Assembly: GCA_964446095.1 (NCBI GenBank)
Contig: CAYUNB010000001.1
Coordinates: forward strand, 1-36,773
Direction of reading: 5' to 3'
Origin: an uncultured Candidatus Saccharibacteria bacterium
GTDB lineage: Bacteria > Patescibacteriota > Minisyncoccia > Phycocordibacterales > UBA12445
DNA length: 36,773 bases
The position numbers were made by a program, and so were the translations under genes. The notes under the pieces were generated by a model. The model was given only the letters and a program-made list of their open reading frames with translations, had not been told where the DNA came from and did not search any database. This document shows, in pieces, positions 1 to 36,773 of this stretch. How positions within the stretch are numbered: position 1 is the first letter of the stretch; each line of letters opens with the position of its first letter.

Positions 1-1573
1 GCGGGTCGAAGATCATCTTTATAGCCTCGAAAATTTTATACGCCTCCTCGCTGAACATCTTCTGGATATATGGCCCACGCAAGAGGCCGTCGTTATGCTC
101 GGCCGAAATCGAACCGCCGTAGCGTAATACCAAATTATAAACCTCCTCCATTGAAGGTCGGATCTTATCTCGCTCTCGCGGATCAGTAAGGTCCATCAGC
201 GGGATTATATGGAAGTTACCGTCGCCGACATGGCCAGCGATAGTATAGAGCAGCTTGTAGCGATCAAGTATCTCATAAAGTTGAGGTAGAAACTCCGGCA
301 AGTGTTCAGGCCGGACTATCAAATCGTCGATATAAGGCGCTGTCTGCTTACCGATCACCTTATGGCGGAGAAGATTGAAGCTCTCGCGCCTGATCGTCCA
401 ATATTTACGCTCGTCATTGCCACTTCGCGCTACTCGCCATTCGTAGCCCATTCCATCAATCTTATCTGTAAGCATCTTCATTTTCTCTCTAAGATTCGCC
501 TCGTCATCTTCCCGGAACTCAATGAGGAGCATCAGCTTCGGCAGCCCGATCTTCGCGACGTGGAAAACGTCAGGAATAAAAGAAAGCAAAAGAGAGAAAA
601 GATTCTTGTAGCCCATCAGTGCTGCTAGACCCGGCAGGAACTTAAGCGAGAGCTTAAGTGTATGGTCGTCGAAGGACTCGAGGCTATTAGGGCTGAACTT
701 AAGTATCTCATTGATGAGCTGTGGCAGACCATTTAGATTCTTCAGATAGACAACGGTCATACCGGAGTAAGGCTTAGTTTTCACAAGCTGGAATGTGGCT
801 TCGGTCATGATACCAAGCGTCCCCTGCGCCCCGACGAAGAGCTTCGTCATGTCGAAGATGCCGGTATCGCGATCCCAAACGTCCCAGATATTGTAACCGA
901 CAGAGTTCTTCGAGACCTTCGGCTTAGCATCTTTCGCCGCGCGATAGTTGCTCTCAAGCAGGCCGAAGGCGGCACGATAGATGCCGCCTTCGAAGTCGAT
1001 CCGCTTCATCTTCTCATCGAGCTCCGTGTTAACCAGCTTCTTAACTCCTAAGTCCTTGCCGTAAGCAAGAACACGCTGTAAAGACTCTACAAAGTTCTGC
1101 TCCTTGCCGTAGATAAGCGACTGCTCGCCGCCGGAGTTGTTATTGACGATGCCGCCTATCGCACAGAGCTCTCGCGAGGCCGGGTAAGATGGCAAGATGT
1201 AATCTTTAGTCAGAGTCACCCTCTCGAAGTCGCGGTAGTAGACTCCTGGTCCGGCGCTGATACGGCCGTCATCGCTGATAGGTCCCAGCCAGTTGAAATA
1301 TTTAAGGAAGTCGATAACGATAGAATCAGAGAGCGGTCCGCCGGTCATATCGGTACCGGCTGAACGAGCAGTGAGAGACAGTGATGGGTTCTGCCGTTTC
1401 TCGGCAAGAACCAGCTTCACCAGGCTCTTTATATCTTCGCTATTTCTCGGCGCCACCACCACTTGCGGCCTTACCTCGAAGAGACTGGCATCTTTAGAGA
1501 AATTATCCAGAACTGACGCATCGGCAGAGACATCGCCAGCCACCACCCTTTTGAGATCTTCGTAGAGCGCCAT
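1..1573 (-). CDS. FAD-binding oxidoreductase, GlcD / D-lactate dehydrogenase family (C-terminal end runs off the left edge)
   Basis: It is absent from the ORF track because no stop lies inside the window. Hand translation of the minus strand from ATG 1573-1571 gives MALYEDLKRVVAGDVSADASVLDNFSKDASLFEVRPQVVVAPRNSEDIKSLVKLV..TARSAGTDMTGGPL..ELCAIGGIVNNNSGGEQS. The same frame is still open at the left edge (..AYKIFEAIKMIFDP). This layout fits PCMH-type FAD_binding_4 oxidases with the C-terminal K..FDP motif. Confidence 0.8.
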   Translation of the reverse strand, partial: MALYEDLKRVVAGDVSADASVLDNFSKDASLFEVRPQVVVAPRNSEDIKSLVKLVLAEKRQNPSLSLTARSAGTDMTGGPLSDSIVIDFLKYFNWLGPISDDGRISAGPGVYYRDFERVTLTKDYILPSYPASRELCAIGGIVNNNSGGEQSLIYGKEQNFVESLQRVLAYGKDLGVKKLVNTELDEKMKRIDFEGGIYRAAFGLLESNYRAAKDAKPKVSKNSVGYNIWDVWDRDTGIFDMTKLFVGAQGTLGIMTEATFQLVKTKPYSGMTVVYLKNLNGLPQLINEILKFSPNSLESFDDHTLKLSLKFLPGLAALMGYKNLFSLLLSFIPDVFHVAKIGLPKLMLLIEFREDDEANLREKMKMLTDKIDGMGYEWRVARSGNDERKYWTIRRESFNLLRHKVIGKQTAPYIDDLIVRPEHLPEFLPQLYEILDRYKLLYTIAGHVGDGNFHIIPLMDLTDPRERDKIRPSMEEVYNLVLRYGGSISAEHNDGLLRGPYIQKMFSEEAYKIFEAIKMIFDP

Positions 1574-1615
1574 TTGCCATCATTCTATCACCACTCTTGC
1601 TAAAAAAGAAAATCT

Positions 1616-1646
1616 GGACGAAAAAGGCCCCGACGCGGGTCGGGGC
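1616..1646 (-). terminator. Intrinsic terminator after the HD-domain gene
   Basis: The stem is GCCCCGAC (1627-1634) paired with GTCGGGGC (1639-1646), with loop GCGG. On the minus strand a U-run follows (complement of AAAAA 1621-1625). Confidence 0.7.
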
Positions 1647-1652
1647 TTATAA

Positions 1653-2315
1653 CTAAACGCAAATGGAACCGGTGGCTGGTTCTTCGGAACGCTTGAGCTC
1701 TATCTCGAGCTCTTCGATAGCAGCCAGGATTTCGTGGTAGAGGATCAGGTGCTTCTCGGCATAAGGCAGGTAGTAGAGCTTGGTCTCTTCGATCTTCCGC
1801 CTGATCTTCTCGGGCTTGCAGGCGCCGAGTGTCAGGAGGTTATGCAGACGATCAGGAAGCTTAATGAGAAAGAAACCTCGATCAGCAGTGGCGAAGAGCT
1901 CATGGTAAGCATGGTCACGTTCCTCTTCAGAAACGAAGTCGGCAACGTCACCCTTCTTCAGCCGCTCCGTGTACATAGCAACTCTTCGTCCATAGACCCT
2001 CTCAACTCTCTCGACGGGCCAGTACTTGATATCTTCCGGACCATCGTGAATCAGTCCGGCCATGATCAGTTCATGGTCCTTGACTCGCAAGTAGACCATC
2101 ATGATGAGGGCTACCGCCCGCAAATGTTCGAAGTAACGCTCGCCGCTCTCGCGATAATACTCTCTGAAGGCATCCTTCATCGAGTCGTAGGCCCGCTCGA
2201 TCTCGGTATAGCGGGGATCAAGCGGCGGGAAGATCCTGGAGACCAGCTTGAGGAAATCTTCCTTGTTCCCAGGGTTGGCGAGAATCGCCTTCACCTTGTC
2301 GAGCATGCCGAGCAT
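1653..2315 (-). CDS. HD-domain phosphohydrolase, RelA/SpoT-type (p)ppGpp hydrolase-like
   Basis: The motifs are H..LIHDGPEDI and LIKLPDRLHNLLTL, as in the SpoT/Mesh1 hydrolase domain. The start is moved to ATG 2315 (MLGMLDKV) because GAGGAGG lies 9 nt upstream. The track ORF extends to 2351. Confidence 0.7.
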   Translation of the reverse strand: MLGMLDKVKAILANPGNKEDFLKLVSRIFPPLDPRYTEIERAYDSMKDAFREYYRESGERYFEHLRAVALIMMVYLRVKDHELIMAGLIHDGPEDIKYWPVERVERVYGRRVAMYTERLKKGDVADFVSEEERDHAYHELFATADRGFFLIKLPDRLHNLLTLGACKPEKIRRKIEETKLYYLPYAEKHLILYHEILAAIEELEIELKRSEEPATGSICV

Positions 2316-2375
2316 CTGCAGTCGCCTCCTCTTTGGCTCTCTTAAGAGCAATTCAACGTCCCGGTGTCTAGTTTA

Positions 2376-2404
2376 ATATTAAAGTAAATAAATTAATAAG
2401 TCAA
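2376..2404 (-). promoter_or_regulatory. Sigma-70-like promoter for the HD-domain gene
   Basis: On the minus strand: TTGACT (2404-2399), 17 nt, TAATAT (2381-2376). Confidence 0.55.
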
Positions 2405-2418
2405 TACCCCTGATAATA

Positions 2419-2447
2419 TTGCCAATGAGGGCTCTTTTATATATTAT
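2419..2447 (+). promoter_or_regulatory. Sigma-70-like promoter for the three-gene small-ORF operon
   Basis: TTGCCA (2419-2424), 17 nt, TATTAT (2442-2447). It is followed by AGGAGG and ATG 2480. Confidence 0.45.
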
Positions 2448-2479
2448 TGGCCTAGATTTGACATTGCAGGAGGTGGCGT

Positions 2480-2677
2480 ATGGTTCGCGTCTCGACGAAT
2501 ATCGGGGAAAGGACCTATTCTGCTGAAATTTCCGATGATACTTATGAACTTCTTCGGGATGGAGCGGCACTACGCCGGAAGCCGCCGGAGTGGTTCCTCT
2601 TCCTCGTAGTTGTGTATTATGGAGACCTTACGGAAGCGAATATCCTGAAGTTTATGGATGAGAAGTGGGTGATTTAA
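2480..2677 (+). CDS. Small hypothetical protein, putative ribbon-helix-helix-like fold
   Basis: AGGAGG lies 7 nt upstream of the ATG. The 65-aa product has an N-terminal beta-strand-like VRVSTNI followed by two helices. It is a paralog of the next ORF. Confidence 0.55.
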   Translation: MVRVSTNIGERTYSAEISDDTYELLRDGAALRRKPPEWFLFLVVVYYGDLTEANILKFMDEKWVI

Positions 2678-2678
2678 A

Positions 2679-2894
2679 ATGATCACTATTTCAGTGACGG
2701 TCAACGGGGTGACGCAGTCATCTGCTGTATCGAAGGAAACGGCCAAGATTCTGAAGTACAGCTCGGCTGTTTTAAATCGATCCGAGAGCCATCTGCTGCG
2801 AGAGACAGTTAAGAAGCATGGTCTACTCAGTGAGATCAACTTGCTCCGCTTCCTCTACTGGACTCTCGAAGCAGCTGGCTTCTCCGAAGGTTAA
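2679..2894 (+). CDS. Small hypothetical protein, paralog of 2480..2677
   Basis: It starts 1 nt after the previous stop. The two products align: ISVTVNG..SSAVSKETAKILKYSSAVLNRSESHLL..GLLSEINLLRFL against VRVSTNIG..SAEISDDTYELLRDGAALRRKPPEWFL..GDLTEANILKFM. Confidence 0.55.
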   Translation: MITISVTVNGVTQSSAVSKETAKILKYSSAVLNRSESHLLRETVKKHGLLSEINLLRFLYWTLEAAGFSEG

Positions 2895-2895
2895 A

Positions 2896-3099
2896 ATGGC
2901 TGGAGCAGCAGTGTGCATAGAACCAGACGCACCTGTCGTCGAGTGTGCTGTCTGCCGGCGCGATGTCCACACCTGCCAGAAGTTTAAGGCGAGCAAGCCA
3001 AGCGACTACCTCCCCTGCCCTATTCACCCAGATAGTATCCAGCTGCCAGACCGCCGATGGGTCTGTTCTTATGAGTGTCTAGAGCTTATCACTGACTAA
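2896..3099 (+). CDS. Cys-rich small protein (possible zinc ribbon)
   Basis: ATG 2896 lies 1 nt after the stop of the previous ORF. The track ORF starts earlier, at 2818, overlapping that ORF. The 67-aa product has 7 Cys, including ECAVCRRDVHTC and VCSYEC. A terminator follows immediately. Confidence 0.5.
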   Translation: MAGAAVCIEPDAPVVECAVCRRDVHTCQKFKASKPSDYLPCPIHPDSIQLPDRRWVCSYECLELITD

Positions 3100-3100
3100 A

Positions 3101-3129
3101 AGTCCCGCCAGAGCGGGACTTATTTTTTA
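3101..3129. terminator. Bidirectional intrinsic terminator
   Basis: AGTCCCGC (3101-3108) pairs with GCGGGACT (3113-3120) around loop CAGA. T-runs lie on both sides. It sits between the convergent plus-strand operon and the minus-strand secA operon. Confidence 0.75.
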
Positions 3130-3500
3130 TATGTTGCCAGAAAATCTAGAAAATCTTTTTCGTTCGCAAAAATCTGACTATCCTTAATCACAGGAGCAAA
3201 TGTTTTTAAAATATCTTGCCATTCAGATTCAGTAACTCTTAATGCCATTTTGGTCTCAAGAGGTACGTCATACCGCCAAACCTTGATGTATCCGTACCTA
3301 TCTCCTGTTCCAGTAAAAACATCGAGATCGTGACCGTCCTCGCTGTTATAGCCTTCTATGTATCCATAATCAACAGGATAAGTTACGCCAGCCAACGGAT
3401 AGTCTTTCCAGACAGGGTCATTTTCAATCTCAAAAGACTTATAGCTTCCTTTGGGATTTTCTATAACTACTTTTGGTTCCGGTTTTTTAATCTCTTGCAT
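3120..3500 (-). CDS. Inorganic pyrophosphatase-like protein (short form)
   Basis: ENPKGSYKSFE..YPVDYGYIEGYNSEDGHDLDVF resembles the family I PPase core (E.PKGS, YP.NYGFIP, DGD.LDV). At 126 aa it is shorter than canonical PPases. Confidence 0.55.
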   Translation of the reverse strand: MQEIKKPEPKVVIENPKGSYKSFEIENDPVWKDYPLAGVTYPVDYGYIEGYNSEDGHDLDVFTGTGDRYGYIKVWRYDVPLETKMALRVTESEWQDILKTFAPVIKDSQIFANEKDFLDFLATYKK

Positions 3501-3512
3501 TAGTTTGATAAA

Positions 3513-3863
3513 TTATTTCCAGACTCTTTTCTTATTAATCTCTTCTTTATCACGAAAAGCTTTCTCGATATTAACTCTATATCTATTGGCAATAGCGCAC
3601 AGAACAATCAGAATATCGGCGATCTCTTCATCTATACTGGTGGTCTTAGAGTTGGGATCAGTTTTTATAACCTTCTCAAACTTCCTGACCGCCTTGAATA
3701 GCTCCCCTATCTCCTCGCCAAGCAAGATACACTTATGGTGCCCAAATTCATTATCAAAACCTCTTTCCTTCTCTAGCCTAGCAACATATTTCTGAATGTC
3801 AGCCAGAGTTGGATCTTTCTTAAGTATTAGCTTGGAGTTTATTTTCTTCATTCTCTTCCCCAA
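3513..3863 (-). CDS. MazG-like nucleotide pyrophosphohydrolase
   Basis: LGEEIGELFKAVRK and EEIADILIVLCAIANRYRVNIEKAF are the typical MazG EExxE/helix pairs. Confidence 0.75.
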   Translation of the reverse strand: MGKRMKKINSKLILKKDPTLADIQKYVARLEKERGFDNEFGHHKCILLGEEIGELFKAVRKFEKVIKTDPNSKTTSIDEEIADILIVLCAIANRYRVNIEKAFRDKEEINKKRVWK

Positions 3864-4054
3864 TCAACTTTATTCCAGATCCTTTCGTGCAGGTAATAGA
3901 GTATCGTGCTGCCTAGGTTAGAGAAGAGTATGACTACTAGCGCCAGCTCATATCGGCCTGTGATAGCGGTGATGATAAGGAAGTCAGAAGTCATAACCGC
4001 CACACGGAAGGTCAGTGACTTAACTAGTGAGCGTTTGAAATCTTCTTGATGCAT
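3848..4054 (-). CDS. DUF2061-type small membrane protein
   Basis: KSLTFRV..TSDFLIITAITG..STILYYLHERIWNKVDWG matches my recollection of the DUF2061 signature. Its start overlaps the secA stop by 1 nt (TAATG). Confidence 0.6.
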   Translation of the reverse strand: MHQEDFKRSLVKSLTFRVAVMTSDFLIITAITGRYELALVVILFSNLGSTILYYLHERIWNKVDWGRE

Positions 4055-6594
4055 TATTTCTTCGCCATCAAACGCTGGTGCTCATCTGTATTCAGCGCTC
4101 CGCACTTTTTATACTTCTTGCCCGAGCCGCATGGGCAGAGCTCGTTCCTACCAACTTCAGACTTGTCGGCAGTATCAGGATGGTCAGGCCGATCAGCTTC
4201 TGCACCATCTATAACTTTGGCAGATTCATGAACCTCCTTAACCTCCGCACGCTTCGCTTCCGCCGCCTTACTGCCAAGCGAAGGTATGAGCTTTATAAGT
4301 GTCGCACCGATAGAAGCTTCAAGATCGCGGAAGAGCCGTAGGGCCTCGCGCTTATACTCGACGAGCGGATCGCGCTGGCCGTAGGCACGCAGGCGCACGG
4401 AGGAACGCATATAGTCCATCTGTTCAAGATGATCTACCCAGAGCATGTCGAGTACCTGCACAGCCAGCATGCGCAGAGACTTGCGATAAGCCTCCTCGCC
4501 AAGTTCTGTCTTTTTATCGTCCAATAATTTTCTTACTGATTCAGACTCCTCGGGGGCCTGTTCCAGCTGGCGGCTGATGAGCTCTTCCACGTAACTATCG
4601 TCACCAAAGAGAACCTTGCGCCGGCGCTCATAAGTGATCGAGCGCTGGTGGGACATGACGTCGTCATATTCGAGTAAGTGCTTCCTGGTGTCGAAGTTCA
4701 GCCCTTCGATCTTAGTCTGAGCAGCTTCAATGGATTTAGAGACGAAACGATTCTGGATCGGCTCATCCTCCGGAATACCGGCCCGGCTCATCATCGACTT
4801 AACCATGCCGGAGGCGAAGATGCGCATCAGGTTATCTTCAAGAGAGACGAAGAACTGCGTCTCGCCCGGATCACCCTGGCGGCCCGAACGGCCTCGGAGC
4901 TGGTTGTCTATGCGCCGAGCATCGTGGCGCTCCGTGCCTAAAACGAAAAGCCCGCCGAGAGACTTGATATCTTCATAGCGATCAGGGGTAGCTAAGATGC
5001 CACCAAGCTTAATATCGACGCCGCGGCCTGCCATGTTGGTAGCGATAGTAACGCCGCCCTTATTGCCAGCACCGGCGACAATTTCACCTTCACGTTCGTG
5101 GTTCTTAGCATTAAGTAGCTCGTGCGGCACACCTTCGCGCTTCAGATAGTCGGAGAGCATCTCATTTTTCTCAATCGACACAGTGCCGACAAGTACCGGC
5201 TGGCCCTTCTGATTCAGCTCCTTGATCTTCTTAGCTATCGCCTTGAATTTGCCAGCTTCGGTCTGGAAGACTAAATCGTCCAAATCTTTTCTCTGGCTTT
5301 TGCGATGAGTCGGTACGACAATAGTCTCAAGACTGTAAACTTTCCTGAACTCTTCGGCAGATGTCTCAGCTGTACCCGTCATGCCGGAAAGTTTCTTATA
5401 TAAGCGGAAATAGTTCTGCAGGGTGATCGTCGCCATAGTTTTAGATTCACGCTGAATGTTGACGCCCTCCTTAGCCTCCACCGCTTGGTGCAAACCCTCC
5501 GACCAGCGGCGTCCAGGCTGAAGCCTGCCAGTGGACTCGTCGACGATAATAACCTCACCGTCCTTGACTACATACTCTTTATCGCGGAGATATAACGCCT
5601 TAGCACGGACAGCTGTCTCAAGATGGTGAACATACTTAATGCCGCCTTCGGTGTATATGTTCTCCACTCCCAACTCCTTCTCTGCCTTATTGATACCTGT
5701 CTCTGTGAGAGAGATACTCTTAAATTTCTCGTCGACGGTATAGTCCTCCTCTCGATTGAACTTGCGAACGAGCTTGGCAAACACCTTGTAAAGGTCTTCG
5801 GACTCTGAAGTAGTAGAAGAGATGATAAGCGGCGTGCGAGCCTCATCGATAAGAATCGAGTCGACCTCGTCGACGATGGCGAAGTTATGTACTGTCTTGC
5901 CTTCCGCATCAAGCCGCTGAACGATGTCGTCGGTCGTATAGCTAATGTTATCTCTCAAGTAGTCGAAGCCGAACTCGTGATTAGTGCCGTAGGTGATATC
6001 AGCCAGGTACGCCTCCTTCCTCGTACATGGCTTCAAGAAATCATAAACAACTCTAAAAGAGCCGAGATCGTCGCGCTCTTTGTCAGACTCTTTATGCTTC
6101 GGGTCGTAAAGATAGGATGACTGATGATTAATGACGGAGACGGAGAGACCGAGAAGATTGTAGATCTGGCCCATCCAGACAGTATCGCGGCGAGCGAGGT
6201 AGTCGTTGACAGTGACGATATGAACGCCCCGACCGGAGAGCGCGTTCAAGTATGCTGGCAGAGTCGCAACTTGTGTCTTGCCTTCTCCAGTGCGCATCTC
6301 AGCGACACTGCCCCGATGGAGGAAGATACCGCCCATGATCTGCACATCGTAATGCCGCTGTCCAAGCGTGCGCCTTGCAGCCTCACGGACAAGAGCGAAG
6401 GCTTCCGGCAGGATGTCGTCGAGTGTTTCACCCTCTGCCAGGCGAGTCTTAAACTCAGCTGTCTTAATCTTCAGATCCTCATCAGCTAAGGCCTGGAGGG
6501 AAGGCTCGAAGCCTGCCACAGCAGACAAAAGAGGCTTTAATTTAGAGGCCTCGCGATCGCTCTTGGTACCAAATATTTTGTCTATTAAAAACAT
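4054..6594 (-). CDS. secA: Preprotein translocase ATPase SecA
   Basis: The 846-aa product has the DEAD-like motor motifs (MRTGEGKT, DEVDSILIDEARTPLIIS, TNMAGRGVDIKLGG). It also has the C-terminal zinc finger CPCGSGKKYKKCG. Confidence 0.97.
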   Translation of the reverse strand: MFLIDKIFGTKSDREASKLKPLLSAVAGFEPSLQALADEDLKIKTAEFKTRLAEGETLDDILPEAFALVREAARRTLGQRHYDVQIMGGIFLHRGSVAEMRTGEGKTQVATLPAYLNALSGRGVHIVTVNDYLARRDTVWMGQIYNLLGLSVSVINHQSSYLYDPKHKESDKERDDLGSFRVVYDFLKPCTRKEAYLADITYGTNHEFGFDYLRDNISYTTDDIVQRLDAEGKTVHNFAIVDEVDSILIDEARTPLIISSTTSESEDLYKVFAKLVRKFNREEDYTVDEKFKSISLTETGINKAEKELGVENIYTEGGIKYVHHLETAVRAKALYLRDKEYVVKDGEVIIVDESTGRLQPGRRWSEGLHQAVEAKEGVNIQRESKTMATITLQNYFRLYKKLSGMTGTAETSAEEFRKVYSLETIVVPTHRKSQRKDLDDLVFQTEAGKFKAIAKKIKELNQKGQPVLVGTVSIEKNEMLSDYLKREGVPHELLNAKNHEREGEIVAGAGNKGGVTIATNMAGRGVDIKLGGILATPDRYEDIKSLGGLFVLGTERHDARRIDNQLRGRSGRQGDPGETQFFVSLEDNLMRIFASGMVKSMMSRAGIPEDEPIQNRFVSKSIEAAQTKIEGLNFDTRKHLLEYDDVMSHQRSITYERRRKVLFGDDSYVEELISRQLEQAPEESESVRKLLDDKKTELGEEAYRKSLRMLAVQVLDMLWVDHLEQMDYMRSSVRLRAYGQRDPLVEYKREALRLFRDLEASIGATLIKLIPSLGSKAAEAKRAEVKEVHESAKVIDGAEADRPDHPDTADKSEVGRNELCPCGSGKKYKKCGALNTDEHQRLMAKK

Positions 6595-6617
6595 AGTGTG
6601 TGCCGGTCATTATAGCA
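6595..6617 (-). promoter_or_regulatory. Extended -10 promoter plus 14-nt Shine-Dalgarno-less leader of secA
   Basis: The minus strand reads TGC-TATAAT-GACCGGCACACACT-ATG, with the -10 box at 6614-6609. It is nearly identical to the module in front of rpsZ. Confidence 0.5.
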
Positions 6618-6620
6618 GAA

Positions 6621-6656
6621 AACTATAAAAAAATCTCTCCATATGAGGAGAGATTT
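6621..6656 (-). terminator. Intrinsic terminator upstream of secA
   Basis: AAATCTCTCC (6631-6640) pairs with GGAGAGATTT (6647-6656). On the minus strand it is followed by TTTTTTATAGTTTT. Confidence 0.6.
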
Positions 6657-6670
6657 TTCTTAAGCGGTTA

Positions 6671-6757
6671 TTACCACTTCTTCTTGGCAACCTTCTTCTT
6701 AGCTGCCTTCTTCGGAGCCTTCTTCTTAGCTACTTTCTTCTTTGCCATTTTTTTCAT
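6671..6757 (-). CDS. Candidate 28-aa Lys/Ala-rich basic micropeptide
   Basis: Hand translation gives MKKMAKKKVAKKKAPKKAAKKKVAKKKW followed by a stop. The terminator at 6621-6656 follows it. It has no good Shine-Dalgarno site and is low in complexity. Confidence 0.3.
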   Translation of the reverse strand: MKKMAKKKVAKKKAPKKAAKKKVAKKKW

Positions 6758-6923
6758 TTTTTTCAATCGAGTAACCTACAACAATATTCGACCTTTAAAT
6801 TTTTTCAAAAAATTTTTTCAGAAAATATTGCTGCTAATAATATAATTATCTCGCAAACAAAATTAAACAACAATATTTTTTTGGGGATAACTTTTAAATT
6901 TTTAAAAAAATAAATCTATGAGT

Positions 6924-6969
6924 GGAAAATTTTTTTCTTTTTTTAAAAAAATATAAAAAAAAATTTTCC
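6924..6969. repeat. Inverted repeat enclosing a pure A/T tract
   Basis: GGAAAATTT (6924-6932) pairs with AAATTTTCC (6961-6969), with 28 nt of only A/T between them. Confidence 0.5.
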
Positions 6970-7030
6970 GCAGCGAAAGACTGACAAAAAAATATTCTGA
7001 GGTGGCTCAATCGCGCTGCGACAAAATAAA

Positions 7031-7060
7031 AAATCTCCGGAAAATTTCCGGAGATTTTTT
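7031..7060. terminator. Terminator-like hairpin with T/A runs on both sides
   Basis: AAATCTCCGG (7031-7040) pairs with CCGGAGATTT (7048-7057). It has TTTTTT downstream on the plus strand and TTTTATTTT downstream on the minus strand. Confidence 0.55.
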
Positions 7061-7068
7061 ATTTCATT

Positions 7069-7139
7069 CTGGAGTAGGATCAGCAGACGCTTACTCCAAA
7101 ACAAATATCATTTTGAGTGCTCTGCTGACCTTACTCAAG
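7069..7139. other. Long imperfect hairpin (about 19 stacked positions plus a 6-bp apical extension)
   Basis: CTGGAGTAGGATCAGCAGA (7069-7087) pairs with TCTGCTGACCTTACTCAAG (7121-7139), giving 16 pairs. The inner helix is GC..ACTC (7089-7096) with GAGTGC (7115-7120). Confidence 0.4.
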
Positions 7140-7203
7140 AACGAATCAGGTCAACCAGAACATTTATATTCTAAGTTAGGACAAAGAAAAATGCAACTCG
7201 CTC

Positions 7204-7324
7204 GGGACTCTAGATTTAGATGCAGAACGAGGAGAAGATGAGTATTGCGAGGAAGATGTACTTGGCAGTACATTGACGAACAAGTGGAATCTTCGACAAA
7301 GTTATGCGCTAAATCTAGAGTCCT
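7204..7324. ncRNA. Unclassified structured element, copy 1 (homolog at 30749..30868)
   Basis: The outer helix is 7205-7218 with 7310-7323 (14 bp). The inner helix is 7234-7239 with 7289-7294. The terminal hairpin is 7256-7262 with 7267-7273. Junction sequences are conserved and the helices covary relative to copy 2. The strand is undetermined. Confidence 0.55.
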
Positions 7325-7335
7325 AAAACATAAAA

Positions 7336-7365
7336 CCCGGCCGAAGCCGGGCTTTATGCGATATT
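7336..7365. terminator. GC tetraloop hairpin, terminator-like on either strand
   Basis: CCCGGC (7336-7341) pairs with GCCGGG (7346-7351) around loop CGAA. On the minus strand it is followed by TTTTATGTTTT, and on the plus strand by CTTTATGCGATATTTGTTTT. Confidence 0.5.
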
Positions 7366-7420
7366 TGTTTTGGAAAGCTCTTCAAAATAATGATTTATAA
7401 TGAAGATGCACTCGAATAGT

Positions 7421-7449
7421 ATATTAGCAAATGCCATTTTAAAAGTCAA
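7421..7449 (-). promoter_or_regulatory. Orphan sigma-70-like promoter pointing into the gene-free region
   Basis: On the minus strand: TTGACT (7449-7444), 17 nt, TAATAT (7426-7421). No ORF lies downstream of it. Confidence 0.45.
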
Positions 7450-7953
7450 GTGTTATGCTACTATGGGCCCATGGCGATGACAGCGAGGCAAAAAATAATC
7501 AGATTCCTAACTCCGGTAATATTACCCATTGTGAAAATCTACTGGGGAATATTCAAACCAGAAACCTACGGAGTAAAAGTAATTATTGAGAATAACGGAA
7601 AATTTTTATTAGTCAGAAACGCCTATGGAAGCAAGAGGTGGACCTTCCCCGGCGGTCGAATAGAAAAGAATGAGGCGGCGATAGCCGCAGCCGCAAGGGA
7701 GATCAGAGAGGAGGTGCAGTTAAATATTTCAAATCTAATTTTCATAGACCAAATCGTCTCAACGTCTGAAGGCAAAAGAGATAATGTTTCAATATTCCGC
7801 GCCTCAAGCGAATCGAGCGAGATTACATCCGATGAATTCGAGATCGAAGAGGCCGGCTGGTTCGCACCGGAGAATTTTCCAGAGATCAGCTTAATCGCAG
7901 AGAAGATCTGGCAGATTTATAAAAATAAAAATTCTACCGAATCCAACTCCTAA
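7450..7953 (+). CDS. NUDIX hydrolase
   Basis: The Nudix box is GGRIEKNEAAIAAAAREIREEVQL. The start is either GTG 7450 or ATG 7471. Confidence 0.85.
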   Translation: MLCYYGPMAMTARQKIIRFLTPVILPIVKIYWGIFKPETYGVKVIIENNGKFLLVRNAYGSKRWTFPGGRIEKNEAAIAAAAREIREEVQLNISNLIFIDQIVSTSEGKRDNVSIFRASSESSEITSDEFEIEEAGWFAPENFPEISLIAEKIWQIYKNKNSTESNS

Positions 7954-8803
7954 CCTTCTTGATCTGTTCTTCGTACGTATCGAAGCCTTCGGGTGTCTCG
8001 AGTATCAGCGGGATATTTTCTCCCCCAGCTTTGCGCAGTTCTAAAACGAAAGCCTTGAGTCCAAGCTCGCCGATCTGCCCGCGGCCGATATCTTCGTGGC
8101 GATCGACGCGCGAACCGGCCGGCTTCTTGGAATCATTCAGATGAACGCAGATAATGTTCGCAATGCCAATATTTTTTCCTATCTCCTCGACAGCAGCCTT
8201 AGCACCCTTCGCAGTCGTAATATCGTAACCGGCACCGAACATATGCGCGGTATCAATGCAGACCTTCACCCTCTTCTTGTCGCCGATCTTCTTATAGATC
8301 TCACCGAGCTCCTCGAACTTGAAACCGACCTCGCTCCCCTGTCCGGCTGTATTCTCTAAAATAATCGCCGCCCTACTTTTCTCGGTCATCTTAATAACCT
8401 TCTTAATATTGGCAACGTAGTTCTCTACAGCCTCCGGCACCGGCATCTCCAAACTCTTACCTAAATGAATCACTGCGCCGTCTCCGCCAAGCGCTTCGGC
8501 ATTCAGCACATCCTCTGCGAGGGACTTCAACTCGTAACCATCGGAGGAAACCGGCTTGGCGAAATTTAGCAAATATGAGGCGTGCACAACGAAGGACTTG
8601 ATCTTATTTCTATCAGCGAACTCTTTAACGGAAGTGGACTCCTCTTTCGTCACCGCTCGCAGCTTAGCCTGCATCGGACTCTTAGCGAAGATCTGCATAG
8701 CGTCCGCGCCAATCGAAAGGGCCACCTTGAAAGATTCAAGATAGCCCTTTGAAACCGAGAAGTGAGCGCCGATTGGATTTTTATTTGCCACTGGCCTTAG
8801 CAA
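7934..8803 (-). CDS. nfo: Deoxyribonuclease IV (AP endonuclease, endonuclease IV family)
   Basis: The TIM-barrel AP endonuclease 2 motifs are present: IGAHFS, VVHASYLLN, VIHLG, ILENTAGQGSE, CIDTAHMFGAGYD, VHLNDSK..GSRVDRHE and ILETP. The start is TTG 8803 or GTG 8791, and either one overlaps the rplT stop. Confidence 0.9.
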   Translation of the reverse strand: MLRPVANKNPIGAHFSVSKGYLESFKVALSIGADAMQIFAKSPMQAKLRAVTKEESTSVKEFADRNKIKSFVVHASYLLNFAKPVSSDGYELKSLAEDVLNAEALGGDGAVIHLGKSLEMPVPEAVENYVANIKKVIKMTEKSRAAIILENTAGQGSEVGFKFEELGEIYKKIGDKKRVKVCIDTAHMFGAGYDITTAKGAKAAVEEIGKNIGIANIICVHLNDSKKPAGSRVDRHEDIGRGQIGELGLKAFVLELRKAGGENIPLILETPEGFDTYEEQIKKVRSWIR

Positions 8804-9131
8804 CTACGCGAGAGAAGCTCTTCGGGCTTGAAGCTGCAATCTGCGAGAGCACCTTCCTATCGAGAGCGATACCGCCCTTCTTCAACATGCCCATCAGCTT
8901 GCTGTAGCTCAGGCCATTGATCCTAGACTCAGCATTGATGCGCACCTGAAAGAGCTTGCGGAAATCACCCTTCTTCTTTCTCCTGTGAGCAAAGGCGTAC
9001 TGGCCAGCGTGCAGGATAGCATCCTTAGCCATCCTCTCCTTAGTGCTCCTGCCGAAGCGGTAGCCCTTTGTCTTCTTCAGAAGATTCCTTCTTTTCTTGA
9101 GAGCATTTACGCCCTTCTTAACTCTGGTCAT
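8781..9131 (-). CDS. rplT: 50S ribosomal protein L20
   Basis: MTRVKKGVNALKKRRNLLKKTKGYRFGRS..AFAHRRKKKGDFRKLFQVRINA is canonical L20. Confidence 0.97.
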   Translation of the reverse strand: MTRVKKGVNALKKRRNLLKKTKGYRFGRSTKERMAKDAILHAGQYAFAHRRKKKGDFRKLFQVRINAESRINGLSYSKLMGMLKKGGIALDRKVLSQIAASSPKSFSRVVAKASGK

Positions 9132-9161
9132 GGTAGTTTAAAATTAAATTTATCGTGCGGA

Positions 9162-9344
9162 TTAAAAAGGCAGGTTCTGCTTCAGAAGCTTATGGCGGAC
9201 AGTGAAAGTCATCATCCGCTTGCCAGCCAGCTGTTTGCCGCGGCTTGCCTTGGCATTGAAGTGATCCTTGCCAGCCTTCCTCGAGAGCACTTTGCCCCTC
9301 TTGGTTACCTTCAATCTCTTCAAATATGATTTATTAGTCTTCAT
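9162..9344 (-). CDS. rpmI: 50S ribosomal protein L35
   Basis: MKTNKSYLKRLKVTKRGKVLSRKAGKDHFN lies between infC and rplT. Confidence 0.95.
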   Translation of the reverse strand: MKTNKSYLKRLKVTKRGKVLSRKAGKDHFNAKASRGKQLAGKRMMTFTVRHKLLKQNLPF

Positions 9345-9372
9345 CTGCTTATTCTTATACTTATTCCTTATT

Positions 9373-9888
9373 CTACTTTTTAGCCTTTTCTATTACTAAA
9401 CTTAAACCATTCGGACTCGACTTTATATTCTCGACAATCTTATACTCTTCAGTAATGAACTTGAGTATTCTCTCCATCCTCTCTCGCAGGAATGCCGGGT
9501 CCATATACTTAGCTCGGCCTCGAAGATAAAGATTTATCTTAATCCGATGGCCCGCCTTCAAGAACTTAGAAGCCATCTGAGACTTAAGCTCAAGATCGTG
9601 GTCACCAGTACCGATCTTTACCTGAATGGACTTGGTTTCAAGAGGCTTAGTCTTGGATTTAGCCAGCTTAGCCTTCTTGTTTTCCAGATACTGAAATTTA
9701 CCATAATCCATGATTTTTGCAATAGGCGGTATGGCTTTATCAGAAATCTCTATAAGATCAGCGCCTCGCTGGCGAGCCAGCTCTAAGGCCTCAGATATAG
9801 GCAATACGCCAAGATTCTGACCGTCCTCTTCAATAACCCGTACTTCAACGGCTCGTATTTGATTGTTGATTTTAAATCTATCTTTCAA
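9373..9888 (-). CDS. infC: Translation initiation factor IF-3
   Basis: INNQIRAVEVRVIEEDGQNLGVLPISEALELARQRGADLIEIS..PPIAKIMDYGKFQY. There is no ATG start: the track start is TTG 9888, and an in-frame ATT lies at 9891-9889. Confidence 0.95.
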   Translation of the reverse strand: MKDRFKINNQIRAVEVRVIEEDGQNLGVLPISEALELARQRGADLIEISDKAIPPIAKIMDYGKFQYLENKKAKLAKSKTKPLETKSIQVKIGTGDHDLELKSQMASKFLKAGHRIKINLYLRGRAKYMDPAFLRERMERILKFITEEYKIVENIKSSPNGLSLVIEKAKK

Positions 9889-9898
9889 AATTTACCAA

Positions 9899-9926
9899 AT
9901 TATACATAAATAAAATAAAATTGCAA
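9899..9926 (-). promoter_or_regulatory. Sigma-70-like promoter of infC-rpmI-rplT
   Basis: On the minus strand: TTGCAA (9926-9921), 16 nt, TATAAT (9904-9899). It lies 7-10 nt from the candidate start codons. Confidence 0.5.
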
Positions 9927-9930
9927 GTAA

Positions 9931-10584
9931 CTACAGAGTTCCGCCGGATAGAGAATTAACGTCGAACTCCTTGATCATCGCATTCTTATTCGCTTCAATC
10001 TTATCCTTTTCAACTAGAGCTACTATCTTCTGTATTAAAGTTTTCGGATCCGGATCAAACACTATTTTCTTATTATCCTCCTTCCTGTGGCTCTTCTCGA
10101 TGATCTCCATCAAGATTTCGTCGGTTTCCCAGGGACCTTGCAATATTCCGATAGGTTTATTGTCTTCAAAAGCAACAGTGAACTCATGAATCGTCCCCAC
10201 TCTGCCCGGACCTATGATAACCGCATCGGAAGTGCGAGTCAGTAGAATATCGCGGCCGACATAACCGAAGCCGGTGTAGATTATGAAATCCATATACTCA
10301 AGCGGCAATTTATAAAGTTCTATATGACTCCTCTCGCTATCTGCCGGCGACAAACCGACCGATACTCCGCCCTGCATTTTAGCTCCTTTAGCCGCCCATA
10401 GTGGAACCCCTGTAGTGGCTCCGCTGACAAGAACCGCGCCCTGGCGGACAACTTCCCGTCCGATCTCCTCGCATTTCTGCAAGTCTTCGGCCGTCAGATG
10501 AGTGGTCGCGGCCGCGCCGGAAATCGCTATCTTAATCTGCAAATGCGCATGCTTAGAATGATCGTTCTCTAGTTTTTCTGCCAT
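9931..10584 (-). CDS. TIGR00725 / LOG-like (SLOG) Rossmann-fold protein
   Basis: IAISGAA..GREVVRQGAVLVSGATTGVPLWAAKGA..GGVSVGLSP..DAVIIGPGRVGTIHEF follows the family pattern. Confidence 0.65.
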   Translation of the reverse strand: MAEKLENDHSKHAHLQIKIAISGAAATTHLTAEDLQKCEEIGREVVRQGAVLVSGATTGVPLWAAKGAKMQGGVSVGLSPADSERSHIELYKLPLEYMDFIIYTGFGYVGRDILLTRTSDAVIIGPGRVGTIHEFTVAFEDNKPIGILQGPWETDEILMEIIEKSHRKEDNKKIVFDPDPKTLIQKIVALVEKDKIEANKNAMIKEFDVNSLSGGTL

Positions 10585-10594
10585 TTTATTTATC

Positions 10595-12010
10595 TTATAC
10601 TTCTAATTCATAACTCTCTCCATAGGCTGGAGTGATCGCATTGATCGCCATATTATCCCTTATCCTTTGAGCCATGAAAGCTGAAGATTTGGGTTCGCCC
10701 AGAACCACGAATACTTTCTTAACTCTATCGGCGGTGTGTCCTACGAAATCCAATAGGCCATCTGAACCTTTGTGGCCGGAGTAACCGGTTATTGAGACGA
10801 CGTTCGCCTTAACCTTGACCGTCTCCCCCATTATGCGTATCTCCTTGGCACCCTCCTGTATAAGCCGGCCCAGAGTTCCCACTGACTGATAGCCTGTCAG
10901 AAGAAGCGTGCTGTGGTCATCCGATAAATAGTTCTTTTCGTGATGCATAATCCTGCCACCGTTGCTCATACCGGAACCGGCTATGATTATTTTCGGATTA
11001 GAAGCATTTTTTATAGCTATCGACTCTTCGGTATTAAGGGTCCTTATGAGCTGGGGGAAGGCGAACATCCCTTCTTTAAGATGACTCGAGTCCTGCTCCA
11101 TTGCCTCCGGATTGAAATATGATTTATATTTGTTGTAAATATCCGTAACCTTGATCGCCAGAGGTGAATCCAAGAATACCTTGACGAGAGGTATCCTGCT
11201 GTTCTCCATCATCATGTTTATCTCGTAGAGGATCTCTTGAGTCTTCTCTATGGAAAATGCAGGTATCATGAGTACACCTCGCATCTTGACCGTATCCTCG
11301 ATGGCATCTTCGAGCATGTCGCGGCTGGCGCTGTGAGGCTCGTGGTTGCGATCGCCGTAGACCGATTCGACGATCAGATAATCAGCATCAGTAACATGCT
11401 CTGTATCATTCAGAAGCACATTCGGACTGTTGCCCAAATCTCCTGTGTACACTATCTTCTTGCCGTTATAAGTAAGTTCAGTCATGGCCGAACCCAAGAT
11501 ATGACCGGCATCGAGAAAGCGGATTTTGAAGTTGCCGAGCTGAAGCTCTTGATGATACGGCAGACCATCGGCCCACATCTCCATAGACTTCTGAATATCG
11601 TTCTCATCATAAAGGATCGGCTGGCCTATAGCCTTAGCCTCCTTACCCAGTAGGCCCATGCTGTCGTCGAGCATAACGGCAGTTATATCCTTGGTCGGGG
11701 GTGTAGATAGAATCTTGCCTCTGAAGCCTTCGCGTACGAGCTTGGGTATGCGGCCTATATGATCGAGATGAGCATGGCTAACTACTAAGTAGTCAATAGA
11801 AGCCGGATCGTATGGGAACTTCTCGCAGTTAATACCCTCGCACAGCCGGCCGCCTTGCACTAAGCCGCAGTCAAAGATAATTCTCATCCCCTTGTTACCG
11901 CGTGAAGGATCCGGTAGCTCCTCAAGCAGGAAGTTAGCCCCAGTTACAGACCCCGCTCCGCCATAAAACGTCAACTTAAGTTTAGAACTCATATCTGAAT
12001 TATAATGCAT
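10595..12010 (-). CDS. MBL-fold metallo-hydrolase with beta-CASP domain (RNA-metabolising RNase J/CPSF-like)
   Basis: FDCGLVQG, VVSHAHLDHIGRIP, FLDAGHILGS and TGDLG are followed by beta-CASP and C-terminal GYSGHKG motifs. Confidence 0.8.
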   Translation of the reverse strand: MHYNSDMSSKLKLTFYGGAGSVTGANFLLEELPDPSRGNKGMRIIFDCGLVQGGRLCEGINCEKFPYDPASIDYLVVSHAHLDHIGRIPKLVREGFRGKILSTPPTKDITAVMLDDSMGLLGKEAKAIGQPILYDENDIQKSMEMWADGLPYHQELQLGNFKIRFLDAGHILGSAMTELTYNGKKIVYTGDLGNSPNVLLNDTEHVTDADYLIVESVYGDRNHEPHSASRDMLEDAIEDTVKMRGVLMIPAFSIEKTQEILYEINMMMENSRIPLVKVFLDSPLAIKVTDIYNKYKSYFNPEAMEQDSSHLKEGMFAFPQLIRTLNTEESIAIKNASNPKIIIAGSGMSNGGRIMHHEKNYLSDDHSTLLLTGYQSVGTLGRLIQEGAKEIRIMGETVKVKANVVSITGYSGHKGSDGLLDFVGHTADRVKKVFVVLGEPKSSAFMAQRIRDNMAINAITPAYGESYELEV

Positions 12011-12030
12011 GTTACGAAAGCCTGCAAAAT

Positions 12031-12056
12031 TAATAAAAAATCCCGCTGAGCGGGAC
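12031..12056 (-). terminator. Intrinsic terminator (ends the candidate sRNA / ndk unit)
   Basis: TCCCGC (12041-12046) pairs with GCGGGA (12050-12055). On the minus strand it is followed by TTTTTTATT. Confidence 0.7.
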
Positions 12057-12188
12057 TCTTTATCGAGGTTACTTGAGATATTAAGCCCTAGTTTTTAGAC
12101 CAGGTGGGTGCCTTCGACACTCTGCCACGGCAGAATGAAAGTGAAGCTCCCTTGCATAAATATCTAGTTTAATATATCAAACAACCTC
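12035..12188 (-). ncRNA. Candidate ~150-nt sRNA: long imperfect hairpin with its own promoter and terminator
   Basis: The 5' arm GAGGTTGTTTGATATATTAAACTAG (from 12188 downward) pairs with the 3' arm CTAGGGCTTAATATCTCAAGTAACCTC (ending at 12065). A terminator follows. There is no ORF. Confidence 0.45.
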
Positions 12189-12194
12189 ACCCAA

Positions 12195-12222
12195 ATTATA
12201 ACTCCGCTACGGCTACATACAA
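12195..12222 (-). promoter_or_regulatory. Sigma-70-like promoter for the candidate sRNA
   Basis: On the minus strand: TTGTAT (12222-12217), 16 nt, TATAAT (12200-12195). The predicted start is near G12188, the first base of the helix. Confidence 0.45.
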
Positions 12223-12240
12223 TAGCCGAGGTGCATAACC

Positions 12241-12720
12241 CTATGCCAAGTCGTCTTCGCTGTAAACGTGCAAGAAGTCGGCGCGATCGTAGTCGAAAAT
12301 TTCGTCTTTCTTAAAGAGCCGCTCCGACTCGGAGATGCCGGCCTCGACTGAATCAGAAGCGTGCACAACCGTCACGCCGCCGCTCATCGAGAAGTCGCCG
12401 CGGATGCTGCCGGCTGGCGCCATGTAGCCCTTGGTCGGACCGACAATGACTCTGACGGCCTCAACGGCGCGTAAGCCCGCAACAACCATTACAACTACCG
12501 GTGAAGATTTCATATATTTCTTCAGCCCGGCGAAGAACGGCTTGTCCTTATGCGGCGCATAGTGGCCTTCGAGCTCCGCATCACTTAGCGTGATCATCTT
12601 CATGCCGATGATCTTCAAGCCCTTGCGCTCGAAGCGATGGATAATTTCGCCCAAGAGACCGCGCTGTACGCAGTCCGGCTTCAATATTACTAATGTTCTC
12701 TCTTCTTTATGATGTGACAT
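12241..12720 (-). CDS. ndk: Nucleoside diphosphate kinase
   Basis: ERTLVILKPDCVQRGLLGEIIHRFERKGLKIIGMKM..GPTKG..APAGSIRGDF..VVHASDS. Confidence 0.95.
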   Translation of the reverse strand: MSHHKEERTLVILKPDCVQRGLLGEIIHRFERKGLKIIGMKMITLSDAELEGHYAPHKDKPFFAGLKKYMKSSPVVVMVVAGLRAVEAVRVIVGPTKGYMAPAGSIRGDFSMSGGVTVVHASDSVEAGISESERLFKKDEIFDYDRADFLHVYSEDDLA

Positions 12721-12727
12721 GAAAAAT

Positions 12728-12755
12728 ATTATATACAGTTTGATACTTTAGTCAA
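12728..12755 (-). promoter_or_regulatory. ndk promoter; geometry predicts a leaderless mRNA
   Basis: On the minus strand: TTGACT (12755-12750), 16 nt, TATAAT (12733-12728), 7 nt (ATTTTTC), then ATG 12720. There is no Shine-Dalgarno site. Confidence 0.55.
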
Positions 12756-12768
12756 AAAAATATATAAT
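12740..12768 (+). promoter_or_regulatory. dcd promoter
   Basis: TTGATA (12740-12745), 17 nt, TATAAT (12763-12768), then AAAGGAGG and ATG 12797. It interleaves with the divergent ndk promoter. Confidence 0.6.
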
Positions 12769-12796
12769 CTTCCCGGCTTAGCTAAAGGAGGTTTCC

Positions 12797-13345
12797 ATGG
12801 GCTGGCTGACTGGCAAGGAGATTGAAAAACAGGTAGGCGCTGGCAAGATCAGAATCGAACCATTCAATACAGAGCAGCTTAATCCTAATTCGTACGACTA
12901 CCGGCTCAGCAATGTTCTGCGGCAACTTCTGCCGAACTCCGTTATGGACGGGATACCTTGCATAGACCCGCGGAAGGAGATGGTCTACAAGGATATCATT
13001 ATTCCCGAAACAGGCTATCTGCTTATCACAGAGAACGCCTATCTCGGCTCGACAGTAGAGAAGTTCGGCAGCGAACATTATGCAAGCCTAGTAACGGGCA
13101 AGAGCAGTATCGGCAGGCTCTTCATCAAGAATCATGCATGCGCCGGACTTGTCGACCAGGGGTTCTTCAATAACATCACGCTGGAGATCACCGCTAAGCT
13201 GCCGACGATCATCTTCCCCGGCATGCGCTTCGGCCAGATCTTCTGGTTCAAGAGTGTCGGCGAGTGCGAGCTCTACAAGGGCAAGTACTCCGAAGGCGAC
13301 AACATCGCCAGACCGTCGCAGATCATATTGGACTGGAACAAGTAG
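12797..13345 (+). CDS. dcd: dCTP deaminase
   Basis: IRIEPFNTEQLNPNSYDYRLSN..GKSSIGRLFI..AGLVDQGFFNNITLEI..PGMRFGQI. Confidence 0.92.
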   Translation: MGWLTGKEIEKQVGAGKIRIEPFNTEQLNPNSYDYRLSNVLRQLLPNSVMDGIPCIDPRKEMVYKDIIIPETGYLLITENAYLGSTVEKFGSEHYASLVTGKSSIGRLFIKNHACAGLVDQGFFNNITLEITAKLPTIIFPGMRFGQIFWFKSVGECELYKGKYSEGDNIARPSQIILDWNK

Positions 13346-13346
13346 A

Positions 13347-13919
13347 ATGAGGAACTTGATGATCTCCTTCTTCGGAAGTTCCGGCGCCGGTAAGAGCACC
13401 TGCTATGAGTATGCGGAAGCATATCTTGAGTCATTCGGATATAAAGTATTCAGAGCGAATGTGGCTCGCCCCCTACGGGAGGTACAGTCATACGCGTATA
13501 AGACCTTCGGTAAGGAATATCAAGACCCGGACGATCCGGCGTTTAGGCAAGATGGCCAGCTTCTCGGCTTCCTCGCGAAGCACTTCGAGGAGCGGCTGGG
13601 ACCCTGCTTCAAAAATTCGATCGAAAAGATCTTGAGTGAGAATCGTAGTAAGAAAATCGCTATCATAAACACCGACTGCAGGAACAACAGCTACGAATAT
13701 CTCTTGAAGATGGGCTTCGACTTCATAAGAGTCGAGACACCTCCTGACACGCTCACGCTCCGACGTCGACTCCGCGGTGACCTGACGCCCTTTGAGCACA
13801 CTTCATCAGTGGAGCAATACGATCTGATCAAACCGAGATTGACGATAAGCAATGACGGGACACGAGAAGAACTCAAAGAAAAAATCTTCGTCAGCCTCGA
13901 TATACTATTGAACGAGTAA
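13347..13919 (+). CDS. P-loop NTPase, possibly a (d)NMP-kinase-like protein
   Basis: The Walker A motif is FFGSSGAGKST. ATG 13347 lies 1 nt after the dcd stop. The longer track ORF (13134..) overlaps dcd in another frame and was trimmed. Confidence 0.6.
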   Translation: MRNLMISFFGSSGAGKSTCYEYAEAYLESFGYKVFRANVARPLREVQSYAYKTFGKEYQDPDDPAFRQDGQLLGFLAKHFEERLGPCFKNSIEKILSENRSKKIAIINTDCRNNSYEYLLKMGFDFIRVETPPDTLTLRRRLRGDLTPFEHTSSVEQYDLIKPRLTISNDGTREELKEKIFVSLDILLNE

Positions 13920-13949
13920 ACCCCGAGAATTTCTCGGGGTTCTTTTTAT
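13919..13949. terminator. Bidirectional intrinsic terminator
   Basis: AACCCCGAGA (13919-13928) pairs with TCTCGGGGTT (13932-13941), then CTTTTTAT. It lies between convergent genes. Confidence 0.8.
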
Positions 13950-14710
13950 GGAGTTAGAATTTCCGGGTCGCCCTCGGTAATGAGAATCGTCTTCTCGAAG
14001 TGGGCGCTCCGCGAGCCGTCGCGAGTCTTGAAAGTGAAGTCATCATCGGCCAGAACGATAGCATCGCCGCCCTCGTTGATCATCGGCTCGATTGCGAGCA
14101 CCATACCTGGTTTCAGCTTCACTCCGCTGCCTGGTTTGCCGTAATTTGGTATATAAGGGTCTTCATGTATCTTATAGCCGACACCGTGGCCGGAAAGTTC
14201 GCGGACGATACCGTATTTATAAGGCTTCACGAATGACGCGATAGCATGGCCGATATCACCTGTAGTGTTTCCAGGCCGAGCGGCCAGTATGCCGACTTCA
14301 AGAGCCTGGCTGGTAACCTCCATGAGACGCTTAGCAGCTTTATCAACCTGGCCGATGCCGACTGTAACCGCCATGTCGGTATAGAAACCCTTATGCTTGA
14401 TGCCCAAGTCGAGCCCCACGACATCACCCTCTTTCAATCTATAACTATTGGGTATACCGTGGACAATCTCGTCGTTGACCGAGATGCAGAGCACCGCTGG
14501 GAAGGCGACGCTCGCGCCGTCGGGCTTATAGTTCTTGAAGGCCGGTACGTCTCCGCCGGCGACAATAATCTCCTCGGCCAAACGATCGACTTCGATCTTC
14601 GTCATCCCCGGCTTCACCGCCTTAGCAACCTTATGAAGCGCAGCAGAAAGGCGCCGCCCGCACTCGCGGATAATCTCGATCTCGTCTTTAGTTTTTATCG
14701 TTGCTGCCAT
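13946..14710 (-). CDS. map: Methionine aminopeptidase, type I
   Basis: FPAVLCISVNDEIVHGIP..GDVVGLDLG..GFYTDMAVT..GHGVG..HEDP..VLAIEPMI..HFEKTILIT. Confidence 0.95.
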   Translation of the reverse strand: MAATIKTKDEIEIIRECGRRLSAALHKVAKAVKPGMTKIEVDRLAEEIIVAGGDVPAFKNYKPDGASVAFPAVLCISVNDEIVHGIPNSYRLKEGDVVGLDLGIKHKGFYTDMAVTVGIGQVDKAAKRLMEVTSQALEVGILAARPGNTTGDIGHAIASFVKPYKYGIVRELSGHGVGYKIHEDPYIPNYGKPGSGVKLKPGMVLAIEPMINEGGDAIVLADDDFTFKTRDGSRSAHFEKTILITEGDPEILTP

Positions 14711-15297
14711 TTATCCTCAAGTTTTTTGATTATATCTTTATGAATCTCTTCGACTGACGGCTCGCCGTTAACGTGAAGGAAATTATATGCCGGGTTATTC
14801 TCATAATACTCTACCGCAGGCAAAACATCGTCTTCGAAGAACTTCAAGCGGTTGGCAATCGCATCCTGCTTATCATCTGCCCGGCCGCGCTTCAGCAAGC
14901 GGTCAACTACAGAGTCATGTGTTACGTCGAGATAGATGATGAAAGGCTTTTCTCTCTTGTAAAATTTGAAGGCCGTCTCAAGCACCATTGCTTCAAGCTT
15001 CGAACGAGGAAAGCCGTCGCCCATTACATGTTCATTATCTTCCAGGTTATGAATCAAGATCTGGCCCCAGATGTTAACAGCCAAGAAGTCCGGCTGCCTC
15101 TCGCCTGCCGCCATAATCTCCTTCGCCATCTTGGCGGAATAGCTCGGCTCGTTGATGAACTTGCGGAACTCTGCGCCAGTCTCGATGTTGAAAATTTTGC
15201 GATTATCAATCTTCTCTAGATACTCCTTCAAGAGTGCGGCCTGGGTCCCCTTGCCGCAGCCCGACTTGCCGATAAAGATAAAAGTCTGTGCGTTCAT
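14695..15297 (-). CDS. adk: Adenylate kinase
   Basis: FIGKSGCGKGTQAALLKEY, GDGFPRS and RGRADD. It lies upstream of map, and the adk 3' end (stop at 14695) overlaps the map start (14710) by 16 nt. Confidence 0.85.
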   Translation of the reverse strand: MNAQTFIFIGKSGCGKGTQAALLKEYLEKIDNRKIFNIETGAEFRKFINEPSYSAKMAKEIMAAGERQPDFLAVNIWGQILIHNLEDNEHVMGDGFPRSKLEAMVLETAFKFYKREKPFIIYLDVTHDSVVDRLLKRGRADDKQDAIANRLKFFEDDVLPAVEYYENNPAYNFLHVNGEPSVEEIHKDIIKKLEDKWQQR

Positions 15298-15331
15298 AAC
15301 TTAATTTTCCAATTTAATCTTCTAAGTAGCC

Positions 15332-15359
15332 AGTATACAAAAAAACATCTATAAATCAA
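15332..15359 (-). promoter_or_regulatory. Sigma-70-like promoter for adk-map
   Basis: On the minus strand: TTGATT (15359-15354), 16 nt, TG-TATACT (-10 at 15337-15332). Confidence 0.5.
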
Positions 15360-15366
15360 AGATTGG

Positions 15367-16575
15367 CTACCAAAACTTGAAAAAGCTAATTATGCGTGTT
15401 ATTAAATTAGAGGCTTTATTTGTATTCATAATCTTGTTGCCCGAAACAGAAGTTGACGCTATTTTATCAAGATCTTGAGGTTTAGTTGATGTGGATATAA
15501 TAGTTGTGTTAGTAATTTTTAATTTTATAGTTTTAACTTCCGCTGGAATATTGTTGGTTAACTTTTTAGGTTGTGATGTAATATTATTTTGTTGTAAGTT
15601 ATTTTTGGGTGGTAAATTTTGACTACTAGCTGACGAGGGGACACTGGTAGTTGTTGGCGGTTGGAAACCCTGCCATTTATAGTCGTCGTGGTGAAGATAA
15701 AATAGATGGCATTGTGCAATTTCGTCTTGTGACAAACCTGCAGTAGTACACTCGAAATCATTATGTGTCTTATTCAAAACATTTATTGAGATCATTTTCG
15801 TTTGTCCAAAGTCGGGAACAACTTCACAAATTCCTACTGAGTTTTTAGAATATCCGGCCTTACATATGCATGTATAAATATTTTCTCCAGTTGAGGGACT
15901 CAAAGCTTGGTCTGGATAAGAGTTGTTACCAGATAGCTTCTGGCACATTGATATCGGCGTCTCACATTGACCATTTGCAAATATATATCCTTTGTTACAG
16001 AAACATTTTTGGTAGTTAGAATCATAATGCGAAAAGGTACCGTACGTAAGTTGGCAACTGTCATCTTGTGACCTTATTATTTTTTCATCTAATTGCTGAA
16101 AAGCATCTTTAACACATTCATCATGAGCCTGAACTTCTAAGCTATAGTTTGCTACCTGCTGTTTACAAAAATCAGCTTCGGGACAAGTGTTGGTGGAAGG
16201 ACAGCTTGGAGACCCTACTAGCCCCTCCGCGGCACAAATTGCACGTATTCTGGAATTATTCTCATCACACTGTGCCTGAATATCCCTACACTGACTACCA
16301 TCTACATATCCTAAAACTAGTGGTGATGGACATATATCCGACAAAGAAGAGTGACATTCGTCAGTATCAGATAATAAAGTTGAGCTAACCCAACCGTCAT
16401 TACATACGGCATAACCATACAAACTAGAATCATTTGAACAGTTGACACCACGATGGTATGAACATGCGCCAGAAACAGCCAGTGAATAATTTGGCTGTAA
16501 AAAGAAGAGTGTAGAGATAAATATATAAAAAGCAATCTTCTCAACAGTAATTGAATAGGGATACTGCTTTTTCAT
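15367..16575 (-). CDS. Secreted or membrane-anchored Cys-rich protein with EGF-like repeats and a low-complexity C-terminal tail
   Basis: It has an N-terminal hydrophobic segment (IAFYIFISTLFFL) and more than twenty Cys. It contains CFCNKGYIFANGQC and CICKAGYSKNSVGIC, which fit the EGF pattern C-x-C-x2-G-Y-x(4-8)-C. The S/T/N/P-rich tail follows. The DNA is visibly more AT-rich than its neighbours. Confidence 0.6.
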   Translation of the reverse strand: MKKQYPYSITVEKIAFYIFISTLFFLQPNYSLAVSGACSYHRGVNCSNDSSLYGYAVCNDGWVSSTLLSDTDECHSSLSDICPSPLVLGYVDGSQCRDIQAQCDENNSRIRAICAAEGLVGSPSCPSTNTCPEADFCKQQVANYSLEVQAHDECVKDAFQQLDEKIIRSQDDSCQLTYGTFSHYDSNYQKCFCNKGYIFANGQCETPISMCQKLSGNNSYPDQALSPSTGENIYTCICKAGYSKNSVGICEVVPDFGQTKMISINVLNKTHNDFECTTAGLSQDEIAQCHLFYLHHDDYKWQGFQPPTTTSVPSSASSQNLPPKNNLQQNNITSQPKKLTNNIPAEVKTIKLKITNTTIISTSTKPQDLDKIASTSVSGNKIMNTNKASNLITRIISFFKFW

Positions 16576-16581
16576 ATTTTA

Positions 16582-16612
16582 ATTATACTATCTGGTGAAA
16601 AGAGGTTGTCAA
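16582..16612 (-). promoter_or_regulatory. Promoter-like element for the Cys-rich gene (possible leaderless start)
   Basis: On the minus strand: TTGACA (16612-16607), 19 nt, TATAAT (16587-16582), 6 nt, then ATG 16575. The 19-nt spacer is long. Confidence 0.35.
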
Positions 16613-16630
16613 CACGTTAAAAATAAAGAG

Positions 16631-16661
16631 AAAATCAAAAGGCCGGTGATGAACACCGGCC
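16631..16661 (-). terminator. Intrinsic terminator
   Basis: GGCCGGTG (16641-16648) pairs with CACCGGCC (16654-16661). A U-run follows on the minus strand. Confidence 0.7.
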
Positions 16662-16676
16662 TCGGCTATCTAATTG

Positions 16677-17165
16677 CTACGATTCATCATTCGGAAGATC
16701 CTTGCACAGTTCATCCAGAGCGGCTTTGTACTCAACTCGCATCACAGCTCGAGCCTTTTCGAAGGGATGGTTGCCGGCCGGGATGGTCTTGAAATCCGTA
16801 GATGAACTCTGGAGCCACATACCTAGATGGATACCGGCAGCTGACTGCAATTCGCTATCGGGTTCGGAGAGACTCAGCACATGCGTCGGCTGACTGTCCT
16901 TGCCGAAGACCACGCCCCGGCCAGAAGAAGGAGAATAGTAGATGAAGTTGAGCAGGCCTTCTTTCTCAAGAAACTCATCGACCTTCTTAGTAACTTCAGG
17001 ATGCTCGGGAAAACAGTTGTCCGGGCTGAACTGCTGATGGAGGAAGAAGATGAGCATGGGCATCGCGCGATCCCAGCCAATAAGACTGCTAACCTTGTAG
17101 ATACACTCAATGCCGTCCGAACGGAGGATCTTAGCCGCCTCATGAACATCTTTGATCGTTACCAT
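16677..17165 (-). CDS. Hypothetical soluble protein sharing a C-terminal domain with the upstream gene
   Basis: AAGGAGG lies 6 nt upstream of the ATG and overlaps the stop of the upstream gene. The motif IYYSPSSGRGVVFGKDSQPTHVLSLS resembles LWYAPSYGRGVICDKAGKALWLLSMQ in 17176..17907. Confidence 0.55.
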   Translation of the reverse strand: MVTIKDVHEAAKILRSDGIECIYKVSSLIGWDRAMPMLIFFLHQQFSPDNCFPEHPEVTKKVDEFLEKEGLLNFIYYSPSSGRGVVFGKDSQPTHVLSLSEPDSELQSAAGIHLGMWLQSSSTDFKTIPAGNHPFEKARAVMRVEYKAALDELCKDLPNDES

Positions 17166-17175
17166 TGCCGCCTCC

Positions 17176-17907
17176 TTAGTAGCTGTTTATTTCTGGTTTC
17201 GGCTGATCGAGATAGTGATCATAATCATGTCTGATCTTATCGTATGAAGCCCTGAAGGGAAAATCTTCCTTAATCCACTCCCCTCGTATATCCTTATACT
17301 TCCGATTGAGGTCACCAAGCCAGCCATTGACTGGATTCTGGACCGACGGCAGATATGGCCTGTATGGCAGCTGCATAGACAGGAGCCATAGAGCCTTGCC
17401 CGCCTTATCACAGATAACTCCTCTGCCATAAGACGGTGCATACCAAAGGTACAATTCAGCCTTAGCTGCAGAGGTCACCTGACTCACGCTTGTATTAGAA
17501 GTGACAGGCATCTGCTTCACCGAAGCTGCAGCGAGAGGGATGATGTTGGCGATACCTACGCTCGCGGCTGACGACGCTCGCTTAGCGAGCGAGGAGACTG
17601 CAGTGACCGCTCTTTCCGTCTTATCAGTCTTTTGGACCGGAGACTCTGGAGCGATAGAGTAAAAGCAGACACCGACGCAGAAGAGCCAGAGAACTATCCG
17701 CGACTTCTGCCGCTTCGTCTCGTCGAACCAGTCAGCGATCGCTGCCAGAGCGACCAAGACCGCACAAACCGCCGCTATAAGGAAAGATGGCTTCCAGCCA
17801 GAGCCGAGAGCAATCAGGAAAACCAGGCAGACCAAGATAGCCAGGTGGTCCCAATCATCCCAGATCCAGAAGGCAGCAGACTTCAACTTCTCGAAGACCC
17901 TCTTCAT
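17176..17907 (-). CDS. Hypothetical membrane protein (about 3 TM) with a C-terminal domain paralogous to 16677..17165
   Basis: The Shine-Dalgarno site is GGGGAGGG. The N-terminal hydrophobic helices are LAILVCLVFLIALG, FLIAAVCAVLVALAAI and IVLWLFCVGVCFYSI. A Ser/Ala linker leads to the C-terminal globular part. Confidence 0.6.
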   Translation of the reverse strand: MKRVFEKLKSAAFWIWDDWDHLAILVCLVFLIALGSGWKPSFLIAAVCAVLVALAAIADWFDETKRQKSRIVLWLFCVGVCFYSIAPESPVQKTDKTERAVTAVSSLAKRASSAASVGIANIIPLAAASVKQMPVTSNTSVSQVTSAAKAELYLWYAPSYGRGVICDKAGKALWLLSMQLPYRPYLPSVQNPVNGWLGDLNRKYKDIRGEWIKEDFPFRASYDKIRHDYDHYLDQPKPEINSY

Positions 17908-17935
17908 CCGTCCCTCCCCTTTAATTCAAAGTTCT

Positions 17936-17963
17936 CAATAAAAATACCCGTTTTTCCGGGTAT
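17936..17963 (-). terminator. Intrinsic terminator directly after secY
   Basis: ATACCCG (17944-17950) pairs with CGGGTAT (17957-17963). On the minus strand it is followed by TTTTATT. Confidence 0.65.
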
Positions 17964-17998
17964 TAATATACATTATTAAATGTGATTAGTCAAGTAAG

Positions 17999-19273
17999 CT
18001 AGTACTCCCTCATCGCAACTTGAGCGTCAACTTGCTTTACAAGTTCAACAACAACGGAGACGACGATGAGGAGCGCTGTACCGCCGATAGCGAGAGACTG
18101 GTTGCCAGTCACAGCCCTCATAATGAGCGGCAAGATAGCGACAATACCGAGGAAAATAGAGCCGAAGAGTGTCAGGCGGGTAATGATCTTGCCGATATAC
18201 TCAGAAGTCGGGTGGCCTGGGCGCACGCCTGGGATGAAGGCACCGCCCTTCTGAAGGTTGTCAGCGATCTGATCAGGATCAAACGTAACGGCGGTATAGA
18301 AGTAAGTGAAGATTATGACCAGAAGGAAATAGGCCACGCCGTAGACGATCTGGTTATTAATAGCAGCAGTAATGAAGCCAGCGATATTGGAGATAATAGT
18401 ATTATTAACGTTAGCTAAGAAGCCCGCGATCATCTGAGGAAAGAGTAATACCGAAAGTGCGAAGATGATGGGGATCACTCCGGCCTGATTAAGGCGAAGT
18501 GGGATGTATGTAGAGGTACCGCCGTACACCTTGGCGCCGCGCACGCGCTTGGCGTAAGTGACAGGTATCGGACGCTCAGCCTCAGTAATAACAACGACAG
18601 AAGCAATGATAACAACGGCCACTACCAAGAAGGCTAGATAAACCGGAATCTGGGTCACGTCGAACTGGAAGAAGAGCTGGCTCACAGCTGTCGGGATACG
18701 CGATACGATACCAGCGAAGATGATGAGGGATACGCCGTTGCCGATGCCATATTCGTTGATGAGCTCGCCGATCCACATAAGCAAGACTGAGCCGGCAGTG
18801 ATTATGAAAACGTTAGTAATCTGCCCCATTGAGCCCAAGCTCGAAGAGATGATCCCTTGCTTAGCGAGAAGCGCCAAGAAGCCGAAGGACTGGAGCATCG
18901 CGAGCGGCACAGAGATGATTCTAGAATATTGAGCAAACTTCCTTCTGCCAGCCTCGCCCTCCTCCTGATACATCTCCTTCATGCTGGGGAAAATCATAGT
19001 AAGGAGCTGCATGATGATCGATGAGGTGATGAAAGGACCAACGCCCAGCATCACAATAGAGAGATTGTGCAAGCCGCCACCGGAGAATATGTTCAACAGG
19101 CCGAAGAATTGGTTACTGGCGAAGAGAGCTCGGAGACGCTCGGCATCTACTCCCGGAATAGGGATATTGGAGATGAAGCGGAAGACAACAAGCATACCGA
19201 GCACGAAGAGTACTCTTACCCGCAGGTCCTGGTCGTTCCAGACCAAACTTAATTTATTCCAAAAGTCTTTCAC
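17999..19273 (-). CDS. secY: Preprotein translocase subunit SecY
   Basis: The 424-aa polytopic membrane protein contains IPIPGVD, LNIFSGG, SIVMLGVGPFITSSIIMQLL and GIGNGVSLIIFAGI. It occupies the conserved position after rplO. Confidence 0.97.
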   Translation of the reverse strand: MKDFWNKLSLVWNDQDLRVRVLFVLGMLVVFRFISNIPIPGVDAERLRALFASNQFFGLLNIFSGGGLHNLSIVMLGVGPFITSSIIMQLLTMIFPSMKEMYQEEGEAGRRKFAQYSRIISVPLAMLQSFGFLALLAKQGIISSSLGSMGQITNVFIITAGSVLLMWIGELINEYGIGNGVSLIIFAGIVSRIPTAVSQLFFQFDVTQIPVYLAFLVVAVVIIASVVVITEAERPIPVTYAKRVRGAKVYGGTSTYIPLRLNQAGVIPIIFALSVLLFPQMIAGFLANVNNTIISNIAGFITAAINNQIVYGVAYFLLVIIFTYFYTAVTFDPDQIADNLQKGGAFIPGVRPGHPTSEYIGKIITRLTLFGSIFLGIVAILPLIMRAVTGNQSLAIGGTALLIVVSVVVELVKQVDAQVAMREY

Positions 19274-19283
19274 TTTTTAAAAA

Positions 19284-19721
19284 TTATTTGATAGACGATC
19301 CGGACTTTTCGACTTTGGCCTTAGCCTCATCGGAGAAGGATACGTTATCAAACTTGAGCTTAGCAGAAAGTTCGCCTTCGGCCAAGATCTTGACCTTCGG
19401 CAACTTGCCGGCATAGCGCCTGACCAAGCCCTTCTTAAGCAAAGATTTAGGAGATACAATTTCACCAGCCTTGAAGGCAGCGAGTTCGGCAATATTCACA
19501 GTCTCCGGAGGAACCTGGATAGAGGTGAAGATATTCTTGCCGCGGCCGCGGAGCTTCGGCACGCGCTTAATGATGTCGCGGAGCTCGGGGCGCTTCTTGC
19601 GGCCGGACCTGGCATTCTGGCCTTTAGTACCCTTACCTGAAGTAGTACCTCGCTTGCCGCCTCGGCCAACCAGCTTCTTCGCCTTGTTCTTGTGCTTTCT
19701 TGTTACTTGATGTATCTGCAT
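19284..19721 (-). CDS. rplO: 50S ribosomal protein L15
   Basis: KKLVGRGGKRGTTSGKGTKGQNARSG. Confidence 0.95.
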   Translation of the reverse strand: MQIHQVTRKHKNKAKKLVGRGGKRGTTSGKGTKGQNARSGRKKRPELRDIIKRVPKLRGRGKNIFTSIQVPPETVNIAELAAFKAGEIVSPKSLLKKGLVRRYAGKLPKVKILAEGELSAKLKFDNVSFSDEAKAKVEKSGSSIK

Positions 19722-19738
19722 AAAATATTTTTACAGAC

Positions 19739-20335
19739 TTACTTAGCCAGATTCTTAAGAGCCATCCAGGTAGCGCGGGCGTTATTGATCTTATTCTTGC
19801 TGCCGGAGATAATCTTGGCGTTGATGTCGGTGATACGAGCAACGCCAAGGACAACCGTGGGGGCAGAACCAGAAATAAATCCTCTGCCCGGAGCTAGGGG
19901 TAAATCCACGACTCCGCTAGAGTATTTAGCCCTCGTCTCATGAGGAATAGACATATTCTTGGTCAGAGCAACCTTCACCATATTCCTCTTTGCATCGCGG
20001 GTAGCCTTGTCGATAGCCTCTGATGTACCGCCAGCCTTAGCTAAGCCGACGCCGACAGAGCCCTTCTTGTCGCCAAGCACGAGACATACGGAGAAGGTGA
20101 AGCGCTTGCCTCCAGCTACGACTCGAGCCACGCGCCTGATCGAGAGAACCTTAGTCTCCATATCGCTCCTCGGAGCGCCGAAGCTGTTCCGGCCGCCAGG
20201 ACCTGGCCTGCCTCCAGGGCGCCCGCCGAAACCTCCCCTGCCCTGCATCGGCCGTCGAGGAGTGAAAGTCTTCTTCTCGCCGCTTACTGGTACAGCTGGC
20301 TTATTCTCTGCTGGTTTTGTATTTGTGTCGGTCAT
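19739..20335 (-). CDS. rpsE: 30S ribosomal protein S5 (with a Gly/Pro/Arg-rich N-terminal extension)
   Basis: The core is VLSIRRVARVVAGGKRFTFSVCLVLGDKKGSVGVGLAKAGGTSEAIDKA. It is preceded by about 45 aa that include GRGGFGGRPGGRPGPGGR. Confidence 0.95.
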   Translation of the reverse strand: MTDTNTKPAENKPAVPVSGEKKTFTPRRPMQGRGGFGGRPGGRPGPGGRNSFGAPRSDMETKVLSIRRVARVVAGGKRFTFSVCLVLGDKKGSVGVGLAKAGGTSEAIDKATRDAKRNMVKVALTKNMSIPHETRAKYSSGVVDLPLAPGRGFISGSAPTVVLGVARITDINAKIISGSKNKINNARATWMALKNLAK

Positions 20336-20341
20336 TGTGTA

Positions 20342-20704
20342 TTAACATTTTAGTCCTGCCTCCCAACCGCCTTCGGCCGGTGCCTGAACCCTGCGAGTAT
20401 AGTTGAAGCCGCCGCGATCGAAGACAACCTTACTGATCTTCTTATCTGTAGCCATCTTGCCAAGCATGGCACCGACGATCTTAGCCTTCTCAAGCTTAGT
20501 CTTCTTGGTGCCCGAGTCGAGGAGCATATCGCTGACAGCCACGAGGGTCTTGCCTGCGGTGTCATCGATGAGCTGGCCGTAGATAAATTTATTAGAGCGA
20601 TACACGGAAAGGCGAGGCTTGTCAGATGTACCGAAAACCTTGGCCCGGATACGGCGGTGCCTGCGCTGCAACTGCTCTTTCTTTGTAAGTTTGCCCTGTT
20701 TCAT
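20342..20704 (-). CDS. rplR: 50S ribosomal protein L18
   Basis: [52 protein letters not shown]. Confidence 0.95.
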
Positions 20705-20710
20705 ATTATT

Positions 20711-21262
20711 TTATGCAACTGACTTCTTACCCTCCTTCATTCTGATAACCTGACCCTCATATCTGATACCCTTGCCCTTGTAAGGCTCTGGCGGCTTCAT
20801 GGCTACCAACTGAGCTGCGAACTGTCCGACAGCCTCTTTATCGATACCGGTGATCGAGAAGTTATTCTTCTCTACTGTCACCTTAAGACCCTTCGGGATC
20901 TCTACATCGATAGTATGAGAGAAGCCGAGGCTCCAAGTCATCTTAGTACCGGCGACCTGTGTCTTATAGCCGATACCCTCGATCTGAAGATTCTTCTTGA
21001 AGCCATTTGTAACGCCCTCGATCATATTCTTGATATGAGAAGCGTAGGTACCCCAGAGCGCCTTCTGCGGAAGCGAGGCCTCGTTAGTTGGTGTAAGCTT
21101 GATGCCCTCGGCATCAGATTCGATCTTGATGTCGTTCTTAAAGAAACGAGAGTTCTCGCCAAGCGGCCCGGCAACCTTAAGAGTGTAGCCGTGCTTCTCC
21201 GGAGTCAAAGTAACTTTGACCTTGTCTCCTGGCTTGATTGGTTTCTTGGCGATTCTCGACAT
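20711..21262 (-). CDS. rplF: 50S ribosomal protein L6
   Basis: MSRIAKKPI..L.VAGPLG..LQIEGIGYK..PEPYKGKGIRYEGQ. Confidence 0.95.
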   Translation of the reverse strand: MSRIAKKPIKPGDKVKVTLTPEKHGYTLKVAGPLGENSRFFKNDIKIESDAEGIKLTPTNEASLPQKALWGTYASHIKNMIEGVTNGFKKNLQIEGIGYKTQVAGTKMTWSLGFSHTIDVEIPKGLKVTVEKNNFSITGIDKEAVGQFAAQLVAMKPPEPYKGKGIRYEGQVIRMKEGKKSVA

Positions 21263-21284
21263 GATTTTATAATTAAAAATTTAT

Positions 21285-21713
21285 TTACCAGACTGTAAGT
21301 AAGACCTCGCCGCCAACCTTCTCCTTCTTAGCCTCCTTATCGGTCAAGATACCCTTAGTGGTGGAAAGGACGGTGATACCGAAGCCCTGTCTTGGAGACT
21401 TGAGCGCATCGATACCAGAGTATATCCTCCTTGATACCTTCGACACCCTCCAAGCATCAGAGATCTTCGGCTGCTTCTTGCCAGTCTTCTCGGCGGCATT
21501 CTTGTAAGCCAAGCTGAGCGTGAGATACTTAAGCGGAGTCTTCTTAGCAGAAGGCTTCTCGACAACCTCAACTGACTTAATGTATCCAGAGCGGACCAAA
21601 GCCTCAGCAATCTGATGCTTTATCTTAGAGAAAGGCAGGGTCACGGAAGAATGGCCAGCCTGACCGGCGTTTCTTAACCTTATTAACAAGTCTGCAATTG
21701 GGTCTGTTACCAT
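21285..21713 (-). CDS. rpsH: 30S ribosomal protein S8
   Basis: [69 protein letters not shown]. Confidence 0.95.
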
Positions 21714-21892
21714 GATGATTTTCTTACTCCCGGGATCTTGCCGTCATTAGCAAATTCCCTGAAACAGATACGACAGAGACCGAAGTCCCTCATATAGCCG
21801 TGCTTGCGTCCGCAACGGAAACAGCGGTTCACCTTGCGCGAGCTGAATTTGGGCGTCTTTTTCGATCTTGCGATAACTGATTTTTTTGCCAT
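21707..21892 (-). CDS. rpsZ: 30S ribosomal protein S14, zinc-binding type Z
   Basis: [47 protein letters not shown] is 61 aa from ATG 21892. The track ORF adds 5 residues from ATG 21907, which lies inside the -10 box. Confidence 0.9.
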
Positions 21893-21935
21893 AAGTGTGC
21901 CGACCATACTAGCAAAAATGCCTATCAGTTGTCAA
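21893..21935 (-). promoter_or_regulatory. Promoter plus short leader of the rpsZ operon
   Basis: On the minus strand: TTGACA (21935-21930), 18 nt, TGC-TAGTAT (-10 at 21911-21906), GGTCGGCACACTT, then ATG. The leader resembles the secA leader. Confidence 0.5.
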
Positions 21936-21988
21936 TAAAAGCCCCCCGATTCTAGATCGAAGGGCGTGAATGAGACTCATAAATTAAG

Positions 21989-22285
21989 CTACTTATCCGC
22001 AGCAACAGGAATCCTGTCTCGCCAAGTATCATATTTGGCATAGAGGAAAATTCCCAGGAAAACGAGGCCGGCTAGAGCGGCAAGAGGACCGAGGCTTATA
22101 GCTATCTGATTGAACTCCGGGTCGCGGAGATTCTCCGAGATATCAGACCAACGCTTGCCATTATCGGCGTGGATGAACACCGTCAGATACAAGAGCGCCA
22201 GACCGAAGATACCAGAGAAAAGCCAGAGCAAGCCTAGCCCAAGAAGAGATCCGAGAACGCACTCGAGGACGTACAACTTTAACAC
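21989..22285 (-). CDS. Small hypothetical membrane protein (about 3 TM)
   Basis: The hydrophobic segments are VLGSLLGLGLLWLFSGIFGLALLYL and LGPLAALAGLVFLGIFLY. AGGAGG lies upstream. The start is ambiguous (GTG 22285 or TTG 22276). Confidence 0.5.
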   Translation of the reverse strand: MLKLYVLECVLGSLLGLGLLWLFSGIFGLALLYLTVFIHADNGKRWSDISENLRDPEFNQIAISLGPLAALAGLVFLGIFLYAKYDTWRDRIPVAADK

Positions 22286-22363
22286 CTCCTTCTTAATCTA
22301 TGATAAAGAGTAAAGGGTCAGTACCTGATATAAATGGTAGCCTTTTTATTTAAAAGTGTAAAT

Positions 22364-22389
22364 TAAAAAAACTCCGCCGGTTAGCGGAG
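22364..22389 (-). terminator. Intrinsic terminator
   Basis: CTCCGC (22372-22377) pairs with GCGGAG (22384-22389). On the minus strand it is followed by TTTTTTTAATTT. Confidence 0.7.
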
Positions 22390-22403
22390 AGGTTAGCAGT
22401 GGA

Positions 22404-22706
22404 CTACTGCGCCGGTTGACTCGGAAAGCTCGGCGGATTCTTGCGAAGTTCATCTGCCCGCCTACTGAAGTAGACCGCCATGCCGAAATAGTAGAAGACA
22501 TAGACCAAGGTGAAGAGGCCATACAACACTCCATGAGAGACAACTTCCCTCTTCGGCACCTCCTCCCAGCCGTAAGGAGTATGCCCGCTTAGCTTGATGG
22601 CCACCCAGGCCAACAGGAGAGCGGCAGCTCCAAGCAGGAACCAGAGACCAACTCCAGAGAGGCCGACAAACACTGTCCAGCCAAGAAGATTGATGAGTGA
22701 GTTCAT
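22404..22706 (-). CDS. Small hypothetical membrane protein (3 TM)
   Basis: GAAGGAGG lies 6 nt upstream of the ATG. The hydrophobic segments are LLGWTVFVGLSGVGLWFLLGAAALLLAWVAI and VLYGLFTLVYVFYYFGMAVYF. Confidence 0.6.
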   Translation of the reverse strand: MNSLINLLGWTVFVGLSGVGLWFLLGAAALLLAWVAIKLSGHTPYGWEEVPKREVVSHGVLYGLFTLVYVFYYFGMAVYFSRRADELRKNPPSFPSQPAQ

Positions 22707-22827
22707 CTACTACCTCCTTCAAAGTTCGATATCACTAAAAATCAGATTACAACTCTTATACATTTTTGTAAATCTCATGAGGTGATAGAATGAAGCAAGA
22801 GTACAAATACAAAAGGAGGTTTGAAAA

Positions 22828-23220
22828 GTGAACGAAGCGAATACGAAATATCTCTTCGAAAATTTCAGTTTCTTCCATCCGGAGAAACCCCTGACAGAGT
22901 CTCTCATGGCCTTCGGCTTCGACTGCGGGGACGGCTGGTTCGAGATCGTGAATAAGCTCTGCGAGGATCTCCAAGCGCTCAAGATGCCGGATTTCGAAGT
23001 GATTAGCGTCAAGGAGAAGTCGGGCACACTCCGGATCTCCGCCAGGAATATTCCCGCAGAGTATAATAACAGCGTCAGCTATCTTATCCAGGAAGCGGAG
23101 AAGAGGAGCGAGAGTACGTGCGAAGTCTGCGGCAAGCCGGGCACGCTCCGACGCCACTATCGCCTGCCCCACATCGCCTTCGTCATCTGCGATGACTGCT
23201 CGAGTTATGGAAAATATTAA
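22828..23220 (+). CDS. Hypothetical protein with a C-terminal CxxC..CxxC zinc ribbon; resembles a phage/plasmid-associated family
   Basis: AAAGGAGG lies 8 nt upstream of GTG 22828. FDCGDGWFEIVNKLCEDL..VKEKSGTLRISA..EAEKRSESTCEVCGKPG..ICDDC matches, from memory, a widespread phage-borne pattern (GDGW..L / KEKFGTLR / CE.CG). A strong terminator follows. Confidence 0.6.
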   Translation: MNEANTKYLFENFSFFHPEKPLTESLMAFGFDCGDGWFEIVNKLCEDLQALKMPDFEVISVKEKSGTLRISARNIPAEYNNSVSYLIQEAEKRSESTCEVCGKPGTLRRHYRLPHIAFVICDDCSSYGKY

Positions 23221-23231
23221 AAATGCCCATA

Positions 23232-23266
23232 GAAAAAGCCCCGCTAAGCGGGGCACTTTTTATTTT
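23232..23266. terminator. Bidirectional intrinsic terminator
   Basis: GCCCCGC (23238-23244) pairs with GCGGGGC (23248-23254). An A-run lies before it and TTTTTATTTTT after it. Confidence 0.8.
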
Positions 23267-23631
23267 TCTTTCTTCACAAGCTCGGCGCGGAGATCTTTAC
23301 CATTGGAACCCTCCAGAAGCCGGGCATGGAAGAATAGTTTGCCCCATTCATCGGCATCCCAGCCTTTCTGGATCCACTCGACCATATAGCCGAGAGAAAA
23401 CGGGAGAAGACTGTCTTTGACCATACCAGACATCTCATTGAAGTCATATTCAATCACGCCGTCGAAGAGTACTTCACCCTCCTGACCATATACCTTCAGA
23501 TGATCACCTGCATCAACAGAGTGTAAATTGCCATTGCTTTGCGGAGTCCTCTCTTCATAGAAGACCCAACCGGTAATGCCCTCCGAACCCATCTCGCAGT
23601 AGTCGCTGATGAAGCCCTTCAGCACTTCCAT
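23260..23631 (-). CDS. Hypothetical protein
   Basis: CAGGAGG lies 8 nt upstream of ATG 23631 (MEVLKGFISDY..). The track ORF starts at GTG 23652, inside or before the Shine-Dalgarno site. Confidence 0.55.
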   Translation of the reverse strand: MEVLKGFISDYCEMGSEGITGWVFYEERTPQSNGNLHSVDAGDHLKVYGQEGEVLFDGVIEYDFNEMSGMVKDSLLPFSLGYMVEWIQKGWDADEWGKLFFHARLLEGSNGKDLRAELVKKEK

Positions 23632-23687
23632 TGGGAACACCTCCTGTCTCACGCCACTCTACCTCTCCGATCAATGAAAATCAATAA

Positions 23688-23717
23688 TAAAAAATCCCCG
23701 CCGGTTAGGGCGGAGAT
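23688..23717 (-). terminator. Intrinsic terminator
   Basis: ATCCCCGCC (23694-23702) pairs with GGCGGAGAT (23709-23717), with one mismatch. On the minus strand a run of six U follows. Confidence 0.65.
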
Positions 23718-23733
23718 TCTACTATGATATTAA

Positions 23734-24021
23734 CTAATGTCTGGAAGGAACGAACTGGAACTCGGTCATGATGGTGATCTTCGCTTCGAACATCTTGGAG
23801 AAGATGTCCTTGGCGGCGATGTCGGCCTCCTGCCTGTTCGGCGCCCTGACCTCGAAGTACTGCGGGTCATCGAAGGGGTAACGCTGATACTTGTAGCGAT
23901 AGAGGTACGGGTCCTGACGATCTGAATCACGGAAGATCGAATAGATGGGAGAGAACAGAGCATAGGCCGTGAAGGTCACAGCCAGCACACGAACAAGCCA
24001 CCAGATGATGGTCGCGATCAT
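23734..24021 (-). CDS. Small N-terminally anchored membrane protein (third gene of the paralog operon)
   Basis: The N-terminal TM segment is IATIIWWLVRVLAVTFTAYALF, followed by a charged soluble tail. It starts 22 nt after the stop of the upstream gene. Confidence 0.55.
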   Translation of the reverse strand: MIATIIWWLVRVLAVTFTAYALFSPIYSIFRDSDRQDPYLYRYKYQRYPFDDPQYFEVRAPNRQEADIAAKDIFSKMFEAKITIMTEFQFVPSRH

Positions 24022-24042
24022 CTCTAAGCACCGCCTTTCTTG

Positions 24043-24699
24043 TCAGAGCATGGAGTCGTTCACGAGATCAGGGAGCTTAGTACCGGCGGGCGAATTGAAC
24101 CAGAGCTCGTTGACCGACACGAAGTCGAGCCAGGAGCCCCAGTCGCGGTTCTGAACGCGCCGATAGTATTGCGTCTTCAGCTTGGATAGCATATCCCTCC
24201 TGAAGCCGTAGTAGGAAAGCACCCTCTCGTCGACCTGATTGAGAACACTTAAGCCGAAATTATGCATCACCAGGGCGGGCAGGTACGAAGGCTTCTCGGG
24301 GCTGACCTCCATACAGAAGCTGAAGCTAGGAATCGGCCTCGCGTTGTGCCACCAGTGGAGATACTCGAGGATCGGCCGGAGCTTATCCCGACCGCTCACG
24401 TATGTGTAGGTCGAAGACTTGAGCGGCCGGCCACCGAAAGTTGCAGACCGCGGACCGCTGTAGATCTTCGTGATCTTGATACAATGTTCACTGACAACAT
24501 CCAGACTATACTCCCTAAATTCCAGATTATGCTGGATCTTCTCGAAGGTATCGAGCACAGAGACACGACCAGATCTTACCTCCGTCTGCTTACCATCAGC
24601 AAAGGTGTTCACGATGTCGCAAGACACCGTCTGCGTGTGGAACATCTTCTCGACAGCTTCCTGCACCTTCTGCTCGAGCTCGGTCTCTATTTCACTCAC
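24043..24699 (-). CDS. Hypothetical protein, paralog B (HWWH-motif family)
   Basis: The start is set at GTG 24699 (VSEIETELEQ) because AAGGAGGG lies 7 nt upstream and GTGA overlaps the upstream stop. It shares ILEYLHWWHNARPIPSF, SYLPALVMHN and RVLSYYGF with paralog A. Confidence 0.6.
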   Translation of the reverse strand: MSEIETELEQKVQEAVEKMFHTQTVSCDIVNTFADGKQTEVRSGRVSVLDTFEKIQHNLEFREYSLDVVSEHCIKITKIYSGPRSATFGGRPLKSSTYTYVSGRDKLRPILEYLHWWHNARPIPSFSFCMEVSPEKPSYLPALVMHNFGLSVLNQVDERVLSYYGFRRDMLSKLKTQYYRRVQNRDWGSWLDFVSVNELWFNSPAGTKLPDLVNDSML

Positions 24700-25280
24700 A
24701 GCTTGCCCTCCTTTTTCAATCTTTTGACGAGTGCCTTGATCTCCGACTGGAGGCCTAGCGAGCATCGGCCGATATCAGCCTTGCCGAAGCCATAGAAGTC
24801 GAGCACCTTCTTGTCGGCCTCATTGGGCCAGCCATCGAGGGGTGCCGAATTAAGAACAAGCGAAGGAAGGAGAGAAGCCTTCGTACGATCAGGTTCCACT
24901 ACGGTATTGAAACGAGGCACAGGCGAAGACTGATGCCACCAGTGAATATATTCAATGACCAACCCAATCAGGGCCGGATCTCCTTGCCAGCTATGGACAG
25001 TTCGCCGGAGGCGCAAGCCGTCAGGCTGCGGGTCCATGGACTTATAGGTGACAGTCATCACGATCTTGCTGGCACTGACCATATCGAGACGGAAGTCGCC
25101 TCTGCCAAGATGGAAGCGAACCATCTTGAAGACGAAGTCCAGGCTTTCGTCAGAATGTTCCTTCCGCTTTTCGGAGCGGTCGTCGAAGTAAGAGATGTAT
25201 ACGGCCGAAACTGTCGGCCAGAAGAACATCTTCTTAACCCGAGCCGTCAACTCTTTCAATATCTTTTCGCCGTCCGACAT
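24696..25280 (-). CDS. Hypothetical protein, paralog A (HWWH-motif family)
   Basis: VIEYIHWWHQSSPVPRF, SLLPSLVLNS and KVLDFYGF align with paralog B. It is the first gene after the promoter at 25337-25365. Confidence 0.6.
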   Translation of the reverse strand: MSDGEKILKELTARVKKMFFWPTVSAVYISYFDDRSEKRKEHSDESLDFVFKMVRFHLGRGDFRLDMVSASKIVMTVTYKSMDPQPDGLRLRRTVHSWQGDPALIGLVIEYIHWWHQSSPVPRFNTVVEPDRTKASLLPSLVLNSAPLDGWPNEADKKVLDFYGFGKADIGRCSLGLQSEIKALVKRLKKEGKL

Positions 25281-25336
25281 TTCACCCTACTTTCAATGTC
25301 CTCGTTCGTGGCCATGACTGTATTTTTCTGTTTTCA

Positions 25337-25365
25337 ATTTTAACATATTAAATATATAAAGTCAA
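25337..25365 (-). promoter_or_regulatory. Sigma-70-like promoter of the paralog operon
   Basis: On the minus strand: TTGACT (25365-25360), 17 nt, TAAAAT (25342-25337). Confidence 0.5.
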
Positions 25366-25369
25366 TATA

Positions 25370-25394
25370 ATAAAAATCCCGCCGAGTGGCGGGG
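25370..25394 (-). terminator. Intrinsic terminator
   Basis: CCCGCC (25378-25383) pairs with GGCGGG (25388-25393). On the minus strand it is followed by ATTTTTATTAT. Confidence 0.7.
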
Positions 25395-25411
25395 TTAGAT
25401 TTGGTAGGCAT

Positions 25412-25861
25412 CTACTTCCGGGTGCTCTTATCGTTCTTCATAAAGTCCTCGACATCTCTGCGAACCTCTTTCTCGACCTTCGCCAGTTCGGCGGCGAACT
25501 CAGGAGCGAAGGCATGAGGATAGACGTGCTTACGCAGGTCGAGCATGATGAAGGGTTCAGCCGCAGCTATCCTGTCGCAATCATCAAGCCAGATACGCAA
25601 ACCGTCGGCATAATGACGAAGCGGCTTGCCGTCGGGACCAGCGCCTCGACGCAGATCCATGAAGGCCAGTGCTACAGCCATCAAGAACTCCTCGGCTATC
25701 ATCGTCTCCCCCTTAAGCGTACCGGCAAGATACTTCAAGAATCCGTAGGTATAGTTGCGGCCTGCTAGATCGATCTTAGCAGAGGCACCGTAGAAGGACT
25801 TCAGCTTCTGCCGGACGTCTTCGACGTTGACCCTAAGCAATGACTTATCTTCAGACGCCAC
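25412..25861 (-). CDS. Hypothetical protein
   Basis: GAGGAGG lies 10 nt upstream of GTG 25861. The track start, GTG 25870, abuts the Shine-Dalgarno site. I recognise no family. Confidence 0.5.
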   Translation of the reverse strand: MASEDKSLLRVNVEDVRQKLKSFYGASAKIDLAGRNYTYGFLKYLAGTLKGETMIAEEFLMAVALAFMDLRRGAGPDGKPLRHYADGLRIWLDDCDRIAAAEPFIMLDLRKHVYPHAFAPEFAAELAKVEKEVRRDVEDFMKNDKSTRK

Positions 25862-25903
25862 TGAGACCACACCTCCTCAAATCAAGGAACAAAACCAAGC
25901 CGA

Positions 25904-25932
25904 ACATTAACATACGAAATGTATTTTGGCAA
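25904..25932 (-). promoter_or_regulatory. Sigma-70-like promoter for 25412..25861
   Basis: On the minus strand: TTGCCA (25932-25927), 17 nt, TAATGT (25909-25904). Confidence 0.4.
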
Positions 25933-25947
25933 TACCGTCACTCTACC

Positions 25948-28900
25948 CTACCACAGATTCGCCGGGCTCTTGTTGTTTGTGTTCCCGAAGAAGTTTACAT
26001 TCGAGGCCTTCACGACTTGGCTTGGTGATGAAGCGCTGACACCGAGATTGTTGTTAGAGAAGACGACGTTATCAAGATAGATCGGCGTGCTACCATAGCT
26101 CGCGCCAGTACGAGCACCGGCGATGGTAGCACCCGTGATGTGCGAAGAGGCGCCTGTGCCGAATACTATACCCATCCAATCCCCAGAGCGAAGCGGCGTG
26201 TAAGTGGAAGTGAAGACGACTCCTGTCGAAGTCGAAGTATCGATATTCAGATTGCCATAGACGCTCAAGAAAGAAGCAGCCGGGCCAAACGAACCCTTTA
26301 TAGTTGTTCCCTCTTTTATATCTAGGCCTGAGCCAGGCGGCACGGTAACGTTACCGTAGAGATAGTATGGTATCGGATTGCTGTAAAGAGTCGTGGTGCC
26401 GCCGGCAGAAGAGACGCTGCCATACAGATATATGAACTCCGAATCGGAAGCACTATTGCCGCTAACCACCCCAGCTGGACCGGACACATAAACTGCCGAA
26501 TAAGTGGTGCTTGAAAAAATATTATTAGTTACGGTCGAGCTGGCGGCGCTAACACCGACGCCTGTATCATTGAGCACGAAGGTATTATTAGAGACGAGCG
26601 GGCTGCCCTGAAAAATATTTATACCTGTCGAATAGGCATTGCCGCTATTGCTGACGAAACTATTCCCGGAGACTGTCGAACTCGCGTGGTCGAGAGATAG
26701 GCCGTACGCCTTTGAAAATTCGAACTTCGAGTTAGTAACGGGCGTATTATTCTGACCGACATAAAGCATCGCCTTCTTATAGCTCGCATCAGGACCATAG
26801 TCTCCGCCATATCTGAAGATGGTATGGTCAAAAGAAGATGACGCGCTTTTAGCATAGAGTTCAACCCCGAACCAGTCACCCTTAACGGGCGTGAGACTCT
26901 TGCCATCGAGATTACCGCCATAAGTATCATCATTTAAGGCTGTGAAAATAATCGGATCGTCGAGAGTTCCATTCGCCACGACATTACCATCAGCTACCAG
27001 TGATGAGCGGTTTAAAAATTTAGTCACGACGCCCGGCTCGAAAGTGAGAGTTGCGCCTTGCGAAACATGCTGCTGGCCATAGACAACATATGGGCTAGTG
27101 CTCTTCTTAAGAGTTAGATCAGAAGAGATAGTAGCACCTCGGTTAATGAGGTAGTTGAGGCCATTCCTGGCGCGGGGCGTACCGTAAATAGTATTACCAT
27201 TCGTATCAAGGCCGTTGTAAACGATACCGTTATTGTATGACCAGTTCGAAAGGCTGGTACCCGGCAAGTCAGGATCGTAGCGCTCCGTCGTCCTCTGAAT
27301 CGCGCCGCACCAGTTATTGCAAAGGGGCAATTCATCGATGGTAGTGGAAGCATAAGAAAGAATTAAATCTTCACCACGGTCAGATAGGCCGGCACCAAAG
27401 TCTGTCCAGAGATCAGCAGGGATATTCTTAACTGGACTCTGCGATAGCTCATCCGTCTCGCCCGGATTCTTAGCTTCAATAAGGAAATAATCATACGCAG
27501 GTATCGTACCAGAAAGATTTATGTAAGGGCTGTTGTCCGTCTTAGAGTAGAGAGTGAATCCGCTCAAATCGATGCTGGCCGAAGAACGATTGTATAGTTC
27601 GATCCATTCATCTTCAGCGTGAGCGACTGTACCGCCCCAGGCCACTTCGTTGATTACAACCGGCCGGCTTGCAACCAGGACAGATGGCTCAAGCGGAGCC
27701 GGTACTGGCAGAGACGAAGTTGCAGCAGAGCCACCAGACGAATTAGTAGAAGTGGCTGTTGTGGTAGAAATTTCTACAATTTGAGTCAGATCGTTGTAGG
27801 TGGTTGAGGCTGAGCTGTCATCTGAAGCAGTTGGAGAGTTGTCATTGGCAATATCCGCGACTGCTGACCTAGTAGGATCTCCGCCGCCGATTACGCTTGG
27901 GATCTCGTGAGACTCGGGTATAGGAGTAGCTTCATATACAAGCGGTACGGCTATATATACGTGAGATATTCCGACTGAATCGCCTGCAATCGAATCTGCA
28001 CTTGTCTCTAGGTCAGCAACAGGAGAAGAACTACTGGCGATATCTTGGGAAAATATTAAAGAAGAGGTCGTAGTCGCGGAGTTGTTTATAACTACCGCCG
28101 CTAATATGGGTACAGAAGTTGTCGGGGCGATTGCTAAAGATACTGATGTTTCAGAAGTAGCTACACTGGCCGAGGACGAAACTGGCGTTAATTTAGAAGA
28201 AAAGATATTTATTTGAGGATCCGAGTCGGCAACCTTAGCGGCAAGCGAGGGCGTAGCCGCGGCGATCTGGCTCGCCTTAGGCAGAGATGCCGCAGCCGTA
28301 TTGAAGCTGGATACAGCTGAGGCAAGACCAGAAGCGGCCTGATTGGCCAGAGTATTAACCGCGGAAGCCACAGCGGAAGCTGTTTTATAACCAGCATAAG
28401 CTGTGCTCGTAATCATATCTGCACCAAGATTTGCTACTGGATCAGCGGCAGCGAGAGTTAACCCCTCAATCTTATGAACTAGAGTCAGCTTAGGCGGGTC
28501 AATACAAGGCAGAGATTGATCGGCCAGAGGGTCAACTTTAAGCTTATCTAACGAGGCCTCGATTCCCGATACGATCTCCGCACCGCGGTACTTGAGGTAG
28601 ACATCAGAGAAGCTGTGCCCAAGCGGATCGTCACCAGAAGCCAGCTTAATGCTCGTATTCGGCCTCATTATATTTCGGCCTGGTGTCTTGGCTACGAGCC
28701 CAGCGATAACCTTATCAGTATCTGAAGTGATCCACTTACCATCACCCGCCACTCGACTAGCTGGAGTAGCCACAGCATAAATGCCGATTGACTCGGCCGG
28801 CACACCGCCCGTCTTACCGACGACAGTGTCGTAGAAACTGTTGGCATAGAAGTTGCCTTGCGAGTGAGCCACGAGTAGGAGCTTGCGAGTATTTACTTTG

Positions 28901-29238
28901 TCACTCGCCGAGCGAAGCATCTCGACCAAATCGTAATCGCTCACGGTCTCGTCTTCGAAATATTTCTGGTAAGCCGCAGTAGCAAGGTCGCCGAGGCCAG
29001 CGAGATGAGAGGGGTTGAGAAGGTATTGATAATTAATTTTTTGACCCCTATAAAATTGAGGAGAAATTTGAAGCAGCGCCAACAAATTATTTTGTGCCCC
29101 ATTCTCATCATTAAAAATCCCATTTATAGTTACGACAGTGTAGCCGTCAGAGGAACATCTAACAGTATTTCCTTGAGCAAAGGAGAAAAATGGTGCGACA
29201 AATAGAGCCACTAAAATAATATAGTTTCCTCTTCTCAT
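25948..29238 (-). CDS. Large secreted multidomain protein: lipase-like alpha/beta-hydrolase N-domain, Ser/Ala/Thr-rich linker, lamin-tail domain, parallel beta-helix repeats
   Basis: The signal peptide is MRRGNYIILVALFVAPFFSFAQG. A nucleophile-elbow-like LLLVAHSQGNFY lies at about 28858-28880. A long low-complexity S/A/T region follows. The LTD signature is VVINEVAWGG..EDEWIELYN..IDLSGFTL (about 27250-27665). The C-terminal part has repeated SGNSF/NNTF/TNNIF beta-helix-type repeats. Confidence 0.85.
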   Translation of the reverse strand: MRRGNYIILVALFVAPFFSFAQGNTVRCSSDGYTVVTINGIFNDENGAQNNLLALLQISPQFYRGQKINYQYLLNPSHLAGLGDLATAAYQKYFEDETVSDYDLVEMLRSASDKVNTRKLLLVAHSQGNFYANSFYDTVVGKTGGVPAESIGIYAVATPASRVAGDGKWITSDTDKVIAGLVAKTPGRNIMRPNTSIKLASGDDPLGHSFSDVYLKYRGAEIVSGIEASLDKLKVDPLADQSLPCIDPPKLTLVHKIEGLTLAAADPVANLGADMITSTAYAGYKTASAVASAVNTLANQAASGLASAVSSFNTAAASLPKASQIAAATPSLAAKVADSDPQINIFSSKLTPVSSSASVATSETSVSLAIAPTTSVPILAAVVINNSATTTSSLIFSQDIASSSSPVADLETSADSIAGDSVGISHVYIAVPLVYEATPIPESHEIPSVIGGGDPTRSAVADIANDNSPTASDDSSASTTYNDLTQIVEISTTTATSTNSSGGSAATSSLPVPAPLEPSVLVASRPVVINEVAWGGTVAHAEDEWIELYNRSSASIDLSGFTLYSKTDNSPYINLSGTIPAYDYFLIEAKNPGETDELSQSPVKNIPADLWTDFGAGLSDRGEDLILSYASTTIDELPLCNNWCGAIQRTTERYDPDLPGTSLSNWSYNNGIVYNGLDTNGNTIYGTPRARNGLNYLINRGATISSDLTLKKSTSPYVVYGQQHVSQGATLTFEPGVVTKFLNRSSLVADGNVVANGTLDDPIIFTALNDDTYGGNLDGKSLTPVKGDWFGVELYAKSASSSFDHTIFRYGGDYGPDASYKKAMLYVGQNNTPVTNSKFEFSKAYGLSLDHASSTVSGNSFVSNSGNAYSTGINIFQGSPLVSNNTFVLNDTGVGVSAASSTVTNNIFSSTTYSAVYVSGPAGVVSGNSASDSEFIYLYGSVSSAGGTTTLYSNPIPYYLYGNVTVPPGSGLDIKEGTTIKGSFGPAASFLSVYGNLNIDTSTSTGVVFTSTYTPLRSGDWMGIVFGTGASSHITGATIAGARTGASYGSTPIYLDNVVFSNNNLGVSASSPSQVVKASNVNFFGNTNNKSPANLW

Positions 29239-29247
29239 ATTTAGTCT

Positions 29248-29841
29248 TTAATTTGGTAGAGCAGAAATATCCAGATCGCAAGATTCTCTTGGCACATCAT
29301 GAGCTCCTAACTGTTCATAAAAAGCATTTTGCGCCTTCCTTCTTAAATCGTTGTTTAACTCCTTGTCTTCAACAAAGGAACTAAGGTCTCTAGTACCTTG
29401 AACATAATTTTGTAAATTATTTCTAGGTAAAAGACTTCCTATACAAATAGAAGATCGTTCTCCAGCCTGAGCCACCGCTGTAACTGTCTGTGTATTCACA
29501 ACCGGCTGTGTCATCTCCATCTGCAAAGCCAGCGCATACTGTAGCAACACCGCCCGTGTCTTAGCCGAATTTGGATAGGCGTTAAAGATCGCCAACTCTA
29601 CATCATCCCTGATGCCATTCTTGTTAGCATCAACTCCTTCTATAGTCTTATCTGCTTCGGCACCAGGATCAGGAGGCAAGTTCTTACCCATTACATCATC
29701 GAGAGTAAGTTTAGTAGCATTGATCTTAGCAACCTGCTCGTCAGTTTTCTTCTGGTCAATGAAGTGGAATATGCGGACTACGACAAGTAAGAGATAGAGA
29801 GTAGCGATAATCCCAACTGTCCACCAAAAGTACTTTTTCAT
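29248..29841 (-). CDS. N-terminally anchored hypothetical protein, co-oriented 9 nt upstream of the large surface protein
   Basis: The TM segment is FWWTVGIIATLYLLLVVV. It has an EF-hand/dockerin-like loop, DANKNGIRDDVE. Confidence 0.55.
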   Translation of the reverse strand: MKKYFWWTVGIIATLYLLLVVVRIFHFIDQKKTDEQVAKINATKLTLDDVMGKNLPPDPGAEADKTIEGVDANKNGIRDDVELAIFNAYPNSAKTRAVLLQYALALQMEMTQPVVNTQTVTAVAQAGERSSICIGSLLPRNNLQNYVQGTRDLSSFVEDKELNNDLRRKAQNAFYEQLGAHDVPRESCDLDISALPN

Positions 29842-29910
29842 AAGCGGACTATATCACCTGCAAAATAATAATAGAAGTTGACTGGCATTATTTAATTAAT
29901 TATAACAGAC

Positions 29911-29938
29911 AAATTTAAAACCCCGCCGAGCGGGGTTT
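29911..29938 (-). terminator. Intrinsic terminator
   Basis: AAACCCCG (29918-29925) pairs with CGGGGTTT (29931-29938). On the minus strand a T-rich tail follows. Confidence 0.65.
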
Positions 29939-29950
29939 AGTTAATCTATA

Positions 29951-30676
29951 TTATTTCTTAATTCCCAGGAAGTGCTTGAGGGTGTAGATCCAGTCCTCTT
30001 CGTCCTTGTCTGACTCCAGCTTCGTCTTCAAGAGCCACTCGAGATAGCCGCGGTCCTCCTTCAACACATCGACGACGAGCTTGTCCTTGTGCTTGCCGAA
30101 GGTGATCTTCTTGATGATCGAGGGTCTATTGGAGATCTCAATCATCTCTTCAATAGCCTTGTCCCTGTCCGGAATCGTCTCCATCATCTTAGCCAAGAGC
30201 CGCTCGAAGAGGGCATGGAGCACTGCTACATCACCCTTGGCGTCATGCGCCTCGGCCTCGACTTCGAGCCCGAGATAGTAGCGCAAGAACTGCAGACGAT
30301 GGTTCGGCAGAGAGTTGTTGCTATCCAGGTGCCTAGCTACCTTCAGGGTGCAGATCTTCCTCGGGACCACGACGCCTTCATTGTTCAAAATGGCGCAATC
30401 GAAGGGAGCGTTATGAGCCACAAGTACATGATCCTGCAGAATCGTATCAAGCTCCTTGTGCATCGAACTGCCCCGGAAGGCGGGCTTGTCGGCCACCGTC
30501 TTGTCAGTGATGTGCGTGATCTCCGAGGCCTCCGGCGGGATCGGGATCGGCGGCTTGAAATACTCCGACCTCACCTTATCACCGACTCTGTAGCAGAGCT
30601 GGCAAAGGCGATCCTTCTTCGGTTCATTGCCCGTCGTCTCGGTGTCTAGAAATACAAGCTTCATGGATTTCTTCAA
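29951..30676 (-). CDS. DEDDh 3'-5' exonuclease (DnaQ/epsilon-like) with a C-terminal DUF3820-like extension
   Basis: The Exo motifs are LVFLDTETTG (Exo I), LVAHNAPFDCAIL (Exo II) and HDAKGDVAVL (Exo III). The C-terminal part reads ITFGKHKDKLVVDVLKEDRGYLEWLL. The TTG start has GGGAGG 5 nt upstream. Confidence 0.85.
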   Translation of the reverse strand: MKKSMKLVFLDTETTGNEPKKDRLCQLCYRVGDKVRSEYFKPPIPIPPEASEITHITDKTVADKPAFRGSSMHKELDTILQDHVLVAHNAPFDCAILNNEGVVVPRKICTLKVARHLDSNNSLPNHRLQFLRYYLGLEVEAEAHDAKGDVAVLHALFERLLAKMMETIPDRDKAIEEMIEISNRPSIIKKITFGKHKDKLVVDVLKEDRGYLEWLLKTKLESDKDEEDWIYTLKHFLGIKK

Positions 30677-30748
30677 ATATACCTCCCTATCCGGGATTAA
30701 AATAATATATAAAGTCTAGATAGTCAAGTTAAAATTAATGTTAAATTA

Positions 30749-30868
30749 GAACTTTCAAACTTGGATGCAGAACGCGGAAGAAACGAGGCTTACGAGGAAG
30801 ATGTACTAACAGTACATTGAGGAGTAACCGGAGTTTCTGACAATGTTATGCGCCAAGCTTGAGAGTTC
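30749..30868. ncRNA. Unclassified structured element, copy 2 (homolog of 7204..7324)
   Basis: The outer helix is 30749-30764 with 30853-30868 (16 positions, one G-U and one A-C). The inner helix is 30779-30784 with 30833-30838. The hairpin is 30801-30807 with 30811-30817. It abuts the stop codon of the DUF1761 gene. Confidence 0.55.
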
Positions 30869-31281
30869 TAACGCCAGACTCCGAGCACAAGACCAAATAC
30901 AACGAATAGAGTAAGCTGGTAGCCTGTCTGAATCAGAAAGCGCGACCAGGCCAGATGTTTCTTTTCGTTATTCCACATCGAGGCACCGGCAGTCGTCGGC
31001 AGTACGAAGCCGGCCCAGAGCCAGAGCGCGTGGCCCATAGCGCTGCCGACATTCAAAATTGATAAGTAGTACGCCAGCACCCACGCCTGGAAGAGCGTCA
31101 GTAGGAACTGAACCAAATAGAGCGGGCCAGCGGCCTTCCGCATCTCCTCCCGAGCCTTAGCATCATGCATGTCTGCGCCGATAATCTCCGCCCACTTCTT
31201 ACCAAAAAGGGTCCCGTACCAGACCATGCCGAGAATCATCGACAATACTCCGCAAGCTAAGACTGCCCAATAGTTGATCAT
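30868..31281 (-). CDS. DUF1761-family membrane protein
   Basis: MINYWAVLACGVLSMILGMVWYGTLFGKKWAEIIG and four TM segments are typical of DUF1761. Confidence 0.7.
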   Translation of the reverse strand: MINYWAVLACGVLSMILGMVWYGTLFGKKWAEIIGADMHDAKAREEMRKAAGPLYLVQFLLTLFQAWVLAYYLSILNVGSAMGHALWLWAGFVLPTTAGASMWNNEKKHLAWSRFLIQTGYQLTLFVVFGLVLGVWR

Positions 31282-31362
31282 CGTCTTATTATAAATTTAT
31301 AACTTATAAATAGCCGCTACATTATAGCGTTTCCGGGCTCGCCCTGACCAGCATTAATATGC

Positions 31363-31390
31363 TTGACAAAAATAATAGGTATGCTATACT
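31363..31390 (+). promoter_or_regulatory. Promoter of the cold-shock protein gene
   Basis: TTGACA (31363-31368), 16 nt, TATACT (31385-31390). It would give a 5' UTR of roughly 85 nt, as is usual for csp genes. Confidence 0.65.
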
Positions 31391-31480
31391 TGACTGACAA
31401 AGAGGTTGGTTCTCATAAAAACAGTCGAATTTTTAGGTATCCATAAATCTTTTGTAATTTAAAAGTTATTGAACTAATCA

Positions 31481-31681
31481 ATGACAGGAACAATCAAGAA
31501 GTTGGTTTCTGACAAGGGTTTCGGTTTCATCGCTGCTGAGGGCTTGGCAAAGGATCTTTTCTTCCATGCTAACTCTCTCAATGGTGTTACCTTCCCTGAC
31601 CTTCGCGAGGGCGACACAGTCTCCTTCGAGATGGAAGAGACCCCTAAGGGCCCTGCTGCTGCTAACGTACAGCGAGCCTAA
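31481..31681 (+). CDS. Cold-shock protein (CspA family)
   Basis: GTIKKLVSDKGFGFIAAEG..DLFFHANSL carries the RNP1 (KGFGFI) and RNP2-like motifs. The product is 66 aa. Confidence 0.95.
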   Translation: MTGTIKKLVSDKGFGFIAAEGLAKDLFFHANSLNGVTFPDLREGDTVSFEMEETPKGPAAANVQRA

Positions 31682-31691
31682 AAAAAATAAA

Positions 31692-31726
31692 AACTCCCGA
31701 GCCGCAAGGCCCGGGAGTTTTTATTT
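31692..31726. terminator. Bidirectional intrinsic terminator with a GCAA tetraloop
   Basis: AACTCCCG (31692-31699) pairs with CGGGAGTT (31712-31719). The inner part is GCC-GCAA-GGC. TTTTTATTTT follows. Confidence 0.8.
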
Positions 31727-31733
31727 TCCTCGA

Positions 31734-31958
31734 TTAAGACTTGGCTCGGCAGACGAAGACGTACGCCACGCTGATTATGATGAAGATCGGCGCGAAGGCG
31801 ATCAGCGTGTCGCTCCCGGAGTTGGAGTTCATGTCCGCATACTGGAACCAGTACCAGAGCGAGGCGATGTAGCCGAGGGAGAGCAGAAAACCCTCGGTAC
31901 TGACCGGACAGTAGCCGTACCAGCGCTTCTCAAACCAGATCTCTTTTTTATTTTTCAT
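31734..31958 (-). CDS. Small hypothetical membrane protein
   Basis: It has two hydrophobic segments (FLLSLGYIASLWYWF and LIAFAPIFIIISVAYVFV). It overlaps the 3' end of the upstream MGMT-like gene by 11 nt. Confidence 0.45.
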   Translation of the reverse strand: MKNKKEIWFEKRWYGYCPVSTEGFLLSLGYIASLWYWFQYADMNSNSGSDTLIAFAPIFIIISVAYVFVCRAKS

Positions 31959-32202
31959 TTTTCTCTTTATTAAGAATTTTAATTTTATTGGCTGCTCCCC
32001 TATTGTATCCGCCTGAGGCCCCGTCGGAGCGGATCACTCGATGGCAAGGAATTTTAGGATCGTAATTCTTGTTTAGGATATTACCGACTGCCCTGTATGC
32101 CATCGGCCGCCCAGCTCTCTCTGCCACTTGTTTGTAGGTGAGAGTTTCGCCCTTCGGTATCTGCTGGACAACTGTCCAGATTTTTTCCTTAAAACTCTCC
32201 AC
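31948..32202 (-). CDS. MGMT-family protein (methylated-DNA-protein-cysteine methyltransferase DNA-binding domain only)
   Basis: IPKGETLTYKQVAERAGRPMAYRAVGNIL..IPCHRVIRSDGASGGY contains the PCHRV active-site motif. The product is 84 aa. Confidence 0.8.
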   Translation of the reverse strand: MESFKEKIWTVVQQIPKGETLTYKQVAERAGRPMAYRAVGNILNKNYDPKIPCHRVIRSDGASGGYNRGAANKIKILNKEKNEK

Positions 32203-32468
32203 TATTTTTTATGAACCATATTCCAGACCAAAGCTCCGATATAGCCCAGAACGCAGCCGACAGTGAAGGTGAAGGCGACGAGCTCGATCATCGTGCCGAA
32301 GTCGAAGGGCAGGACATTGATGTAGGGGCTGATCATATGGAGAGAAAAGATGAAGTCGAGTATCGGCTGGGCGACGCCGAGCGCGATAAGAATCGACCAA
32401 GCAAGATGGAAGCCTCCGAGGAGCAAACCTGTGGCGAGAGCAACCTTGCTAGGATTTAATTTATTCAT
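32202..32468 (-). CDS. Small hypothetical membrane protein
   Basis: It has three hydrophobic segments. Its 3' end overlaps the start of the downstream MGMT-like gene by 1 nt. Confidence 0.5.
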   Translation of the reverse strand: MNKLNPSKVALATGLLLGGFHLAWSILIALGVAQPILDFIFSLHMISPYINVLPFDFGTMIELVAFTFTVGCVLGYIGALVWNMVHKK

Positions 32469-32557
32469 GAGATATTTTTTAAATAATAATCTTAATTATA
32501 CTATTGACGCCCCCTCGATGTCTAAGATAACCTGGGGAAGAAAGGGGTTGAAATAAG

Positions 32558-33010
32558 ATGAGTTTGAAACGCCTGGTGGGTATCGCCATCAAGAAAGGCA
32601 CGCGCCAACCAATGGAGAGAGTGGAGTCGGCTCTGGTCACAACCGAAGCCGGAGTCGCTGGAGATTATAAAGGCAGCAAGTCAAAAAATAGACAAGTAAC
32701 GGTTCTCTCGAGCTTCCATTGGCTAGCTGTTTGCCAAGAACTCGGCATCAGTCTGCCTTGGACAGAGCGCCGAGCGAATCTCCTGCTCTCTGGCTTCTTG
32801 AAGTTCGGACCGGAGTTGGTGGGCAAGCATATCCATATCGGGAAAGAAGTTGTCTTGGAGATCACTGGAGAGACCTTCGCCTGCGGCAGGATGGAGGAGA
32901 TTAAGCCGGGGCTCAAGGATGCTTTAGATAAAGAGTGGCGAGGCGGAGTAACTTGCAAGGTTCTCCATGGAGGCGTGATCAAATTCGAAGATGAGTACAT
33001 AATAAAGTAG
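32558..33010 (+). CDS. MOSC domain-containing protein
   Basis: AGVAGDYKGSKSKNRQVTVLS..RANLLLSG..IHIGKEVVLEITGETFACGRM follows the MOSC pattern, including the conserved Cys. Confidence 0.8.
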   Translation: MSLKRLVGIAIKKGTRQPMERVESALVTTEAGVAGDYKGSKSKNRQVTVLSSFHWLAVCQELGISLPWTERRANLLLSGFLKFGPELVGKHIHIGKEVVLEITGETFACGRMEEIKPGLKDALDKEWRGGVTCKVLHGGVIKFEDEYIIK

Positions 33011-33018
33011 CAGAGAGC

Positions 33019-33042
33019 TGCCCTGGGAAACTGGGGCTTTTT
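33019..33042 (+). terminator. Intrinsic terminator with a GAAA tetraloop
   Basis: GCCCTGG (33019-33025) pairs with CTGGGGC (33030-33036), including two G-U pairs. TTTTTT follows. Confidence 0.65.
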
Positions 33043-33096
33043 TATATGCTAAATTAATAGGCAATAGTCTCTAGCGGTGATAAAATTAGCACATAT

Positions 33097-33810
33097 ATGA
33101 GTCCAGACAATATTCTGGAAGTACAGAGACTAACCGTCGAGTTCGAAGACGGCATTGCCCTTTCCGATGTGAGCTTCAATCTCAAGCAGGCTGAGACGCT
33201 GGCAGTGATAGGCCCCAACGGCGCGGGTAAAAGTGTGCTCTTCCGGGCGCTGCTCGGTCTCATACCTTACCAGGGCAAGATCTCATGGAGACCAGCTATT
33301 AAGATTGGCTACGTGCCACAGAAGTTCTATATCGAGCGAGGCTTCCCTCTAAGCGTCGGAGAATTTTTAACTCTAAAAAATAGCCGGGATAAGATAGAAG
33401 AGAGTCTCAAACTGACGGGCCTATCTGATCCAGGTTTCGCTGACATGCAGCTTGGCAACCTCTCCGGCGGAGAGCTCCAGCGAGTTCTCATCGCCTGGGC
33501 CATCGCCGGAAACCCAGACGTACTCCTGCTCGACGAACCTCTTGCCGGCATCGACATCGGCGGAGAAGAGACGATCTACTCACTGATCCACCATATCAGT
33601 AAAACAAATAAGACAACGATCGTGATGATCTCCCATGACCTCGGCGTAGTCTACCGCTATGCTGACCAAGTCCTATGCATCAATCAGAAGCAGATCTGCC
33701 TCGGAACTCCCAATGAAGTGATTACCGACGAAAGTGCCAGGAAACTTTACGGCGAAGCAGCTACCGTACATGTTCATTACGGAGCGCATCATGAAGAAGA
33801 TATAAAATAA
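33097..33810 (+). CDS. Metal (Zn/Mn-type) ABC transporter ATP-binding protein
   Basis: The Walker A motif is GPNGAGKS, the signature is LSGGELQR and the Walker B motif is LLLDEP. It is paired with an ABC-3 permease. Confidence 0.9.
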   Translation: MSPDNILEVQRLTVEFEDGIALSDVSFNLKQAETLAVIGPNGAGKSVLFRALLGLIPYQGKISWRPAIKIGYVPQKFYIERGFPLSVGEFLTLKNSRDKIEESLKLTGLSDPGFADMQLGNLSGGELQRVLIAWAIAGNPDVLLLDEPLAGIDIGGEETIYSLIHHISKTNKTTIVMISHDLGVVYRYADQVLCINQKQICLGTPNEVITDESARKLYGEAATVHVHYGAHHEEDIK

Positions 33811-33811
33811 T

Positions 33812-34594
33812 ATGGACTATTCAAATTCCGCCCTTATTACAACCATAATCACTGCAATCTTCATCGGAGCGGCTACCGGCTACCTGGGAAGCTTCATGAT
33901 CTTGCGGCGCATGTCGCTCGTCGGCGATGCGCTCTCGCACGTCGCACTGCCAGGCCTGGCAGTGGCTATAATGCTCCGGATCAATCCTTTTATCGGGGCG
34001 CTCTCAGCACTCCTCTTAGCTGTACTGGGAATCTGGTACCTCGACAAACACTCTTCCGCACCGACAGAGACGCTCGTCGGCATCTTCTTCACCGCCAGTC
34101 TCTCTGCCGGAATACTTATCACGCAAGAGATAGACCTGCTTGAGTCGCTCTTCGGAGATATTACTAAGGTCACGACAACGGACATGGCAGTGGCGATAAT
34201 GCTCTCTCTGGCGATAGTAGCTATGGTATATAAAATTTCTAAAGCCCTTCTGCTTTCGACGATCTCCAATGACTTGGCCTTGTCCGCAGGCGTTAAGACC
34301 TCGCGCATTAATCTTATTTTCCTTTTGTCAGTCGGCCTGGCGGTCGCTCTCGGCATCAAGATTGCCGGAGCACTTTTAACCGGAGCCTTAGTGATCATAC
34401 CCGCGGCGGCGGCCAAGAACATCTCGGCCGACTTTAAGCAGTTTTCGATATTGAGTTTAATCTTCGGCTCTGCAGTCGGAGCAGTCGGCGTCGCACTGGC
34501 TTATGCATGGAAGCAGCCATCCGGTCCGATCATCGTGCTCATAGGCACAGCGCTATTCATAATCACCTTCATCTTCAGAAGACAACAGGTATAG
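33812..34594 (+). CDS. Metal ABC transporter permease (ABC-3 / ZnuB-MntB-like)
   Basis: The 260-aa polytopic protein contains LGSFMILRRMSLVGDALSHVALPG, which is typical of ABC-3 permeases. Confidence 0.88.
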   Translation: MDYSNSALITTIITAIFIGAATGYLGSFMILRRMSLVGDALSHVALPGLAVAIMLRINPFIGALSALLLAVLGIWYLDKHSSAPTETLVGIFFTASLSAGILITQEIDLLESLFGDITKVTTTDMAVAIMLSLAIVAMVYKISKALLLSTISNDLALSAGVKTSRINLIFLLSVGLAVALGIKIAGALLTGALVIIPAAAAKNISADFKQFSILSLIFGSAVGAVGVALAYAWKQPSGPIIVLIGTALFIITFIFRRQQV

Positions 34595-34982
34595 AAATCT
34601 GCTCGTCATTCTGCGGCAGTCCGGAAGGGTTGTCCTTTTTAAGAATAAGCAAACCGCTAGCTGTAGGCGGCTTCTGGAACCTCAAGCTCGCCTCGAAAGG
34701 CACGAAACTCGTCGTCATCCAGTCACTCTTCGCATCGGCATGGGTACGCGCGATAATATTTCCTGCATTATCCAGAAGCTCGATCGGGAAGCTAGCTTCG
34801 AAGAACCAGTTGCCTTTCGCCTGGCCGGTGATCTTAAGTGGCGATGAAACACGCTCGCCAGGCTTAGGCAGATCAACGATTATATTCTGATTTTGAGCTG
34901 GTGAATGTGGCGCCGATTCGTACCAGAACCCCACAGCAGCCACCGCTGTTAAAGTTAAAAATAAAATTCCAATTCTCTTCAC
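34575..34982 (-). CDS. Gmad2-like immunoglobulin-fold secreted protein
   Basis: After a signal/anchor segment comes VSSPLKITGQAKGNWFFEASFPIELLDNAGNII..DWMTTSFVPFEASL, the Gmad2 pattern. Confidence 0.6.
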   Translation of the reverse strand: MKRIGILFLTLTAVAAVGFWYESAPHSPAQNQNIIVDLPKPGERVSSPLKITGQAKGNWFFEASFPIELLDNAGNIIARTHADAKSDWMTTSFVPFEASLRFQKPPTASGLLILKKDNPSGLPQNDEQISIPVVF

Positions 34983-35596
34983 TATTTTATACTGGCTAAT
35001 CTTTTAATAATCCTGAAATCTTTTATGAGAGTCTCCTTCTGGTTGCGATCATAGATAGCAACGGCCGGGTGGTAGAGCGCGACGACCGAGATCTTGCCGT
35101 AAGGCGCTTCGGCTTCAAAGGCCTTGCCATGAGCCTGGCTGATCTGCTCGAGTTTAGACTCCAAACCGAAATGCTTCATGATATATTCCATCGAGTGCCG
35201 ACCGAGCGCAGCCACCACCTTCGGCTCAATGATAGCGATCTGCCGGTCGAGGAACGGCGCATAGAGAGCCTTCTCTTCCGGAGTCGGATCGCGATTCTCC
35301 GGCGGACGATCCTTAACTATATTAGTGATATACACATCCTGGCGAGCAAGGCCGGCAGACTTGAGCAGCTCGTCGAGGACCTTGCCTGAAGCCCCGCAGA
35401 AAGGCCGACCCTGCAGGGCCTCGTTCCTGCCTGGCGCTTCGCCGACGAACATGATTTTTGCGAAGTGGCTCCCCTCGCCTATGACCGGGAAATATTTATT
35501 CTCCGTACGGAATTTATACAAAGGCGACTTCTTGAAATTCAAGAGTTCATCTTTGATCTTCTTCAGTGCATCGTGGCGCTCTTCAGCAGATGTCAT
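34982..35596 (-). CDS. Uracil-DNA glycosylase, family 4
   Basis: FVGEAPGRNEALQGRPFCGASGKVLDELL and the C-terminal HPA.. motif. Confidence 0.88.
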   Translation of the reverse strand: MTSAEERHDALKKIKDELLNFKKSPLYKFRTENKYFPVIGEGSHFAKIMFVGEAPGRNEALQGRPFCGASGKVLDELLKSAGLARQDVYITNIVKDRPPENRDPTPEEKALYAPFLDRQIAIIEPKVVAALGRHSMEYIMKHFGLESKLEQISQAHGKAFEAEAPYGKISVVALYHPAVAIYDRNQKETLIKDFRIIKRLASIK

Positions 35597-35610
35597 GCGA
35601 CTATTATATC

Positions 35611-36773
35611 CTAGAAAAAGTTCCTGATGTATCGGAGGCCTGCCGACGGAAGCTCTATAATCTTCTGGAAGATCGACTTAGACGGCTCGATAATCTGTAC
35701 AGATGAGACTGATGGAATCCTTACGCTGGGCTCAATCTCTTCTTTAGAATTATTCAGGTGTGACACCGCGACTGTAACTATTGGCTTAGCAGCCGAGATC
35801 TTCGCCGAGCTTTGTGCATCAAGTTCGCGCCGAGCTTCAAGCAGCCTGGCTTCGGCGCTCGCTAACGCGGCCACCACATCTGCAGATGCTATAGGGGCTG
35901 CGGTTACAGAGCTTGAAGTGGCGACTGACGGACTGAATGTTGAAACAGTTTCTCTAGCTGGCGAAACAAGCTTGAGGCTAGATAAGTCGCCGCCTAAACC
36001 CGTAACCAACTTGGGGAATATGACTTCGTGGTTCGGCAGAATGATAGTATCTTCTGGAATGGTGAAGGTCAGCCTTCGCGACACAAGCTGCCACTGACCT
36101 ACATTGGCCTCATAAGCCGATTGGTTGTAAATCTTAACAGCATCAGAAGTGAAGGCGGTTATAGCCAAGTCTGCCGGCACGACTCTGACATTAGCGCGAG
36201 CGACATAGCTGTCTGCGTTCTTCAGCACATTCATGACTACCACATAGTCGCCAGGGTAGAGATATGCATGCACAGCCAGCTTGCCAGTTGCAGTCTGTCC
36301 GTCTCCAAATGACCAAGACACATTGCCGCCGTCGAGATCTTCGCGGCTGCTATTGAAGAGCTTCTCCTCGAAGCTGACGGGGCCGCCAACCATCGCAAGC
36401 CTGTTGCGCCCAGCGCTGGCGAAGATCTTAACCTCTGGCGGTAGACTGCTTAAATCCGCAGGACTGGCATGAGCCGAGAGGCCGCTGAAGTCCGGCTCGG
36501 ACGTAGCATCCCCAGAAGTGATGTCGGCAGAACCATTGCCAGAACTATTAGCACCGAGAGCAACAGATGCATTAGCGGCTCGCGGGGTGCCAGTAGCAGT
36601 GACCCAGGCACTGCCTGTCCACTGCATAGTCTGCTTGGTGGCAGAGTCGCCTGCTGGCCAACCGGTCGAAGCATCGAGCGAGTCGAGAGTATCTCCTGAA
36701 GCAGATTTCAAAACCAGAAACTCGCCCGAATTGGAGAGTCCGCTTCCTCCGAAAGAGCCAAGATCGTCAGCGA
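35611..36773 (-). CDS. Secreted protein with a lamin-tail domain and a PKD-like domain (N-terminal end runs off the right edge)
   Basis: The frame stays open from 36711 to the window edge (..GLSNSGEFLVLKSASGDTLDSLDASTGWPAG..GTPRAAN, the end of an LTD). The PKD-type motif is VSWSFGDGQTATGKLAVHAYLYPGDYVVVMNV. The track start, TTG 36711, is an artefact of the window edge. Confidence 0.75.
   Translation of the reverse strand, partial: ADDLGSFGGSGLSNSGEFLVLKSASGDTLDSLDASTGWPAGDSATKQTMQWTGSAWVTATGTPRAANASVALGANSSGNGSADITSGDATSEPDFSGLSAHASPADLSSLPPEVKIFASAGRNRLAMVGGPVSFEEKLFNSSREDLDGGNVSWSFGDGQTATGKLAVHAYLYPGDYVVVMNVLKNADSYVARANVRVVPADLAITAFTSDAVKIYNQSAYEANVGQWQLVSRRLTFTIPEDTIILPNHEVIFPKLVTGLGGDLSSLKLVSPARETVSTFSPSVATSSSVTAAPIASADVVAALASAEARLLEARRELDAQSSAKISAAKPIVTVAVSHLNNSKEEIEPSVRIPSVSSVQIIEPSKSIFQKIIELPSAGLRYIRNFF

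Follow-up and report, generated by a model that had tools for sequence, protein, structure and literature searches.

Structured, RNA-like intergenic elements with repeat-like genome dynamics in Vogelbacteria-like Parcubacteria

The closest described systems and the two copies in the window

Dispersed extragenic palindromes are found in many bacterial genomes, ERIC/IRU, REP/BIME, BOX, RUP and Correia sequences being the familiar kinds. ERIC-like repeats are imperfect palindromes of about 120 nt that lie only between genes, occur as several diverged copies per genome, are present or absent at orthologous sites, have size variants produced by internal deletion or insertion, and would form a hairpin in any transcript crossing them. 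The element described here shares all of these properties. It forms an imperfect palindrome some 100-130 nt long that is confined to intergenic DNA, with several copies, with presence/absence polymorphism at orthologous sites and with internal insertion/deletion variants (the copy L017c and the remnant in L013; L numbers denote loci fetched from relatives). It differs from ERIC-like repeats in that no sequence similarity connects the two, its termini are the least conserved parts and its interior loops the most conserved, and its helices are heavily compensated. Furthermore, it has no target-site duplications, its orientation is constantly antisense, and its best-folding strand is not the mRNA strand.

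Another comparison can be made with 6S RNA, 4.5S/SRP RNA and Y RNA. Like these, the element is about 120 nt long, has a helix joining its ends, forms a rod with conserved loops that look like protein sites, has paralogues, and lacks a dedicated terminator, implying processing. Unlike these, it has no Rfam match at E ≤ 10, its copies are much denser and it is dispensable in close relatives. Its apical loop is unconserved, in contrast to the GNAR loop of SRP RNA, and it has neither the central bubble of 6S RNA nor the tRNA-like domain of YrlA.

The layout also recalls attC sites: a conserved helix of 7 bp (GCAGAAC/GTTATGC), spacers left unpaired, another short helix, a variable distal part, a length within the attC range, and conservation of structure above sequence. 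However, against the attC R''/R' consensus RYYYAAC / GTTRRRY the element sequences GCAGAAC / GTTATGC miss two positions and one position, and the copies in L017 read GCAGTTC / GAAATGC and TATAATTC / GAAGTATG, the core AAC/GTT having covaried to TTC/GAA. The element differs further in an extra outer helix of 15-19 bp, the lack of an integrase in a Pfam scan of the window ORFs, and the lack of cassette arrays. Its two sites in the window are 23 kb apart among housekeeping genes, with a ribosomal-protein/secY cluster between them.

The family is not a new category; it is of the orphan bacterial RNA motif or the extragenic palindromic repeat kind. To our knowledge, regulatory RNAs are almost undescribed in CPR/Patescibacteria, whose genomes are tiny. 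A multi-copy, RNA-like element that is supported by covariation and obeys a strict placement rule gives a handle on the densely packed transcription units of these organisms. As an expressed RNP component it would represent a new orphan RNA class; as a cis repeat, it would be the first ERIC-like system in CPR that we know of. Either way, the covariance model can be used for annotating these genomes.

The window (the whole 36.8-kb stretch of DNA analysed) is one complete contig of cellular genome DNA. It carries secA, infC-rpmI-rplT, RNase J, ndk, map, adk, secY, ribosomal-protein genes and several DNA-repair genes, and neither tRNAs nor mobile-element genes were found within it. Judged by SecA, its closest relatives bear the names Candidatus Vogelbacteria or Parcubacteria. 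A first-pass annotation, made from the letters of the window, had pointed out a structured element present twice. Its end-to-end alignment of the two copies with a single 1-nt indel was reproduced, and blastn aligns them at 76% identity over 97 nt (E = 5e-14). The three blocks that it called invariant, ATGCAGAACG, GAGGAAGATGTAC..GTACATTGA and GACAAWGTTATGCGC, are indeed where it had placed them. The parts of the two copies are as follows.

7204-7324, plus strand: copy 1 (covariance-model score 136 bits, E 2e-33)
7205-7219/7309-7323, plus strand: P1 of copy 1, a perfect 15-bp helix
A7220, plus strand: bulged A
7221-7228/7301-7308, plus strand: P2, with the conserved mismatch G7225xA7304 inside
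7229-7233 (GAGGA) / 7295-7300 (GACAAA), plus strand: P2-P3 internal loop
7234-7239/7289-7294, plus strand: P3, GAAGAU/AUCUUC
GAGUA / GUGGA, plus strand: P3-P4 internal loop
7245-7248/7280-7283, plus strand: P4
7249-7254 (GAGGAA) / 7275-7279 (GACGA), plus strand: P4-P5 internal loop
7255-7261/7268-7274, plus strand: P5
7262-7267, plus strand: apical loop
30746-30871, plus strand: copy 2, a paralogue with the same five helices (127 bits; previously delimited as 30749-30868)
30746-30764/30853-30871, plus strand: P1 of copy 2, 19 nt, 89% paired

P1 of copy 2 abuts the stop codon (30868-30870) of a minus-strand DUF1761 gene. Both copies fold far better than expected by chance: their minimum free energies are -52.5 kcal/mol (copy 1) and -51.3 kcal/mol (copy 2), while shuffled sequences reach about -25 ± 3.3 kcal/mol, giving z = -8.2 and z = -8.3, and 0/200 shuffles fold equally well.

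Members of the family and selection on the fold

Four genomes supplied the six intact members of the family as gathered, to which a degenerate tandem copy and a disrupted remnant can be added. Members outside the window come from related Vogelbacteria-like Parcubacteria (CPR).

L003, 7254-7376, minus strand: intact member in a MAG, orthologous to the copy-1 site
L008, 1972-2094, minus strand: intact member at the copy-1 site
L017:6434-6557, minus strand: intact member L017a
L017:13765-13887, minus strand: intact member L017b
L017:13895-13985, minus strand: degenerate tandem copy L017c
L013: remnant, only the 5' and 3' ends of the element being left around an unrelated hairpin of ~165 nt

The three-block pattern GCAGAAC..GAGGAAGATG..GTTATGC gave one true homologue (L003) and three chance matches in 185,579 GTDB species genomes, a single chance match, eukaryotic-looking, in JGI metagenomes, and one chance match in IMG/VR, where a relaxed pattern gave zero. 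Exact patterns are blind to variants of the L008 and L017 types, hence the range of the family is underestimated by such searches. Further loci were reached via synteny of SecA, exonuclease and S8 homologues, followed by covariance-model search. A model built from four members (R1) detected the two diverged L017 copies at 61 and 57 bits (E about 1e-13), as well as the degenerate tandem copy. With a model of six members (R2) all six score 104-129 bits, and no additional members appeared when R2 was run over 214 kb of related loci with filters off. The R2 matches at 10-27 bits seen with filters off are generic terminator hairpins that match P1 on both strands; they are not members.

The earlier statement that the element belongs to no known family agrees with Rfam 15, which has no match in the window at gathering thresholds and none to the element at E ≤ 10, its riboswitch, ribozyme, SRP, 6S, tmRNA, RNase P, Y RNA and DUF3800-motif models being among those covered. 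Around both copies the latter threshold brings up only weak, terminator-driven matches outside the element. There is likewise no Rfam match at the elements of the member-bearing loci L003, L008 and L017. Phage, plasmid and E. coli collections contain no match to the element, blastn against 5,426 complete E. coli genomes, done with regard to ERIC/REP homology, gave zero matches, and nothing relevant was found in the literature on structured RNAs of CPR. The element family thus has no Rfam 15 entry and comes from a narrow, Vogelbacteria-like clade of Parcubacteria. One Rfam family besides a tRNA was seen across all fetched loci, and it is the only Rfam match in L017: a DUF3800-V RNA (RF02964, 56.9 bits) at L017 1465-1581 on the minus strand, beside a DUF3800 gene.

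The consensus fold of the six members is a single unbranched rod of five helices, P1 to P5. From the base upwards it reads as follows.

P1: 15-19 bp, then a bulged A
P2: UGCA-G-AAC / GUU-A-UGCG, with a G·A mismatch inside
Loop between P2 and P3: 5' GAGGA / 3' GACAAA
P3: 6 bp, then the loop GAGNN / NNGGA
P4: 4-6 bp, then the loop GAGGAA / GACGA
P5: 7 bp, with a variable apical loop on top

The three internal loops are purine-rich on both strands, and the GA/AG motifs abutting the helices resemble tandem sheared G·A pairs.

The outer helix deserves separate mention. It was described before as self-pairing in each copy, which it is, and as unrelated in sequence between them, which no longer holds once more members are aligned. 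P1 of copy 2 is 60-69% identical to P1 of L008, L017a and L017b, and the 8 bp of P1 next to P2 resemble RAAUYURG in all members. Since P1 sequences align across further members, P1 is the fast-evolving, compensated part of one homologous unit of ~120 nt. The same homology rules out the idea that a core was inserted into the loops of pre-existing hairpins, with P1 being host sequence.

Evidence for selection on the fold comes from the pattern of substitutions. In an alignment that was fitted to the covariance model and so is biased toward structure, 93.8% of 242 pair cells (41 pairs, six members) are standard pairs, compared with 77.5 ± 1.6% after column shuffling (0/500 shuffles reach the observed value), and double-sided changes occur in 27 of the 41 pairs, compared with 12.5 ± 2.4 in shuffles. 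Sliding the partner by 1-3 columns lowers pairing to 29-43%. An independent MAFFT/RNAalifold alignment of four members has 19/41 pairs compensated. Between the window copies, P3 is GAAGAU/AUCUUC in copy 1 and AGAAAC/GUUUCU in copy 2, i.e. four of six pairs are changed on both sides, and P4 shows a swap of G-C to A-U, both as first noted. P2 and P5 are identical in these two copies, yet they covary in L017, where AAC/GUU of P2 becomes UUC/GAA, UGCA/UGCG becomes UAUA/UAUG, and one A-U pair of P5 becomes C-G; in L017b the P2 mismatch G·A is turned into A·G. Copy 1 and L003 occupy the same orthologous site; their differences in P1 are compensated, and G·U and U·G in P4 correspond to G-C and U-A. 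The fold has therefore been maintained in situ. Covariance models, the check that had been proposed, thus led to further homologues with compensated helices, and the case for a functional folded RNA or folded single strand is strengthened by four more intact homologues that keep every helix through compensated changes. We have little doubt that this is a real family under structural selection.

One could still ask whether the element is a functionless, neutral relic that an old palindromic duplication left behind. L007, L009 and L010 lack it at the orthologous site, and degenerate copies exist, as such an origin would allow. Neutral decay, however, would break helices, and here pairing and compensation persist at the levels given above despite core identities of only 51-78% between non-orthologous copies; a relic is strongly disfavoured. 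A variant of this idea is that a short peptide beginning with MQN is encoded, because an ATG-led frame of 14-18 codons starts at the conserved ATGCAGAAC in four members. This frame, the only short ORF shared by the copies, lacks a Shine-Dalgarno sequence, is thrown out of register in L008 by a 1-nt deletion and in some copies ends 2 codons into P5. Substitutions track base pairs and not codons, which is unlike a small protein or a type I toxin and in line with the original view that the element is non-coding. We regard both the relic and its peptide variant as very improbable. The DNA-repair genes in the neighbourhood had also suggested that P5 (TGTAC-N-GTACA) could be a double-stranded operator resembling a LexA box; this was rejected, since its half-sites covary in L017 and are not spaced alike in all copies.

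Placement, strand and possible expression

At four independent loci the placement follows one rule: a gene ends, the element follows, and the promoter of the next co-directional gene comes after it, the modelled strand being antisense to both genes. Blocks A and B in the list are small-RNA-like units that are treated in the last section.

Copy 2: upstream, the DUF1761 stop codon; downstream, TTGACT-17-TATTTT and the exonuclease gene
Copy 1: upstream, the block B unit with terminator T2; downstream, TTGCAT-17-TAGAAT and the block A RNA
L017a: upstream, a HAD gene with a terminator; downstream, TTGACT-16-TATAAT and a 30-aa hydrophobic ORF
L017b/c: upstream, the secY stop codon; downstream, TGATATAAT, a 58-aa ORF and then adk
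7167-7196, minus strand: promoter-like site TTGCAT-17-TAGAAT beside the 5' end of copy 1, kept in 7/7 orthologous loci
30698-30727, minus strand: TTGACT-17-TATTTT, the promoter-like site of the exonuclease gene; the 5' end of copy 2 lies 18 nt away
7332-7355, strand not assigned: GC-rich hairpin T2 (CCCGGC-CGAA-GCCGGG), 8-12 nt past copy 1, with the better U-tail on the minus strand

Such an arrangement brings to mind a cis-acting extragenic palindromic repeat which, like ERIC, REP, BOX or Correia sequences, would work within sense transcripts (the minus strand of the window). It might stabilise mRNA 3' ends, serve as a processing site or insulate the next promoter against read-through, and its loops, pyrimidine-rich on that strand (UCCUC, UUCCUC), would then be sites for a protein or anti-Shine-Dalgarno-like sites. 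The element invariably sits in a gap between the end of one gene and the promoter of the following one, and faces the same way with respect to transcription; P1 begins at the stop codon in copy 2 and L017b, where there is no other terminator; and the multi-copy behaviour with gain, loss, tandem copies and nested insertion would suit a repeat. The complement strand also still folds, at -31 to -42 kcal/mol. It does so, however, less well than the modelled strand in five of the six members, the difference being 4-16 kcal/mol (modelled strand/complement: -52.5/-41.4, -51.3/-42.0, -52.1/-36.0, -38.2/-39.0, -45.9/-41.8 and -42.3/-31.0 kcal/mol). On the complement, A·C would stand in place of the conserved G·U pairs, and U·C mismatches in place of the tandem G·A motifs. 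Moreover, the hairpin is not followed by a U-tract, copy 1 and L017a already have a canonical terminator ahead of them, a simple stabiliser hairpin would have no need of conserved loop sequences, and there is no sequence similarity to the E. coli repeats. On balance we find action as a cis repeat of sense transcripts possible but rather unlikely.

Other features of the alignment point the same way with respect to strand. Wobble pairs are represented by 14 G·U cells, spread over 6 columns of which two are conserved, versus 4 A·C cells in 3 columns, an asymmetry that is modest when the two conserved G·U columns, both at helix ends, are counted as single events. Columns of internal loops and bulges are 87% purine on the modelled strand. 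Loops, G·U pairs and folding energies together make the plus strand of the window the likely folded strand.

The molecule that folds could also be DNA. A single strand or cruciform may be recognised by a recombinase or transposase, as with attC, REP/RAYT or IS200/IS605-like elements, and covariation would then be a requirement of propagation or recombination. The succession of P2, spacer, P3 and variable distal part recalls the R box, spacer, L box and variable structure of attC; presence/absence, tandem and nested-insertion behaviour would be natural for such an element; and orientation with respect to the inferred direction of replication is constant at 4/4 loci. The minus strand, however, is the leading strand (GC skew is negative on the plus strand and genes are on the minus strand), so the better-folding strand is the leading-strand template and is not exposed at the replication fork, which argues against a mechanism based on single-stranded DNA. 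The attC R-box consensus is missed, with AAC/GTT changed to TTC/GAA in L017, and no gene for an integrase, transposase or HUH protein was found in about 30 window ORFs or in the Pfam annotations of the fetched loci. Cassette arrays, target-site duplications and conserved termini are lacking, and the copies are old, non-orthologous ones being 51-78% identical in the core. A DNA-level element is improbable in our opinion, and RNA is probably, with somewhat more assurance than we attach to the choice of strand, the active molecule.

How could an RNA from this strand be produced? No conserved -35/-10 pair was found upstream of the element on the folded strand. The -10 elements of the neighbouring promoters, however, are all (4/4) of the symmetric form TAnnnTA, in which -11A and -7T are reciprocally paired on both strands. 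Such symmetric geometry has been reported for bacterial bidirectional promoters and divergent transcription (PMC10268837; see also PMC12825309). At the copy-1 site the -10 is TAGAATA, with the mirrored plus-strand TATTCT at 7167-7172, about 32 nt upstream of P1, as a possible source of transcription into copy 1; at the copy-2 site it is TATTTTA, with the mirrored TAAAAT at 30698-30703. Among the loci orthologous to the copy-1 site, a symmetric -10 is present in 4/4 that bear the element versus 1/3 that do not, a suggestive difference. The mirrored -10 is a weak, AT-rich signal. As for the other end, a terminator scan of both strands gave nothing at copies 1 and 2 or the L017 copies; the sequence that follows P1 is A-rich on the plus strand and mixed on the minus strand. 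With no U-tract after P1 on either strand, processing is needed to explain the 3' end of the element. At copy 1, the stem of hairpin T2 varies in sequence and yet pairs in every orthologous locus. Its sequence suggests that T2 ends the minus-strand block B RNA, and it may also stop plus-strand transcripts of the element.

The reading we prefer is that of a structured non-coding RNA whose copies behave like repeats in the genome and whose role we can only infer. The following chain of events can be suggested. The element would be transcribed antisense to its neighbours from the reverse face of the adjacent TAnnnTA -10, with a start 25-45 nt upstream of P1. The long P1 would then pair the 5' and 3' ends, so that the transcript is trimmed into a stable hairpin. 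Finally, the purine loops, P2 and the P5 stem would form a surface to be recognised by a partner protein or some other ligand, although no candidate partner protein is consistently near the element loci. The whole chain, including a trans-acting, protein-binding role of the end-paired hairpin RNA, is an explanation that we hold tentatively, at somewhat less than even odds. Counting against an RNA gene are copy density, loss in close relatives, the degenerate tandem copy and the nested-insertion remnant, all of which fit a selfish or cis repeat equally well.

A bolder suggestion, which we think doubtful, is that the family is a CPR-specific class of stable RNA, transcribed off the 'wrong' face of promoters that fire in both directions. 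Such an RNA could serve as a rod-shaped RNP scaffold or decoy, binding a conserved cellular protein through its tandem-G·A loops, and it could spread as a self-contained, promoter-adjacent module. If correct, RNA from a bidirectional promoter would couple divergent antisense transcription to a selected function, e.g. control of the neighbouring promoter or of the 3' end of the upstream gene.

Genome dynamics and neighbouring small-RNA-like genes

Copies are dense: two in the 36.8-kb window and three in 17 kb of L017, two of the latter in tandem. The copy-1 site, with its conserved flanks, holds the element in the window, L003 and L008, a disrupted form of it in L013 and none in L007, L009 and L010. 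The copy-2 site is rearranged in L011 and L018 and lacks the element there; L003 is excluded from this comparison as its contig ends inside the LTD gene. Core identity is 77% between copies 1 and 2, which bears out the earlier opinion that they do not stem from a recent duplication, and 73% within L017. The element tree is discordant with the SecA tree: the cores of copy 1 and L003 are 91% identical though the window is the SecA outgroup, and L008 has a P1 of the copy-2 type while its sister L013 (93% in SecA) has a remnant of the copy-1 type. This mismatch suggests conversion or replacement among paralogues, which is probable on these sequence grounds. In all, the family behaves like a dispersed repeat that evolves by duplication, tandem copies, loss and nested insertion, with selection keeping the fold.

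It was proposed at the outset that many near-identical copies with target-site duplications would make the element a MITE. There are no near-identical copies, no extra copies in 214 kb of related loci, and no direct repeat flanking any copy. The termini (distal P1) are the most variable part, and ends of the type TAGAAC...GTTCTA are found in some members only. The copies being old, without target-site duplications and without conserved termini, the element is therefore not a MITE in that sense.

Unrelated long hairpins and perfect palindromes (27-bp stems, 120-165 nt) fill equivalent intergenic spots in relatives: L013 2030-2180 (minus strand), L011 9794-9915 (minus strand), and L009 3987-4045 and 13689-13737. 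Each is a singleton among the fetched loci, and the one in L013 is nested in the element remnant. Long hairpins between genes seem to be characteristic of the clade in general.

The intergenic region of copy 1 contains at least two further conserved small-RNA-like genes, and other features were noted around it and elsewhere in the fetched loci.

7356-7449, minus strand: block B, small-RNA-like gene with a conserved TTGACT-17-TAnnAT promoter, 85-88% identical across seven relatives
7024-7196, minus strand: block A, small-RNA-like unit with a TTGCAT-17-TAGAAT promoter, 88-94% identical across relatives
~12030-12200, minus strand: small-RNA-like locus of ~150 nt between ndk and RNase J
6882-6890, minus strand: DnaA-box-like site
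6671-6748, minus strand: conserved 25-aa lysine-rich ORF (MAKKKVAKKKAPKKAAKKKVAKKKW) between the non-coding region and secA
7450-7953, plus strand: NUDIX gene between the non-coding locus and the AP endonuclease gene
L017 6667-6759, plus strand: 30-aa hydrophobic ORF (MTLRAKAFLAIGYALAYIVAGLLVAYSLCC), divergent from L017a

Block B consists of a hairpin, CAUCUUCA...UGAAGAG, then the single-stranded UCCAAAACAAAUAUC, then an intrinsic terminator with a covarying stem; it has no Rfam match. Block A has a 25-bp imperfect hairpin (7063-7145) and a terminator (7024-7064). The loop of this hairpin, GAUAUUUGUUUUGGA on the minus strand, is a 15-nt perfect complement to block B (7095-7109 versus 7360-7374), and a U-to-C change in L013 keeps the G·U pair between the blocks only if both are read on the minus strand. 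Judging by this complementarity, blocks A and B may be an interacting RNA pair. We also considered that a single large RNA (7030-7450) might have the element as an expansion domain, which is unlikely: the region consists of two separate minus-strand units, each with promoter and terminator, and copy 2 and the L017 copies are without those flanks.

The locus between ndk and RNase J recurs in relatives (L009 4097-4244, L015 9792-9962, L018 15836-15988; 85-88% identical). It has its own TATAAT promoter, a covarying hairpin (UUCUGCCGUGGCAGAG versus UCCCCCGCUUGCGGGG) and a terminator, and no Rfam match at the gathering threshold.

The DnaA-box-like site reads TTATCCCCA in the window and TTATCCACA in L003, L007 and L010, and lies upstream of the lysine-rich ORF and secA, beside a very AT-rich stretch (6860-6990). 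An oriC at about 6.9 kb is unsupported by gene orientation and GC skew. The lysine-rich ORF has its own terminator (6627-6660), which is followed by the promoter TGCTATAAT for secA. At its position the NUDIX gene is found in the window only, being absent from L003, L007, L008 and L013. The hydrophobic ORF in L017 has a Shine-Dalgarno sequence and a strong TTGACT-16-TATAAT promoter (11/12 matches); from its sequence it looks like a type I toxin or small membrane protein.

Follow-up and report, generated by a model that had tools for sequence, protein, structure and literature searches.

A structured element that shares a base with a stop codon is one copy of a dispersed, TA-flanked, MITE-like inverted-repeat family

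Why does a 120-bp hairpin-forming sequence lie against the stop codon of one gene and just ahead of the promoter of the next? The window, which is the whole stretch of 36,773 nucleotides analysed here, carries two copies of such a sequence. The second of these, copy 2, touches the end of a DUF1761 gene and precedes a promoter-like site for a DEDDh exonuclease gene. An earlier note, made from the letters of the window, favoured a free-standing RNA, an RNA derived from a 3'-UTR, or a protein-binding or insulator element. The element is instead a dispersed, TA-flanked inverted-repeat family of MITE-like character. With a probability of about two in three, copy 2 is best regarded as one member of this non-coding, ~120-bp inverted-repeat family, and the family as a MITE-like mobile repeat. 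The features of the locus, and the other copy in the window, are as follows.

30749..30868, + strand: copy 2, the ~120-bp element (covariance-model score 136.6 bits)
30749..30764, + strand: left terminal inverted repeat, the 5' arm of the outer helix, GAACTTTCAAACTTGG, which pairs with 30853-30868
30853..30868, + strand: right terminal inverted repeat, the 3' arm of the outer helix, CCAAGCTTGAGAGTTC, whose last base is base 3 of the DUF1761 stop codon
30747..30748: 5'-flanking TA dinucleotide, read as half of a TA target-site duplication on the basis of the TA flanks of the family
30869..30870: 3'-flanking TA dinucleotide; on the minus strand, bases 1-2 of the DUF1761 TAG
30800..30818, + strand: apical hairpin, GATGTAC-loop-GTACATT; no other helix of the family is as conserved
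30761..30774, + strand: conserved subterminal block TTGGATGCAGAACG, which holds the U of a U.G pair kept in 92/112 copies
30839..30856, + strand: conserved subterminal block GACAATGTTATGCGCCAA, which pairs with the 5' block at 30761..30774
30868..31281, - strand: DUF1761 gene (Pfam PF08570), whose stop codon shares one base with copy 2
30699..30727, - strand: promoter-like TTGACT-17-TATTTT for the DEDDh exonuclease gene, from a consensus scan, outside the repeat
29951..30676, - strand: DEDDh-type exonuclease gene, downstream of copy 2 on the gene strand
7204..7324, + strand: copy 1, of the same family and the same polarity as copy 2

The overlap of copy 2 with the DUF1761 stop codon is a single base, 30868, as the earlier note had described. 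That base is the third of the codon as it is read, not the first: the TAG consists of 30870, 30869 and 30868, and its G is supplied by the last base of the copy, C30868. The outer helix of 16 positions was reproduced, with 14 Watson-Crick pairs, one U.G and one A.C, and the TA dinucleotides at 30747-48 and 30869-70 are able to lengthen it to 18. On the + strand, which gives the more stable fold, the copy takes the shape of a rod, with five helices, internal loops that are rich in purines and a folding energy of -48.1 kcal/mol (z = -7.7 on the + strand and -5.7 on the - strand). A scan also recovered the TTGACT-17-TATTTT site running from 30727 to 30699; it lies 21 nt beyond copy 2, in a flank of the kind that varies between copies. 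The DUF1761 gene had been described as lacking a terminator of the hairpin-plus-T-tract type, and none was found by scan between its stop and the exonuclease gene. The accompanying claim, which gave the majority of genes in the window a terminator of this type, was too strong: by scan, 18 of the window's 50 gene ends have one, and the genome-wide figure is 27%.

The DUF1761 protein ends at the usual C-terminus of its family, where WR or WK followed by the stop is seen in 8 of 12 homologues. This position of the C-terminus indicates that the stop predated copy 2 and was preserved. The exonuclease orthologues in two congeners have another gene upstream, and there the element is absent. Only one other contig was found with the same DUF1761 protein, and its sequence is identical. 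Exact-protein look-ups with the exonuclease and with the NUDIX gene returned nothing, and scans of metagenomes and of species genomes for an empty copy 2 site returned distant homologues only. A coding role for the element was also considered. Copy 1 has a reading frame of 18 codons and copy 2 one of 14. The candidate, a conserved small ORF beginning ATG CAG AAC, was rejected; several copies lack the ATG, and the changes within the frame compensate pairs of the fold.

Between copy 1 and copy 2 there are compensatory differences at 15 of 41 predicted pairs. A covariance model was built from these two copies and then run on genomes. It detects 14 copies in the 0.81-Mb assembly that contains the window. 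Of 61 genomes sampled from the order, 22 carry the element, with 1-21 copies in each. Across the class, whose members are bacteria with ultra-small genomes, 32 of 301 sampled genomes have the element, and the number per genome ranges from 0 to 21. Copy number is patchy even among close relatives. For example, the counts inside one genus are 14, 2, 17, 2 and 1, and a pair of congeners has 21 and 11. The copies are 118-123 bp long. Mean identity among copies is 68% in the genome under study and 92% in another genome, G037; the latter value indicates a recent burst.

The genes beside the copies are of many kinds. They include the junctions rpsG-fusA and rpsJ-rplC, rny (RNase Y), HU, smpB-tmRNA and pilC, as well as a LysM-M23 peptidase, DUF1761 and small-RNA genes. 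The view that the element is not a classical cis-regulatory riboswitch is borne out by this diversity among the neighbours of 112 copies and by the lack of a match in Rfam. A comparison of gene neighbourhoods over these 112 copies did not reveal one constant gene family. A riboswitch or leader was rejected on the same diversity and because the majority of copies lie after genes, not before them. No family of Rfam 15 reached its gathering score anywhere in the window, and a search around the two copies relaxed to E <= 10 gave no hit that overlapped the element. Viral contigs searched for a phage origin did not match it. A literature search did not find a paper on such repeats in these bacteria, and in a 2024 review of MITEs the terms 'stop codon' and 'Patescibacteria' are both absent.

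The predicted fold was scored at 41 pairs in an alignment of 112 copies. Standard pairs fill 91.9% of the pair cells, and double changes occur at 40 of the 41 pairs. None of 500 shuffles reached the observed pairing values, and when the partners were slid by 1-3 columns only 34-39% remained paired. In the outer helix of 16 bp, 92% of cells are paired. By the evidence of the alignment the fold is real, and compensatory change has preserved it across the class.

The fold also has a preferred strand. The + strand is the more stable in 108 of the 112 copies; the mean energy is -48.1 kcal/mol on the + strand and -37.5 on the - strand, a difference of about 10.6 kcal/mol. Pairs of the G.U type outnumber A.C pairs on that strand by 278 to 73, and one U.G pair is retained in 92 of 112 copies. 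The internal loops (CGAGGAA/GACGAA, GAG/GGA and GAGGA/GACAAAG) are purine-rich on both sides on the + strand only. About 78% of the copies are antisense to their neighbours. Selection on the mRNA of the neighbour would be expected to flip the ratio of G.U to A.C between the two orientations, but sense and antisense copies are alike, with 2.2-2.9 G.U and 0.4-0.7 A.C pairs per copy. Since the ratio does not flip with orientation, the strand preference belongs to the element and not to the mRNA of the neighbour. We infer that it serves the biology of the element itself, for example through a protein that binds it or through a form in which its RNA or DNA is single-stranded. It may alternatively have been inherited from the source copies.

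Two copies have clearly orthologous flanks in the genome under study and in a congener. One is located between smpB and tmRNA, 11 nt past the smpB stop and 4 nt before the 5' end of tmRNA, and it has the same direction as both. It is identical at 115 of 121 positions (95%) between the two genomes, where SmpB is about 77% identical. The other is copy 1, where comparison with the congener orthologue shows a single broken pair; elsewhere pairing is kept by changes that are compensatory in 5 cases and wobble in 5. Conservation in place that goes far beyond the neutral expectation, as read from these alignments, points to a probable host-level function, at least at some sites. At other shared junctions the copies of the two species come from different subfamilies, which fits turnover or re-insertion.

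If the RNA of the + strand were itself the product, the copies would be stand-alone small RNA genes lying antisense to the 3' ends of their neighbours, and the RNA could be protein-binding or regulatory. Covariation and the G.U pairs favour the + strand, as do loops that are purine-rich on both sides on that strand only, and the smpB-tmRNA copy, 95% conserved, is co-directional with the tmRNA that starts 4 nt away. Such genes would need promoters, and for copy 2 no promoter-like site was found on the + strand within 350 nt upstream, so that the stand-alone RNA favoured earlier is not supported by a promoter at this locus. Within 90 nt upstream, a promoter-like site was detected for only 7 of 64 copies, the upstream flanks of the copies are unrelated to one another, and a terminator after the + strand hairpin is not the rule. 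Flanking TA dinucleotides, termini shared with other cargos and bursts of copy number are also unexpected for a small RNA gene. That the copies are such genes is quite unlikely.

The placement of the copies relative to genes is strongly polar. Neighbouring ORFs were called for all 112 copies, with the orientation taken from the model. The 3' end of the element faces a stop codon of the opposite strand in 85 copies, and in 58 of the 112 (52%) the distance is 9 nt or less. At the 5' end, a stop as near as this was found in 6 copies only, which gives a polarity of about 10:1. The commonest geometry is a one-base overlap with the stop, as at copy 2, and the stop codon is frequently made of TA and the terminal base of the element. 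The first base of the termini is a purine, which turns a preceding TA into TAG or TAA, and an insertion into the TA of a stop codon would therefore rebuild a stop.

Beyond the other end of the element there is mostly the start of the next gene, at a median distance of 97 nt. The order of gene end, element and next promoter noted at copy 2 is repeated at copy 1 and at rpsJ-rplC, and at all three the promoter-like sites are 8-23 nt past this end. For example, the 3' end of copy 1 faces the 3' end of a minus-strand unit, with its terminator, and the 5' end faces a minus-strand promoter, TTGCAT-17-TAGAAT, from 7196 to 7168. At rpsJ-rplC the site is TTTACT-17-TAGATT and is conserved in two species. 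The three promoter sequences differ and lie outside the repeat. An outward promoter inside the element was also considered and was rejected, as on direct reading a -35-like TCGACA is conserved in its GACA part only and a conserved -10 is absent.

Placement after stop codons could mean that the element works as part of the mRNA that ends there. Copy 2 would then be a 3'-UTR element on the minus strand, replacing the missing terminator of the DUF1761 mRNA or stabilising that mRNA, as the earlier note also entertained. DUF1761 has no canonical terminator and the hairpin begins within its stop codon; the majority of copies are so oriented, right after a stop; and ERIC and Correia act on upstream mRNA in a like manner (PMC2229807). 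The strand evidence runs against this. The strand that the mRNA represents folds less stably, it shows C.A at the position of the U.G that 92 of 112 copies retain on the opposite strand, and the ratio of G.U to A.C does not change with the orientation of a copy. On neither strand is the hairpin followed by a T-tract (mean T in 12 nt, 4.2 on + and 4.5 on -). A canonical intrinsic terminator was rejected on this ground, and because copies are found within ribosomal-protein gene clusters and the scan detected none at copy 2. Copies inside the rpsJ-rplC and rpsG-fusA junctions also speak against a 3'-UTR function. Canonical terminators beyond the copies that abut a stop occur in 10 of 58 cases, set against a baseline of 27%; they are not clearly depleted, and the figure shows neither substitution of terminators by the element nor independence from them. 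Taken together, the minus-strand reading is very unlikely.

The same polarity has been considered as the mark of a directional device at gene boundaries, adopted by the host. Sense transcription and translation would pass through the element, and antisense or divergent transcripts that return from the downstream promoter toward the upstream gene would be stopped or destabilised by a hairpin that is strong on one strand, owing to its G.U and G.A pairs, and weak on the other. An end that is near stops about ten times oftener than the other end would agree with such a device, as would the promoter-like sites beyond the opposite end at copy 1, copy 2 and rpsJ-rplC, the greater stability of the + strand in nearly all copies and the two orthologous copies kept in place. 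Ribosomal-protein gene clusters are single operons in other bacteria. Where copies are found inside conserved clusters of this kind, sense transcription probably must pass them. Against this, the hairpin lacks a T-tract on both strands, and an outward promoter-like site is present in the relevant flank in 16 of 64 copies only (an inward one in 7 of 64). The element is also missing from the majority of relatives and is thus dispensable. A boundary device of this kind is unlikely.

The flanks and termini suggest a different origin for the copies. TA is found on both sides of 62 of 111 copies and on one side of 17 more, where the background frequency of TA is 6.3%. The flank profile is T-A-[TA] before the element and [TA]-W after it, and the termini of family members have a loose common consensus, G/A-R-A-M-T-T. 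The flanking TA...TA is most simply read as a target-site duplication. It is self-complementary, and five copies carry CA...TG instead, so it could in part be an extension of the helix rather than a duplication.

The termini are also found without the familiar interior. In G037 the 13-base terminus GGACTTACGCAGT (with at most 2 mismatches) occurs 92 times, compared with 6 for the reversed control. About a dozen elements of 50-185 bp in that genome have the same termini and TA flanks around unrelated interiors, which are G+C-rich palindromes. The genome under study likewise has an element of 95 bp between TA flanks, in which a perfect inverted repeat of 14 bp encloses another interior.

Several junctions are occupied in some genomes and empty in others. 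The rpsJ-rplC junction is filled in the genome under study and in one congener (G000 and G002); in another congener, G001, it is a 25-nt spacer, and it is free of the element in all 20 further relatives in which both genes were located. The tuf-rpsJ junction is filled in G037 and empty in its congener G359, with tuf at 76% identity. Spacers of filled and empty junctions are too diverged between these relatives to be aligned, and none of them yielded a precise empty site. At rpsG-fusA the element has opposite orientations in different lineages.

A partner transposase was sought in several ways. For an IS630/DDE_3 enzyme, PF13358 is present in only two of 61 relatives (G044 and G024), and the ends of the G044 locus are unrelated to those of the element. 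NF033545, the IS630-type family, stayed below cut-off in 14 element-rich genomes, including the one with the burst. An insertion sequence with the termini of the element was not found, and the solo termini in G037 do not adjoin a transposase gene. The genome under study is 89% complete, and a transposase may therefore be absent from the assembly. One rve-type transposase is present in G127.

REPINs are long hairpins with compensated arms and a strand-specific fold. In this respect the element resembles them, and it might be a hairpin moved as single-stranded DNA by a Y1 transposase of the RAYT or IS200-like kind. Proteins with a Y1_Tnp domain are common in the order (40 of 61 genomes). Their distribution is not correlated with the element: they occur in 15 of 22 genomes with it and in 25 of 39 without it, and they are absent from the genome under study and from G031 (17 copies), G038 (9) and G053 (8). 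Two-sided TA and true terminal inverted repeats are a misfit with the Y1 mechanism, and on direct reading neither a GTAG nor a CGTC head is visible at the termini. Movement by a Y1 enzyme is extremely improbable.

Bacterial MITEs, among them RUP, Correia and ERIC, are shorter than 200 bp, begin and end with 5'-TA-3', carry terminal inverted repeats and are flanked by target-site duplications (PMC2229807). The present element fits this description: it is a non-coding sequence of under 200 bp with terminal inverted repeats, TA ends and dispersed copies in variable number. Transposition, the enzyme behind it and any effect on expression are what we infer from this anatomy. At copy 2, the element would have landed on the TA of a pre-existing DUF1761 stop codon. 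The TA and the purine terminal base would restore a TAG or TAA, leaving the DUF1761 protein unaltered. Insertion at the TA of a stop, with the stop rebuilt, would account for the way in which copy 2, like over half of the copies, abuts a stop codon. The exonuclease promoter would simply belong to the next transcription unit, the slot between a stop and a promoter being one that tolerates insertion in a densely packed genome. The empty site would then have read ...AATGTTAAAT-TA-ACGCCAGACTCC..., that is, the present sequence minus 120 bp and one TA. In the DUF1761 transcript the hairpin would be the reverse complement, which is weaker (-37 kcal/mol) and has the stop codon at its base, and this 3' stem would be melted by terminating ribosomes and perhaps used by RNases, as for ERIC and Correia.

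The interior of the element does not look like free-drifting filler; the rod fold of one strand appears, from comparison of the copies, to be kept across the class. A DDE transposase requires the termini alone. The covarying interior and the 10:1 polarity toward stops are thus left unexplained by mobility of that type. Two tentative readings, rather unlikely when taken together, would deal with them. The element may be a strand-specific mobile module, set at gene boundaries in one direction by a novel mechanism, in which an enzyme unlike those of IS630 or Y1 type inserts a folded single strand of RNA or DNA into the TA of a stop codon. Or the host may have adopted it as an asymmetric hairpin that lets sense expression through and blocks antisense transcription. 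In either case the covarying core, the purine-rich loops and the fixed U.G would serve for functional recognition and would not be filler left over from a transposon.

Ultra-small streamlined genomes are usually assumed to be poor in repeats and mobile DNA. Here a 0.8-Mb genome has 14 structured repeats, some of them in ribosomal-protein clusters and one directly before tmRNA. Known MITEs explain poorly the class-wide covariation, the preference for one fold strand regardless of orientation and the 10:1 rule for the end at the stop. If the stop rule reflects the mechanism of insertion, it would be a new way of recognising gene ends. If it reflects selection, the element would be a natural, portable and orientation-dependent gene-boundary element. 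For annotation, the family accounts for composite stop codons and for seemingly 'terminator-less' genes in such genomes.

Among known systems, the ERIC or IRU repeats of Enterobacteria and Vibrio are similar in being dispersed, imperfect palindromes of ~120-130 bp that lie outside genes and often near gene ends. The likeness is one of anatomy, and no relation in sequence was seen. Both ERIC and the present element are regarded as co-transcribed in the form of long hairpins, and how ERIC affects the mRNA upstream of it varies with the orientation of the repeat (PMC2229807). ERIC near stop codons alters the stability of the upstream mRNA in this orientation-dependent way according to De Gregorio 2005, as that work is cited in PMC2229807. 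Unlike the situation with ERIC, the fold that is kept here is opposite to the mRNA of the neighbour in ~78% of copies, one specific end lies within 9 nt of a stop in 52%, and the hosts are bacteria with ultra-small genomes.

Correia or NEMIS elements of Neisseria share with the element terminal inverted repeats, TA at both ends, a length of 100-155 bp and many copies beside genes. The hairpin RNA of Correia is processed together with the neighbouring mRNA by RNase III (PMC2229807). Copies of Correia are close in sequence and a covarying interior has not been reported for them, whereas the present family covaries across a class; also unlike Correia, an IHF site and an outward promoter are not evident here. 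RUP of Streptococcus pneumoniae, mobilised by IS630-Spn1, is similar in length (~107-120 bp), in its terminal inverted repeats and in its insertion at TA (PMC2229807). The terminal repeats of RUP are common to a resident IS630, and in the present case an IS630-type transposase is absent from 14 element-rich genomes. REPINs with RAYT have long hairpins, arm-to-arm compensation and within-genome families in common with the element, which differs from them in its two-sided TA, its true terminal inverted repeats and its lack of co-occurrence with Y1. The MITE-like anatomy is thus a known one; the rule of placement and the strand-asymmetric core that covaries across a class are unusual.

Both copies of the TA-flanked inverted-repeat element in the window (copy 1, 7204..7324; copy 2, 30749-30868) lie on the plus strand, antisense to the prevailing gene direction. 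The minus strand carries 40 of the 50 genes called across the whole window, and GC skew of the plus strand is negative across most of its length. Copy 1 is flanked by two candidate small RNAs:

Window 7328-7414, minus strand: candidate small RNA of ~85 nt, with a promoter-like TTGACT-17-TAATAT at 7449-7421
Window 7020-7162, minus strand: candidate structured small RNA of ~140 nt, with a promoter-like TTGCAT-17-TAGAAT at 7196-7168

The shorter candidate has a near-identical counterpart in a congener, and it ends in a hairpin (7356-7334) followed by UUUUAUGUUUU. Because the candidate RNA ends there, this terminator is part of the 7328-7414 unit and not of element copy 1. The longer candidate, which ends at a terminator at 7064-7024, shows ~97% conservation with a congener; the neighbouring spacer is not conserved. 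Its predicted fold has an energy of -62.5 kcal/mol (z = -10), and no match for it was found in Rfam.

Copy 2 reaches into the stop codon of the DUF1761 gene (30868-31281, minus strand). The closest homologues of the encoded protein share 54-62% identity with it and come from MAGs labelled Gammaproteobacteria, Rikenellaceae and Bacteroidales, and congeners have a different gene at that place, which together suggest that the DUF1761 gene was acquired by horizontal transfer.

Elsewhere in the 0.81-Mb assembly, one copy of the element lies beside the tmRNA gene, and a congener has it too:

L005 (contig C24 of the own genome, 1081-1621) and L040 (congener): element copy between smpB and tmRNA, oriented like these two genes

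The smpB stop is separated from the element by 11 nt in the own genome and 3 nt in the congener, and the tmRNA 5' end begins 4 nt beyond it. Across the two species, 115 of its 121 positions are identical. This copy could be transcribed within the tmRNA precursor. In the rpsJ-rplC spacer of the own genome and a congener (L229/L230), the element is followed by a ~65-nt segment with a conserved promoter-like TTTACT-17-TAGATT. Since this segment is common to both element-bearing species and missing in a congener without the element, rplC appears to have acquired its own promoter there.

One element copy of the own genome, at contig C67:1423-1543, has in its 3' arm a 32-nt G+C-rich palindrome, CCCGCCCGTACCAAATGGTACGTTCGGGCGGG, which is a nested small hairpin insertion. 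Other small TA-flanked inverted-repeat elements of the own genome have interiors different from that of the main element:

Contig C10:747-841: one element of 95 bp, present once, whose 14-bp terminal repeat is perfect
C60:3242-3320 and C2:15382-15460: two copies of a 79-bp palindromic repeat, 87% identical

In G037, a relative with a recent burst of element copies, second and third kinds of mini-element (L108-L127) have the common termini TA|GGACTTACGC...GCGTAAGTCC|TA and contain palindromes of the type ATTCCCGC-N4-GCGGGAAT, sometimes doubled; one 51-bp version is inserted immediately beside another element. Among 61 sampled genomes of the order, 40 encode proteins of ~215-260 aa that contain a partial Y1_Tnp (IS200-like) domain, at up to 13 per genome; the own genome encodes none.
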